A stretch of 64,000 nucleotides of DNA from an uncultured Planctomycetota bacterium (GTDB lineage: Bacteria; Planctomycetota; Planctomycetia; Gemmatales; Gemmataceae): NCBI GenBank assembly GCA_963849325.1, contig CAWKHF010000009.1, positions 224,001-288,000 on the forward strand, read 5' to 3'. Under the pieces are notes generated by a model. That model was not told where the DNA came from and searched no databases. It was given only the letters and a program-made list of their open reading frames with translations. The number at the start of each line of letters is the position of its first letter. The stretch's first letter is position 1. A program made the position numbers and the translations under genes. Positions 1 through 64,000 of the stretch are shown piece by piece.

Positions 1-9
1 CAACGGTCA

Positions 10-261
10 TTATGGCCCGCCAACGGAAAAAATGACGGCCTCCTCCGGATAGGTGACTCCGGTTTGCACGATCAGAGCGAGGCTCGGTTCCTTGCCCAGG
101 GCCGTCAAACGATCGCGGAGTTGAGCAAAGTTGTCCGCGTCCGCAAGGATTTGGCCCTCCGAGATGGCCACAAACCGGCCGGCCCCGAAGGTCGGCGCGA
201 GCGTGTCCTTCAAGCGCTGATAGGCCGCGTGATTCACCGTGCGTTGTGTCAGTTCGTCCAT
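10..261 (-). CDS. Small hypothetical protein, DUF5678-like
   Basis: 83 aa with GRFVAISEGQILAD motif typical of DUF5678-like proteins. Its stop overlaps an ATG (8-10) of a downstream gene cut by the window edge. Confidence 0.5.
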   Translation of the reverse strand: MDELTQRTVNHAAYQRLKDTLAPTFGAGRFVAISEGQILADADNFAQLRDRLTALGKEPSLALIVQTGVTYPEEAVIFSVGGP

Positions 262-285
262 GGCGTTCTCCCCAACGAGACCGTT

Positions 286-1586
286 TCACCCCGCCGCGAC
301 CTCGGCCAGCGCCTCCCGCGCGGCGGCGATCGTCTGCTCGACGTGCTTGTCCGTGTGCAGCGCCGACAGGAACGCCGCCTCGAACTGGCTGCACGGCAAG
401 TACACGCCGCGATCCATCATCGCCCAGAAGAAGCGGGCGAACCGCGAGCGTGTCGGCTTGCCGGGCCGTGTCGTAATCGACCACCGGCCCGGCCGTGAAG
501 AACAGCGTCCACATGCTGCCGACTCGACCGATGCAGTGCGGCAGCCCGACCGCACGGGCGACCTCATCCAGCCCTCGGACCAACCGTTCGCCCAGTTCGT
601 CGAGTCGGGCATAGGGCGGATGGTCGCGCAGCTCCTGCAAGGTGGCGATGCCGGCGGCCATCGCCACCGGGTTGCCGGAGAGCGTGCCGGCCTGGAAGAC
701 CGGACCCGCCGGCATGACGTGCTTCATCACGTCCGCGCGTCCGCCGTAGGCGCCGACCGGCATCCCGCCGCCGACGACCTTGCCCAGCACCGTCAGGTCC
801 GGCATCTGCCGATACAACTGCTGCGCCCCGCCGTAGGCCAGGCGAAAGCCGGTCATTACCTCATCGTAGATCAGCAGCGCTCCGTGCTTCTCCGTCAGGC
901 GGCGCAGCTCGGCGAGGAACTCGTCGGACGGGCGCACCAGGCCCATGTTGCCGACGACGGGTTCGAGGATGACGCCGGCGATGCGATCGCCGTGGGCCGC
1001 GAAGGCGTCGGCCAGGCCCGACACGTCGTTGTAGCGGAGCACGAGCGTGTCGGCCGTGCAGCCGACCGGCACGCCGGGACTGTTGGGCACGCCCAGCGTG
1101 GTGGCGCTGGAGCCGGCCTGCACCAGCAGGCTATCGACGTGGCCGTGATAACAGCCGGCGAACTTGACGATCCCGTCGCGGCCGCGTGAAACCGCGCGCC
1201 AGGCGGATGGCGCTCATCGACGCCTCGGTGCCCGAGCTGACCAGGCGCACCATCTCGATCGACGGCACGGCATCGATAATCAGCTCGGCCAACTGCGATT
1301 CGGCCTCGGTCGGTGCGCCGAAGCTGGCGCCGCGCCGCATCGCTTCCTCGACGGCGTGGACCACGCGCGGGTGGGCATGGCCGAGGAGGAGCGGACCCCA
1401 CGAGGCGACGTAATCGAGATAGCGGTTGCCGTCGATGTCGTAGAGGTACGGGCCTTCGCCGCGGGCGATGAACAGCGGTTGGCCGCCGACGGCGCCGAAG
1501 GCCCGCGCCGGACTGTTGACGCCGCCGGGGATGAGACGACAGGCGCGTTGAAACGCTTCTCGACTGCGGACGCGCGGCGGCGGCAT
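286..1586 (-). CDS. hemL: Glutamate-1-semialdehyde 2,1-aminomutase (frameshifted, probably sequencing errors)
   Basis: [53 protein letters not shown] and C-terminal [11 protein letters not shown] are spread over several frames. Confidence 0.95.
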
Positions 1587-1617
1587 AACATGCTCCTCGA
1601 CAGCAAGGAAGGACGGC

Positions 1618-3528
1618 TCATGGCGGGCTTTTGAGACCCTTACGGGTATAAATAGCATCGCGCAGCTTACGGGCCTCCTCGACGAACGGCTTCAGGTTTT
1701 CGTCTTTGTCGTAGAGGACCAGGATGTCGAAGTAGGTCGGCAGTGCGTCGATGTCGCGCAACTCTTTGGCCTCATCGAGATGCTTCTGGACCAGCTCTTT
1801 GATTTCCTTCGTGTCCTGAGTTACGTCGCGCAGGTCGCGGCACTTCCAGGCCGCGTAGAGATGCCAGCCCTGCTGACTCGGTTCCTGCGCCGTATCTTCC
1901 TTGAGGGACGTCAAGCGCGTGCGGGCCTGGAGCTTATCGCCGAACTGCTCCGCTCGCCAGGCGAGAAACGCTCGCTGCCCCAGGGGATCGGACCAAGGCT
2001 TGTCCTCGCCGAAATCGTGAATGCGTTCCTTGTAGACCTTCTGGAACTGCGGATCGATCTGATCGAGCGCGCTCAGTTCGGCGAGGTGCTTCGCCGCTAC
2101 CAGACCCCAACTCCGCACACCGTCCTCCTGGACCTGCTTCCAGAGTTCGTCGGCCTTCTTTCGATTTCCCTCCTCTTCCGCTTCCGCCGCCTTGAAGGCG
2201 TTCTTCTCCGTATCGGTGTCCGGCGCGGCCAGGGGAGGCTTTTTGTCTCGCGCTCTTTGGATGTGTCGCTGCAGTATCCGCTCTTTCTCCGCCATGTCCA
2301 TTTGATCGGCCCAGGCGCGCACCTGTTTGCTCTGCTCGTCGGTTCGGTCGGAGTAGGAGTCGAGATATTTCTTGATCGGTCCCTCGCGGGCGCGCTGCTG
2401 GTCGTCGGGATTGCCGGTGTTCATCAACTGTTTCGCTTCCTGGTAGAGCCGGTCGGCCGAGGGCGGCCGGAACGCCAGGTACAGCAGTCCCGCCACGACG
2501 CCCAGCGCCAGCAGCAGCCCGAGCGCCTGAACCCACACTTTCTCATAGAACTTTTTCTTGGCCTGTTTTCGCTTCGCCCTTCCCTTGCCCGTCATCAAGG
2601 TACGGGCAGCGTCCTTGTCCTCGTCGTCCGGTCTCTTCTGACCGGGCGCGCGATCGATCAGACGGCGACGGACGGCCTCGACGCCGGCGCTCTGCTGCGC
2701 CTCGACCTTTTCCCGGATCGTGCCGAGCGTGGCGGTCACCATGCTGGCGTCGAGCGGCCGTTGCTCTGGCTTCTTTTCCATCAGCTGGCAAACCAGCGTA
2801 TCCAGCCACACGGGAATGTCGAGCACCTGCCGCGAAGGCCGCTCGAACGTGCCCTGGACGTGCTGCATGAACATTTCCATGGGGTTATCGGCCTGGAACG
2901 GCTTGTGGCCGGTCAGCAATTCGTAAAACAGTATACCGAGAGAATAGAGATCGGACTTGTTCGTCAAATCGGTCTGGCCCTTGCACTGCTCCGGCGACAT
3001 GTAGGCGGCGGTGCCGACCGTGCAATTGGTCGCCGTCAGCCCTTCAACGTCCATGTCCTTGGCGATGCCGAAGTCGGTCAACTTGAGGGTGCCGTCGGAC
3101 AGGACCATGATGTTGGACGGCTTCAGGTCGCGGTGGATGATGCCCTGCTCGTGGGCGTGCTGCAGCGCCGCGCACAATTGCTGGCCCAGCGCGACCACTT
3201 CCTCCCAGGTCATGCGTCCGCGGCGGGCCATGACCTTGTCGAGCGATTCGCCCTCGATGTACTCCATGGCGAAGTAGCGCGCCCCCTTGTGCTTGCCGGC
3301 GCCGTACAAGCGGACGATGTTGCGGTGGTTGAGCTGCTTGAGGATGGCGATTTCGCGCTCGAAGCGATCGGTGGCGGCCGCATTGGTCGAGCCGATGCCG
3401 GGAGCCATCACCTTGATGGCCATGATCTGCCCGGTCTTGGTGAATCGGCCGCGGTAGACGGTGCCCATCGCGCCGGAACCGAGTTCCTTGTCGATGGTGA
3501 ACGGTCCGAAGGATTGTCCGACCAGCAT
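1618..3528 (-). CDS. Membrane-anchored Ser/Thr protein kinase
   Basis: [21 protein letters not shown] and [10 protein letters not shown] motifs, one TM segment ([21 protein letters not shown]), then a helical extracytoplasmic domain. Confidence 0.95.
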
Positions 3529-3676
3529 GGCCTGCTCCGAAAAAACATCGAAATCCGAAAGGCCAATCCGGGCTCGACACGAGCCAGTACGTGCGCAAGG
3601 GCTTCGGCCAAGCAACGCCCGTCGGACCCGAAGGCGGGAGGGATGTCCGGCTCGAAGTGCGCGAAATCCAGAGTAG

Positions 3677-3874
3677 TCAGGCCGTCTTGTGCGCGGCGAG
3701 CAAGCGTCGAATCTCCGGCAGAAGGGTCGCTGGCACGATAACGACCGCCTGATCGCCGCCGGCGGCGGCCTCGTCGGCCGCGATCCACTCCTCTTCCGTC
3801 CGTGCGTCCAATTCGGCTAACAGGTGCTTGACTCGCTCCTCATCCCAGCCGGTGGGGAACCGCTGCTCGTTCAT
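3677..3874 (-). CDS. Small putative antitoxin
   Basis: MNEQRFPTGWDEERVKHLL...VIVPATLLPEIRRLLA; ATGA overlap with the upstream toxin-like gene. Confidence 0.65.
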   Translation of the reverse strand: MNEQRFPTGWDEERVKHLLAELDARTEEEWIAADEAAAGGDQAVVIVPATLLPEIRRLLAAHKTA

Positions 3875-4155
3875 CGTCCGCGTCTCCGTTGCCGCCGCCG
3901 GAAGGCTTGAAGTTGCTTGCCGGCCAGCGGGTAAGCCGTTACCACAAACATCCCCTCGCCCTCCTCGTCCGGGACGTAAATGACACGCAGATACCGGCCG
4001 GCCTCGGTTCGGCCGAGTGCTTGCCGCGAGCCACGAGAGGACGGGCCATCTTCGCCGGGATGGGCCAAGACCCATTCCGCCTCGGCCTCGGTTACGCCGT
4101 GGTCGTAGATATGGGGCAGCCCCGTCTCGGGATCGCGGTAGTACCGGACTTGCAT
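3871..4155 (-). CDS. BrnT/DUF4258-like putative toxin
   Basis: HIYDHGVTEAEAEWVL...ALGRTEAGRYLRVIY...VVTAYPL pattern. Confidence 0.7.
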   Translation of the reverse strand: MQVRYYRDPETGLPHIYDHGVTEAEAEWVLAHPGEDGPSSRGSRQALGRTEAGRYLRVIYVPDEEGEGMFVVTAYPLAGKQLQAFRRRQRRRGR

Positions 4156-4239
4156 TCCCGGTCCTCACCGTCAGGAGTTCAGAATAATTGTAGCCGGTCG
4201 ATCTTCGGCAACCAATATCGCGTCGGGCCTGACGGCCGT

Positions 4240-5268
4240 TTATTTCAGCCACAAAGCCACGTCGCGGGCGAAATACGTGAGGATCATGTCGGCACCGGCC
4301 CTCTTGATGCTGGTAAGGATTTCCAGGGCGACGCGGCGCTCGTCGATCCAGCCCTTTTGCGCCGCCGCCTTGACCAGGGCGAACTCGCCGCTGACGTTAT
4401 ACGCCGCCACGGGCACACCGAAACGATCCTTGACGCGGCGAATGATGTCGAGGTACGCCAGGGCCGGCTTGACCATCACGATGTCGGCGCCCTCGGCTAG
4501 GTCCAGCTCGACCTCGCGCAGCGCCTCGTCGCCGTTGGCGGGGTCCATCTGATAGCTGTTGCGGTCGCCGAACTGCGGCGGCGACTCGGCGGCGTCGCGG
4601 AAGGGGCCGTAAAAGCCGGAGGCGTACTTGGCCGAGTAGCTCATGATGGGCAGATGCGCGAAGCCGGCCGCGTCGAGGGCGGCGCGGAGGACGCCGACCA
4701 TGCCGTCGAGCATGCCGCTGGGAGCGACCAGGTCGGCGCCGGCTTGAGCGTGGCTGACGCACTGCTTCGCCAACAGCGGCAGCGTGGCGTCGTTATCGAG
4801 GTCGAGCCGACCCGTCGTCTCGCTCAGCACTCCGCAATGTCCGTGATCGGTGTACTCGCAGAAACATTCGTCCGTCATTAAGAGGGCACGGTCGCCGTAC
4901 TGCTTCCGCAGGGTGCGTAGAGACTGCTGTACGACGCCCTCGGGATCGAGGGCGCTGGAGCCGGTGGCGTCCTTGTGCGTCGGGATACCGAACAGGATAA
5001 AGGCACGGACGCCGAGGTCGAGGGACGTCCCGACTTCCTCCACGAGTCGATCGATGCTGAACTGATAATTGCCCGGCATCGAGGCGATTTCTTTCTTGAT
5101 GCCGTGACCGGGACGGACGAACAGCGGCAGAATGAGGTCCTCGACCGTCAGGGACGTTTCGCGGACGAGGCTGCGGATCAGTGGATGATGGCGCAGGCGC
5201 CTCGGCCGCACAGTGAGGGAAGGTTCCCTGGTGGGGCGTGGGTAGTCGGAAGGAGGATCCGTTGTCAT
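4240..5268 (-). CDS. hemB: Porphobilinogen synthase
   Basis: RPRRLR, Zn motif [42 protein letters not shown]. Alternative start at 5301. Confidence 0.97.
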
Positions 5269-5297
5269 GCTCGAAATCCTCGTAGGCGGAAGCCGGT

Positions 5298-5696
5298 TCA
5301 TGGCCTCTTGGTAATTCCTTCCAACACTTTAATCGTCGGCTCCCAGACAGCCACGGCCGTCAGGAGGATGGCGATGACAGGCAGGACGGTCATGAGGCTC
5401 GACCACAGCACTCGGCCGCCCATTTTCCGCAAGCGTGAGTACACGGCGCCATCGATGACCAGAAAAGTGAGCACGACCAGCAGCGCGAAGGGCACGATCC
5501 CGTGCGTCAGAGAAATCACGAGTTCGGTCATTGACGGCAACTTCATGCCAAGATCCCGAAAGATTCTTTCACAGCGAGGTACGAAGAAGAACAATCCCAG
5601 CAGCCAGACGACCCACAGGGCCGCGTGAGCGGCCACGAGCAGGACCGTGGTGCGGTACGTTCGCCCGCCATCGACTGGTTCTCGTAAGTTGCTCAT
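5298..5696 (-). CDS. Small membrane protein with GspF/PilC-like segment
   Basis: Three hydrophobic helices; [23 protein letters not shown] resembles the T2SS-F periplasmic helix. Confidence 0.55.
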
Positions 5697-5723
5697 GAGT
5701 GCTTCCGGTTGATTGTCGGGGTA

Positions 5724-6897
5724 TCACCCCTGGTAAACGCGGTTCGCAGCGGCGACGCCGCCGCCGGGCTGCACCTTGACTCCCTGGCTCGCCAAACACT
5801 GCTCCAGCGCCCCTAAAAACAGCAGCACCACCTCCGGTCGGCTATTGAACCCCATCAAGCCGATGCGCCACGCCTTGCCCTTGAATTCGCCGAGACCGCC
5901 GCCAATCTCGATGCCGAACTCGCTCAGCAGTCGCTTGCGCACCACCAGGTCATCGACTCCGGCCGGGATGCGCACGGCGTTGAGTTGGGGGAGCTGATGG
6001 TTCTCGTTGGCGGTATACGTCAGGCCCAGAGCCTTCAACCCCGCCTTCAGCGCCTCGTGATTGCGTTGGTGCCGCGCCCAGCGCGCTCCAATCCCTCTTC
6101 CAGCACCAACCGCAATCCTTCGTAGAGGGCGTAGACCATCGTGATCGGCCCGGTGTGGTGGTAGAAGCGATCGCTGTCCCAGTAGTGCTCGACCAGGTTG
6201 ACGTCGAGATACCAACTCTGCACTTTGGTTTTGCGTTTGCTGAACACTTCGACGGCCCGCGGGCTGAACGACACCGGTGACAACCCCGGCGGACAGCTCA
6301 ACCCCTTCTGCGAACAACTGTAGACCGCATCAATCCCCAGCCCATCGAGGGCCAGCGGAATGCAGCCCAGCGACGTGACGGCATCAACGAGCAACAAGGT
6401 GTCGAATTCGTGACACAATTCGCCCAATCCTTCCAGCGGCTGCCATGCCCCCGTCGAGGTCTCCGCCTGCACGATGGCGAGCAGCTTGGGCCGTACTTTT
6501 TGCAGCACCTCGCGGAGTTGATTGCGGTCGAACACCTCGCCCCAGGGTCGTTCGAGTACCGTGACCTGCGCCCGGCGCGGCCGGCCACCTCGACCATGCG
6601 CTGGCCGAAGAAGCCCGCGACGCAGACGACGACGCCATCGCCCGGTTCGACCAGGTTGACGAAACAGGTCTCCATGCCGGCCATGCCGGTGGCGCTGACC
6701 GGAAACGTGACCGCGTTGTTCGTCCGGAACGCGGCCCGCAGCATCTCCTGGACGCGGTTCATGATCTCCAGAAACTGCGGATCGAGATGACCCAGGAGCG
6801 GCGTGGCCATGGCGCGGAGGACGCGCGGATGAGCGTCGCTGGGACCGGGACCGAGCAACAGACGCGGCGGCGGATTCAGTTGGCCAGGTAGGTTCAT
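5724..6897 (-). CDS. Alanine-glyoxylate/serine-pyruvate aminotransferase, class V PLP (frameshifted)
   Basis: LLLGPGPS, VQAETSTG, LVDAVTSLG, SQKGLSCPPG, WRIGLMG across three frames. Confidence 0.9.
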
Positions 6898-6951
6898 GGT
6901 TCTCGTTGTTGGGGACTCATGATTCGTGGCTCGCGATGTACGAACCACGAG

Positions 6952-7518
6952 TTATGACTGTTTCATCCGTTCCTGGATCAGCCGACTGACGGCCTTGAAC
7001 TGCGGATGGTCGGCGCCGCCAATCCACTCGAAGACGCACATCTCGCAGGTCGTGAGCACGGCGCCGGCCTGCTCGAGGCGGCGCACGGCAACGTCGTGAT
7101 CGATGCGGTAGCGCGAGCCGGCGGCATCGACGGCGACGTAGACGCGGAAATCCAGGGCCAGCAAATCGAGGGCAGTGTGCAGCACGCACACGTGCGTCTC
7201 GATGCCGCACAGCACCACCTTGGGCCGCGCCGCCCGGTGGAAGGTCTGCACGACGGCCGGAACGGCGCAACTACTGAAGGCGACCTTGTCCGGCCGCTGG
7301 GGCAACTTTTGGGCCAACTCCGCCACGGTGGCCCCCAGGCCGCGCGGATACTGCTCGGTACACTGGATGGGCATGTCGAGCAGACGGGCCGCATCGATCA
7401 GGAAGGCGATGTTGCGCACGAGGCGATCGGCGTCCACGATCTTCGGGACGAGTTTCTCCTGCACGTCGATGACGAGCAAGCCGGTGTCGCCGGCCGACAT
7501 TTGCGTCGCATGCGGCAT
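6952..7518 (-). CDS. Isochorismatase-family hydrolase
   Basis: LLVIDVQEKL, TEQYPRGLG, KVAFSSC, GIETHVCV. Confidence 0.92.
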   Translation of the reverse strand: MPHATQMSAGDTGLLVIDVQEKLVPKIVDADRLVRNIAFLIDAARLLDMPIQCTEQYPRGLGATVAELAQKLPQRPDKVAFSSCAVPAVVQTFHRAARPKVVLCGIETHVCVLHTALDLLALDFRVYVAVDAAGSRYRIDHDVAVRRLEQAGAVLTTCEMCVFEWIGGADHPQFKAVSRLIQERMKQS

Positions 7519-7597
7519 GATGCGTCCTCTACCCGTGCGGAAACCCCCTGTTCGGGATGCTACGGTGTACCACGGCGGGCGTCAAGGAAGCGGCGTG

Positions 7598-7623
7598 ACG
7601 AGGGCTTTCGGCCTCGTTTTTTC
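7598..7623 (+). terminator. Intrinsic-terminator-like hairpin upstream of darT fusion
   Basis: ACGAGGGC-TTTCG-GCCTCGT imperfect stem followed by a T run. Confidence 0.4.
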
Positions 7624-7671
7624 GCCTGCCAACTGCGGTGGTCTTCGTTGATGCACAGGAGGTAGAATACC

Positions 7672-8877
7672 ATGCAGGTACACGAGGGAGGACAGCGCAT
7701 GCGGAAGAAGGCCGAAATCAGCAGTCTGTTTTACATTACGCACGTCGAGAACCTTCCTTCGATTCTCCAGCGCGGCATCTTGTCGCACGCGCAGGTCGAG
7801 GCGAAGAATGTCCCCTACAAGGCGATTTACGACATCGGCATTGTCAACCACCGCAAGGAGAAGAAGACGTCCACCGGCAGAAGTTTGTGGGACTACGCCA
7901 ACGTCTTCCTCCAGCCGCGCAATCCGATGATGTACCGAGTGGTTCATGAAAAGAGTTGGAAGAACCTGGCCGTCGTCGCCGTTAAGCCTGACGTTCTGAA
8001 TGGGGTTGGCGTTCTGCTGACAGATGGGAACGCGGCAAATGGGCCGACTCGGGACTACTCAGTCTCCGAGGGACTGAAGGTCATTGAGAGTCAGTGGTCC
8101 GTGATCCAGGCCGAGTATTGGTGCTCGGATGACGGATCCAAGCGGAAGATCATGGCGGAGTGTCTCGTACCGGACATGATCCAGGTAGAGCACATCCACT
8201 CAATCTATGTGGCCGATCAGGAGACGAAAAAGCGGGCTGATGAACTCCTCGGTCTCTGCCGGGTACATGTTGTTCCTGAGCCGCACATGTTCTTCCGTCC
8301 CTTGTACGCTGTGCGCATTGGCTCAAACATCTCGCTAATCGACGGGGACATGTTCTTCTCCGACATGCAAGCGCTGACGGTTAGCGTCAACTTGCAGGGG
8401 ATCATGGGCAAGGGGTTGGCTTCGCGTGCCAAGTACCAGTTTCCCGATGTGTACGTTGTCTACCAAGATGCCTGCCGAGCAAGGCGGATTACGGCGACCA
8501 AACCTTACCTGTACAAACGCGAGGCCTCGCTCGACGAAGACCTTGCGGATTCTAGCACGCCGCTGGACACTCCGAACGCGGTGAAATGGTTCCTTCTCTT
8601 CGCAACCAAACGGAAGTGGCGGGACAACTCCCGCATTGAGGACATCGAGGCCGGCTTGGCTTGGTTCAAGGACCATTTTGCCACGGAAGGCGTACAATCA
8701 CTGGCCATACCCGCTCTCGGGTGCGGACTCGGAGGCCTCGATTGGGCGACCGTCGGTCCGATCATGTGCCGGTATCTCCACGACATCGACATTCCGGTGG
8801 CCATCTACCTTCCCCGCGAACGGGCTATTGCCCCAGAGTTCCTCACGGCGTCGTACCTGCTTGGTGGGAAAACGTAG
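7672..8877 (+). CDS. darT: DarT-family DNA ADP-ribosyltransferase (DUF4433) fused to a DarG/TARG1-class macrodomain
   Basis: N-half: FYITHVENLPSILQRGILS, DYANVFLQPRNPMMY, TDGNAA, IMAECLVP. C-half: GDMF, VNLQGIMGKGLA, FATKRKW, IPALGCGLGGLDW. One uninterrupted 401-aa ORF; alternative start 7699. Confidence 0.88.
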   Translation: MQVHEGGQRMRKKAEISSLFYITHVENLPSILQRGILSHAQVEAKNVPYKAIYDIGIVNHRKEKKTSTGRSLWDYANVFLQPRNPMMYRVVHEKSWKNLAVVAVKPDVLNGVGVLLTDGNAANGPTRDYSVSEGLKVIESQWSVIQAEYWCSDDGSKRKIMAECLVPDMIQVEHIHSIYVADQETKKRADELLGLCRVHVVPEPHMFFRPLYAVRIGSNISLIDGDMFFSDMQALTVSVNLQGIMGKGLASRAKYQFPDVYVVYQDACRARRITATKPYLYKREASLDEDLADSSTPLDTPNAVKWFLLFATKRKWRDNSRIEDIEAGLAWFKDHFATEGVQSLAIPALGCGLGGLDWATVGPIMCRYLHDIDIPVAIYLPRERAIAPEFLTASYLLGGKT

Positions 8878-8900
8878 TCCGTACCTGTCTTGCCCGTGTC

Positions 8901-9015
8901 GAAACGCCGGGCATGTCGCTGTCGTACCGCGTCGAGGACAAGATGCGGCTGAGCAAGGACAAGATGGCCGTGACGGTCAATCCGTCGCGGACGCTGGTCG
9001 GCATCCCGCCGGAGC
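8901..9015 (+). pseudogene. Remnant of a Type ISP restriction-modification enzyme C-terminal domain
   Basis: ETPGMSLSYRVEDKMRLSKDKMAVTVNPSRTLVGIPPE resembles the recalled 'VEKMRLSKDK...N..LTL.GIPPE' segment of Type ISP enzymes. Similarity ends abruptly on both sides. Confidence 0.6.
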
Positions 9016-9081
9016 ATTGTCATACCACCTGACGCCGCCTCACCGCAATAACCTCCACACATGCGGGAGCAGCGCCGCCGG

Positions 9082-9459
9082 TCATTCCAGCAATTTCTTG
9101 GCCTTCTTCGGATCGTCCACGGCGAAGGCAAGGTCCACGAGATCGCCGTCGAGGCCGACGACGTAGATGGCCTGCACGTTGACGTTGGCGTTGGCCAGCT
9201 TGCCAGCCACGTCTTCCAGTTCGCCGGCGCGGTTCTCCAGCATCACCGTCACCAACTCGCTCTCCTCGAAGGAAATGTGGCCCTCGTTGAGGGCGGCACG
9301 GGCGGCCTCGACGTTGTCGGCGATCAGCCGCAACATGCCTTTGTTGTCGATGACCATGGCGGACACCGATTTGAGATTGACGCCCTTGCGGGCCAGGGCG
9401 TGCGTGACGCGGGCCAGCTCGCCCGGCCGGTGCGTCAGGTGGATGGCGAAGTCGCGCAT
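9082..9459 (-). CDS. Tandem ACT-domain protein
   Basis: HRPGELARVTHALARKGVNL and NRAGELEDVAGKLANANVNV. Confidence 0.9.
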   Translation of the reverse strand: MRDFAIHLTHRPGELARVTHALARKGVNLKSVSAMVIDNKGMLRLIADNVEAARAALNEGHISFEESELVTVMLENRAGELEDVAGKLANANVNVQAIYVVGLDGDLVDLAFAVDDPKKAKKLLE

Positions 9460-9484
9460 GGGAACCTCCAGTGCGGATGGTGGA

Positions 9485-10243
9485 CTATTTCAGCTCCTTG
9501 ATGGCGATGTGGCGGAACTGCACCAGGGCGGGCGGCGACACCCATTTACCTTGTTTGGCATCCCAGGCGCCGTGGTGCTGCAAGGCGATCGGCCCTTGCT
9601 TGGGTACGCCGGGCAGCTGGGCGTTGGCGATGACTTCCTCGCCGTTGAGCTTCACCCATAAGCGATCGCCTTTCATGGTGATCTCGAACGTGTTCCACTC
9701 GCCGCGTGGCTTGTCCGCTCGTTTTTTCGGCGTGACGCCGGCGCGCACCTCGGCCGGCATTTTGCGATCGGTGCGGTAGCCCCACACTTCGCCGGAGCCG
9801 ACCGGCCACAGCCAGATGTTCACCTGGCTCTTGGATGAGCCGCGCAGGTAGATGCCCGAATCGACATCGTCGATCTCCACCGTCTCGGGCTTGCCGTCCG
9901 CTCCTTTTTTCGTCTCGCCGTCCGGCCCGATGACCGCGACCGCGTGCTTGACGCCCGCCTCCGTTTTCAGACGCCAATCGACGCGCAGCACGAAATCCTG
10001 AAACGACTTGTCGGTCCACAGCGCCTTGTCGCCTTTCGCCTCGCTACGGGCGTCGTAATCGATCACGCCATCTTTCACCTTCCAGTGGCCGTTGTCGCCC
10101 TCGGGCACCTTCCAGCCCATCAAGTCCTTGCCGTTGAATAGCGACGTGAAGCCTTCCGGCGTTCCCTTGTCGTCGGTGCGCAGGTTCGCGGCGAGCATCA
10201 CCGCGCCGGCGGCCAGAACCATCAACCCGTGCCGGTAACGCAT
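9485..10243 (-). CDS. DUF1080 (3-keto-disaccharide hydrolase-like) exported protein
   Basis: Signal peptide; LFNGKDLMGW, DSGIYLRG, GEWNTFEI, GPIALQHHG, FRHIAIKEL. Confidence 0.92.
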   Translation of the reverse strand: MRYRHGLMVLAAGAVMLAANLRTDDKGTPEGFTSLFNGKDLMGWKVPEGDNGHWKVKDGVIDYDARSEAKGDKALWTDKSFQDFVLRVDWRLKTEAGVKHAVAVIGPDGETKKGADGKPETVEIDDVDSGIYLRGSSKSQVNIWLWPVGSGEVWGYRTDRKMPAEVRAGVTPKKRADKPRGEWNTFEITMKGDRLWVKLNGEEVIANAQLPGVPKQGPIALQHHGAWDAKQGKWVSPPALVQFRHIAIKELK

Positions 10244-10260
10244 GAGTCCCTCCCTTCGTT

Positions 10261-11671
10261 TCATACGATCGGACGAATGACCTTGCCGAGAACGGACGTG
10301 AGCCGCTCCTTGCGGCCCAGGTGCAGGTACGTGAGCTGTTCCTGATCGAGTCCGAGTTGGTGCAGGATGGTCGTGTGGACGTCGCGGAAGTGATAGGGAT
10401 CCTGTACGGCGCGGAGTCCGATGTCGTCGGTGGCGCCGACGACGCGACCGCCCTGGATGCCGCCGCCGGCCAGCCACATCGAGAAGCCGAGGTTGTGATG
10501 GTCGCGGCCCTTGCCGCCCTGCGCCTCCGGCGAACGGCCGAACTCGCCGCCCCACAGCACGAGCGTCGAATCGAGCAGGCCGCGCCGTTTCAGATCGGCC
10601 AGCAAACCCGCGATCGGCCGATCGACCCGCGCCGCCATCTGCCCGTGGTTGGACTCGATGTCCTTGTGGGCGTCCCACTGCCGGGCGCCGCCGCCGGAGA
10701 CAACGACGATGAAGCGAACGCCCTTCTCGACCAGCCGCCGGGCCAGCAGACAGCGCCGGCCGTAATCGTCCGTCGGTTCGGCTCCGACGCCGTACAGGGC
10801 CAGCGTCTCGCGCGTCTCGCCGGATAAATCGAACACCTGCGGCGCCTCCGTCTGCATCCGGAAGGCCAGCTCATACGAACTGATGCGAGCGGCCAGTTCG
10901 TCGTCATCCGGCTCCCGCGCCGCCTCGTTCAGCGCGGATGAGATCGACCGTGGCGCGGCGCTGCGGTAGGCGGACGCCGGGCGGCAGATCGAGATTGCGG
11001 ACGGGGCGGGCGCCGCCGCGGAACATGGTCGGCTGATAGACCGCTGGCAGAAAGCCGTTGGCGTACATCGGCTGACCGGCTTCGAGCGCGCCGCCGGGAT
11101 CGGGCATGACGACGTAAGCCGGCAGCGACTGGCTTTCCGAGCCGAGTCCGTAGACGATCCAGGAACCCATGCTGGGGAAGCCCGGCACCACACGGCCGGT
11201 CAACAATTCATATTGTGCCGCTGAGTGAACGACCGAGTCGCCATGACAGGAGCGAACGACGGCCATGTCATCAATGTGGCGGGCGGTATGCGGGAAAAGG
11301 TCGGATACCTCGATGCCGCTGCGGCCGGACTTCGTGAACGAGCGCTTGCTGCCGAGCAGGCGAGCATCGCGCGAAATAAATTGATATTTCGCATCGCCGA
11401 ACTCTTTCGGACGCGCCTGGCCGTCGAGCTTGTTCAGCAGCGGCTTGGGGTCAAACGTCTCCAGATGACTCGGCCCGCCAGCCATGAACAAGAAGATCAC
11501 GGCCTTCGCCCTGGATGGCGGCGTGTGCGGCGGCCTGGGAGCCAGCGGGTTTACGGACGCGGCCCGTACCGCATCCTCATGCAAGAGCGAGGTCAGGGCC
11601 AGGGTGCCGAAGCCGCAGAAGGCGTCCCGCAGAAAGGCGCGGCGATCCGAAATCGTGCTCATGGTGCTCAA
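10261..11671 (-). CDS. DUF1501 protein, Tat-like N-terminus (frameshift ~10930)
   Basis: RRAFL, IFLFMAGGPSHLETFDPKP, CLLARRLVEKGVRF, WDAH, GEFGRSP, GRDHH. Confidence 0.92.
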
Positions 11672-13657
11672 TCGACGTAGAGGAAGGCGTTCAAGTTGAA
11701 CACGGCCAGGGCGAACTCGCGCAGCGGTTGTCGTTCCAGGAACTTTCGCGCCAGCTCGCGCTCGCGCAGCGTCGGGGCACGGCCGGTCGCCAGCCGGTAG
11801 GCGCGTTCGATCTGCCGGTCGGGGTCCACGCCCGCCTCGTGCCGCAGTCGCCGGGCGAACGCCTCGGCGAGACGATGCGAGGTCGTGCCGTTGAGCAGTT
11901 CAAGGGCTTGCAAGGCGTGCGTGCTGGCGGCGCGGCGCGGGCAGCTCGTCGCCGCGTCCGGCTGATCGAATACCTCCAGAAACGGCAGGCGCAGGTTACG
12001 CTTGGCCAGCAGATACACCGAGCGCCGATCGTGCTCGCTAACGTCGGCCGTCACCTGCCACTGTCCCGGATCGTAAAGCAGGTGAACGAGGTCGTCCTCG
12101 ACAGGAAGAACGACGCTGGGTCCGCCGGCCTTGAGGTTGAGCCGGCCTGCTGTCGCCAACATGGCATCGCGGACCTCCTCGGCGTCGAGGCGGCGTCGCG
12201 GAAAGCGTCCCAGCAGGCGGTTATCCGGGTCTTTGCGCCGGTAGGTATCGTCGTTGGGAGAACGCGATGCTTGCCGGTAGGTGTTGCTGAGCAGGATCAG
12301 GCGGTGGAGCGGCTTGAGGCGGCGCCCGCCGGCGAGGAATTCGTTGGCGAGGTAGTCGAGCAGTTCGGGATGGCTGGGTGGGCTGCCGTTGACGCCGAAA
12401 TCGTTGGGCGTCGCCACGATGCCCTGGCCGAAGTGATACAGCCAGACGCGATTGACGAACACGCGAGCGGCGAGTGGGTTGTCCGGGTCGTTGATCCAGG
12501 CGGCGAGGATGCTTCGCGGCTTCTTCGTTTCCGGCGGCAGCTCCGTCGTCTCCGCCGGCATCAGCGCGGACGGTACACGCATGCCGACCGGCTTGCCCTT
12601 GCTGCTCCGGATCGCCGCGCTTGAGGACGTGGATGGCGGTGCGCTCGGCCATCACGTCGCGGACGCTGCTCATGGTCGGCAGCGGCGGCGGCAGGCGGCG
12701 CTGCATCTGGGTCAGCTGCGCCCGCATCCGCAGACGCTCGCCGCCCTCGGCCGTCTCCAGCGCCTGCCGGATGCGCTTGATCTCCCCCTGAATGGTACTC
12801 GTGCGCGTTTCCCAGTCGGCCCGCGTCTTGGCGTCGGCCAGGACGATGTCGTGCTCCTGCGTCTGGGCCAGGAACGCTTGCAGCCGATAGTAGTCGGCCT
12901 GCGAGAAGTCGTCGAACTTGTGATCGTGGCAGCGGGCGCAGCCGACGGTCAGGCCGAGAAATACCGCACCGACGCTATCCGTCATTTCCGTGAGGACTTC
13001 GTTGCGGCTGAAGGCCACTTTCGGGTTGCCGGCGTTGCGACGGATCGGGCCGAGCCGATAGAAACCGACCGCGACTTCGCCGTCGGGCTGTCCGGGAGCG
13101 ATCTCGTCGCCGGCCAGTTGTTCGCGGACGAATTGGTCATAGGGCTTGTCGTCGTTGAAGCAACGGATGACGTAATCGCGATAGCGCCAGGCGCCGGGCC
13201 GAGGACGGTCGTACTCGAACCCTTCCGTCTCGGCGAAGCGGACGACGTCGAGCCAGTGGCGGCCCCAGCGTTCGCCGTAGTGCGGACTGACCAGCAGTTG
13301 ATCGACGAGCTTTTCGTAAGCACGCGGGTCCGGCGAGGAGACGAACGCGGCGATTTGCTCCGGCGTCGGCGGCAGGCCGGTCAGGTCGAACGTGAGACGG
13401 CGGATCAGCGTCCGTCGATCGGCTTCCGGGGCCGGCCGCAACCCTTCCTTCCGTAGACGGGCCAGGATGAAGGCATCGACCCCATTACGCACCCACACCC
13501 GTCCCGCCGGATCGTGGAAGGCGGGCGCGGCCGGTCTCTCGCGCTTGCGGAAGGACCAGTGGACCTTCTCGGCGTCACTGGGGCCATTTGGTGCGGCGGC
13601 GAGAGCGGCCGGAAGCAGAGCCATCGTCAGCAGGATAACCGTAAGGAGGCCGCGCAA
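11668..13657 (-). CDS. DUF1549/DUF1553 (PSD1) protein (frameshift ~12600)
   Basis: HWSF, RRLTFDLTGLPP, YGERWGRHWLD, CARCHDHKFD, NPLAARVFVNRVW, PSHPELLDYLA. TTG start inferred from a GGAG RBS. Confidence 0.9.
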
Positions 13658-13826
13658 CTTTTGTCTCCGGCTCGGCGGGCGAGCGACACACCTCGCGCCT
13701 TCCGATTGTAAGATAGCGCTCGCAGGGTGGTCAACAGGGGGGCGCGTGCTTGTAAAACCCGGTGGTCCGAGATAGTTTAGCTTTGCCAACCGAAACCGTC
13801 CCACCTTCTTCTCCAGAGGCGCGAGC

Positions 13827-14864
13827 ATGGAAACGAAGACACTGGCCATTCGTGCGGGAATCGTGGTACTGACCCTCCTCTGGTGCGGCCTGCGGGTCCG
13901 GGCCGAAGACCCGTGGGTCGTCTACCAAGGTTCGGATGGGCCGGGTAAGGGCAAACACGTCGTCCTCGTCAGCGGCGACGAGGAGTATCGCTCCGAGGAA
14001 GCGCTGCCGCAGCTGGGCAAAATCCTGGCGCGGCATCACGGTTTCAAATGTACCGTCCTGTTCGCCATCGACCCCACGGACGGCACCATCAATCCGAACA
14101 AGAACGACAACATCCCCGGCCTGGACGCGCTGAAAAAAGCCGATCTGATGATTCTCGCCACGCGCTTCCGCAACCTGCCGGACGAGCAGATGAAACACGT
14201 CGTCGAGTATGTCGAATCGGGCCGGCCAATCATCGGCATGCGGACGGCGACGCACGCTTTCAACCTCAAGAGCAAGACCTACGCTCGATATTCATGGGGC
14301 AACAAGGAGTGGCCGGGCGGCTTCGGCCGGCAGGTCCTCGGTGAAACCTGGGTCAATCACTGGGGCCGACACGGTTCGCAGAGCACGCGCGGCATCCTCG
14401 TCAAGGAGGAGGAACACAATCCCATCCTCCGCGGCATCAAGAATGGCGACATCTGGGGACCGACGGATGTTTATGAGGTCCACCTGCCGTTGCCCGGCGA
14501 CAGCAAGCCGCTGGTCCTCGGCCAAGTGCTCCAGGGCATGAAACCGACCGACCCGCCCCTCGAAGGCAAGAAGAACGATCCGATGATGCCGGTGGCGTGG
14601 ACGAAGACGTACAAAGGGGAGTCGGACAAGACCGGCCGCGTGTTCACGACCACGATGGGAGCGGCGACGGACCTGGAGAGCGAAGGACTGCGCCGGCTGC
14701 TCGTCAACGCCGCTTACTGGACTGTCGGCATGGAAGACAAGATCGCCGCGGATTTCAACGTGGAAATCGTCGGCGAATATAAGCCATCGCCCTTCAAGTT
14801 CGGTGGTTACAAGAAGGGCGTCAAGCCATCGGACTTGGCCCAGCCCGGCGACAGCGGCCGATAG
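13827..14864 (+). CDS. ThuA-like domain exported protein
   Basis: Signal peptide; [36 protein letters not shown]. Confidence 0.85.
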
Positions 14865-14875
14865 AGGGAGTTCTC

Positions 14876-16584
<1,709 letters not shown>

Positions 16585-16613
16585 GGACGCTCAAGAGAGA
16601 CGGACGATCGTCT

Positions 16614-17287
16614 TCACGCGAGCAGGTCCACTACGTGGCGTGCCGAGACCTGTTCGAGCGTTTCGACGACGAGGTCGGCGCCGGCTTGGCGCAGACTCGA
16701 TTCGGCGTGGTGCCCGACGAAACGGACGGCGACGCATTTCATGCCGCCCGCACGAGCGGCCTGCACGCCGGCAACGGCATCCTCGAAGACCACGCAACGA
16801 ACCGGAGCAACGCCGAGCCGCTGGGCGGCCACAAGGAAGACCTGCGGGTCCGGCTTGCCGCGCTGCGTGTCCTCACTGCCGACCACGGCGGCGAAGAAAC
16901 GTTCGATGCCCGTCAGCCGAAGGATCAATTCGAGATTGGCGTGCGGGTGCTGGACCCGATGGCCTGGGCGAAACCGTACTGGTGCAGGTCTTCCACAAGC
17001 CGTTGAACTCCCGGCAACAGGCCCACTCCTTTGGCGGCAGCGGCCCGATAGAGGACTTCCTTGCGCTCGCCGAGGGACGCGATTTCCTGGTCGTTGAAAC
17101 GATCGCCGAAAAGGGCGCGAATGATTTCGGGATTGCGCTGACCGAAGGTCGCGGCGAAGTCCGCGCGCGTGAAGTCCCGGCCGTGCTCGCGGCATACCGC
17201 CTGCCACGCCTGAAAGTGCAGCTGGGCCGTATCGACCAGCGTGCCGTCCACGTCCCAGATGGCCGCTTGGCCGTTGCTCTCCGGCAT
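16614..17287 (-). CDS. HAD-family phosphatase, beta-phosphoglucomutase-like (frameshift ~16950)
   Basis: WDVDGTLVDT, GKPDPQVF, VFEDAVAGV. Confidence 0.9.
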
Positions 17288-17329
17288 CGTCTATCCTCTT
17301 TTTTTCCGAGAGGTCCTGTCTTTCGGCGA

Positions 17330-17896
17330 TCACTCGAAGAATCGGCGCACGGGGACGCTCAACTCGCCAAGGATGTCCGGCAAGTGCAGTTCGTCGTCCG
17401 CGTGCAGGGTGCGCGGAAGCTCATCTGCCCGGTACACCTGGACCGTTTCGCTCACCTGGTCCAGCAAGCCGACGACGATAACTCCCGCTTCCAGGTACTC
17501 TCCCGCTTTGGCGATTAGGCGCGACCAGCGTTCGGTCGGCGAGCGGACCTCGAACACGAGTTCGGGCACGACATCGAGATAGCCGGCCGGCAGCGGCCCT
17601 TGTGGAACGCGGGCATAGCTGTAGTAGGCTACGTCGCCGCCGCGGAGTGTATCGGGGTCGCGCTCGGTGAGAATACCCCCGTCATTACTCACGACCCGAC
17701 CCATTCCCCGACCCCGGACGTAAGGATTAATCAGCGTGGTGATGTTGGCACAAATCTCCCCGTGGCGCGGTGCCGGTACGTTCATCTCGACGATCCTCCC
17801 GCGGACCAACTCGGTCGGAACCCCCCGGTCGGGAAGCTGCGTGTACTCCGCGGCGCTGAGCAGACGTTGGGGGGAGGAGGTGGTGGAAGGGACCAT
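17330..17896 (-). CDS. Uma2/DUF820 endonuclease-fold protein
   Basis: [37 protein letters not shown]. Confidence 0.92.
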
Positions 17897-18127
17897 GCGA
17901 TTCGAGCCTCTCCGGAATCGATGGGCGGCGGCGACTTCGCCATCCAGCTTACAGGATACGGAAACGAGGGTCGGGCTGGCTTGGTTATCTCGCGCTGGGC
18001 TCCCGGCTGCAATAACGGAAATGGTCCAAAGGCCTCTCGGCCGACTCGGCCCTTGACGCCCCGCCGAACAGCGTTTATCTCTGACCTTGCCCGAATCGAT
18101 CGACCCTCCACCCTACGGATGTCAGCC

Positions 18128-20088
<1,961 letters not shown>

Positions 20089-20169
20089 TTTTCGCGTCCG
20101 GCCGTGCTCGAACTCCTCGACGCGCACTTGCTTGCCTCGCCCCGTTCGACACGTTATCATCAGCGCCAT

Positions 20170-20228
20170 CGTCCCGCAGCACCAGCAACGGGTTGCGTCC
20201 GCCCGGCGCTGGCGCTCCGGGCAGGACG
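20170..20228. repeat. Degenerate REP-like palindrome (same family as 42794)
   Basis: CCCGCAGCACCAGCAACGGG ... CCGGCGCTGGCGCTCCGGG. Confidence 0.5.
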
Positions 20229-20415
20229 CGTTGTTGTCTCATCGCGGCCCCGTACAAATCTCCTCGATAAATGTTCTTCTCTGCACCTTTGACCTCTCCC
20301 GGATGTTGAACTAGGCTTGATTGGCGACATAGCCTTGCGTGGATCCTGCGCAACAATCCGGCTTCTTGGGCCGATGGATTTGCGAGGCTTTCCAAATCTA
20401 ACGGGAGACGTGCCG

Positions 20416-21421
20416 ATGCTCTTGGAATGTCCGAAATGCTATACCTCTCTGGCCGTCGGACCAAATGAAAGACCTCGGCTCTGGTGTCCCCATTGCGGCA
20501 CGGATGTGAGAACTCTCGTCTCGCCCCCCGCCGAAACAGGTTGTGATGGCCGGGGCTTCCGGCATCGAAAGGCCCCAGCTCGCGAAGCCATCGCCAATCG
20601 CCGCCACCCCGATAGGAGACGGGTCCGCATCCACCTCCACCCTGGCCCCTTCGGCTGGCTCCCACCCCGCGGTGGCGACCTCGCGCACCGATCCTGAGTT
20701 TGTCTTCCGGCCCAACTTCCTGTGGCAAGCACTGTTCTTGCTGGTGTCGTTCGTGTGTTTCGGAATTGTCGCCATCGCCGTCCACCAGTATCTTCGTGCG
20801 TCAGCGATTAGGCCGCCCAAGCCCGGGACCGTGTTAGCCCTGACCGTCCTGTTCGGCGGCGGTGGCCTCGCGATGGCGTACGCCGGTCTGCGTCTGGTGG
20901 GCATGAAGTATCTCATCTTCCCGGACCACTTCGTCCATGCCCAGAACGGGGAAACGACCACGTACACCTGGGACCAGATCCGAGCAGTCATCCACTCCGT
21001 GCATCCAGGCTGGCAGAAGTATGAGATAGCCACGCGCAAGGGCCGGGTACTGACCCTCACCAGCCAGATCTGGAAATATACCCAGTTGGGAAAAGTGATT
21101 GCGGAGCGGGCGGCTCAAGTCCAGTTGCCCGGGGCCGTGCAGCAAATCGAGTCGGGCCTTACTTTGAAATGCGGGCCCATTTCCGCCGATCGATCCGGAG
21201 TGGTCTGCTTCGGCCAAGCACTGCCGTGGGAGCACCTCCAATCCCTGTCGTTCGGATTCAACAATATCCCCCAAGGGCCGGATAGGCGGATTTCCAACAT
21301 GGTCCATCTGCACCTTAACGACATCCATCGGGTGGAGCTAGGGACGATTCCGAATTACAAGCTTTTTGAGATGCTGGTGCTCTATTACCAACCTGCCTGC
21401 CTGGTGGCGCCGCTTGCCTGA
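20416..21421 (+). CDS. Membrane protein, N-terminal Zn ribbon plus DUF6585-like domain (probable frameshift ~20530)
   Basis: CPKC...CPHC in one frame, then two TM helices and IESGLTLKCGPISADRSGV...LPW...IPN in the next. Confidence 0.55.
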
Positions 21422-21430
21422 GTTCACCGT

Positions 21431-21457
21431 TAGGACGGACTGGGAAGCCCGTCCTAC
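21431..21457. repeat. GTAG-type REP-like hairpin between convergent genes
   Basis: TAGGACGG(AC)-loop-(GC)CCGTCCTAC. Confidence 0.6.
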
Positions 21458-21490
21458 AGGATGCTCTTGCTTGCCATCGTCGCAAGCGCT

Positions 21491-22744
21491 CTAAACGAAC
21501 GGGATATTCCCACCACCCGCCGTCATCCCCGCGCCGATCTCACGGTAAAAATCACTTGTCCTCCGGGCGATGCTCGCCCAGCTAAAAAAGCGCTCGACGC
21601 GCTGGCGCGAGCGTTTGCCCATCTGCCGCAGGCGCTCGGGATCGGCCAGGAGGCTGTTGACGGCGTCGGCCAGGCCGCGGGCGAAACCGTCCGGGTCGCG
21701 CGGCTCGAAGTCGGTGCCGCCGCGCGGCTCGAACGGCACGAGCAGGCCGGTCTCGTCCGGCACCACCACTTCCTTGATGCCTCCAACGGCCGAGGCGACG
21801 ACCGGCGTTCCGCACGCCATCGCTTCCAGGTTGATGATGCCGAACGGCTCGTAGACCGAAGGACAGACAAACAGCGCCGCCTGCGAGTATAGCGGAATGA
21901 TGTCTTCCTTGGTCAGCATTTGAGCGATCCAGATTATCGGATTGGACGTGCCCCGCCGGGCCTGTTCGACCGCCTCGGCCATCTCGCGGCCGATCTCCTC
22001 CGTATCCGGGGCGCCGGCGCACAGGACCACCTGCGTTCCCGGACGGATGTGCGGGATGGCGTGGACGAGATGGATGATTCCCTTCTGGCGCGTGATGCGG
22101 CCGACGAACAGCACGAAAGGCATGCCGGCGTCAATGCGGTAACGGGCCAGGACGGCCGGGTCCGGCGTGGGCTTGTACTGGTTGAGGTCGATACCGTTGG
22201 GAATGACGCGGATGCGGTCGGACGCCACCGCGTACAACTCGTGGACGTCGGCACGCATCGCCTCGGAGACGGCAATCACGCCGTCGGCGTTCTGGTAGGC
22301 GGTGCGCTCGATCCAGGTGCTGGCGCGGTAGGCGCTGCCCAGCTGTTCCACCTTCCAGGGACGATGCGGCTCCAGCGAGTGCGTGGTCAGCACCAGCGGA
22401 GCGCCGGTCAGTTGCTTCGCCAGGCAGCCGGCGAGGTGGGTATACCAGGTGTGGCAATGGATGACGTCGAGTCCGTCCAGACTGCCCGCCATGAGGAGAT
22501 CGCGGGCCAGGGTATCCATGAATTTCTGGTGGCGCGAGTCCTGGTACGGTAGAACGAAGTTGGACCGTACTCCGCGAACCGTCAGGTTGCCCTCCTGGAT
22601 GGACTGCTCGCCAAAGGCCAGCACCGTGACCGTATGCGTGCCGTCATCAAGGCGTGTCAACTCGCGCGTGAGGTACTCGACGTGGACGCCGGCCCCTCCG
22701 TAGATGTGGGGGGGATACTCGTTGGTGAGGATGGCGATCCGCAT
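21491..22744 (-). CDS. glgA: GT4 glycogen synthase, actinobacterial GlgA/GlgM type
   Basis: EYPPHIYGGAGVHV, HCHTWY, HSLEPHRPWKVEQLG, FVGRITRQKG, CPSVYEPFGIINLEAMAC. Confidence 0.92.
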   Translation of the reverse strand: MRIAILTNEYPPHIYGGAGVHVEYLTRELTRLDDGTHTVTVLAFGEQSIQEGNLTVRGVRSNFVLPYQDSRHQKFMDTLARDLLMAGSLDGLDVIHCHTWYTHLAGCLAKQLTGAPLVLTTHSLEPHRPWKVEQLGSAYRASTWIERTAYQNADGVIAVSEAMRADVHELYAVASDRIRVIPNGIDLNQYKPTPDPAVLARYRIDAGMPFVLFVGRITRQKGIIHLVHAIPHIRPGTQVVLCAGAPDTEEIGREMAEAVEQARRGTSNPIIWIAQMLTKEDIIPLYSQAALFVCPSVYEPFGIINLEAMACGTPVVASAVGGIKEVVVPDETGLLVPFEPRGGTDFEPRDPDGFARGLADAVNSLLADPERLRQMGKRSRQRVERFFSWASIARRTSDFYREIGAGMTAGGGNIPFV

Positions 22745-22778
22745 CGGACCCACTCTCTGCTGAGCGACGTGAGCGAAG

Positions 22779-22802
22779 GAGCGGCGGCGAACGCCGCCGC
22801 TC
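22779..22802. repeat. Hairpin between yciF-like gene and glgA
   Basis: GAGCGGCGGCG-AA-CGCCGCCGCTC. Confidence 0.6.
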
Positions 22803-22827
22803 TCTCGACCACAGGCCCGTCACCGAC

Positions 22828-23346
22828 TCATCGTGCCGTCGCGGCCTTGGGGTTGATCCCCTTCTCGGCCAATCCCGTTAGTTTGCGGTCGGTCTCGGCT
22901 TCCTCGTCCAGCGTCTGCTGGAGCAGGCGGGCGGCGTCCGACTTGCCCAGTCGCTGCGCGAAGGTGCGAACCGTGCCGTAGCCGGCGATTTCGTAGTGTT
23001 CGACGCGCTGCGCCGCCGCGATCAGCGCCGCGTCCTTGACGTTGGGGTCGCCCGTGCCGCTGATGACCTCGGAGCCTTCCTCCACGAGTCCCTTCATCGC
23101 CTCGCAGGTCTTCGACTCGGCGCTCTTGCCCAGACCCTTGAACACCTGTTCCAGACGGGTGATGTGGTTCTCCGTCTGGCGAAGGTGCTCCTCGAAAGCG
23201 GACTTCAGGGCGGGGTTGTGCGCCGCCGCAGCCATCTTGGGCAGCGCCTTGGTCAGCCGCTGCTCCGCGTCGTACAGGTCTTGCAGCTGCTCCACGAATA
23301 GGTCGTCGAACGAATTCAACGCCGCACTGCTGCTAAAAAGCCCCAT
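22828..23346 (-). CDS. yciF: YciF/DUF892 ferritin-like stress protein
   Basis: LQDLYDAE, HLRQTENH, CEAMKGLVEEG, AQRVEHYEIAGYG. Confidence 0.93.
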   Translation of the reverse strand: MGLFSSSAALNSFDDLFVEQLQDLYDAEQRLTKALPKMAAAAHNPALKSAFEEHLRQTENHITRLEQVFKGLGKSAESKTCEAMKGLVEEGSEVISGTGDPNVKDAALIAAAQRVEHYEIAGYGTVRTFAQRLGKSDAARLLQQTLDEEAETDRKLTGLAEKGINPKAATAR

Positions 23347-23435
23347 ACTATCCTCCTTTATTGCTGGGCTGGAGACCGGACGGCCTCATCCACGTGACGT
23401 GGCCGGTGCCGGGGACTCAACCATGATCTCCATTC

Positions 23436-23451
23436 AGCAAACGCGGTGCCG
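23436..23451 (-). promoter_or_regulatory. Candidate sigma-54 (-24/-12) promoter for yciF-glgA
   Basis: Minus strand CGGCAC-CGCGT-TTGCT matches YGGCAC-N5-TTGCW with exact spacing, ~90 bp upstream of the yciF start. Confidence 0.7.
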
Positions 23452-23458
23452 GGAGCTG

Positions 23459-24685
23459 TCACTGCAGGCGAACGCGCACGACCTTGCGATTGCCGACACG
23501 GACGATCAAACCGGACGTGACCAGGACCACGGCGTTGACGTCGGTGACTTTCTCGCGGTCGGGTCCGAGCGTGACGCCGCCACCCTGGATGAGACGCCGG
23601 GCCTCGTTGTTACTCGGTGCCAGTTTGAGAGCCACCAGCAGTTTGGATACCGCGATCTTGCCGTCGGTCAGGCTCGCCGCAGGCACGACGGCTTCGGGGA
23701 TGTCGGTCGGATCTTGTTTCTGGGAGAAGCGCTTGCGCCACTCCTCCGCCGCCGCCCCCGCCGCCGGCTCGCCGTGGTAGAACGTGACGATGTCCCTGCC
23801 CAGCGCCTCCTTCGCCTGCCGCGGATGAGTCGCTTGCGGGTCGATAAGCCGGGCTATCTCCTCGGACGAGCGATCCGTCAGCAGCGTGAACCACTCGTGC
23901 ATCAGGTCATCGGGAATGCTCATGGTCTTGGCGAATTGATCATAGGCCGGTTCGCCGACGCCGATGTAGTTGCCCAGGCTCTTGCCCATGCGCCGTCCGC
24001 CGTCGAGGCCGCGCAGGATGGGCAGCGTCAGGCACACTTGCGGCTCCTGGCCGGCGTCCTCCTGCAAGCGACGGCCGACCATCAGGTTGAACAGTTGCTC
24101 GCTGCCGCCCAGTTCCACGTCGGCGCGGACCTCGACGCTGTCCTGTCCCTGCATCAGCGGGTACAGACATTCGTGCAGGTAGATCGGCACGGACGGCTCG
24201 GCCCGGAAACGCTTGGTGAAGTCGTCGCGCTCCAGCATGCGCTGCACGGTGATTTTGCTGGTCAGGGCCAGCACGTCGAGGAACGTCATTCGGCCGAACC
24301 AGTCGCCGTTGTGAACGACCTCGGCCCGATTGATGTCGATGACCTTGCTGACTTGCTGGAGGTAATCGCGTGCGTTGGCCTCGACCTGCTCCGGCGTCAG
24401 GCGGGCGCGGGTCTGATCGCGGCCGCTGGGATCGCCGACCAGGGCGGTGTAATTGCCGATGATGAGCACCGCTTGATGGCCCAGTTCCTGGAAGACACGC
24501 AGCTTGCGCAGCGGTACGGTATGGCCCAGATGAACGTCGATGCCGGTCGGGTCGATGCCGTACTTGACGCGCAGCGGCTTGCCGGTCTGCACACTGCGTT
24601 CGAGCTTGCGAACCAACTCCGCCTCGGGCACGACCTGCTCGGCGCCTCGACGAATCCGCTCCAGCTGTTCGGCGACACTCTTCAC
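23459..24685 (-). CDS. tyrS: Tyrosyl-tRNA synthetase
   Basis: GIDPTGIDVHLGH, YPLMQGQDS, MGKSLGNY, C-terminal S4 domain. GTG start after GGAGAGG. Confidence 0.96.
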   Translation of the reverse strand: MKSVAEQLERIRRGAEQVVPEAELVRKLERSVQTGKPLRVKYGIDPTGIDVHLGHTVPLRKLRVFQELGHQAVLIIGNYTALVGDPSGRDQTRARLTPEQVEANARDYLQQVSKVIDINRAEVVHNGDWFGRMTFLDVLALTSKITVQRMLERDDFTKRFRAEPSVPIYLHECLYPLMQGQDSVEVRADVELGGSEQLFNLMVGRRLQEDAGQEPQVCLTLPILRGLDGGRRMGKSLGNYIGVGEPAYDQFAKTMSIPDDLMHEWFTLLTDRSSEEIARLIDPQATHPRQAKEALGRDIVTFYHGEPAAGAAAEEWRKRFSQKQDPTDIPEAVVPAASLTDGKIAVSKLLVALKLAPSNNEARRLIQGGGVTLGPDREKVTDVNAVVLVTSGLIVRVGNRKVVRVRLQ

Positions 24686-24708
24686 AGTGCGTTTCCTCTC
24701 CAAAAACA

Positions 24709-24866
24709 TTTCACCACGGAAAACACGGAAAACACGGAAAAAAGACAAAAAAGAGCGAAAAACCAAAGATACCATTGATGGGTTCGCGATTGCCATTGTC
24801 CTCTCGTACTTGCGGACGGTCTCCTCTCTGATTTTTTCCGTGTTTTCCGTGTTTTCCGTGGTGAAA
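24709..24866. repeat. MITE/REP-like element with 35-bp perfect inverted repeats of 9-bp units
   Basis: TTTCACC(ACGGAAAAC)2ACGGAAAAAA at 24709-24743 and its exact reverse complement at 24832-24866. Confidence 0.9.
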
Positions 24867-24873
24867 GTCTTCT

Positions 24874-25290
24874 TCAGTGGTACATCTGGAGTCGGCCGAT
24901 GGCCTCGAAGGCTTGACGGTAATGGACGATGCGCGGTTCGCGCTGTTGGGCCGGCCAACTCAGGGCGAGCACGTCGAAGCGGGCAGCGCCGTCGAGCAAG
25001 TGATGTTCTTGCAGATAATACAGGGCCAGACGGGTCAGTCGGCGCTGCTTGGCCTGGTCCACCGAGGCGGCAGGACGATCGAGGTCGTCGCCGCCGGTCG
25101 AGCGGACCTCGACGAAGACGACGCAACGGCCGTCCAGCGCGATCAGGTCGAGTTCGCCGTGCGGGCAGGTGTAATTGCGGGCCAGGATGCGGAAACCCTG
25201 GCGGCGCAGAAAACGAGCGGCGGCGCGCTCGGAGCGTGTGCCGAACCAGCGCCGCCACCAGGGTTGCTTCGCCGGAGAAGACGGGGGCAT
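24874..25290 (-). CDS. yraN: YraN/UPF0102 family protein
   Basis: ERAAARFL, ILARNY, GELDLIA, VFVEVRS, RFDV. Confidence 0.92.
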   Translation of the reverse strand: MPPSSPAKQPWWRRWFGTRSERAAARFLRRQGFRILARNYTCPHGELDLIALDGRCVVFVEVRSTGGDDLDRPAASVDQAKQRRLTRLALYYLQEHHLLDGAARFDVLALSWPAQQREPRIVHYRQAFEAIGRLQMYH

Positions 25291-25307
25291 GACGGACCCC
25301 AGCGAGG

Positions 25308-25727
25308 TTACGTCGCCGGCTGCTCGGCGGTCTTGGCAGCCTTTGCGGCCTTCTTGCTCGCGGCGCCTTCGCCGGGCTTGGCCTTGCGCTCGCGCAGGCG
25401 CGTCGCCTTGCCGACGCGATCGCGCAGGTAGTACAACTTGGCCCGGCGGACCTTGCCGGTGCGCTTGACCTCGATCTTGGCGATCTTCGGCGAGTGCAGC
25501 GGGAACTGGCGCTCGACGCCCTCGCCCTGCACGATGCGGCGGACCGTGAACATGGCGCGCATGCCCTCGCCGCGTCGAGCGATGACCACGCCATTGAAGA
25601 TCTGCACACGCTCCTTCTGTCCTTCCAGGATGCGCTGGTGGACATCGACGGTGTCGCCGATCTCGAACTGAGGAACCTCTTTTTTAAGCGAGGCTTCCTC
25701 CGCCAGGGCGATCAGTCGGTTCTTCAT
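25308..25727 (-). CDS. rplS: 50S ribosomal protein L19
   Basis: [34 protein letters not shown]. Confidence 0.98.
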
Positions 25728-26434
25728 GATCCTCACCTTCTTTCATCGTGGATGGTTGATTGCTCGTCTCGGTCGGCCGTCGGCTGCGGGCCAGCGATTG
25801 CTCGCGGCGCCAGCGGGCGACGGCCCCATGATCGCCGCTGAGCAGTACCTCGGGCACCGCCATGCCGCGAAAATCGCGGGGCCGCGTGTACTGCGGATAC
25901 TCCAGCCGGCCCGGATCGTTGTGCGACTCTTCCGCCAGGCTGTCCGGATCGCCGAGCACGCCTGGCACGTAGCGCACCACGGTGTCGATCACCACCATGG
26001 CCGGCACCTCGCCGCCGTTGCAGACAAAGTCGCCGATCGACACTTCCCGCGGCCGCAGTCCCAGGCGGATGCGCTCGTCAAAGCCCTCGTATCGGCCACA
26101 CAAGAGCAGCAGCCGCCGTTGCTGCGACAACTCGCGCACCAGGGATTGCGTCAGCCGTTCGCCGGTCGGCGTCAGCATCACCAGCAGGCCTGGCTCGTCG
26201 GCCTTGTCGCGGACGGACTCGACGGCGGCGAAGATCGGTTCCGGCAGGAGGACCATGCCGGGACCGCCGCCGAAGGGGCGGTCGTCCACGCTCTTGTGCT
26301 TGCCCTGCGCCCAGTCGCGGATGTTCCACAGGTGGACCTCGACCAGTCCCGTTCTGAAGCGCCAGCTTGAGCAGGCTCTGCGTCAGATAGCCCTGGAAGA
26401 TCTCCGGAAACAGGGTCAGCACGTCGAAGCGCAT
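25684..26434 (-). CDS. trmD: tRNA (m1G37) methyltransferase (frameshift ~26350)
   Basis: [41 protein letters not shown]. Confidence 0.96.
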
Positions 26435-26439
26435 GTCGC

Positions 26440-26743
26440 TCAGGCGGTCGGCGCGGGCGGCATCTCGCTGGGGACGGCGGCCTGCGTCTGCTGCTGCCTT
26501 CTTGCGGTATTTCTTGATGAGGACGGCCACGTTCTCCGACGGCAGGGCGCCGACGCCCGTCCAGTAATCGACGCGATCGAGCTTCAGCTTCACCCGCTCG
26601 TTGGTGTCGCGCACCATCGGATCGTAGGAGCCGAGTTCCTCGATGATCCGGCCGTCGCGCGGCTGGCGCGAATCGATGGCGACGATGCGAAAATAGGGAC
26701 GATGCTTGCGCCCAATCATCTTCATGCGAATACGAACAGCCAC
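26440..26743 (-). CDS. rpsP: 30S ribosomal protein S16 (frameshift near C-terminus)
   Basis: MAVRIRMKMIGRKHRPYFRIVAIDSRQPRDGRIIEELGSYDP. Confidence 0.96.
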
Positions 26744-26758
26744 AGTTCCACCCTTTCC

Positions 26759-26843
26759 AGGGGTCAGGGGTCAGGGGTCAGAGGTCAGTAAGTAAACACA
26801 CGACGTGTTTGTTCGCTGACCCCTGACCCCTGACCCCTGACCC

Positions 26844-26845
<2 letters not shown>
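26759..26845. repeat. Inverted array of 7-bp units (AGGGGTC)
   Basis: About 4 x AGGGGTC, then an inner hairpin AAACAC..GTGTTT, then about 4 x GACCCCT, lying between ffh and rpsP. Confidence 0.9.
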
Positions 26846-28295
<1,450 letters not shown>

Positions 28296-28381
28296 AACTT
28301 CACCCCTCCCCTCCTCGTGCCGGAGGGGAGCCACGGAGCCGTCCGAGCGCGGACGCACTCCGAAAACACGGCAAACCACCA

Positions 28382-28410
28382 ATTATAAGAAAAGACGCCG
28401 TTTGTTGCAA
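28382..28410 (-). promoter_or_regulatory. sigma-70 promoter of the ffh-rpsP-trmD-rplS operon
   Basis: TTGCAA-17 bp-TATAAT on the minus strand. Confidence 0.75.
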
Positions 28411-28503
28411 CGCCGGCGCTGGCACGGGTTATTTGTTGACCCCGGGCGGGGGGGATGGTTGAATGGGAGGCTGGGAAGTCCGTCCATCCCTCGAACACCC
28501 TCG

Positions 28504-28947
28504 ATGACCATGAGCGAAATCAGCCGCGAACAGTTGCACGCCTACCTCGATGACGCCCTCAGCGACGCCGAGACGGCCAAGGTCGAACAAGCCCTGCGCG
28601 ACTCCGAACCGCTGCGACGCTCGCTGCGCCAGGCCATGCAGGAGCGCGACCGCGGCGAACACTCGCTCGGCGCCATTTGGCGCCGCGAACGCCTCACTTG
28701 CCCGACGCGGGAACAGCTCGGCAGTTATCTGCTGCAAGTGCTCGACGAGGGTGAACAGGATTATCTCGACTTCCATCTCCGCGTGATCGGCTGTGCCTAC
28801 TGCGTGGCCAACCTTGCCGACTTGCAGGCTCTGCAACAGGAACCGGCCCCGCATGCCCGCGAACGCCGCCGACGTTTCTTCCAGTCCAGCGCCGGCTACC
28901 TGCAAGTCTGCCGCGAGACCAAGAACGAGACAACGCGCCGCAGTTGA
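28504..28947 (+). CDS. Hypothetical protein with two anti-sigma zf-HC2-like repeats
   Basis: REQLHAYLDDAL and CPTREQLGSYL...HLRVIGCAYC. Confidence 0.7.
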   Translation: MTMSEISREQLHAYLDDALSDAETAKVEQALRDSEPLRRSLRQAMQERDRGEHSLGAIWRRERLTCPTREQLGSYLLQVLDEGEQDYLDFHLRVIGCAYCVANLADLQALQQEPAPHARERRRRFFQSSAGYLQVCRETKNETTRRS

Positions 28948-28958
28948 AGGGAACCGCC

Positions 28959-30303
28959 ATGCGCTCCGCGCTCTCCGGATGGATGCTCGCCTCTTTCACG
29001 CTGGCGACCGTCCTCGCTGGGCCGCTCGTCGCCGCCGAGCCAGCGCCGCCGAACATCGTCTTGATTATCTCCGACGACCAGGGCTGGCGCGATTACTCCT
29101 TCATGGGACATCCGCAGGTCCACACGCCGAACCTGGATCGGCTGGCATCGCAGAGCTTGACGTTCCCGCGCGGCTACGTGCCCTGCTCGCTGTGCTGTCC
29201 CAGCCTGGCCTCGCTCATCACCGGCCGTTATCCGCACCAGCACAAGATCACCAGCAATGACCCGCCCCTGCCGCCCGGACTTTCGGGGGCCGCCATCAAC
29301 AAGGACGCCGGCTACCGGGCACAGCGGCGCGAGATGATCGGCTTCATCGACAAGGTTTCGACCCTGCCGCGCCTACTGGGGCGGAAGGATTACGTCAGTT
29401 TTCAAACGGGCAAATGGTGGCAGGGACATTTTCGCCACGGCGGTTTCACCGACGGCATGAGCCAGGGCGACCCCGACCGGGGCGGACGTCACGGCGACGA
29501 GGGACTTCGGATCGGCCGGCAAACCATGCAGCCGATCTTCGACTTCATCGACCGAGCCGAGCGCGATCGCAAGCCGTTCTTCGTCTGGTACGCGCCGATG
29601 ATGCCGCACCAGCCGCACAACCCGCCGGAGCGCTTCCTCGCCCACTACCGCGACAAGGCGCCCACGCTGCCGGTGGCGAAATACTGGGCCATGTGCGAGT
29701 GGTTCGACGAGACGTGCGGCCAGCTGCTCGATCATCTCGACCGCAAGAAGGTGGCCGAGCGACACCGTCGTCGTCTACGTCACCGATAACGGCTGGATTC
29801 AGGATCCGAAGGCGAATCGTTACGCGGCGAAGTCGAAGCAATCGCCCTATGACGGCGGTCTGCGCACCCCGATCCTGGTGCGCTGGCCGGGCCGCGTCAA
29901 GCCGCGCAAGTGCGAGGAGCTGGCCAGCTCACTCGACATCGCGCCGACGCTGCTGGCCGCAGCGGAGCTGAAGCCGGATGAGGACATGCCGGGGTTGAAC
30001 TTGCTCGAGGAGGATGCAATCAAGGCCCGTAAGGCGATCTTCGGCGAGTGCTTCACGCACAACGCGGTGGACATCCACGATCCCGCCAGCAGCCTGCGCT
30101 ATCGCTGGATGATCGAGGGTTCGTGGAAGCTGATCGTGCCGGCGGCTCGGAACGAGGCGACGGGAAAGCCGGAGTTGTACGACTTAGCCCGCGACCCTGA
30201 CGAGACAAACAACCGCGCCGCCGACGAGAAAGCGATGGTCGCTCGGCTCAAGGCACGGCTGGACGCCTGGTGGCCCGGCCGGCCGGCGCGGGCCGCACCC
30301 TGA
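28959..30303 (+). CDS. Exported S1-family sulfatase (frameshift ~29760)
   Basis: PNIVLIISDDQG, TPNLDRLA, LCCPSLASLITG, GKWW, PHQPH, TDNG, ELYDL. Confidence 0.92.
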
Positions 30304-30307
30304 GCGA

Positions 30308-30517
30308 TTAGCTGATGGGTTCTTCTTCGATTTCCCCATCCGCAGTCAACACGAGTTGTCGGATCACTCTCCCATTATGCTCAATCGAAACCGGGTCACC
30401 GGCTTGGCTCTCTTTCACCAAGTCCCGCGCGATCCGGAGCGCCTCATCGAGACTATCCGTCTCATCGAAACGGTCTTCTGTCGTCTCGCTGATGATGTAG
30501 TATGTGCCTTGAGGCAT
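30308..30517 (-). CDS. Small acidic hypothetical protein
   Basis: 69-aa ORF with a good GGAGG RBS. Confidence 0.55.
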   Translation of the reverse strand: MPQGTYYIISETTEDRFDETDSLDEALRIARDLVKESQAGDPVSIEHNGRVIRQLVLTADGEIEEEPIS

Positions 30518-30587
30518 GTTACCCTCCTACACCCGGTCGATATAGACCCAGAGATGGTTCAGCGCCGCCTGCGGTCGGCCGGTAACG

Positions 30588-31433
30588 CTACCTCGGCGAG
30601 GCTGTAACTACACACTCCGGGGTCGCCGGCTCGGTCTGTAGAACCTCCGCCCTGTGGTAGGCGAGGTACTCCATTTTGATCGGCCATTTGACCGGAAGGC
30701 GGGCCTGCTGGCCAGCTAGTTGCTTGAGGATCGTGCGGAGTGGAGCACTGCATCGATCGGCCGAGGGGGAGACAACAATCTGCAGCTTATCATCGAACGA
30801 GATGAAACCTTTGTCGAACAGGCGGTCGTAAGGACAGTACAGGAGAATCCCGTTCGACGGGTCAAGCCGCGTGTCGATGCGCTTGGCCCAGGGGACAATG
30901 TGGCCGGCAACTAGCAGCTCCTCCTCACTGATTCCTGAGAGGCAGCACCGCCCCTCGAAGTTCTGCATGACCCTCTTGCGGAACAACGACTGCTTTTGCC
31001 GTTGCTCTATCTCAATTCTGCGATTTTCGATGGCGTAGTCGTTTGTATCGGCTACGGAGGTTGGCTCGACCTCGCCAGGATTTGTCAGGATTGCAACATT
31101 TCCGTAGAAAGCTCCAACATCGATCAGAGGAGCTATCCTAAGCTTAAGTTGGTGATGCAGGATGTACGCAACCCGGCGCACCCGGCCGGTCTTGTCCCCG
31201 CTCCGATACTCATCCACAAGTGCAGATTTCAACACCCTATACGGAATTGCGTAGAAGTCGCCATGAGCATCGGAATTGCCGACAATTACGATGTTGAAGG
31301 CTTCTCCACAGCGGCCGAGGTATTCCTTTAATCGCCCGCCGGAAATGTTGGCCCAGTAGGCGCGGGCACGTTCAGGGTGGAGAATGTAATTACTGTCCGA
31401 CAATTCTTCTTTGTGCTGGACGACGATATTCAT
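30588..31433 (-). CDS. HNH endonuclease (HNH_2, restriction type)
   Basis: RQKQSLFRKRVM, CCLSGI, LVAGHIVPW, NGILL, DRLFDKGFISFD, YLAYHR. DNA is visibly AT-richer than its flanks. Confidence 0.88.
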   Translation of the reverse strand: MNIVVQHKEELSDSNYILHPERARAYWANISGGRLKEYLGRCGEAFNIVIVGNSDAHGDFYAIPYRVLKSALVDEYRSGDKTGRVRRVAYILHHQLKLRIAPLIDVGAFYGNVAILTNPGEVEPTSVADTNDYAIENRRIEIEQRQKQSLFRKRVMQNFEGRCCLSGISEEELLVAGHIVPWAKRIDTRLDPSNGILLYCPYDRLFDKGFISFDDKLQIVVSPSADRCSAPLRTILKQLAGQQARLPVKWPIKMEYLAYHRAEVLQTEPATPECVVTASPR

Positions 31434-31484
31434 AACTGACCTCGATCCCGAGGCTTGACGTGTCCAGTGTGGCCGAACGAAGAA

Positions 31485-31553
31485 CGGTCTATCCGCCGTG
31501 CCGTCCAGCCGAAAACCTTCTCCGCACCCTGAAAAGGCACGGCGGATAGACCG
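31485..31553. repeat. 18-bp perfect inverted repeat upstream of the HNH gene
   Basis: CGGTCTATCCGCCGTGCC (31485-31502) and GGCACGGCGGATAGACCG (31536-31553). Confidence 0.85.
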
Positions 31554-31821
31554 CTGTTGGAGGGAACCGCCGGGACTCCACCCGCACCCGCCTTCTGCCC
31601 TTCGGACTCTCGATTCCCGCCGCCCTCCACATCCCCTGCGATTCTACGACTACCCAACTACAACACGCAAGCAGAGTCATCCCGGCCTTGCCAACCAAGA
31701 GCTAAAGTTAGCGACCACTAACAAAGCTGAACGGACAAACTCTTTTGAAAACATTCTCGCCATATCAGCGAAAATCCGTCACGGCCAGTCGCTGGCACTC
31801 CGGGCTGGTGGGGAATTACCC

Positions 31822-32571
31822 TCACGGCCGATTCGGGGCGGCTTCTTTTCCGCGTTCCTCCATCTGTTGCAACAGTTCGTCCGCCAATTTCAGTGCCTGC
31901 CGCAAGCGTGGGATGAAGGCGCGGCGCGGCGGCATAGTTGGCGTCGCCGCAGCGGCGGCCTGCCCCACCTGGATCGACACCGCCGACAGACGGCCCTTGA
32001 CAAACGCGGTCTTGATCGTCACCGTCTCACCTTCGCGCAGGTCATCGAACGAAATCTTCTTGCCGTCGCGGAGGATCGACGCCTCGTCGGGCACAACGAT
32101 GGTGGTTTCCGTTTGCGGTCCCTTGTCGCCAGGTCCGACCACAACCACTTCGCGGTCGGTCAGCGCCACGCGCTGGAGCGTGCCGGTCACGCCTTCGCCC
32201 ACCTTGCGCGGCGTGGGCAGATCCGCCTTGGGCTGCGGCCGAGCCGGCGGCTGAGGTTGGGCCAAACCCAGGCCAAAGGTACGAATCACCTGCGCCACTG
32301 CCTTGCCGTCGCGCTTCTCGAAGACGACGCGGATGCGCCGGCCGGGTGCCAGGTCGTTCAACGTCGCCGTCTGTCCACCGACGAGAACTTGTGTCTTCGG
32401 CCCGACCTGGAGGTCCAGTACGCTGCCGCGCCGCGGGCCGCGCGTTTCCAGCGATAGCTCTTTTTTGTCCGGGTCGATGCGGACAATGCGGCCGCGCGCC
32501 TCGTCCGCGATGGCTGCGGCGGTAAAGACCAGTCCCGTCGCCAAACCGAGGGAAATACGGAGTGCGGTCAT
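31822..32571 (-). CDS. Exported protein with two small beta-barrel (DUF5666-like) repeats
   Basis: Signal peptide; repeated G..ATLNDLAPG / GKKISFDDLREG. Confidence 0.7.
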   Translation of the reverse strand: MTALRISLGLATGLVFTAAAIADEARGRIVRIDPDKKELSLETRGPRRGSVLDLQVGPKTQVLVGGQTATLNDLAPGRRIRVVFEKRDGKAVAQVIRTFGLGLAQPQPPARPQPKADLPTPRKVGEGVTGTLQRVALTDREVVVVGPGDKGPQTETTIVVPDEASILRDGKKISFDDLREGETVTIKTAFVKGRLSAVSIQVGQAAAAATPTMPPRRAFIPRLRQALKLADELLQQMEERGKEAAPNRP

Positions 32572-32688
32572 AGCAGGTTCCTCGTTCCCTGAAGATGCAC
32601 CAAAAGGGATCCCTGACCGCCAGGGACCAATATCGGAGATTATACAGATTCGACCGCAAGTCCGATGCCGTCGAGCCGGCGGCCTTGC

Positions 32689-32717
32689 TTGACGCTCTTA
32701 CCCGACCTACCTAAGAT
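32689..32717 (+). promoter_or_regulatory. sigma-70 promoter of the Fur-family gene, probably leaderless
   Basis: TTGACG-17 bp-TAAGAT, with the ATG 8 nt downstream. Confidence 0.65.
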
Positions 32718-32724
32718 GAACCCC

Positions 32725-33204
32725 ATGAACATGTTTCACCGCGAACCCGCTCCCGGTCCCCTGGAGGATGCGGACCTGCGCCGCGCCCTCGAACAGGCTG
32801 GCTGGCGCTGCACGCGCCAGCGGGCGGCGGTGTTCGCCTACCTGCACGCCGCATCGGGCCACCCCACGGCCGAGCAGGTCTTCGCCGCCGTCCGTCGCCA
32901 TCTGCCCCACATCAGCCTGGCCACGGTGTACAAGGCACTCGAAGCGCTGGTTGATGCCCGCCTGGCCAATCGCATCGCCGGGGACAGCGGCCCGACCCGC
33001 TACGACGGTCGCAGTGAACCGCACTATCACCTCCGCGGCCAGCACACCGGACAGGTCATCGACCTACCTTTACCCTACGATCCGAGCTTGCTCGACAAGC
33101 TTGATCCGCAACTGGTCGAGATGCTTCGACAGCAGGGCTTTGAGATCACCGGCCATCGTCTGGAGTTGGTCGGCCGCTTCGTCTGCCCCGATAAAATGAA
33201 CTGA
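32725..33204 (+). CDS. Fur/PerR family regulator
   Basis: TRQRAAV, HPTAEQV, ISLATVYKALEAL, RYD...HYH. Confidence 0.92.
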   Translation: MNMFHREPAPGPLEDADLRRALEQAGWRCTRQRAAVFAYLHAASGHPTAEQVFAAVRRHLPHISLATVYKALEALVDARLANRIAGDSGPTRYDGRSEPHYHLRGQHTGQVIDLPLPYDPSLLDKLDPQLVEMLRQQGFEITGHRLELVGRFVCPDKMN

Positions 33205-33241
33205 GCCGCAAGTGGCTTGACCCCTTGCGGCCCCAAGAAAG

Positions 33242-33313
33242 TTGCGGCGAGTGGACTCGAACCACTGACCTCCAGGTTATGAGCCTGGCGAGCTACCACT
33301 GCTCCACGCCGCG
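33242..33313 (-). tRNA. tRNA-Met(CAT), initiator type
   Basis: CGCGGCGTGGAGCAGTGGTAGCTCGCCAGGCTCATAACCTGGAGGTCAGTGGTTCGAGTCCACTCGCCGCAA; C1xA72 mismatch; CCA not encoded. Confidence 0.95.
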
Positions 33314-33487
33314 CCTTGTGAGAGCCGCTTCGCGATGTTGAGGATTGGTCAGCAGGGAGAAGCGGCTCTTCACTTTTATTGTACCGAGTTCGTCAAGGGG
33401 TTGTCTCGCCGGAAAATCTGCCCTTGCGGCGGAGGGCGGCCGTGAGAAAATGGCCGGTTGACTCCGCGAACCTCGAGACGCCGGAAC

Positions 33488-34648
33488 ATGACGAACCCAC
33501 CCCCCGCCCCGCGCGAGTGGATGCCGCACATCTGGGAGGGTTGCGATTTCTTCGCCTGGCTGCGCTTGATTCTCCGCAACCACCTCGCCATTTCTCCGGC
33601 GCATGCCTACGTCGCCGTCATCGTCACCTTCGTCAGCCTCGGCCATACGCTGCTGCGCTGGGTGCAGGATTCGTGGTACGGCAGCCGGATTGACCGCACG
33701 CCGATCCGCCACGATCCGCTGTTCATCATCGGCCACTGGCGCACCGGCACGACACTGCTGCACGAATTGCTCATCCTCGACGAACGGCACACCTATCCGA
33801 ACACGTACCAGTGCCTGGAGCCGAACCATTTCCTATTAACCGAGAAGTCGTTCAAGCGCTGGTTCCGTTTCCTGCTGCCGTCACATCGACCGATGGACAA
33901 CATGGCGGCCGGCTGGGAGCGGCCGCAGGAGGATGAGTTCGCCCTGTGCATGATGGGTCAGCCGTCGCCCTACTTGACGATCGCCTTTCCCAACCATCCG
34001 CCGCAGGACCGCGAAGCCCTCGACCTCGACGGCCTGCCGCCGCGGTCGCGGCGAGCGTGGAAGACGGCGTTCCTGCGCTTCTTGCGTCATCTCACGGTCA
34101 AGGACGCGCGTCGCCTGGTGCTCAAGTCGCCGACACACACCTGCCGCATTCCCGCGCTGCTCGAACTATTCCCCGATGCTCGCTTCGTCCACATTGTCCG
34201 CGATCCCTACGTCGTCTTTCCCTCGACGATCAATCTGTGGAAGTCGCTCTACCTGACGCATGGCCTGCAACGACCGAACTATGCCGGCCTGGAAGATTAT
34301 GTCTTCGACACTTTTAACCACCTCTACGCTCGCCTCGAACAGAGCAAGCCCCTGCTCGCCCCCAACCGCTTCCATGAATTACGCTACGAGGATCTGCTCG
34401 CCGATCCGATCAGTCAGATGCGGTTGCTGTACGAGCGCCTGGAACTGGGCGGCTTCGACTCCTTCTTGCCGCGTTTGCAGGACTATCTGGACGCCAACGC
34501 CGGCTACAAAACGAACCGCTATCCCGACCTCGATCCGGCGCTGCGCGTGGAGATCACGCGCCGCTGGGGCCACGTCATCCGGCAGTACGGCTATGCGAAA
34601 GAAAATGAACCACAGAAGAGCACAGATGAACACGGATCAATTCAATAA
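33488..34648 (+). CDS. PAPS-dependent sulfotransferase
   Basis: GHWRTGTTLLHELL, PQEDEF, LKSPTH, FVHIVRDP, RYEDL. Confidence 0.9.
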   Translation: MTNPPPAPREWMPHIWEGCDFFAWLRLILRNHLAISPAHAYVAVIVTFVSLGHTLLRWVQDSWYGSRIDRTPIRHDPLFIIGHWRTGTTLLHELLILDERHTYPNTYQCLEPNHFLLTEKSFKRWFRFLLPSHRPMDNMAAGWERPQEDEFALCMMGQPSPYLTIAFPNHPPQDREALDLDGLPPRSRRAWKTAFLRFLRHLTVKDARRLVLKSPTHTCRIPALLELFPDARFVHIVRDPYVVFPSTINLWKSLYLTHGLQRPNYAGLEDYVFDTFNHLYARLEQSKPLLAPNRFHELRYEDLLADPISQMRLLYERLELGGFDSFLPRLQDYLDANAGYKTNRYPDLDPALRVEITRRWGHVIRQYGYAKENEPQKSTDEHGSIQ

Positions 34649-34684
34649 ATGTTTTTATCCGTGTTCATCTGTGCTCTTCTGTGG

Positions 34685-34686
<2 letters not shown>
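34608..34686. repeat. 30-bp perfect inverted repeat of degenerate 9-bp units
   Basis: AACCACAGAAGAGCACAGATGAACACGGAT (34608-34637) and its reverse complement (34657-34686). Confidence 0.9.
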
Positions 34687-35844
<1,158 letters not shown>

Positions 35845-35921
35845 GGCAACCCTCCCTGAAGAATGGGGCGAACCTTCATTATACCAGGCATCTGCTACTT
35901 CGGATCGCGTAGAATGGGAGC

Positions 35922-36359
35922 ATGAACCGAAAACCGCGTACACCGAAGAAGGTTCCCGCTCCGCGATGGTATCGCGGCGCCGACATCCCCATGCGCGTCA
36001 TCCGTCGCTTCGCTCGGGAGGTGGCCGAGCGCTTTCAGCCGGACAGGATTATTCTGTTCGGCTCCTATGCTTACGGTACGCCGCACGAAGACAGCGACGT
36101 GGATATTCTCGTCGTCATGCCGGCTCGTAACCAGCTCGACCAGGCGTTCAAGATCCACTGGGCGATCCGGCCGCCGTTCCCCTTGCACATCCTCGTCCGC
36201 ACGCCGGAAAACATGGCATGGCGTCTCGAAGAAGGCGACTCGTTCCTCCGGGAGATCGTGTCCAAAGGGAAAGTGCTTTATGAAGCCAACCACAAAGGAG
36301 TGGGTGCGAAAAGCCGAATCCGATTGGGTCATCGGCCGGAGCAGAACTCCTCTGCATGA
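35922..36359 (+). CDS. Minimal nucleotidyltransferase (MNT antitoxin)
   Basis: IILFGSYAYG....DSDVDILVV, EIVSKGKVLYE. Confidence 0.88.
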   Translation: MNRKPRTPKKVPAPRWYRGADIPMRVIRRFAREVAERFQPDRIILFGSYAYGTPHEDSDVDILVVMPARNQLDQAFKIHWAIRPPFPLHILVRTPENMAWRLEEGDSFLREIVSKGKVLYEANHKGVGAKSRIRLGHRPEQNSSA

Positions 36360-36405
36360 TGGCATGTGTTTCCACGGTCAGCAGTGCGCCAAGAAATACC
36401 TCAAA
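36280..36405 (+). pseudogene. Truncated HEPN toxin
   Basis: MKPTTKEWVRKAESD...HDGMCFHGQQCAKKYLK is a HEPN N-terminus only; it runs in frame into an unrelated ORF. Confidence 0.7.
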
Positions 36406-36417
36406 CCGAAGGACATC

Positions 36418-36753
36418 ATGGGGAATGGAACCTGGGTCTGTTTTGATTGCCGGGAAGCGATTCGTCGCTCCACGCAGTACGCTGCCGAAGTTCCATGCCC
36501 GGTGTGTAGACGAGCATGCAAATACCTGGGGACGAAGGTTCCGGCGCCTCCGAAGCGAAGTTCCAAGGCGTGGCGACAACTCCAAGAGTGGTTGGGCGAA
36601 CTTTCTCTTGCCGAGCGTGAACGAGCATGGCTTATGAAGGTTCGGCAGCGGCACCGATTGGAGCGGGAGATTGCACATTTGAAAGCTCAGCCGAAAAATG
36701 AGGGACGAGAGAAAAGAATTCGTCTGCTCAAAAAACAGCTGGCCACCCTTTGA
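36418..36753 (+). CDS. Hypothetical basic Zn-ribbon/coiled-coil protein
   Basis: VCFDCR...CPVC...LGTKVPAPPKR..KAW. Confidence 0.6.
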   Translation: MGNGTWVCFDCREAIRRSTQYAAEVPCPVCRRACKYLGTKVPAPPKRSSKAWRQLQEWLGELSLAERERAWLMKVRQRHRLEREIAHLKAQPKNEGREKRIRLLKKQLATL

Positions 36754-36776
36754 TGGTCTCATCTTCGCGCGTCATT

Positions 36777-36807
36777 TTATCCCACGCGGCCACCGCCGTC
36801 CACGATC
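36777..36807 (-). repeat. Duplicate of the SDR gene 3' end (direct repeat with 37346-37376)
   Basis: Both copies encode IVDGGGRVG-stop and differ only at synonymous or stop-codon positions. Confidence 0.85.
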
Positions 36808-36827
36808 CCAACTGGGAGTATTCCATC

Positions 36828-37067
36828 TTGCCGACGGTCCCCGGTATCCCTGGTCAGTACCGCTTTTTCTTTTACAGCTTCGACTGTAACGAACCGTGGC
36901 ACGTCCACGTTCAGCGCGACCGAGCCGTCTGTAAATTCTGGCTCGAACCCGTCGTTTTAGCCTAAAATAATGGCTTCTCGGCGAAGGAATTGAACCGTAT
37001 TCGGAAGATCGTCCTCGACAACTTGGCCCGCATTCGGGAGGCTTGGGATGAACACTGCGGTCAATAA
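36828..37067 (+). pseudogene. DUF4160 toxin-like gene with in-frame TAA at 36963-36965
   Basis: YRFFFYSFDCNEPWHVHV...KFWLEPVVLA*NNGFSAKELNRIRKIV...EAWDEH. Confidence 0.8.
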
Positions 37068-37332
37068 TGAACCGCGCATCGTCGCCCTGGAAGTCACGGA
37101 AGACGCCTTGGTCGCCCAACTCGCCGATGGGCGAACGATCAGCGTGCCGCTCGCCTGGTCGTGGCGGTTGGCGAACGCGACGCCCGCGCAGCGCAGCCAT
37201 TTTGAGATCCTTGGAGTCGGCGAAGGGGTCCATTGGCCCGACCTCGACGAAGACATCAGTGCTCGGGGGATGTTGCAGGGGATGCCGGCGTGCCCGCCCA
37301 AGCCGGCCAAGACGAGACGCCGCCGGGACTAA
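37048..37332 (+). CDS. DUF2442 antitoxin-like protein
   Basis: LADGRTISVPLAW..RLANAT, GVHWPDLDEDIS. Confidence 0.9.
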   Translation: MNTAVNNEPRIVALEVTEDALVAQLADGRTISVPLAWSWRLANATPAQRSHFEILGVGEGVHWPDLDEDISARGMLQGMPACPPKPAKTRRRRD

Positions 37333-37345
37333 CCAATGCCGCGCC

Positions 37346-38118
37346 TCAGCCCACGCGGCCGCCACCGTCCACGATCAACACCTGTCCCGTCACGTATGCC
37401 GCCGCGTCGCACGCCAGGAACACGACCGCGCCGGCGACATCGTCGGGTTGTCCGTGCCGGCCGAGCGGCGTCTGCCGCATGATCCGCTCATACGCCTCGC
37501 GGTCCTGGAACAGCGCCGCCGAGAAGCGCGTCTCGATCAGTCCCGGCGCCACGGCGTTGACGCGGACGCCGCCCGGTCCCAGCTCCTTCGCCAAGGCTCG
37601 CATCAGGCCGAGCAGCCCCGCCTTGCTGACGCTGTAGGCGCCCAGTCCCGGTAATGGATCAATGCCGGCGATCGAGGCCATGAACACGATCGCGCCGCGC
37701 CGCGCGCGAACATGCCCCGCACCGCCGCCTGCGCCGTCAACAGCGCCCCCGTCAGGTTCACGTCAAGGATCTTGCGCCAGGCGTCGAGGTCCGTATCCAG
37801 CAGCGGCCCGAGGACGGGGTTGGTTGCGGCGTTAATGACGACAATGTCGAGAGGAAAATTCGCTCGATCGAGTTTCTCGAACAGCTGCGCGATAGCGTTC
37901 GGATCGCCCTGGTGGCAGACGAAGGGATACACGTCGGCGCCGCCGGCCCGGAGTTGGTCGGCGGCGAGGGCGAGGTTGTCGGCCTTGCGGCTGGTGATGG
38001 CGACGGCGGCGCCGCGCCGGGCCAGTGCCTCGGCCACGGCCAGGCCGATGCCCCGGCTGGCGCCGCTGACCAGGGCGCGACGGCCCGTCAGGTCGAACGG
38101 ATCGCTTGCCGGGGACAT
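37346..38118 (-). CDS. SDR oxidoreductase, DHRS4-like (frameshift ~37700)
   Basis: SGASRGIG, NAATNP, YSVSKAG, VNAVAPG. Confidence 0.92.
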
Positions 38119-38136
38119 GGTTCCCTCCAATCGCCG

Positions 38137-38195
38137 TCCGAGCCGCGAGCGTCAGCGAGCGGACTTGCCCCGCTCGCTGACGCTCGCGGCTCGGA
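38137..38195. repeat. REP-like 26-bp perfect hairpin
   Basis: TCCGAGCCGCGAGCGTCAGCGAGCGG, 7-nt loop, reverse complement. Confidence 0.9.
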
Positions 38196-38207
38196 TGCAG
38201 CGCGTCC

Positions 38208-39779
38208 TCATCCACCGGTCGTCTCGGCCGGGTCCTTGCCGTCCGTCCACGGACCTTCCAGCTTCTGATAGTCCGGCGGCTGCAGGGTGCTGCCCTTGTC
38301 GCCGCCTTTCCAGCCGAGGATGTGGCTGGGTTTGCCGCGCTTCTTGCTCCGCGCCTCCCAGCTGCGGGCCCAGCCTGGATCGACGTCCCGCGTCTTGCGC
38401 TGCTCCTTGTCCCAGAACAGCACCTTGCCGTGACGGTAGCTGAGTACGCCCATGTTGACCGTGGTGAACGCCGCCGCTCCTAGCTCCGGCGTGCTCAGCG
38501 TCTCGCGGTTGCGCGAACGCACGCACTCCAGGAAGTTCTCGTACAGCGAATAGGTGGCGTTATGTTCCGGCTCCTTCCGTTTCTTCTTTTCCTCCTCTTC
38601 CTTCCACCGAGGATTGTCGAAGGCGTGGACCGGCTTTCCGAAGCCATCCTTCGGCTTGGCCGGGCCGCCGGCGAACTGCTGGGCGTACACCTCAAAGCCC
38701 TGGACGTAATCGCCGCGGCCGATGAATTGGATGGTTCCCAGCCGGCCGCGGATCACCTCGCCCAACTGCGTGTCGTTGCACATTGTCGCCGAGATGAGGA
38801 CCTGGCAGCCCTCGTCGTAGTCGGCGACGACCGTGGCCACGTCCGGCACGTCCCGATTGTCGTACTCCAGGTAAATGCCGCCGCCGCCGACCACACGAGC
38901 CGGATAGCGCACGCCCATCGCCGAGATCAGGTGCGTCGTCTGATGCACGAACAGGTCGGTGAACATGCCGCCGCCGAACGGCCAATAGCAGCGCCACTGC
39001 GCCCACACGGCCCGGTCGAACGGCACCTTTTCCGGCGGCGGGCCGAGCTTGACGCCATTGACGTCGAACTGGTAGCCCAGCCACATCTTCCAGTCGATCG
39101 TTTTGGGCGTCATGTCCTTCTTGAGCGGATAGTAGCGCCACTGTCCGCCGATGTAGTTGCGATAGTAGCTGGTCTGTCCTTGCAGCACCTTGCCGATGTT
39201 GCCTTCGCGGATGTAGTTGTGGGCCTCGCGCCAGGTGGGGTCGGCCATCGACTGCACGCCGACGGTCATGACGCGATTGTGCTTCTGGGCGGCGTCCACG
39301 ACGGCCTGCGCCTCGGCGATGGTGCGCGTCATCGGCTTCTCGCAGTAGACGTCCTTGCCGGCCGCCAGGGCGTCGATGCTCATGCGCGCGTGCCAGTGGT
39401 CCGGTGTGGCGATGGCGACGACGTCCACGTCTTTCTGATCGAGGATCTTGCGATAGTCCTTGGTGACGTGGTCCTTGTCTTCCTTGATGCCGCAGCGATT
39501 GGCCGACGGGTACAGGCCGCGGCCCTTCTTGCTGCCCAGTTCGGGATCACCGTCCCAGACGTCGCAGACGGCGACCGGCGTAACGGCCTTGCCTTCCTTC
39601 TGCATTTGCAGGATGACGTCGATGTGCTGCTGGCAGCGGCCACCGACGCCGAGGAAGCCGAGGCGCAACTTGTCGTTGGCCCCGACCACCTTGGCATACG
39701 ACGACGCCGTCAGCGCCAGCGCCGAGGCGCTCGCGGCCGTCGTTTTGAGGAAATCACGACGATTCTTCTTGGTGGACAT
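38208..39779 (-). CDS. Tat-exported Gfo/Idh/MocA oxidoreductase
   Basis: RRDFLK, GVGGR, IATPDHWH, CEKP. Confidence 0.93.
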   Translation of the reverse strand: MSTKKNRRDFLKTTAASASALALTASSYAKVVGANDKLRLGFLGVGGRCQQHIDVILQMQKEGKAVTPVAVCDVWDGDPELGSKKGRGLYPSANRCGIKEDKDHVTKDYRKILDQKDVDVVAIATPDHWHARMSIDALAAGKDVYCEKPMTRTIAEAQAVVDAAQKHNRVMTVGVQSMADPTWREAHNYIREGNIGKVLQGQTSYYRNYIGGQWRYYPLKKDMTPKTIDWKMWLGYQFDVNGVKLGPPPEKVPFDRAVWAQWRCYWPFGGGMFTDLFVHQTTHLISAMGVRYPARVVGGGGIYLEYDNRDVPDVATVVADYDEGCQVLISATMCNDTQLGEVIRGRLGTIQFIGRGDYVQGFEVYAQQFAGGPAKPKDGFGKPVHAFDNPRWKEEEEKKKRKEPEHNATYSLYENFLECVRSRNRETLSTPELGAAAFTTVNMGVLSYRHGKVLFWDKEQRKTRDVDPGWARSWEARSKKRGKPSHILGWKGGDKGSTLQPPDYQKLEGPWTDGKDPAETTGG

Positions 39780-39804
39780 AAAGCAACCCTCCCTTTCCTC
39801 ATCA

Positions 39805-39862
39805 AGTTCGGAGTTCGGAGTTTGGAGTTCTGTATTTACTCAGAATTCCAAACTCCGAACTC
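39805..39862. repeat. Inverted array of 7-bp units (GGAGTTY)
   Basis: GTTCGGAGTTCGGAGTTTGGAGTTCTG ... CAGAATTCCAAACTCCGAACTC. Confidence 0.8.
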
Positions 39863-39864
39863 GG

Positions 39865-40605
39865 TTAGTTCTTGTGTTGTTTCAGCAGCCACTCATACAG
39901 CTCGTCCGTGTCGTAAGCGCGGTCCCAGCTGTTGTGACCGACGCCCGGATATTCGGTATATTTCGCTTGGCCGCCAGCCTTTTTGATGGCCTCGGTCATC
40001 TTGCGCGATGCCTCGACCGTGGCGGCCCGGTCGGCGTCGCCGCAAAAGCACCAGCAGGGGATATCCTTGATCTTGTTGGCCTGGGCCGGATCGCTTCGGC
40101 CGCAAATCGGCACGATCGCCGCCCACTTGTCCGGCTGGGCGAGGGCCAGGCCCCAGGTGCCGGCGCCACCCATCGACAGGCCGGTCAGATAGATACGTTT
40201 CGGATCGACCTTGTATTCCTTCTCGACCTCGGTCAGGATGTCCAGCGCCCGTTTAGCGTCGGGCGAGTCCGCCTTCCAGGTCTTCTCTGCCTGCGGGATG
40301 ATGACCAGGCAAGGGAAGGTCTTTTCGCGCTTCCGAATCGCCGGCCCGATGCCCACCTCGACGGGCTGCTTCTCGCCGCCCTTCCGCTCGCCGGCGCCGT
40401 GCAGGAACAGGATCAACGGAGAGGGCTTGTCGCCCTTGTAGCCGTGCGGCACGAACAGGACGTATTTGAACTCCTTGCCGTCGGTGTCCTTGTGAACGCG
40501 GTGGAGAAAGCCCCGCGAGGGTTCGGCGGCGCAGGAGCGCGCCGGCGACAGGGACAGCACGGACACGGCAACCCCAACCAGGGCCAGCCGGCACACAGCG
40601 ATCAT
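39865..40605 (-). CDS. Exported alpha/beta hydrolase (phospholipase/carboxylesterase-like)
   Basis: FLHGAGE, TGLSMGG, EYPGVGHNSW. Confidence 0.9.
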   Translation of the reverse strand: MIAVCRLALVGVAVSVLSLSPARSCAAEPSRGFLHRVHKDTDGKEFKYVLFVPHGYKGDKPSPLILFLHGAGERKGGEKQPVEVGIGPAIRKREKTFPCLVIIPQAEKTWKADSPDAKRALDILTEVEKEYKVDPKRIYLTGLSMGGAGTWGLALAQPDKWAAIVPICGRSDPAQANKIKDIPCWCFCGDADRAATVEASRKMTEAIKKAGGQAKYTEYPGVGHNSWDRAYDTDELYEWLLKQHKN

Positions 40606-40862
40606 GGTACGGTCCTCCGGATAAAGGGAACAATCCAGCGGACGATGCTTGGGCGGAGATCGTACCGTATCACACGGCGAGCGCTTCCGCCACCGACACG
40701 CGAAAAAAAAGAGGGAAGAAGGCGCCGAAGACGGGGGCCAAATCCGACGCGGGCCGCCAGATGGGATCAAGAGGCGCCCGCGGGTGTGCCGATCTACCCT
40801 GGGCATTGCCTTCGCGGTCGAGCGGTCGATACTCTGCCTGGCGGTCAACACCCTGAACGCGC

Positions 40863-41570
40863 ATGTCACGACGCTCTCCCCTGGTTGCGGTCATGCTGAT
40901 TGCCCTGAGTTGCACGGGCAGGGGAATGGGCCGACCGCGCGCCGCGGAGACGGCCGGCTGGCTGCTCGGCTCCGGCGCCTGCCCGGAAGATCCGTGCGCC
41001 GGGCGAGAACCTTACCTGCCCCAACCGGGAGATCTTGTCTTCTATTCCCACGACAAGTTGCGTTCGCGTTGCCTGTACGCGCTGGCCCACACCGGCAAAC
41101 CTTACCACGTCGGCATCGTCGTCAACCTGCTCGATGGCCGGCCCGCCATCCTCGAAGCCGGCCCGTATGACCTTGTCAACGTCTACCTGATGGACCTGCG
41201 GCCGCGTCTGCGGACGCACGAAGGGCCGCTGTGGATACGCCGACGCTGCATGCCCCTGACGCCGGAACAATCGGCGCGCCTGACGCACTTCGCCCTGGCG
41301 CAGACCGGCAAGGGCTTCGCGCTGTTCCGCATCATGTTGGAGGCGACGCCGTTCCGCGCCCACGGCAGCCAACGTTTCGGCAGCGCTCGGGTCGATCGCC
41401 GTTGTTGGTTCTGCTCGGAGCTGGCGATCGCCGCCCTGGCCATCGCCGGCGTGGTTGATCCCCAGGTGATCAAGCCCAACACCGTCTACCCGCGCGACCT
41501 GTTTTGCGATCAGCCGTTCGACCTCAAGCCATGCTGGGAGGAGCCGCGCCGCTGGGTTTGCGATCCGTGA
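40863..41570 (+). CDS. Permuted papain-like NlpC/P60 (YaeF/YiiX-like) protein, possible lipoprotein
   Basis: PGDLVFY, YHVGIV, ILEA, WFCSELA; IALSC lipobox-like signal. Confidence 0.7.
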   Translation: MSRRSPLVAVMLIALSCTGRGMGRPRAAETAGWLLGSGACPEDPCAGREPYLPQPGDLVFYSHDKLRSRCLYALAHTGKPYHVGIVVNLLDGRPAILEAGPYDLVNVYLMDLRPRLRTHEGPLWIRRRCMPLTPEQSARLTHFALAQTGKGFALFRIMLEATPFRAHGSQRFGSARVDRRCWFCSELAIAALAIAGVVDPQVIKPNTVYPRDLFCDQPFDLKPCWEEPRRWVCDP

Positions 41571-41788
41571 GTAGACCCCGCGAGCCGAACAGGGCGGTCC
41601 CCAGGGATCGCGAAACTTCGCCCTCTTTCGCCAGAAGGCAGCGCCGGCGCGACACCCACCCTCTGTCCCGGTTTTTTTGCGAATTCGCCGCGTACCCGGA
41701 GGCATTCCTTAATATACTTGGAGCATGGCCGCGGCGGGTCGTGCACGCCCGGGCGCGGCCGGGTGTGCCATTATTGTCCGGGTGACCC

Positions 41789-42791
41789 ATGAGTAGTTCC
41801 CTCGGTGTCGTGCTGCTGGGGACCGGCAGTAGTTTGCCCGCGCGCGTGCTGCGCAACTGCGATTTCCCCGCCAGCCTGGACACCTCCGACGAATGGATCC
41901 GCTCGCGCACCGGCATCCAGGAGCGCCGCATCGCCAACGCCGGCGAGACCACGGCCAGCCTCGAGCCTGGCGGCGGCCCGCCGCGCCCTGGAAGCCGCCG
42001 GCCTCGGTCCCGCCGACGTGGACCTGATCATCTGCGCCACCGTCACGCCCGACATGATGGTTCCGGCCACCGCCTGTCTCATTCAGGCCGGCCTCGGCTG
42101 TCCGCCCATCCCCGCCTTCGACCTCAACGCCGCCTGCACCGGCTTTCTCTACGGCCTGTCCGTGGCCTCGCAGTTTCTCCGTACCGGCGCCTGCCGGCAC
42201 GTCCTCGTCGTCGGCAGCGAGACGCTCAGCCGCGTCGTCGATTTCAGCGACCGTTCGACCTGCGTGCTGTTCGGCGACGGCGCCGGCGCCGTCGTGCTCG
42301 GCGCCGCCGAGGGATCGCGGCGCGGCCAACACTCGTTCCGCCTGCACGCCGACGGCGGCCGCGGCGACCTGATCCGTCTCAACGGCGTGCGCCTGCGCGC
42401 GCCGGCCTCCTCGCCGGCCGACCCGCGTGTGTCGGATGAATTCGATTATCTGCGCATGAATGGACGCGAGGTGTTCAAGTTCGCCGTGCGGACCATTGTC
42501 GAGCTGATCGGCGAGAGCCTGGCCGAGTGCGGCCTGGCGCCGGCCGACATCGACCTGGTGATTCCGCACCAGGTCAATCAGCGTATCATCGACGCCGCCT
42601 TCGCCGACCTGAATTTCCCCACGGAAAAGTTGATGGTGAACCTCGACCGCTACGGCAACACCTCGGCGGCATCGATCCCGATTGCCCTGGATGAAGCGGT
42701 GCGGACGAAGCGCATCGGACCGGGCGACCGTGTACTCTTGATCGCCTTCGGTGGCGGTCTGACCTGGGGCGGCGGCGTGTGGACGCTGTGA
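41789..42791 (+). CDS. fabH: 3-oxoacyl-ACP synthase III (frameshift ~41965)
   Basis: [45 protein letters not shown]. Confidence 0.95.
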
Positions 42792-42793
42792 AA

Positions 42794-42849
42794 ACAAGTC
42801 CGGCAGCGCCAGCGACGGTTGTTACCCGCCGCTGGCGCTCCGGACTTGT
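42794..42849. repeat. REP-like hairpin between convergent genes
   Basis: ACAAGTCCGG(C)AGCGCCAGCG ... CGCTGGCGCTCCGGACTTGT. Confidence 0.8.
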
Positions 42850-44678
42850 AGCGTCGTGACGTGATGTTGTCGGCGCTTCACCTGTTTCTCCTTCTTCAGC
42901 CGCGCCTCGAATTGCCCAGCTTCGTCGGCACTGATGAGACCGTCGCCGTCGGCGTCGAGCTTGCGGAAGTCCTCGTCCGTACCGAGGAACTCGCGCGGCG
43001 ACAGGTCGCCGTCGTGGTTGCGGTCCATCTTGGTGAACCACAGCGGAGGAGGACTTTTGCTGCCCTTGGCCTGCGCCGTCGGCCCTCCGGGGTAGGCCTG
43101 GACGGCGGTGCGAATCCGCCGGAACCCTCCCTGGCCGGTCGAGATCGTCAGGCGACGCGCGATGTCGCCGGGCGACAGGCCGACCTCGCTTTTGGCCAGC
43201 GGCTTCATCCGCGACCAGCCCGTGCGCAGCTCGCGGATGGACAATCGACCGTCCCCATCCACGTCCAGCACGTCAAATAAGCTACGGCCCTCGTCCGTGA
43301 TGCTCAGCTGCATCTGGCAGCCGCCGCCTTGCACCTGCATGTCGAGATAAGCGGTCAGTTCCTTCTCGGTCAGTTGGCCGTCGCCGTTGCGGTCCACCAG
43401 GACGAAGAGCATATCGAGGAACTGGGCCGCCTTCGCCTTCTTGCGATCAATCACGCCCTTCTTGTCGGTGTCCGCCTGCTTGAATTGCTCCGTGTAGAAC
43501 TGCTTGATGTTGTTGAACTGGTAGTTCGTCTGCTCGCCGACCGACAGCTCGATGCGAGCATCGCCCAGGCCGAACGAGAGGCCAGAGCCGTTGTCCCGTT
43601 GCACCTTGGCGGCCAGCGGCATGGAACGCTTGCTCGGGTTGAAGACCTCGGCGCGAACCGCTTTCATTCCGCCCATCTCCTTGGAGAGGTTGCGCACCAG
43701 CGAAGCGAACAGACCCTTCGCTTGATCGAGGTTGCCGATACGGGCCATTAACTCCAGGTCGGCATCGCGCTGAAAGAAGCCGGCGAACTCCTTGGCGTCG
43801 AGCTGATCGTCGCGGTTGGCGTCCAGCCGATCGAACAGCGCCTCGTCCACGGTCAACTCGTCCCGATCCAACTTGCCGTTCTTGTTCTTGTCGTAGTGGG
43901 TCAGCACTTGCCGAGCCACGCCCTCAACCGTGCCAGGCTTGATTTCGAGGAACCCCATGTCGGCGTTTGGAGCCATCGCTCCCCTCGCCCTGGGGAGAGC
44001 GCCACCAGAAGAGTTGTTGCCGCCGGGCCGCAATTCGTTGGCCGTCAGCATCTCGTCCTCGTCGAAGTCCAGGCGCCGCAGCGCGGTCGGCGCCTTGGCC
44101 AATTCGTCGGCGGAGAGCTTGCCGTCCTTGTTGGCGTCGAGATACTTGTACAACGTGTTCGTCACCGCGTCGGTGCTGGCGCGATTGGAGCCGTTGGAGA
44201 ACTGAAGCGGGCCGAAGCCGGCGCGCTGATAGAAGCCCGTGAACTCGGCGAAGCTGACCTTGCCATCCTTGTCGGTGTCGATCTGCTGCATGCGGACGGT
44301 CTGACCATCGTAGGGGAAGCCGATCGAACCTTGCAGATGGAAGCGCAGAAATTGCATGTTTGGCGCGCGCTCGGCTTCCTTCTTGTCCAGCACGCCGTCG
44401 CCGTTCTGGTCGAAGTAGGCGAAAAACTTCTTCATGTAGTCGTCCCATGCGGTGGCATACGGCCGGCCGTCCTTGCGCAGGTGCAGACGCACGAGCACCG
44501 GCCGATCGCTGGCCGCGAAGACGAAATCGAGAGAATCGATGTCGAGATTGATCGGCGCCATCTTCGGCATGTCCTTCTTCGGCGGCGCGACCTTGGCTGT
44601 CTGCCCGTCGGCCGTCAGCGGCACCGAGGACAGAACGGCCAGCAGCGCGAGGCCGCCCAACAAACCGCGTGTCGTCAT
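42822..44678 (-). CDS. Exported multi-EF-hand protein
   Basis: About ten DxNxDG-type motifs (DQNGDG, DTDKDG, DANKDG, DRNGDG, DVDGDG, DRNHDG, DADGDG). Confidence 0.88.
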   Translation of the reverse strand: MTTRGLLGGLALLAVLSSVPLTADGQTAKVAPPKKDMPKMAPINLDIDSLDFVFAASDRPVLVRLHLRKDGRPYATAWDDYMKKFFAYFDQNGDGVLDKKEAERAPNMQFLRFHLQGSIGFPYDGQTVRMQQIDTDKDGKVSFAEFTGFYQRAGFGPLQFSNGSNRASTDAVTNTLYKYLDANKDGKLSADELAKAPTALRRLDFDEDEMLTANELRPGGNNSSGGALPRARGAMAPNADMGFLEIKPGTVEGVARQVLTHYDKNKNGKLDRDELTVDEALFDRLDANRDDQLDAKEFAGFFQRDADLELMARIGNLDQAKGLFASLVRNLSKEMGGMKAVRAEVFNPSKRSMPLAAKVQRDNGSGLSFGLGDARIELSVGEQTNYQFNNIKQFYTEQFKQADTDKKGVIDRKKAKAAQFLDMLFVLVDRNGDGQLTEKELTAYLDMQVQGGGCQMQLSITDEGRSLFDVLDVDGDGRLSIRELRTGWSRMKPLAKSEVGLSPGDIARRLTISTGQGGFRRIRTAVQAYPGGPTAQAKGSKSPPPLWFTKMDRNHDGDLSPREFLGTDEDFRKLDADGDGLISADEAGQFEARLKKEKQVKRRQHHVTTLQVRSASGG

Positions 44679-46024
44679 GACAGCACCTCCTTGATCGGCT
44701 TGGAGCCGGCGTCGGCGATGCGGATGGGCCGGCCGACGTTGGACATGTTCTGCTTGGTCGGATCGACGCCGACGGCACTGGCCACGGTGGCCAGGAAGCT
44801 CGGCACGCTGACCGGCTTGTCCTTGACGGTCACGCCGTCGGGGCTGGTTTGGCCGTAGACGGCACCGCCCTTGATGCCGCCGCCGCTGAGGACCGTGCTC
44901 CAGGCATTGGGGAAGTGATCGCGGCCCTGCTGCGGATTGATCTGCGGCGTTCGTCCAAACTCGCCCATCCACACGACCAGCGTGGTGTCGAGCAGACCGC
45001 GCTCGTCGAGGTCTTCGAGCAGCGTCGCCCAGGCCGGATCGAGCACCGCGCACAGCTTCTTGACCTGGTCGAAGTTCTGCTGATGCGTGTCCCAGCCGAA
45101 CACGTTGTTGCCGGGAACATTGGTCAGCGTGATCTCGATGAACGGCACGCCGCGTTCAACGAGACGGCGCGCCAGCAGACAGCCCTGGCCGAACAGGTTA
45201 CGGCCATAACGGTCGCGCAGCTTGGGATTTTCCTCGTGCAGATCGAACGCCTTGCCGGCCGACGTGCGCATCAACCGTACCGCGCGCTCGTAGGCCGACT
45301 GATGGCTCAGGGCCGGCCCACCGGGATGGCGAGTAACGAAATCACGCTGCAAGCCGCGCAGCAGGTCGATGCGGGCGTCCATCTGCGGCGTCTTGATGTC
45401 GCCGGGCGGTTGCAGATCCTCGACCTGGAGCGCCCTGTCGTAGTCGGTCCCCTGGTTGCCGAAGCCGAACCCCTGGTTGCCGACCATCAGCGGAGCGTAC
45501 TGCGGTCCCAGGAAACCGGGCGTGTACGCCGCCGGACTGAAGAACGGCACCGGCGCGATGCTGACGAAGCCAGGCAGGGCGGCCTCGGCGCCGCCCAACT
45601 CCTTCGACAAAGTCGATCCGAGAGGGGGATATTGCACCGGACCTTGCGGCAGATAGCCGGTGCGCAGGTAGTAAGTAGCCCGGCTGTGATCGCCTTCCTT
45701 GGTGGACATCGAGCGCACCAGGGCGAGGTGCTTGCCGTGCTGGGCCAGGCGCGGCAGGTGTTCGCTGATCTTCATGCCGGGCACGCTGGTGGCGATCTCC
45801 TTGAAGGGACCGCCGTTGGCGTGGCCGGGCTTCAGATCGAAGGTGTCCGTCTGACTGGGTCCGCCGGCCATCCACAAGAGGATACAGGCGCGTTGGCGCT
45901 GGGGAGCCTGGGCCGCGGCCGTCGCCAGGTTCTCCAGCCAGCCCGACATCGATCCGCCCAGCACGCCCGCCGCCGACAAACGCAGCCATTCCCGCCGCGT
46001 CAACTGCAACGAAGAACGAGACAT
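44675..46024 (-). CDS. DUF1501 protein (Tat)
   Basis: RREWL, WMAGGPSQTDTFD, WDTH, GEFGRTP, GRDH. Confidence 0.93.
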   Translation of the reverse strand: MSRSSLQLTRREWLRLSAAGVLGGSMSGWLENLATAAAQAPQRQRACILLWMAGGPSQTDTFDLKPGHANGGPFKEIATSVPGMKISEHLPRLAQHGKHLALVRSMSTKEGDHSRATYYLRTGYLPQGPVQYPPLGSTLSKELGGAEAALPGFVSIAPVPFFSPAAYTPGFLGPQYAPLMVGNQGFGFGNQGTDYDRALQVEDLQPPGDIKTPQMDARIDLLRGLQRDFVTRHPGGPALSHQSAYERAVRLMRTSAGKAFDLHEENPKLRDRYGRNLFGQGCLLARRLVERGVPFIEITLTNVPGNNVFGWDTHQQNFDQVKKLCAVLDPAWATLLEDLDERGLLDTTLVVWMGEFGRTPQINPQQGRDHFPNAWSTVLSGGGIKGGAVYGQTSPDGVTVKDKPVSVPSFLATVASAVGVDPTKQNMSNVGRPIRIADAGSKPIKEVLS

Positions 46025-46045
46025 GGATGAGAACTCCTTGCGTTT

Positions 46046-46143
46046 GGCGAGCGGGGGGCGTCAGCCCCCTGTTGCTTCGGAACAGGGGGCTAACGCCAGC
46101 CCCCTGTTGCTTCGGAACAGGGGGCTAACGCCCCCCGCTCGCC
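46046..46143. repeat. REP-like element with a 35-bp internal tandem duplication
   Basis: GGCGAGCGGGGGGCGTC[AGCCCCCTGTTGCTTCGGAACAGGGGGCTAACGCC]x2 CCCCGCTCGCC. Confidence 0.9.
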
Positions 46144-46148
46144 CAGGG

Positions 46149-47747
46149 TCAATGATTGAGGAAAAATTCCGTACTGTTGAGCAGCGCCCACAACACGTCG
46201 CCCAGCGCCGCCTTGGGGTCTTTGGCCGCGCCGCCCTTCTCGACGTAACGACGATAGGATTCGGCCTCGTCCGGCCGCGGCTTGCGCAACAGCGTCGCCA
46301 AAAAAAGCGTCTCGACACGGCCATCCGTGTCCAGGAACGGCGCGTGGGCCACCGCCGTCAGAAATTCGCTGCGCTGGGGGTGCGTGGCCTGGGTGACGAG
46401 ATTGCTGTTCATCAGGGCCAACGCCTGCGGGATCGACGTTTGGTACTCGGTGCGTTTCTCCTGACTGGTGAACTTGGACTCGAACGACATCGTGGACGAG
46501 TTGAAATTGAAGCGGCGCTGATTGCCGTTGGGGTTGGGGGTGCCGGTCGCCAGGAGGAAGCTCTCGAACAGCTGGTCCTGCGACAGTCCCTTGACCGGCA
46601 TGCGCGCGAACAGGTGGATGTCCGGCTGGCTCGGCCCCGGATGGCTGCTGGCGAGCTGATACGTCTTGCTGAGCGCGATGGCTCGGATGACGAAACGATA
46701 ATCGAAGCCGTGGCTGGCGAATTGGCGGGCCAGTTCGTCGAGCAACTCGGGATGGCTCGGCTTGTTCTCGTCGCTGAAATCGTCCACCGGATCGACGATG
46801 CCGACGCCGAAGAAGTGGGCCCACAGGCGGTTGACGGCGGCGCGAGCGAAGAAAGGATTGTCCGCGGCGGTCATCCAGTCGCCTAGGGTGTTGCGGGCGC
46901 TGACCTTGTAGCGCCACTGCGGCTCCTTGCCGTCGAGGAAGCGGGCCTGGGCGACGCGCTCGGTGCCGGGGATGGCCAGCTCGCGGCGGTCGGCCTTCTC
47001 GTTCAGCGGCGAGTACATGTTGCCGGGAAACTGGGCGCGGATGCCGCCGAAGAAGGCGGCCTGGCCCCAGAACTGCTCGCGCGTCCAGCGGCCGAAGGGG
47101 TGATTGTGGCACTGGGCGCACTCCAGGCGGACGCCCAGGAAAAGGCGGGCCGTGCTGGCGGCGAGGTTCTCCGGCTTGCCCTCCTTGGACAGGTAGAACG
47201 CCAGGGGCGACGGGTTGCCGGACTGGGGGCTAAAGTAGACGTTCTGCTGGTTCATCCCATTGAGCGGCATCGTGATCAGTTCGCGTACCATGCGGTCGTA
47301 GGAGGTGTTGTCGGCGAACTGTTTGCGCAGCCAGCGTTCGATGTTGGCGCTGAGGTTGCGCTGCTGGAAGTCGGCGTTGGCCTCCGGCAAGAGCAGGTCG
47401 CGCCAGACGTTGCTGAAATTGGTGACGTAGCCGGGGCTGTCGAGCAGACGTTCGATGACGCCGGCGCGCTTGTCGGAGTTCGGATCACGGAGGAACTGCC
47501 GCGCCTCGGCCACCGAGGGAATGCGGCCAATCACGTCCAGCGATAGCCGGCGTAGAAAGGCGCCGTCGTCGGCCAGCGGCGCCGGCGTCACCTTTTCGGC
47601 CGACCAGCGCGCGGCGACGAACTGATCGATGCGAGCGGCGAGCGTGCGAGCGTCGTCTGTTGGGGCGGGATCGGCCCAGGCTGGCGCGGCCAAACAGCCG
47701 GCCATCAATGCCGCGATCCAGAATCGAGCATGATTCATAACAGGCAC
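46149..47747 (-). CDS. DUF1549/DUF1553 protein
   Basis: FLRRLSLDVIGRIP, CAQCHNHPF, NPFFARAAVNRLW, PSHPELLDELA, LLNSTEFFLNH. Confidence 0.93.
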   Translation of the reverse strand: MPVMNHARFWIAALMAGCLAAPAWADPAPTDDARTLAARIDQFVAARWSAEKVTPAPLADDGAFLRRLSLDVIGRIPSVAEARQFLRDPNSDKRAGVIERLLDSPGYVTNFSNVWRDLLLPEANADFQQRNLSANIERWLRKQFADNTSYDRMVRELITMPLNGMNQQNVYFSPQSGNPSPLAFYLSKEGKPENLAASTARLFLGVRLECAQCHNHPFGRWTREQFWGQAAFFGGIRAQFPGNMYSPLNEKADRRELAIPGTERVAQARFLDGKEPQWRYKVSARNTLGDWMTAADNPFFARAAVNRLWAHFFGVGIVDPVDDFSDENKPSHPELLDELARQFASHGFDYRFVIRAIALSKTYQLASSHPGPSQPDIHLFARMPVKGLSQDQLFESFLLATGTPNPNGNQRRFNFNSSTMSFESKFTSQEKRTEYQTSIPQALALMNSNLVTQATHPQRSEFLTAVAHAPFLDTDGRVETLFLATLLRKPRPDEAESYRRYVEKGGAAKDPKAALGDVLWALLNSTEFFLNH

Positions 47748-47829
47748 CTCCGCGATGAAGTCGAAAACCGTTCGTCGTGAAGCTGTTCGCAGTCGGACGC
47801 CTCGGCAGCGCCAGGCCGCGAGCGGCCGC

Positions 47830-50773
47830 CTACCTCTCCGCCCGTTTCTCCGATGATCGAGGCAATTCCCACAACGTCACCGCCCCGTCGTTGGCGATGG
47901 TCGCCAGCGTCTTTCCATCTTCTGCGAACGCCGCCCCGCGGATCGATCCACGGCCGCGTCCGCTGCCGCGTTCCTGCCAGACAAGGGATTCCCACAGGCG
48001 CAACTCCCCATCGGCCAATCCCAGGACGAACTGCTTGCCGTCGCGGTGGAACGCCGCCGCGAGAATGCCCCTCGACCCTGGCCCCACGTTCTTGCGAAAC
48101 ATCTCGGTCCCCGTGGCGGGATCCCAGGATTGCACCACGGAGGAACCTCGGCCGGTGAGGATCAGCGTCTTGCCATCCGGGGCGAAGACGAGCGCTCCTA
48201 CCCTCCACAGCTGCGTCTTGAGCCGCGCTCGCGCCGTACGCGATGTCACGTCCCACAGCCGAACGTCGGACCCCTTTTCCGCCGTGCCGTCGCCATACGT
48301 CACCAGCGTTTTGCCGTCCGGCGAAAACGCCATGCCGTCGATGGGCTGGGCCTGCGCGGGCAGGGTCGCCTTCACGGTCGCCGTGGCTGCGTCCCACAGT
48401 TTCACCGTCTGGTCCTCATCGGCCACGGCCAGCGTCTTGCCGTCCGGCGCGAACGCCAGGGCGCGGATGCGGGAACCCTGTTCCTTGAACACGCCGCGCA
48501 CGGCACCGTTGGCGCTGTCCCACAAACGCACCGCGCGATCGTCTCCGCCCGTGGCTAACATCCTACCATCCGCGGAGAAAACCGCACAGCGAATTCCCTC
48601 TCCGTGCGTGTCGGCGACTTCCCAGCCGGATGGGGCCGGTCCAGTCCGCGAAGGTTTGACGAACACCGGACGCACGCGGAGCTTCCGGTCCTGTCCCGCC
48701 GTCGCCGCGAAGCGCGCGTCCGGCGATAGGACGGCAACAATGGCTCCGCCGGCCGGGCCGGGCGAGGTACGGCGGAGCAGAAGAGGAGCAAAGGCGGCGT
48801 CCCAGCGTTTGACGCTCCGATCCATGCCGCCGCTGAACAGCGCTTGCCCATCGGGCGCGAAGGCGATGCCGGTCAGGACATCGGTATGGCCGGGCAGCGA
48901 GGCTCGTTCGGCGCCAGTGCGCGGATCGTGCAGCGACAGGCTGCCGCCGGCGACGGCCAGCGTTCGGCCCTTCGGCGAGAACGCCAGCGCCCGCACCGGC
49001 CCGTTGATCCTCTGACCTCGCCCGGTGAGCGAATTCACTTTCTGTTCGGCGATTGATTTACCCGTCGGCAATTCCCACAGGCGTAGCGAACCGTCCTCGC
49101 CGCCGCTGGCCAACGTCTTGCCGTCCGGCGCAATCGCCAGTGCCCGCACCGCGTCCTCGTGACCCTTGAGGGTCTCGCGCGGCTCGCGCTGGGCCACGTC
49201 CCACAGTTTGACGCTCCGATCACTACTGCCGGAGGCCAGCGTCCGGCCGTCCGGCGTGAAGGCCAGAACGCGCACCGCCGCTCGATGACCCTTCAAGACA
49301 GCCAGCGATTTCCCCCCAGCGATGTCCCACAAGTGGATCGTCTTGTCGTAGCCGCCCGAGGCCAGCGTCCGGCCGTCCGGCGCGAAAGCGAGGGCGAAGA
49401 CGGTGCTACTGTGTCCCCGCAGGGTTTGGCGCTCCTTGCCGGTAGCCACGTCCCACAACTTGATGGTCTGGTCCCAGCTGGCCGTCGCCAAGGTCTTGCC
49501 GTCGGGACTGAAGGCCAGGCCGTCAACGGCGTCCTCATGGCCTTCGAGGACGGCGCGGCACGTCGCCCGTCCGCGGGTCCAGCAGCCGCACCGCACGGTC
49601 CTCGCCGGCGAGGGCCAGCGTCTTGCCGTTGGGCGACAGCGCGATGGCGAGCACCGGGCCGATCTCGGGAACTTGCGGATCGCGGAACGTCGCTCGTTCC
49701 TTGCGGCCGGCCACGTCCCAGAGCCGGATGGTCTGGTCCCAGCCGGCCGACACCAGTAGGCCGCCGTCGCGCGCGAAGGCTAGGGTGAAGACGCGATCGG
49801 TGTGGCCTTCTAGCGAGCCGATCTCCTGGTGCGTGGCCACGTCCCACAGTTTGATGTCGCCGCCGTTGGGCGAGCCGGTCGGCGCCGGGTCGCTCCAGCG
49901 GCCGGTGCCCACCGCCAGCGTCTTGCCGTCCGCCGCGAACGCCAGCGATAACACCTGAAAAGCGTGTCCTTCGAGCGTGGCCTTCTCCTTGCCGGTGGCC
50001 GTGTCCCACAGCTTGACCGTCTTGTCCCAGCTGCCGGTGGCCAACGTCTTGCCGTCCGGCGACGCCGCCACGCATTCGATGGGTTTCTCATGGGCTTGGA
50101 GCGTGAAGCGTAGCTTGCCGGTCGAAACGTCCCAGACGCGGCCGGTGCCTCCGCGGCCCGTGCCGTCGCCTCCGCCGGATAGCAGAGTATGGTTGTCCGC
50201 GAAGGCCACGCTGTGGACGCTGCCGGTATGGCCGCGCAGAGTGGCCTTGAGCTGTCCGGTGGCCGGATTCCACAGCCTGACGGTTTGATCGAGTCCGGCC
50301 GTGGCCAACGTGCGGCCGTCGGGCGCGAAGGCGACACAGTTGATGCCACCGCCCTGATGTCCACGGAGGACGCGGAGGACGCGGCCGGTGGCGGCGTCGC
50401 GTATCTTGGCCGTTCGGTCGGACTTTTCCGCCGTGGCCAGTGTTCGGCCGTCGGGGGCGAAGACGACACTGCGTATCCCGAAGGGCTGACGGAGGCGCAC
50501 GCGCACCTTGCCGCTAGGCAGGTCATGCAAGGTCAGCATTCCGCGGTTGTCGTTCATGCCGCTGACCACGGCCAACGTCTTGCCGTCGGGCGAGAGGGCC
50601 AGCGACCAAATTTTGCCGGCCGGCGCCGTTAGCTCAATCGGGTTCGGCCCGAACTGCAATGGATCTCCCGGTTCGCCGGCGGCTGGCCGCTCCGCGACCG
50701 TCAGGCCCGCTGCCAGCAGGAGCGCCGGGAGGGCCAAGAATCGATTCGGGATGACGCGCCTGTTGCCTTTCAT
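47830..50773 (-). CDS. Exported multi-propeller WD40 protein (frameshift ~49560)
   Basis: Signal peptide plus roughly 20 GH...AFSPDGKTLAS..D..LWD repeats. Confidence 0.9.
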
Positions 50774-50887
50774 TGGAGCAACTTCCTGCTCTTCTAGGGT
50801 GGGTGCGGGATGAGGTCCACTATGCCCCACCAGCGCTGTTCCCGTCAAGGTTTTCGAGGGTGCGTGCAGGGTTTGTGGTGTTGTCTT

Positions 50888-51043
50888 TTTCGTTAGCCCA
50901 GCCCTTCAGGGCTGGGGATAGTCGGGCAACGAGGGAGAATTGGGCCTTCAGACCCTCCGCTGCGCTTCCACTGGAGGGGCTAAAGCCCCGAAGGTGTCTC
51001 ATCCCGTCCCCCTTCCCAGCCCTGAAGGGCTGGGCTAACGAAA
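50888..51043. repeat. REPIN-like nested palindrome
   Basis: 29-bp outer IR TTTCGTTAGCCCAGCCCTTCAGGGCTGGG (each arm itself palindromic) plus an inner imperfect pair at ~50942-50989. Confidence 0.88.
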
Positions 51044-51096
51044 CAAATCCCCTACTCCCCCAACCGGCGCACGCACCCGGTATTCGACCAACTGGC

Positions 51097-51921
51097 TTAC
51101 TTGTTAAGATTACTCTTGAACTCTTCCAAGGTTCCTTTCTCATAGCTATCGCGAACTCGCTCAGCTTCTCCGCGAGGGTACGCGGCAGGAAATCCACTAC
51201 CCGGCTCAGCGAGAGACGGTCGTTTCGTCTTGCGCAAATTCACCATCTCGGCTTCGATCTTCTTCCGTGCCTTAACCTTCTCTTGGTCCGAAAGAATTGT
51301 AACGCGTACCTTCGGGAGTTTACGGAGGGCAATCTCACACGCTTCGATTTGCAACTGGTAGAAAGACTTGTCTTTTCTTTCCTCGCGCCAGAACGATAGA
51401 TCGTTGATGCCCAATTGAATGGGGCAACCATGTGGCGGCAAGGAAGGTAGGTGCTGTGAAAACACGTGACACAACGTGCCGTAAGCAAGTCCGTGACATA
51501 TGCGTCCGACGGAGACGATATAGGCATCTGAGGTGTTTCCACTGTAGAGAGTAATACAGTAACGCCGATCGTTTGCCTTTTGCACCAATGCTTCCCACAA
51601 TTCGACGCTCTCGTCCTGATACAGGTTAGAAAGCGCCTCGTAGACGCGCTCCTCCTCATTCCAGTCGTAGTCTTTAGGGAATAGAGGAAGCTCACTCGGA
51701 AAGCGGCTGCGACGTTTCACTATCTTTGGCGGCTTATTGCGATTGGCAATCGCATCTACCAATTTGGCCGCCTCCTTCGCGTCGCGTTTCGCCGCCTGCC
51801 CATTAGCAGGAGCTTTCCCTCCTTGTCTTGCATCGCCCTCGGCAAAGACAACCGCGCCGATCAGACTTAGACTGCTGATCGCCAGGCCGCAACGCATCCA
51901 CAGATGGCAAATTACTCTCAT
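51097..51921 (-). CDS. Hypothetical exported protein
   Basis: 274-aa ORF with an N-terminal hydrophobic signal; AT-richer than its neighbours. Confidence 0.7.
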   Translation of the reverse strand: MRVICHLWMRCGLAISSLSLIGAVVFAEGDARQGGKAPANGQAAKRDAKEAAKLVDAIANRNKPPKIVKRRSRFPSELPLFPKDYDWNEEERVYEALSNLYQDESVELWEALVQKANDRRYCITLYSGNTSDAYIVSVGRICHGLAYGTLCHVFSQHLPSLPPHGCPIQLGINDLSFWREERKDKSFYQLQIEACEIALRKLPKVRVTILSDQEKVKARKKIEAEMVNLRKTKRPSLAEPGSGFPAAYPRGEAERVRDSYEKGTLEEFKSNLNK

Positions 51922-51963
51922 AAGACGACCCCCCTTAAGTTCTTACCACCGTGGACTGTTAAT

Positions 51964-54900
51964 CTACCTGTCTTTCCGCGCCACCGCCCGCGCCGCCTTC
52001 AGATCCCACAACATTGCCGTGCCATCCATGCTCGCCGTGGCGAGAGTGCGGCCGTCCGAGGAAAAGGCGACGGATACGACGAGGGCACGGTGGGCCTGGC
52101 CGAAGGCGATCTCCTTCCAGGTCGTCGTGTCCCACAGTTGCACGCTGCCGTCGCCGCGGCGGGCGCCGCCACCGTGGCCGGTCGCCAACAGTTTGCCGTC
52201 GGGCGAAAACGCCAGATGACGCACCGAGGCCGATTCCTGGATCGTCGTCACCCGCTTGCCGTCGGCCACGCTCCAGACGTGGACCGAGGGAGACGTAGGC
52301 GAGGCCGAGGCCAGCAGTTTGCCATCGGGCGAAAAGGCCACGCTCAGGGCCGACACGTTGGCGCCAGCGAATGGCGTGCGCTCGACATTCGCGCTCAGGT
52401 CCCACAGCTTGATGCCGCCAGGCAGACGAGCGTTGCGATCGTCGCTGGCGCACATGGCCAGCAGTTTGCCGTCGGACGAGAAGGCCACGCCCGCCGCACC
52501 GACCTCGAAGCGTGCCAGCACCGCCTTTTCCTTGCCGGCGGCCACGTCCCACAGGCGCACCGTCTTGTCGGTGCTTGCCGAGGCCAGCGTCTTGCCGTCC
52601 GGCGCGAAGGCCAGGCAGCGCACCATGTCCTCGTGTCCGTTCAAGAGGGCGACTTCCTTGCCGCCGGCCAGATCCCACAATCGGATCGTCTTGTCGGAGC
52701 TGCCCGTGGCGAGAACCTTGCCGTCGGGCGAGACAGCGGCGCAGGCGACGATACGGGTGTGGCCCTTGAGCGTAAGGATGCGGCGGTTGCGCCAGGCGGT
52801 CAGGTCCCAGAGGTTGACGTCGCTGGGCAGTCCGGTCGTGCCGCCGCTGGCGGCCACGGTGCGGCTATCGGGAGAGAAAGCCACCGCCTCGACCCAGTAG
52901 CGCGGAGCCGGCAGATCCGCCAGCAGCGCGCCGAAGCGACGTCCCATACCTTGACCTCGCCGTACCGCGCTTGCACTTGCCAGGAAAGTCCGCCACCGCT
53001 GACGAGCTTCTTGCCATCGGCGGAGAAGGCCAGCGACAGAACTTTGGTTCGTATCCCTTGCAGTCGCCGAGTCTCCTTGCGAGCGGCCACGTCCCACAGC
53101 TGCACGCCGCCGGGCCGATCGTCCGAGGCGGCCACGGGGTTGTCGTCGGGCCCGGTATAGGGGTTGTAACAGACGGCGAGGGTCTTGCCATCCGGCGCGA
53201 AAGCGACGGCGTTGATCGCCGCCTCCGGCGTGTGCAGCACGTCCACTTGCTTGCCGCTCGCCGGGTCCCACAGACGGACCTCGCCATCGAAGCCGCCGCT
53301 GGCCAGCAGCTTGCCGTCGGGCGCGAAGGCGACCGAGCGCACCGCCTTCGTGTGCCCCTCCAGGCGCAGACGCTCCTTGCCCGTGGTCGCGTCCCACAGG
53401 CGCAGCGTCTGGTCCCAACTGACCGAGGCCAGCGTCTTGCCGTCGGGGGACCAGGCGACGCCGAAGGCGGCGCCCGTGTGCCCCTGGCACGAAACCACCT
53501 CGGCGCCCGTCGCCACTTCCCAGACCTTGACCTCGCCGGGTTCGCCCTTGGTCTGCCAACCGCCGGCGGCCGAGGCCAGTTTCTTGCCGTCCGCCGAGAA
53601 GGCCAGGCTCCAGACCCAGTTGGCATGGCCGCGAAGCGTGGATAACGGTTTGCCGGTGGCGCGTTTCGAATAGCTTAATGCTGTGATCGCCGCTGCCGAC
53701 GGCCAGAATCTTGCCGCCCGGCGAGAAGGCGAGAGCGTAAGCGAAGCCGGTCGGCGTCTGCAAAACCACGTCCGTGCCCACTTGGCTCCGCGGCTGGATT
53801 TTCACCGTGCCGTCGGCGCCGGCTGTGATGAGACCCTTGCCGTCGGCCATGAGGAGGGCGACCCAGGTTTGATTGCCATGCGCGCGGACGACTGCGACTG
53901 GCCGCAGCGGCGGGCGAGCGGCCGGCCAGTGCTTGATGGTCTTGTCCGCGCTGCCGGTAAACAGCGAACGCCCATCCGGAGTGAAACACAAGCAGGTGAC
54001 GGCATCATTGTGGCCGCGCAACAGGGTCCGCTGGCGGCCGCTGACCGGGTCGAGGATGCGTATCGTCAGATCCTGGCCGGCGCAGGCGAGCATGGCGCCG
54101 CGCGGCGAGTAGGCCAGGGTCAGCACCAGGTCGCCCATCTGAAACGAGGCGATTTGCTTCCCTGAGACCGGATCCCACAGGCGCACCTTGTCGCCCTTGG
54201 GCGGCGGCGCCCCGGCTGGCTGGGCCGCCGTCACGTCCCACAGGCGCACCATGTTGTCCTCGCCGCCGCTGGCCAGCGCCCGGCCATCCGGCGCGAACGC
54301 CACGCAGCGGACGGCGCCGTCGTGGCCCTTGAGCGTCGCCATCAGCTCGCGCGTCGCCACGTCCCACAATTTGATCGTGCGGTCGCTGCTGCCGCTGGCC
54401 AGCGTCTTGCCGTCCGGACTGAAAGCCACGCCGCGGACGCCACCGCGGTGGCCCTTGAGCACGGCCAACGACCGGCCGGTCGCCACGTCCCACAGGCGAA
54501 CCGTCCGGTCGTAGCCGCCCGAGGCCAGCGTCTTGCCGTCGGGGCTGAAGGCGACGCTGAAGACCCAGTTCGTATGAGACTTCAAGGTGAAACGCTCCGC
54601 GCCCGTGGCCACGTCCCACAATTTGAGGGTGTGGTCAAAGCAGGCGGAGGCCAGCGTTTTGCCGTCCGGGGAGAACGCCACCCGGCCCACCACGTCGGTG
54701 TGCCCCCCCAGCAATCGGAGGAGCCGACCGCTGGCCGCGTCGAGCAGTTGAACGGTCTTCTCCTCGCCGCTGACGGCCAGCGTCCGGCCGTCCGGTGAGC
54801 AGGCGATTGACAGCAGCGGGAAAGAGTTCTCTGGCCGCCCCTCGCCGCCGACGGGCAGCGTTCGCGGTCGCGCTTCCATTGTCAGCGGTTCGTCGTCGCC

Positions 54901-56146
54901 GGACTTGACGGCGGCTGGTGCCGCCGGCCGCTCTTGGACGTTCGCGGCGTCGTCGGCCTTACGCGATGGAGGCTGAGCGCGGCCCGGAACGAGCGGAAGC
55001 AGGACCACGGCCAGAACGAGCAGGGCGAGCCGGCCGGCCGGAGGTAGGCCGCGCGGCGTGGCCGCGTGCATAATCAGGCTCAATCGCCGCTTCAGCGAAT
55101 AGACGCGGCCGAAGGCGCTGGCCGCCGGCGGCAGGACCGCTCGCGCCCGGACAGGAAATCGACCGTTTGCAGCAGCGCCCCGGCATAGGCCGGCGCCGCG
55201 CGCGGTAGCTCGCTCACCACCCAGGCATCGCAGCATTCCTCCTCGGCCGCGTGCAAGGCCCGGCAGGCGTACCAGACCAGCGGGTTCCACCAGTACAAGC
55301 CCAGGGCCAAACCTTCGAGAACGCGAACCCAGTGGTCGCGGCGGCACAGATGGGCCAATTCATGCACCAGCAGCGCGTCCCGACTCTCGGCGCCGAGTTG
55401 GCGCAGCAGCGCTCGCGGGAAGAACAGACGCGGCCGGCCGCCAACCGCCCACAACAACGGCGGCAGCGCTCCCGGCACCAGCCACACTGACGGACAGCGC
55501 GACAGCCCCAGGCGTCGTGCCAGCACGGCGGCGCGCTCTTGCAGCGCCGTCGGCGCCGGCAGAGCGTAGCGAAGCAGGCGATGGAAACGGACGATGCGCC
55601 GCCCCATCACGGCGAACCAGACGACACAGCCGGTCAGCCACAGCAGACCGAGAATGTCGAAGACGTGAGCGCGAACGGATAACACCTGATCCCGAAGCGA
55701 TACCGGCACGACTGCGGCGACCGACGGGACCGCCTCGATTACCGGCGCGGGGATGTCGATCACTTCGGCGTCGATGGCGGCTGGCTCGTCCTTCTCCGCA
55801 GTCGGCGGCGGGAGAGGCGCCCCCTCCGCGGCGGTACGGGCCAGGTCGCTGCCGCGCGGAAACTTTCGGCCGATGGCGGCCGAGCGCGGTGCCTGCGCGG
55901 CGCCGCGCGTGCGATGACGCGCGGCGGTAGGTCCGGCGAGCCGAGCCGGACGGACGCCGCTTCTTCCGCCGGCGCCAGCACCGGCACGTGAACCAGCGGC
56001 GGCGTCAGCAACTTGAGCAGCACCAGCACCCACAGGGCATGAACGAGGGCCGGCCGCCAGCCCCACCGCCGCGCCGTCAACGCCGCCAACGCCGGCACAC
56101 CGGCCAGCAGGGCGTTGAGTACGCCGATCTCGACGAGGCTGCGCAC
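51964..56146 (-). CDS. BlaR1/MecR1 (M56) peptidase fused to a large WD40 region (several frameshifts)
   Basis: HALWVLVLLKLLTPP, HELAHLCRRDHW, YWWNPLVW, EEECCD, LKRRL, then about 20 WD40 repeats. Confidence 0.88.
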
Positions 56147-56201
56147 GTTCGGCTCCTTTCCTCAGCCCGCATGGCGGGGAGCCTGGAGCGTCTCACCAAA
56201 A

Positions 56202-56302
56202 AGCCTCACGCCAAGGCGCAAAGAACGCAAAGACAAAAAGGAGACCAGCCGACTGGGTTATTCGTTTCTTCCTTTGCGTTCTTTGCGCCTTGGCGTGAGG
56301 CT
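56202..56302. repeat. 31-bp perfect inverted repeat of degenerate 9-bp units
   Basis: AGCCTCACGCCAAGGCGCAAAGAACGCAAAG (56202-56232) and its reverse complement (56272-56302). Confidence 0.9.
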
Positions 56303-56318
56303 CTCTTGATGAAGCCCA

Positions 56319-56732
56319 TTAATCTCTGCCGCCGCGTCCCTTGCCGCGCGGCGCCTGCCGAAGTTGATCGAGAAAGGTCCGCAATTCCTGTCGCTCCGCC
56401 GAGCTGAACTGTTCGGTCTTCAGCAGATGCAACAGCAGCGGCGCCATCGATCCGCCGCACAGTTTCTCCGCCGTGGCCCGCAATCGCCAGCCGATCAGCG
56501 TCTGCCGATCGATCGCCGCCGTGAAGCCGTGCGGCCACGTCCCTCGATCACGGCGGATGCAGCCCTTGGTCTCCAGGCGCTCCAGCAACTTCTGCACGGT
56601 GCCGTACTGCGCCGCCGTGCCCGCGGGGTAGAGCCGGTCCGTTAGCTGGCGGATCGTCGCCGTGCCCTGCTCCCATAAGGTTTGCAGGACCGCCAACTCC
56701 GCGTCGGTCACGTCCAACGGCCTTTCGTCCAT
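56319..56732 (-). CDS. BlaI/MecI/CopY family repressor
   Basis: TDAELAVLQTLW, YGTVQKLLERLETKG, KLCGGS. Confidence 0.93.
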   Translation of the reverse strand: MDERPLDVTDAELAVLQTLWEQGTATIRQLTDRLYPAGTAAQYGTVQKLLERLETKGCIRRDRGTWPHGFTAAIDRQTLIGWRLRATAEKLCGGSMAPLLLHLLKTEQFSSAERQELRTFLDQLRQAPRGKGRGGRD

Positions 56733-56767
56733 CTTCCTTCACCTGTGTCAAGATGGGGATAGATGCG

Positions 56768-56796
56768 AATTTAAGACGACTCGTCTGAGATGTCAA
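56768..56796 (-). promoter_or_regulatory. sigma-70 promoter with palindromic operator in its spacer
   Basis: TTGACA-17 bp-TAAATT; the spacer contains AGACGA-N-TCGTCT (56774-56786). Confidence 0.8.
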
Positions 56797-56815
56797 GCAA
56801 TTTCCGGCAATTTTT

Positions 56816-56884
56816 TCCGGCGAGCGGGGGGCGTCAGCCCCCTGTTTGTTCGCAACAGGGGGCTAACGCCCCCCGCTCGCCGGA
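56816..56884. repeat. REP-like element, same family as 46046
   Basis: GGCGAGCGGGGGGCGTCAGCCCCCTGTT...AACAGGGGGCTAACGCCCCCCGCTCGCC. Confidence 0.9.
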
Positions 56885-57522
56885 GGAACGCTGCTCCAGT
56901 CGAGCCAGGTCCGCCAGACCAGGAATGCCAACAGCAGGTAGGCCGTCAGCGTGGCCGGCCACGATTTGGACACGAACTTCACGGCGCTGCCGGCGTACTT
57001 GTTCAGGTGCAGGCGCGCACCCATGAAATCGACGCTGTAAATCTCGTCGAGCACCAAATGCGACAAAAAGCCGAGCATGACGGCCCCGGCGAGGAAGATG
57101 CGCAGACGCAGATCGTTCGTGGGGTAGATCAGGTACGTCGCCAGGCCGGCGATGAACAGGGCCGGGACGCTGTGGAACATGCCACGGTGTACGGAAGCGT
57201 GCTTGAACAGCGTGGACAGGACGTAGCGGATGAAGACGTACACGGCGGCGAGGAGGACGAGCGTCTGTTCGGTGGAATGCTGGCGCCATTCGGAGACGCG
57301 CTTGTACAGCAAGAAGGGAGCGACGGAGGCGGAGACGCCGAACAGCTCGCGCACCGGCACGCCGCTGTCGCTGTCGAGGTCCGGCAGCAGTCCGCCCAGC
57401 GTCGTCAGTCCCGCCGCCACCAACGCCGGACCCCAATCGTAGTTCCACTCCAACAGGGCTAGGCTGCCATAGCCGGCGCCGAGCATCCCGGCGAAGGTCA
57501 GGTGTCCGCGATAACTGGCCAT
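56863..57522 (-). CDS. Membrane-bound metal-dependent hydrolase (YdjM-like)
   Basis: GH, LPDLD, HRGMFHS, SHLVLD, TM helices. Confidence 0.88.
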   Translation of the reverse strand: MASYRGHLTFAGMLGAGYGSLALLEWNYDWGPALVAAGLTTLGGLLPDLDSDSGVPVRELFGVSASVAPFLLYKRVSEWRQHSTEQTLVLLAAVYVFIRYVLSTLFKHASVHRGMFHSVPALFIAGLATYLIYPTNDLRLRIFLAGAVMLGFLSHLVLDEIYSVDFMGARLHLNKYAGSAVKFVSKSWPATLTAYLLLAFLVWRTWLDWSSVPPASGGR

Positions 57523-57553
57523 CGAGCGGTCCTCATTGACCCGTGCGATTCCC

Positions 57554-57805
57554 TCATCCAGGCAGAGGCGAGTCGAGCGGATAGTAGACTTCCACGCGCG
57601 TGATGTGGAGGAGAGATATCAAGGCAAAGCGTTGCCGTGGAGGGTCCAGGACGCTCCTCGGCGGCAACGCGATCCGCAGGCTCATGTGGACAATCGTACC
57701 GATCTCGGGGTGAGTGACGTCATAGGTAGCGCCGTCGGAGACAAAGACTCGAAAGGGGCAAAATGGTTGGCTGGTCAAAAGGCGACGAAGATCATCGGGC
57801 CGCAT
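57554..57805 (-). CDS. Small conserved hypothetical protein (paralog 1)
   Basis: LTSQPFCPFRVFVSDGATYDVTHPE. Confidence 0.7.
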   Translation of the reverse strand: MRPDDLRRLLTSQPFCPFRVFVSDGATYDVTHPEIGTIVHMSLRIALPPRSVLDPPRQRFALISLLHITRVEVYYPLDSPLPG

Positions 57806-57871
57806 GGTTTATCCATTGGAACCATCTGCGAAAAAGGAGAAAGGAATGCCGTATCTCACGGCGTCCCTTCG

Positions 57872-58126
57872 TCACTGGGTCGGCGTACCGTTTATCGTCG
57901 CGTCCGCCTCCACCTGCTGAATCTGGTTCATCAGGACAAGCTCAAAATCATCACTGTAGGGGTCAGGATTTTGGGGATCGGTGATACCGATGATAGCCAT
58001 GTCTTCACCAATGAGGGTGATCTCCGGACAAACAACGTCCAGGACTTTCCCATTGACGAGATGGATGCGGAAGGGCCGAAAGGGTCGTTGCCGCAGCAAG
58101 TGCTTCAATTCTTCGGAACGTCTCAT
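57872..58126 (-). CDS. Small conserved hypothetical protein (paralog 2)
   Basis: LRQRPFRPFRIHLVNGKVLDVVCPE. Confidence 0.7.
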   Translation of the reverse strand: MRRSEELKHLLRQRPFRPFRIHLVNGKVLDVVCPEITLIGEDMAIIGITDPQNPDPYSDDFELVLMNQIQQVEADATINGTPTQ

Positions 58127-58322
58127 GGTCGTTGCCTCCGCGAGAAGGTTGCTTCCCGCCATTATCCATGCCTCGTTCGTGCCCGACAAGAGGATCGCCC
58201 TTCGTGCGGAACGAGAACAGGTTGTTGCCCTGGTCCGTTCGAGGGAAAAAAGTGTATAAAACGGCCTCCGACCGAGGAATAGTGGATAGAAGATCGGCCG
58301 CATCACCCGGCAAGGAGGCCCG

Positions 58323-60079
58323 ATGGCGATCAACCCGATGAGCAAGGTCATTCAACATCTCCAGCGAACCGCCTTGCGGCGAGACGGGGCGGGGCTGAGC
58401 GATGGCCAACTGCTGGAGCGTTACCTCCGCCATCGAGAGGACGCCGCCTTCGCGGCCCTGGTGCGGCGACACGGCCCGATGGTGCTGAGCGTCTGCCGTC
58501 GCGTCCTCGGCAACGACCACGACGCCGAGGACGCCTTCCAGGCTTCTTTCCTCGTCCTGGTCCGCAAGGCCCCTGCCGTCGTGCCACGCGAGAAGGTCGC
58601 CAACTTCTTGTACGGCGTCGCGCACACCACGGCGTTACGGGCCAAGGGGCTGATCGCCAAGCGGCGCGCCGAGAAAAACAGGTGGCGGAAATGCCCGAAC
58701 CCGAAGCCAGGTCGCCGGACCTGGAGAGCGACCTGCGGCCCCTGCTGGACCGAGAACTGAGCCGTCTGCCCGAGAAATATCGTGTACCGATTGTCCTGTG
58801 CGACCTGGAGGACAGGTCCATCAAGGACGCGGCCCGGCACCTGGGTTGGCCGCAAGGGACATTGGCGGGACGGCTGGCGCGGGCGCGGGTGATGCTGGCG
58901 AAGCGGCTCGTCCGCTGTGGTCTGGGAGTGTCGGGTGGAGCGTTGGCGGTATTGCTATCGCAACAAGCGCGAGCGGCCTTCGTGCCGACTCGGATCATGT
59001 CGGGTACGATCGAAGCCGCAAGATTGTTTGCGGCGGGACAGGCGGCGTCGGGCCTGATTTCGGTCCCGGTCGCCGCTCTCACGGAAGGAGTCCTGAGGAC
59101 CATGTTCCTAACCAAGTTGAAGACCGCAACAGCGGTCCTGGCGGTGACGACGTTGAGCCTGACTGTTCTCGGCGGAGGGCTGACGATCGCGCAGCAGGTC
59201 AAGGGCGAGCGAGGGAATCAGGTTGTCGTTGACACGGCGAAGCCGCCGGAATCGCGGAACAAACAAGAGAGACGGCAAGGCGACAATCCTCTTCCACGGG
59301 TCGGCTTCGTCGATGGCGGCACCGTCGGCCAGCCGAGCTTGCTCTTCCCCGGAATCGGCCTGGACAACCTGATCGCAACCGAAACTCCGGACGTGCGATT
59401 GGGACGGGGATCCAAGGACTATAATGCGATTTTTGAGACGGTTCTGGACATCGTGGATGACTTCTTCGAGGTTGCCTACGCGAACCGATACGACGGCCGC
59501 ATCGAAACTCACCATCTGGAAAAACCTACCGCGTCGCCGCCCGTTCGGCGGCGAGCCGTCGTCTGGATCAGCGTGGACGATGCGGGCGGCTACCGGGTCG
59601 GTATTCGAGTCCACCGCGAAGAGAAGGTCACGACTTCCCGTTTCGATACCAAACTGTCTCGTCCCTTTAGGGAAACGCATTGGGAAGACATAGGCCGTGA
59701 CATCAAACTGGAGCAAGTCATGCGGCAACGGTTGGTCGAGTGGGATCGGAAGGAGAGAGCCGAGAAGCCACAGATACATAAACAGAGCGAGAATCCGAGA
59801 GAGCAGGATGAGGCAAACCATCCCAACGGCGTCTTGCTACGGAACGTCCATGTGGACGCGGTGAATCCCGACCACACGATTTCGGTCATTACACTGAGTA
59901 ATCGACCAGTCACGATCATGAACTTGCCGGTAGCGCCCGATGCCAAAATCAGGGTCAAGAAAGGAAACACCCTCGCCGCCGTGAAGATCGGCATGCGTCT
60001 GGTCCTGCGACTGCGTGTGATGGAGGACCAGATCGTTGTCACGGAAATCCGACAGGAAGGGAGTACGGCCAAAAAATAA
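58323..60079 (+). CDS. ECF sigma factor with TM helix and long C-terminal extension (frameshift ~58680)
   Basis: DGQLLERY, AFAALVRRHGPMV, DAEDAFQASF, LPEKYRVPIVLCDLE, GTLAGRLARAR. Confidence 0.9.
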
Positions 60080-60090
60080 GTTCCGTTACG

Positions 60091-61227
60091 CTATACTTGA
60101 AAGCGATTGATGCGGAACATGCCGATGGGCAGATCGGTTCGGCCCTTGTCGGCGAGGTCGGCGAGGATCTCGCCGACGACCGAAGCGAACTTGAATCCGT
60201 GGCCGGAAAAGCCGGCGGCCAGGGCCACGTTCGGATGATCGGGGTGCAAATCGATGACGAAGTGACGGTCGGGTGTCAGCGTGTAAATGCACACGGAGGC
60301 GCGGCGGCGCGAGCCATCCAGCAGCGGCAGATGTTCGCGCAGGAAGGATCGGGCCTTCTCCTCGTCCTCGGCGGAGGGCGTGCGGTCGATTTCGCTGGGG
60401 CTGTTCAACTCCGGGGCGCCGTAATGCTGGGCGACCTTGGCGCCGTGGGCGTTGAGGACCGGGAAGCCGTAGAAGTGGCCTTGCGGCGTGTCGGCGATGT
60501 ACAGCGGGAAGACGTCGCGGCGGAACAGGCGATCGTCGCTGGTGCCGAACCACTGCACGACTTGACGCATGACGCGGAGGAACGTCCCGCGCTGCGCCAG
60601 CACCTCGCCCGCCCAAGGGCCGGCCGTGATGACCAGACGCGCGGCCGTGTAGCGCCCTCCATGCGTTTCGACGCGCACCTCGCGGTCATCGGCCTCCCAG
60701 GAGACAACCGGCTCGTGGTCGTGGATGGTCGCGCCCAGGCGTACCGCCTCGCAGGTGTGGGCCTGGACGCAATCTTCCACATAGAGAAAACCCGCCGAGC
60801 GCTCCAGCACCCCGGCGTATTCGTCCGCGAAGCGGAAGGCGGGGAAACGACTGCGCAACTCCCGGGGAGATAGCGACTCGACCGGCAGACCGTGTTGTTC
60901 GGCGGAGGCGAGGACGCCGCCAATCATCGCGCTGTCGCGGCGACCGATGCTCAGGCAGGGACTCTCGGTCAGCAAGTGGACGCCTTGACGTTGTTCGAGG
61001 TCGTACCAGCGCTCGAAGGCGCGGCCGACGAGCGGAACGTAATCGGGGTGCTCGTAATAAGCGCGGCGGATGATGCGCGTATGTCCGTGCGAGCTGCCGC
61101 GATCGTGGCCGAGGGCGAACTGCTCCAGGGCGAGGACGCGCCGGCCGCGGCGGGCCAGCTCGCACGCCGCCGCCGACCCCATGCCGCCGACACCAATCAC
61201 GATCGCGTCATAGATGTGCGCAGTCAT
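60091..61227 (-). CDS. solA: Monomeric sarcosine oxidase / N-methyltryptophan oxidase family
   Basis: GVGGMGS, GSSHGHTRIIR, covalent-FAD Cys motif VCIYTLTPD, SGHGFKF. Confidence 0.92.
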   Translation of the reverse strand: MTAHIYDAIVIGVGGMGSAAACELARRGRRVLALEQFALGHDRGSSHGHTRIIRRAYYEHPDYVPLVGRAFERWYDLEQRQGVHLLTESPCLSIGRRDSAMIGGVLASAEQHGLPVESLSPRELRSRFPAFRFADEYAGVLERSAGFLYVEDCVQAHTCEAVRLGATIHDHEPVVSWEADDREVRVETHGGRYTAARLVITAGPWAGEVLAQRGTFLRVMRQVVQWFGTSDDRLFRRDVFPLYIADTPQGHFYGFPVLNAHGAKVAQHYGAPELNSPSEIDRTPSAEDEEKARSFLREHLPLLDGSRRRASVCIYTLTPDRHFVIDLHPDHPNVALAAGFSGHGFKFASVVGEILADLADKGRTDLPIGMFRINRFQV

Positions 61228-61261
61228 TCTTGTTCTCACAAAATGCGAAGTAGCAAACGCC

Positions 61262-62617
61262 TCACGGAAGGGTCAGATAGCGCTCGACTTCCCAGGCCGT
61301 CACCTGGCGATGGTACTCGTCCCATTCCGCGCGCTTCAGGCGCAGGAACTCCGCCGCGATCGGGCCGAGCGCCGCCTGGATCACCTCGTCGCGCTCCAGC
61401 TCGCCCAGCGCCTCGATCAGGCTCTGCGGCAGCAGGCGTACCTTGCGGCGGGCCATTTCCTCCAGACCCAGGGCGTAGGTGTTGTCGCGGTTCGGCTCGC
61501 CGGGGTCGAGGCCGCGGCGGATGCCGTCCAGGCCGGCGCCGAGGTAGGCGGCGAAGGCGAGATAGGGGTTGAACGCCGACGACACGGTGCGGTCCTCGAC
61601 GTGGCCGGACTCCGGCGTGCGGATCATCTGCGTGCGGTTGTTATCGCCGTAGGTGATGAACGCCGGCGTCCAGGTGAAGCCGGAGCGCGTGCCGGTCAAG
61701 CCCTGTCCGACCTGCAAACGCTTGTAACAGTTCACGGTCGGCGAGGTGACGGCGCACAGGGCGCGAGCGTGGCTCAGCACGCCGCCCAGGAAATGATAGG
61801 CCAGTTCGCTCAGGCCCAGGCCGCGGCGGTCGTCCTCCGCGGCGAACAGGTTGCGGCCGGTCTCGGCGTCGGCCAGGTGGTAGTGCAGGTGCGCGCCGCT
61901 GCCGGTGCGGTCGGCGAACGGCTTGGCCATGAACGTGGCGACGGCGCCGTATTTCCGCGCCGTCTGTCCGGCGAGCATCTTGAAGAAGAGGAAGCGGTCG
62001 GCCGTCGTCAGCGCGTCGGCGTAGCGAAAATTGATCTCGTACTGGCCGTTGGCGTCCTCGTGGTCGGACTGGTAGACGCCCCAGCCGAGCTTGCGGAGGC
62101 CTTCGTTCATGTCGCGCAGATACTCGTAGGCGGCGGATAGACCCTTGAAATCGTAACAGGGCTTGGCCAGGGTATCGACGCCGGCGGGATCCCAGGGGAC
62201 GATGCGTCCGTCCTCGCGGCGCGAGACGAGGAAGTGCTCCGGCTCGACGCCGACGTTGAAGACGTAGCCGGCGGCGCGCAACTCGCCCAGAACACGCTGG
62301 AGGTTGACGCGCGGACAGTATGCGAAGGGTTGGTCATCGACGTACAGGTCCGCGGCGAATCGGGCCAGGCCATGCGTCCACGGCGCCGGCGTGTAGCTGG
62401 ACAGATCGATGCGGGCCATCATGTCGTGGGAGGAAGCGTTCTGACCCATGCCCCAGACGGCGCCGCCGGCGAAGCCAGCGCCGGCGTCCGCGACCGCATC
62501 CAGCATCTCGCGCGGCACCATCTTCACCTTGGCCGAGCCGTGGATGTCCACGAACTGCACGAGTAGGTAATCCACGCCGTCTTTTTGCAGCTGAATCTTG
62601 AGCGTGCCACGATCCAC
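61262..62617 (-). CDS. GlnT/GmaS-type glutamate-amine ligase (probable gamma-glutamylmethylamide synthetase)
   Basis: FVDIHGSAKVKMVP, GAGFAG, PCYD, DHEDANGQYEINF, SGFTWTP, GDNNRT. GTG start after AAGGAGGT. Confidence 0.85.
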   Translation of the reverse strand: MDRGTLKIQLQKDGVDYLLVQFVDIHGSAKVKMVPREMLDAVADAGAGFAGGAVWGMGQNASSHDMMARIDLSSYTPAPWTHGLARFAADLYVDDQPFAYCPRVNLQRVLGELRAAGYVFNVGVEPEHFLVSRREDGRIVPWDPAGVDTLAKPCYDFKGLSAAYEYLRDMNEGLRKLGWGVYQSDHEDANGQYEINFRYADALTTADRFLFFKMLAGQTARKYGAVATFMAKPFADRTGSGAHLHYHLADAETGRNLFAAEDDRRGLGLSELAYHFLGGVLSHARALCAVTSPTVNCYKRLQVGQGLTGTRSGFTWTPAFITYGDNNRTQMIRTPESGHVEDRTVSSAFNPYLAFAAYLGAGLDGIRRGLDPGEPNRDNTYALGLEEMARRKVRLLPQSLIEALGELERDEVIQAALGPIAAEFLRLKRAEWDEYHRQVTAWEVERYLTLP

Positions 62618-62726
62618 GATCGACCTCCTTACCCGAGCCGGCGCTGCGAGCGGACGCTGGTTGGTTGGGAGAGAGGTATCGCTTGTGTATAATCGCTGCA
62701 ACGACCAAACTCAAGCGAGAAACGCC

Positions 62727-63650
62727 ATGTGCGGCATCGTCGGTTATCTGGACAGGCGCCAACAACGAGATCGTCCGCTCGGACGCACTCTGCTGACCAT
62801 GCTGCAAGCCCTGTCCTGCCGCGGCCCCGATTCGGCCGGCGTCGCCCTGTTCGGCGAAGCGTCTCCGCTTCAACTGCGCCTGAATGTACCGCGGGACATG
62901 GATCCGGATCGGGTGAATCAAACCCTCCACGACGAAGGGCTGACCGTACATCGATCTTACTCAACCGGCGTCTACGATGCGCTAATCGCCTCCCGAGTGG
63001 ACGTCACTCGTTTGGAGGATCGACTGGTCCGGCGCTTACCGGGCAGCGAAATCCTCTGTCTCGGCGAGCACCTCGACCTGTCGAAACAGGTCGGTTCACC
63101 GGACGAACTGGAAGCGACCTATCACGTCAGCGTCTTCCAGGGTACGCATGGCATCGGGCACACGCGGATGTCCACGGAGAGCCGCGTGGACCTGAGCCAT
63201 TCGCAACCGTTCTGGGCGCATGGCGTACCCGACCTGGCGACGGTACACAACGGCCACATCACGAATTATCACAAGCTGCGCCGTCGCTTCGAGCAGGAGG
63301 GGTATCGCTTCTACACCGACAACGACTCGGAAGTGATCGGCGTCTATCTGCGCGATCGCCTGGCGGCGGGGCGGACGCTGGAAGGGGCGCTGCATGCGTC
63401 GTTGGAGGATTTCGACGGCTCGTTTTGCTACCTGGTGGCGTCGAAGGATCGTCTCGCCTTCGTCAAGGACCGCTTCGGCTTCAAGCCGCTGATGCTGGCC
63501 GAAACGGAGGAATTCGTGGCCCTGGCGACCGAGGAGGTCGCCCTGCGCCGCGCCCTGGGGCGTGACTTCGTGGCCCGCGAACCGGCGCCCGGCTCCGTGC
63601 GTATCTGGTCGGTCCACTCGGAACCGGCCGCCGTTGCCGCCGACGAATAA
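62727..63650 (+). CDS. Class II glutamine amidotransferase, GlxB/MgsA-like
   Basis: MCGIVG, RGPDSAG, GHTRMSTES, HNGHITNY, NDSEVI. Confidence 0.88.
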   Translation: MCGIVGYLDRRQQRDRPLGRTLLTMLQALSCRGPDSAGVALFGEASPLQLRLNVPRDMDPDRVNQTLHDEGLTVHRSYSTGVYDALIASRVDVTRLEDRLVRRLPGSEILCLGEHLDLSKQVGSPDELEATYHVSVFQGTHGIGHTRMSTESRVDLSHSQPFWAHGVPDLATVHNGHITNYHKLRRRFEQEGYRFYTDNDSEVIGVYLRDRLAAGRTLEGALHASLEDFDGSFCYLVASKDRLAFVKDRFGFKPLMLAETEEFVALATEEVALRRALGRDFVAREPAPGSVRIWSVHSEPAAVAADE

Positions 63651-63666
63651 CCGCCATGAGGAGGGT

Positions 63667-64000
63667 GTGCCCTTGACGTTCGCCATCAACTGCCGCGAGA
63701 AGACGACGCGCGAGATCAACCGCCTGCTGCGCGAGGCCGTTGCCTCGGGGCACGAACACATTCACGTCCTCGAACCCGAGGCGCGGCACAATCTCGGCGT
63801 GGCCCTGCTGCGGCCGGTGCGCGTGGTCTTCGAGGGTAGCGTGGGCTACTACTGCGCCGGCATGATGGACGGGGCACACGTCGAGGTCCACGGCAGCGCC
63901 GGCTGGGGCGCGGCGGAATCGATGATGAACGGCACGGTCGTGATCGACGGCAACGCCGGCAGCGGCGTGGCCGCGTCGATCCGCGGCGGTACGGTGGTCG
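63667..64000 (+). CDS. GXGXG-domain protein, GlxC/MgsB-like (truncated by window end; absent from the ORF track)
   Basis: Manual translation: TREINRLLR...PEARHNLGVAL...EGSVGYYCAGMMDG..VEVHGSAGWGAAESMMNG. Confidence 0.85.
   Translation, partial: MPLTFAINCREKTTREINRLLREAVASGHEHIHVLEPEARHNLGVALLRPVRVVFEGSVGYYCAGMMDGAHVEVHGSAGWGAAESMMNGTVVIDGNAGSGVAASIRGGTVV

Follow-up and report, generated by a model that had tools for sequence, protein, structure and literature searches.

The open reading frame at positions 7672..8877 of the window (by which we mean the whole stretch of 64,000 nucleotides that was analysed) encodes a DarT-type ADP-ribosyltransferase and a DarG-type macrodomain in one polypeptide. 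It is almost certainly a genuine member of a known single-chain DarTG family, that of the Thermosipho africanus protein crystallised as PDB 7OMU. Our main reading, to which we give a probability of about 0.6, is that the protein would be a self-contained, DarTG2-like writer and eraser of ADP-ribosylation on single-stranded DNA (ssDNA), probably an accessory module of the toxin or defence type. A previous sequence-only reading of the same DNA had proposed one uninterrupted frame of 401 aa, with DarT and a DarG-type macrodomain in the same chain; the ORF analysis bore out the first point and the profile matches to both halves the second. The features to which we refer are the following, in coordinates of the window:

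7672..8877, + strand: single-chain DarT-macrodomain ORF, 401 aa plus stop (intact ORF; full-length match to PDB 7OMU)
7699..7701, + strand: alternative start ATG, giving a product of 392 aa (homologue lengths; GGGAGG at 7686-7691)
7729..8295, + strand: DarT ADP-ribosyltransferase domain, residues 20-208 (Pfam PF14487, E 2.4e-45)
7852..7854, + strand: codon of R61, opposite R51 of Thermus DarT2, the Arg that abstracts the proton (alignment to 7omv)
8029..8031, + strand: codon of N120 (in DGNAA), at the base-coordinating position (alignment; H119 in DarT2, N104 in DarT1)
8158..8160, + strand: codon of E163, the catalytic Glu of the ART fold (opposite the Glu-to-Ala position of 7omu/7omv)
8278..8340, + strand: junction of the two domains, residues 203-223; ordered in the model and conserved (pLDDT; alignment conservation)
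8329..8826, + strand: DarG/TARG1-type macrodomain, residues 220-385 (PADLOC DarG, E 5.9e-44; PDB 5m3i/5m31)
8518..8583, + strand: acidic insertion in the macrodomain, residues 283-304 (gaps opposite it in the alignments to 5m3i/5m31)
8608..8610, + strand: codon of K313, catalytic Lys as in DarG and TARG1 (alignment: Lys of PTKKHWR in 5m3i/5m31)

The DarT half matches the Pfam DarT profile over its entire length (profile positions 1-201 of 201, residues 20-208) with 155.2 bits against a cut-off of 22.5; the same span is recovered by a genome-wide profile search, and the PADLOC DarT profile matches with an E value of 1.6e-38. The equivalog cut-off of the NCBIfam toxin_DarT model is not reached (104.5 bits against 150), and by its scores this half is a diverged subfamily rather than an equivalog of the canonical toxin. 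All the motifs named in the sequence-only reading were located: YITH at residues 21-24, NHR at 59-61, DYANVFLQPRNPM at 74-86, DGNAA at 118-122, AECLV at 162-166 (with E163) and, in the other half, FATK at 310-313 (with K313). In Thermus DarT2 the proton-abstracting Arg is R51 and the catalytic Glu is E160 (PMC11543638). R61 lines up with the Arg in the "RNR" stretch of 7omv, and E163 with the Ala that the crystallised chains 7omu and 7omv have in place of their catalytic Glu.

The modified base is most probably thymidine in ssDNA; we infer this from the DarG type of the eraser and from the DGNAA motif, common to this protein and to the thymine-specific DarT of Mycobacterium tuberculosis (chain 7yk3_A, which also carries SDGNAA). 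The latter enzyme modifies thymine at TTTW/TNT sites, according to PMC12170906. A different base specificity had been considered because N120 stands opposite the thymine-contacting H119 of DarT2 and matches N104 of the guanine-specific DarT1. We do not take this as evidence, since SDGNAA occurs in M. tuberculosis DarT as well and since the family does not conserve the catalytic Asp that DarT1 has two residues beyond the Arg: the corresponding position 63 is variable, and its commonest residue, D, is found in only 22.5% of the sequences.

The second half matches the Pfam Macro profile over residues 312-364 (25.8 bits against a cut-off of 22), and its residues 217-383 align to the DarG macrodomains 5m3i (E 5.5e-18) and 5m31 (E 4e-16). 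Among the DarG profiles, that of PADLOC matches residues 220-384 over profile positions 2-148 of 329 only (the genome-wide search recovers this span too), and that of NCBIfam (NF048014) matches over positions 1-152 of 338 only, with 134.3 bits against a cut-off of 250. As both are matched only over their N-terminal part, the C-terminal domain of DarG is absent here, which confirms the earlier claim that the DarT-binding domain is missing; the frame ends 16 residues past the macrodomain. The counterpart of K313 in Thermus aquaticus DarG is, we presume, K80. The acidic insertion at residues 283-304 is, on these alignments, specific to the family and missing from free DarG macrodomains. It is conserved within the fused family (mean column conservation 0.69), and the predicted model is less confident there, with a pLDDT of about 60 at residues 291-300.

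We then come to the fold. A template-free AlphaFold2 model was obtained with a mean pLDDT of 90.6 and a pTM of 0.86, and it compares with 7OMU at TMq 0.89, TMt 0.95 and an rmsd of 1.8 A over 384 columns, with 51% identity. Since this model superposes as a whole, the two domains are predicted to be packed on each other as in 7OMU. The sequence alignment likewise runs from end to end (query 17-397 against chain 24-404, E 3.4e-129). The entry 7OMU, entitled "Thermosipho africanus DarTG in complex with ADP-ribose", was released on 2021-06-23. Hence the implication of the sequence-only reading that the fusion is unlike everything characterised does not hold: a natural DarT-macrodomain fusion has been in the PDB since 2021. 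At the junction (residues 203-223) the model has a mean pLDDT of 92-95 in the 10-residue blocks which span it. In an alignment of 40 diverse members from about ten phyla, on which all the conservation figures given here for 40 sequences are based, F207 and F208 never vary and both P204 and P210 reach a conservation of at least 90%, and no gap is found at the junction in the alignments to 7OMU or to 80 loci elsewhere. An ordered and conserved junction of this kind speaks against a floppy, protease-sensitive linker, although the protein may still be cleaved there. In one soil-metagenome run, which contains 16% of the sampled words, three short contigs cover positions 7500-7533, 7885-8060 and 8875-9000, and none covers 8278-8340; among the matched sequencing runs there was no RNA run containing the gene region.

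The T. africanus protein resembles ours in architecture and length (a chain of 406 aa against 401), and the two have in common DGNAA, the position of the catalytic Glu (Ala in 7OMU, a crystallisation mutant) and FxTK(R). They differ in about 49% of the residues and come from different phyla. In the paper behind 7OMU (Schuller et al. 2021, Nature 596:597) this fusion is said to have been used mainly as a structural model. In the literature that was searched, which did not include that paper or LeRoux et al. 2022, no paper on the fused form was found; look-ups in PMC5179494, PMC11543638, PMC11125620, PMC9411070, PMC9503650 and bioRxiv 2025.07.02.662713 likewise gave nothing that bears on it. With the canonical DarTG2 systems (Thermus, M. 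tuberculosis, EPEC), the query shares the Glu and Arg of the ART fold, the Lys of the DarG/TARG1-type macrodomain, the order of DarT followed by the macrodomain and, in the case of M. tuberculosis, DGNAA. Their chemistry, the reversible ADP-ribosylation of thymidine in ssDNA as described in PMC5179494 and PMC12170906, is expected to be that of the query as well. However, canonical DarTG2 consists of two polypeptides instead of one, and its DarG possesses the C-terminal DarT-binding domain (which the title of Deep et al. 2023 presents as mimicking ssDNA) and does not have the conserved insertion of about 20 residues. The query moreover scores under both NCBIfam equivalog cut-offs, and Thermus DarT is only a distant relative (22% identity in the fold search; 34 bits pairwise and 71 bits with a profile).

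DarTG1 is represented by the DarT1 of E. coli C7 (PDB 8BAQ), which shares the DarT fold (Foldseek E 1.2e-09) and has Asn at the base-coordinating position (N104, against N120 here), whereas in sequence it is only weakly similar (46 bits with a profile), its antitoxin is a NADAR domain instead of a macrodomain, and its additional catalytic Asp (R52-x-D54) is not conserved in the query family. Human TARG1 (C6orf130) matches residues 309-379, including the region of the catalytic Lys, with an E value of about 1e-6, and its fold matches that of the macrodomain half (TMt 0.83-0.86); it is eukaryotic, stands alone as an eraser and carries no transferase, unlike the eraser described here, which is joined to DarT.

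The sequence-only reading had proposed to look for homologues of the same architecture, and they were found in numbers, which decisively establishes the fusion as real and common. The homology search returned 2435 homologues, and the best 120 of them all have lengths of 357-404 aa; 80 colinear genomic loci are spread over about ten phyla. Judging from these matches the fused architecture is common, with thousands of homologues in genomes and metagenomes. The catalytic residues which had been noticed in both halves are present and conserved throughout the family: E163, K313, M86, G119, G350 and G354 are invariant in the 40 sequences, and H24 (97.5%), R61 (95%) and N120 are at least 95% conserved, so that, on this alignment, both active sites are under selection. 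In all 39 comparisons the eraser half is the more conserved of the two, its mean identity to the query being 73% against 54% for the writer half; this tighter constraint would fit a lethal effect of the loss of the eraser. The nearest relatives of our copy are found in Gemmataceae and other Planctomycetota.

In the assembly (8.16 Mb, 84.7% complete) there is a single DarT match and a single DarG-like match, and both are this gene; the earlier claim that no separate antitoxin gene lies nearby is thus upheld, no second DarG-like match being found in the genome. The flanking genes are one of the isochorismatase family and one with an ACT domain on the opposite strand. Close full-length orthologues occur in only 5 of the 151 genomes of the host's family (Gemmataceae), and within the host genus in only one of three other genomes. 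The GC content of the frame is 0.57 and its GC3 0.73, whereas the GC of the window is 0.645 and four of the five neighbouring genes have a GC3 of 0.81-0.89; being lower than in the flanks, these values suggest an acquisition from elsewhere.

We clustered 912 heuristically called ORFs from the 80 loci and the window and found no conserved partner gene beyond lineage-level synteny; likewise a Pfam scan of 116 neighbours in 35 loci gave no shared partner family. The heuristic calling overlooked the fused gene itself in one locus (L029), where tblastn detected the fusion. The neighbours are mostly housekeeping genes, and restriction-modification or defence-like genes are seen in about 4-5 of the 35 loci (L003, L011, L052, L079). 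In Nostocaceae the fused gene lies between a Ser/Thr kinase gene and gnd, with a synteny conserved over 15-16 loci. No homologue of at least 60% identity was found in 72,556 plasmids or in 50,697 phage records. Viral contigs gave one match (L087, 57% identity), plasmids gave two-gene DarT and DarG systems in the order DarT then macrodomain at about 26-31% identity, and phages gave matches to the macrodomain only and one unannotated record of 7.5 kb. A free-standing DarT paralogue stands directly upstream of the fused gene in 8 of the 80 loci, all of them in Poribacteria. This free DarT is 36-52% identical to the DarT half of the query, with MAECLVP in both copies shown, and it matches Pfam DarT with E values of 2.7e-39 (L071) and 1.5e-40 (L072).

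The fusion retains the order of the canonical darT-darG operon, DarT running straight into the N-terminal macrodomain of DarG, with loss of the C-terminal DarT-binding domain. According to our main reading, the DarT half would transfer ADP-ribose from NAD+ to a base of ssDNA, most probably thymidine, and the attached macrodomain, packed rigidly on DarT, would strip the same mark. Because the eraser is covalently attached, writing would be cancelled in cis, at a fixed ratio of 1:1, in the resting cell, and the fused protein would work without a partner gene. A shift of this balance, for example by a flood of phage ssDNA or by inhibition of the macrodomain, would let the modification of DNA prevail; a fixed ratio of writer to eraser nevertheless offers no obvious route to activation. 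The sequence-only reading had suggested that another switch may be needed for activation or, alternatively, that the enzyme may make a reversible mark on DNA. The role as an accessory, horizontally spread module of the toxin or defence type, suggested by the patchy, single-gene and low-GC occurrence, seems to us a little better than an even bet.

The reading with which it must chiefly be compared is that of a reversible regulatory or housekeeping mark on host ssDNA, for example at origins or transcription bubbles, which would tune replication or transcription and would be neither toxin nor phage defence. We regard this as somewhat unlikely, but several observations point towards it. In the M. 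tuberculosis complex, according to PMC12170906, DarT-DarG reversibly ADP-ribosylates thymidine and in this way controls both replication at OriC and transcription in stationary phase. The conservation across phyla is unusually strong (60-70% identity), the tree mostly follows the phyla (13 label changes, where 9 would be the minimum) and the location in Nostocaceae is syntenic and not in an island; these three facts are at least as fitting for a stably inherited gene with a housekeeping or regulatory task as for a defence gene that evolves fast. The neighbours are mainly housekeeping genes and include genes of DNA metabolism, PolA (L034), UvrC (L079), MutS (L067) and HhH-GPD (L046), as scattered raw occurrences, and the plasmid and phage collections are essentially devoid of close homologues. 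A core regulator would however hardly be confined to so few genomes of the host's family and genus, nor would one expect its GC and GC3 to fall below those of the flanks and suggest acquisition. Another view, which we hold to be unlikely, is that the single-chain family is a distinct, self-limiting DNA-marking enzyme and not a miniature toxin-antitoxin pair. The rigid eraser and the acidic insertion 283-304 would then gate the writer in cis, and the insertion could take the place of the C-terminal domain by which DarG mimics ssDNA. ADP-ribose would last only on certain states of ssDNA, for instance at origins of replication, in transcription bubbles or on the ssDNA of an invading phage. The strong conservation across phyla, the stable Nostocaceae synteny and the tighter constraint on the eraser would then be signs of a host function under regulation or of a "guard"; a guard would fire upon inhibition of macrodomains by a phage.

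The stronger conservation of the macrodomain half in all the comparisons, together with the free DarT of the Poribacteria loci, which resembles a toxin beside its antitoxin, might also indicate that the protein is mainly an eraser or immunity protein. It would act against ADP-ribose placed by other enzymes (for example a free DarT, or a toxin of a phage or of a competitor), and the DarT half would be a docking domain or a decoy replacing the C-terminal domain of DarG. This is improbable: the retention of the DarT catalytic set (E163 and M86 in 40 of 40 sequences, besides H24 and R61) is unexpected for a mere docking domain, the host genome contains no other DarT to neutralise, and the additional DarT is missing from most loci. 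As to an assembly artefact, in which a darT gene and an adjacent truncated darG would have been merged by a sequencing indel, the only sign of it is that several genes nearby in the window appear frame-broken. The colinearity with 7OMU is free of gaps across the junction, full-length ORFs of 370-425 aa with the same architecture are found in related loci (n=74) from independent assemblies, the junction residues are conserved and the model packs the two domains as in the crystal. The colinear loci, the conserved junction and this packing effectively refute a pseudo-fusion, which we reject with near certainty.

Since the fusion type is widespread and has already been crystallised, our copy is an ordinary new member, and this gene by itself matters little, its protein type being in the Protein Data Bank already. 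The question raised by the family is the net effect of a DNA-modifying toxin welded 1:1 to its own eraser. It is framed by the conserved active sites, the tighter constraint on the eraser, the ordered junction and the insertion in the macrodomain, as well as by the lack of a conserved partner, the patchy chromosomal occurrence and the Poribacteria variant with an extra free DarT. A compact, self-neutralising DNA ADP-ribosyltransferase could be of interest to those who build editing tools based on DarT, such as appear in PMC13368585.

Two minor observations concern the sequence itself. Near the gene, the sequence of a class-V aminotransferase runs through three frames (5724-6948), and DUF1501 (at about 10904-11193) and PSCyt2 and PSD1 (at about 12221-12582) are split as well; these apparently broken frames mean that the assembly contains indel errors or pseudogenes. 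Besides, a GGAGG-like site precedes both candidate start codons, AGGAGG at 7658-7663 for ATG 7672 and GGGAGG at 7686-7691 for ATG 7699. The homologues mostly have 390-392 aa and align to 97-98% of the 401-aa query, and since a product of 392 aa agrees with this usual length, translation may well, and probably does, start at ATG 7699 rather than at ATG 7672.

The observation that DarT and a DarG-type macrodomain are joined in one polypeptide holds, and the gene is genuine: its reading frame is uninterrupted, Pfam, PADLOC and NCBIfam profiles match its two halves, and the motifs which the sequence-only reading had listed are all found where it placed them. The features of this fused gene (the query) are as follows, residues being those of the 401-aa product.

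7672-8877, + strand: DarT-macro open reading frame, 401 codons, no interruption
7699, + strand: alternative ATG with a GGAGG-like site upstream, yielding 392 aa
7729-8295, + strand: DarT domain, residues 20-208 (Pfam E 2.4e-45, profile positions 1-201 of 201, complete)
8329-8826, + strand: macrodomain half, residues 220-385 (PADLOC DarG E 5.9e-44; NCBIfam DarG E 5.8e-39)
8518-8583, + strand: conserved acidic insertion of ~20 residues in the macrodomain, residues 283-304, with no counterpart in free DarG macrodomains

The ATG at 7699 may be the true start, since 392 aa is the usual length of the homologues. The DarG models (329 positions in PADLOC, 338 in NCBIfam) are matched over their first ~150 positions only, which correspond to the macrodomain; the Pfam Macro match, at residues 312-364, is weak, yet over threshold. 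The C-terminal half of DarG is missing, as had been claimed, and the stop codon comes 16 residues past the macrodomain. The claim that there is no separate antitoxin also holds: in the entire assembly (8.16 Mb, 14 contigs, 84.7% complete) the single DarT hit and the single DarG-like hit are those of the fused gene.

A sequence search of the PDB aligned residues 17-397 with residues 24-404 of chain 7omu_AAA (E 3.4e-129), from the entry 7OMU, which Foldseek gives as "Thermosipho africanus DarTG in complex with ADP-ribose" (released 2021-06-23). We modelled the query with template-free AlphaFold2 on a 40-sequence alignment (mean pLDDT 90.6, pTM 0.86). Because the model superposes on the whole of 7OMU as one unit (TM 0.89/0.95, rmsd 1.8 A, 384 columns, 51% identity), the folds of both halves and their mutual packing are the same as in T. 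africanus DarTG. The further structural hits include the DarT of Thermus sp. 2.9, the DarG macrodomains of Thermus aquaticus and M. tuberculosis, the M. tuberculosis DarTG complex, human TARG1 and E. coli C7 DarT1. Since a single-chain DarTG has already been solved, the premise by which every characterised DarTG system consists of two genes is incomplete; the fused gene is an additional copy of a known, structurally solved protein type and not a new kind of system. The paper accompanying 7OMU (Schuller et al. 2021, Nature) lies outside the literature that we searched, in which no paper on the fused form was found.

We rejected the possibility that the fusion is an assembly artefact: the junction (residues 203-223, window 8278-8340) aligns without any gap to 7OMU and to 39 other family members, and F207 and F208 within it are invariant. 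Its 10-residue blocks have a mean pLDDT of 92-95 in the model, and this predicted order, together with the crystal-like packing, argues against a floppy, cleavable linker. Among public reads, the sole run with a match covers three short pieces, all outside the junction.

In the alignment, the catalytic Glu of the DarT half (E163) lies opposite the Ala which replaces it in the crystallised chains 7omu and 7omv. PMC11543638 (Mol Cell 2023) gives Glu-to-Ala, E160A in T. aquaticus DarT2, as the usual change for abolishing catalysis, and R61 aligns with R51, the Arg to which that paper assigns proton abstraction. The catalytic Lys of the macrodomain (K313) is aligned with the Lys in "PTKKHWR" of DarG macrodomains. 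Across 40 sequences spanning the family, E163, K313, M86, G119, G350 and G354 are invariant, while H24, R61 and N120 are conserved in at least 95%. Since both catalytic centres are conserved, selection acts on both reactions. At the position of N120, where the base is coordinated, Thermus DarT2 has H119 and the guanine-specific DarT1 has N104. A new base specificity was considered for this Asn and rejected: SDGNAA also occurs in the chain of M. tuberculosis DarT, an enzyme whose target is thymine at TTTW, TNT being strictly required (PMC12170906), so that Asn at 120 is no argument for a new base. Given the DarG/TARG1-type eraser attached to it, the DarT half most likely targets thymidine in ssDNA. 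Profile scores of 71 bits for Thermus DarT2, 46 for DarT1 and 45 for M. tuberculosis DarT place this half at about the same distance from all three; the query falls below the NCBIfam equivalog cut-offs, and its DarT half forms a separate branch of the family.

The macrodomain half is closer to the query than the DarT half in all 39 comparisons with family members (mean identity 73% for the eraser, 54% for the writer). Such a difference is expected if a cell cannot survive without the eraser but tolerates drift in the writer. The insertion at residues 283-304, with a consensus like SLDxELADLxxPLxTPNAVKW, is where the model has its lowest confidence, and the sole internal stretch of low confidence (pLDDT about 60); it is a candidate regulatory element.

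The fusion is widespread. The query found 2435 proteins at E <= 0.001 among 5.8 billion; the best 120 of these are all 357-404 aa long, with 65-100% identity and 88-100% query coverage, and all carry PF14487 (48 of the 120 also have a precomputed PF01661). When 50%-identity representatives were searched exhaustively, 7594 hits had E <= 0.001 and 91 had E <= 1e-30, the latter including about twenty separate full-length clusters (372-421 aa, identity down to ~31-38%); the hits also comprised free DarT-like proteins of ~200 aa and DarG proteins of the ordinary kind (330-370 aa, N-terminal macrodomain). In contigs from one genome per species, 98 stretches encode a relative, and the 80 loci that we kept are all colinear with residues ~1-390 (45-84% identity, the closest being L003, from a Gemmataceae bin). 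Homologues sharing the full architecture thus exist in about ten phyla: Planctomycetota, Cyanobacteriota, Poribacteria, Acidobacteriota, Chloroflexota, Calditrichota, Verrucomicrobiota, Bdellovibrionota, Deinococcota and Vulcanimicrobiota, with one Nitrososphaerota bin. In a quick maximum-likelihood tree, 74 full-length sequences group mostly by phylum (13 label changes, where at least 9 are needed), with a few clear transfers, such as a cyanobacterium and an acidobacterial bin within the planctomycete clade. At one locus (L040:5965-7176) the fused gene is broken into two ORFs of 270 and 98 aa.

Within the host's family, 21 of 151 genomes have some match: a close full-length orthologue in five (G000, G138, G136, G029, G018), macrodomain-only matches in 12, and in four weak colinear matches reading through stop codons, the two longest of which cover almost all of the query and resemble neighbouring darT and darG genes. 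The G018 copy (G018:C34:315998-317175) is broken into two frames, the frame changing near residue 98.

We consider an accessory gene of toxin or defence type slightly favoured (probability about 0.55), in view of this patchy occurrence, of the self-sufficiency of the protein and of its low GC: 0.57 (GC3 0.73), against 0.645 for the window and a GC3 of 0.81-0.89 in four of the five adjoining genes. A regulated host function, of the kind reported for the DarT-DarG of the M. tuberculosis complex (PMC12170906), is a rather improbable alternative, which would account for the strong conservation across phyla and for the near absence of close homologues from mobile elements: no plasmid or phage record in the collections searched has a homologue of at least 60% identity, and a single viral contig, L087 (IMG/VR), carries a homologue at 57% (match 7-1176). 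This match lies at the extreme end of the 34.5-kb contig. The genomic context, mostly housekeeping, also fits a host function. The fused gene stands alone on the + strand, flanked on the - strand by an isochorismatase-family and an ACT-domain gene, with hemB, a 3-keto-disaccharide hydrolase-domain gene and DUF1501/PSD1/PSCyt2-family genes farther away. We clustered heuristic ORFs around the 80 loci and ran Pfam on 116 neighbours from 35 diverse loci: the neighbours are mainly housekeeping genes, and recurring ones are only lineage-specific, namely a Ser/Thr kinase upstream and gnd downstream in 15-16 Nostocaceae loci, a stable synteny which likewise fits a host function, and an AAA_35 ATPase and a heparinase-like protein in Poribacteria. 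By raw occurrence, a few neighbours resemble restriction-modification or defence genes (Type ISP fragments in L003, HepT and a DNA methylase in L011, two methylase-HNH genes in L052, Uma2 in L079), and a few others belong to DNA repair or replication (PolA in L034, an HhH-GPD glycosylase in L046, MutS in L067, UvrC in L079, an SNF2 helicase plus SWIM in L025).

A third reading is that the protein is mainly an eraser, with the DarT half as docking domain. It is suggested by a free DarT paralogue (about 210 aa, 36-52% identical to the query DarT half) directly upstream of the fusion in eight Poribacteria loci (L065, L071, L072, L073, L075, L077, L078, L081), at ~120 bp, e.g. L071:5259-5888 and L072:5248-5886, but the conserved catalytic residues of the fused DarT half weaken it. 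MAECLVP is kept in the two free copies inspected (L071, L072), and three of the eight (L065, L075, L078) are truncated or split. The net effect of a 1:1 writer-eraser chain is a question for the whole family and not for this locus in particular.

The query keeps the canonical operon order, DarT and then DarG with its N-terminal macrodomain, so that the simplest origin is a read-through fusion with loss of the DarG C-terminal DarT-binding domain. The covalent link would stand in place of this domain: the DarT half would write on ssDNA thymidine, the attached macrodomain would erase the mark in cis, and infection or stress might shift the balance between the two.

Several genes near the fused gene look frame-broken on the - strand: a class-V aminotransferase (5724-6948; three overlapping ORFs, the middle one alone matching Pfam Aminotran_5, at profile positions 130-275 of 371), DUF1501 (10261-11671; two overlapping ORFs, profile positions 1-170 and 161-389) and PSCyt2 with PSD1 (11668-13849; two overlapping ORFs). 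Either they are pseudogenes or the assembly contains indel errors. Elsewhere in the window, the front of a 191-aa ORF (3677-4252, - strand) is overlapped in another frame by a 94-aa ORF (3871-4155) with no Pfam match at E <= 1e-5, and its C-terminal ~65 aa lie just downstream of the latter; by eye, the two look like a small toxin-antitoxin-type pair.
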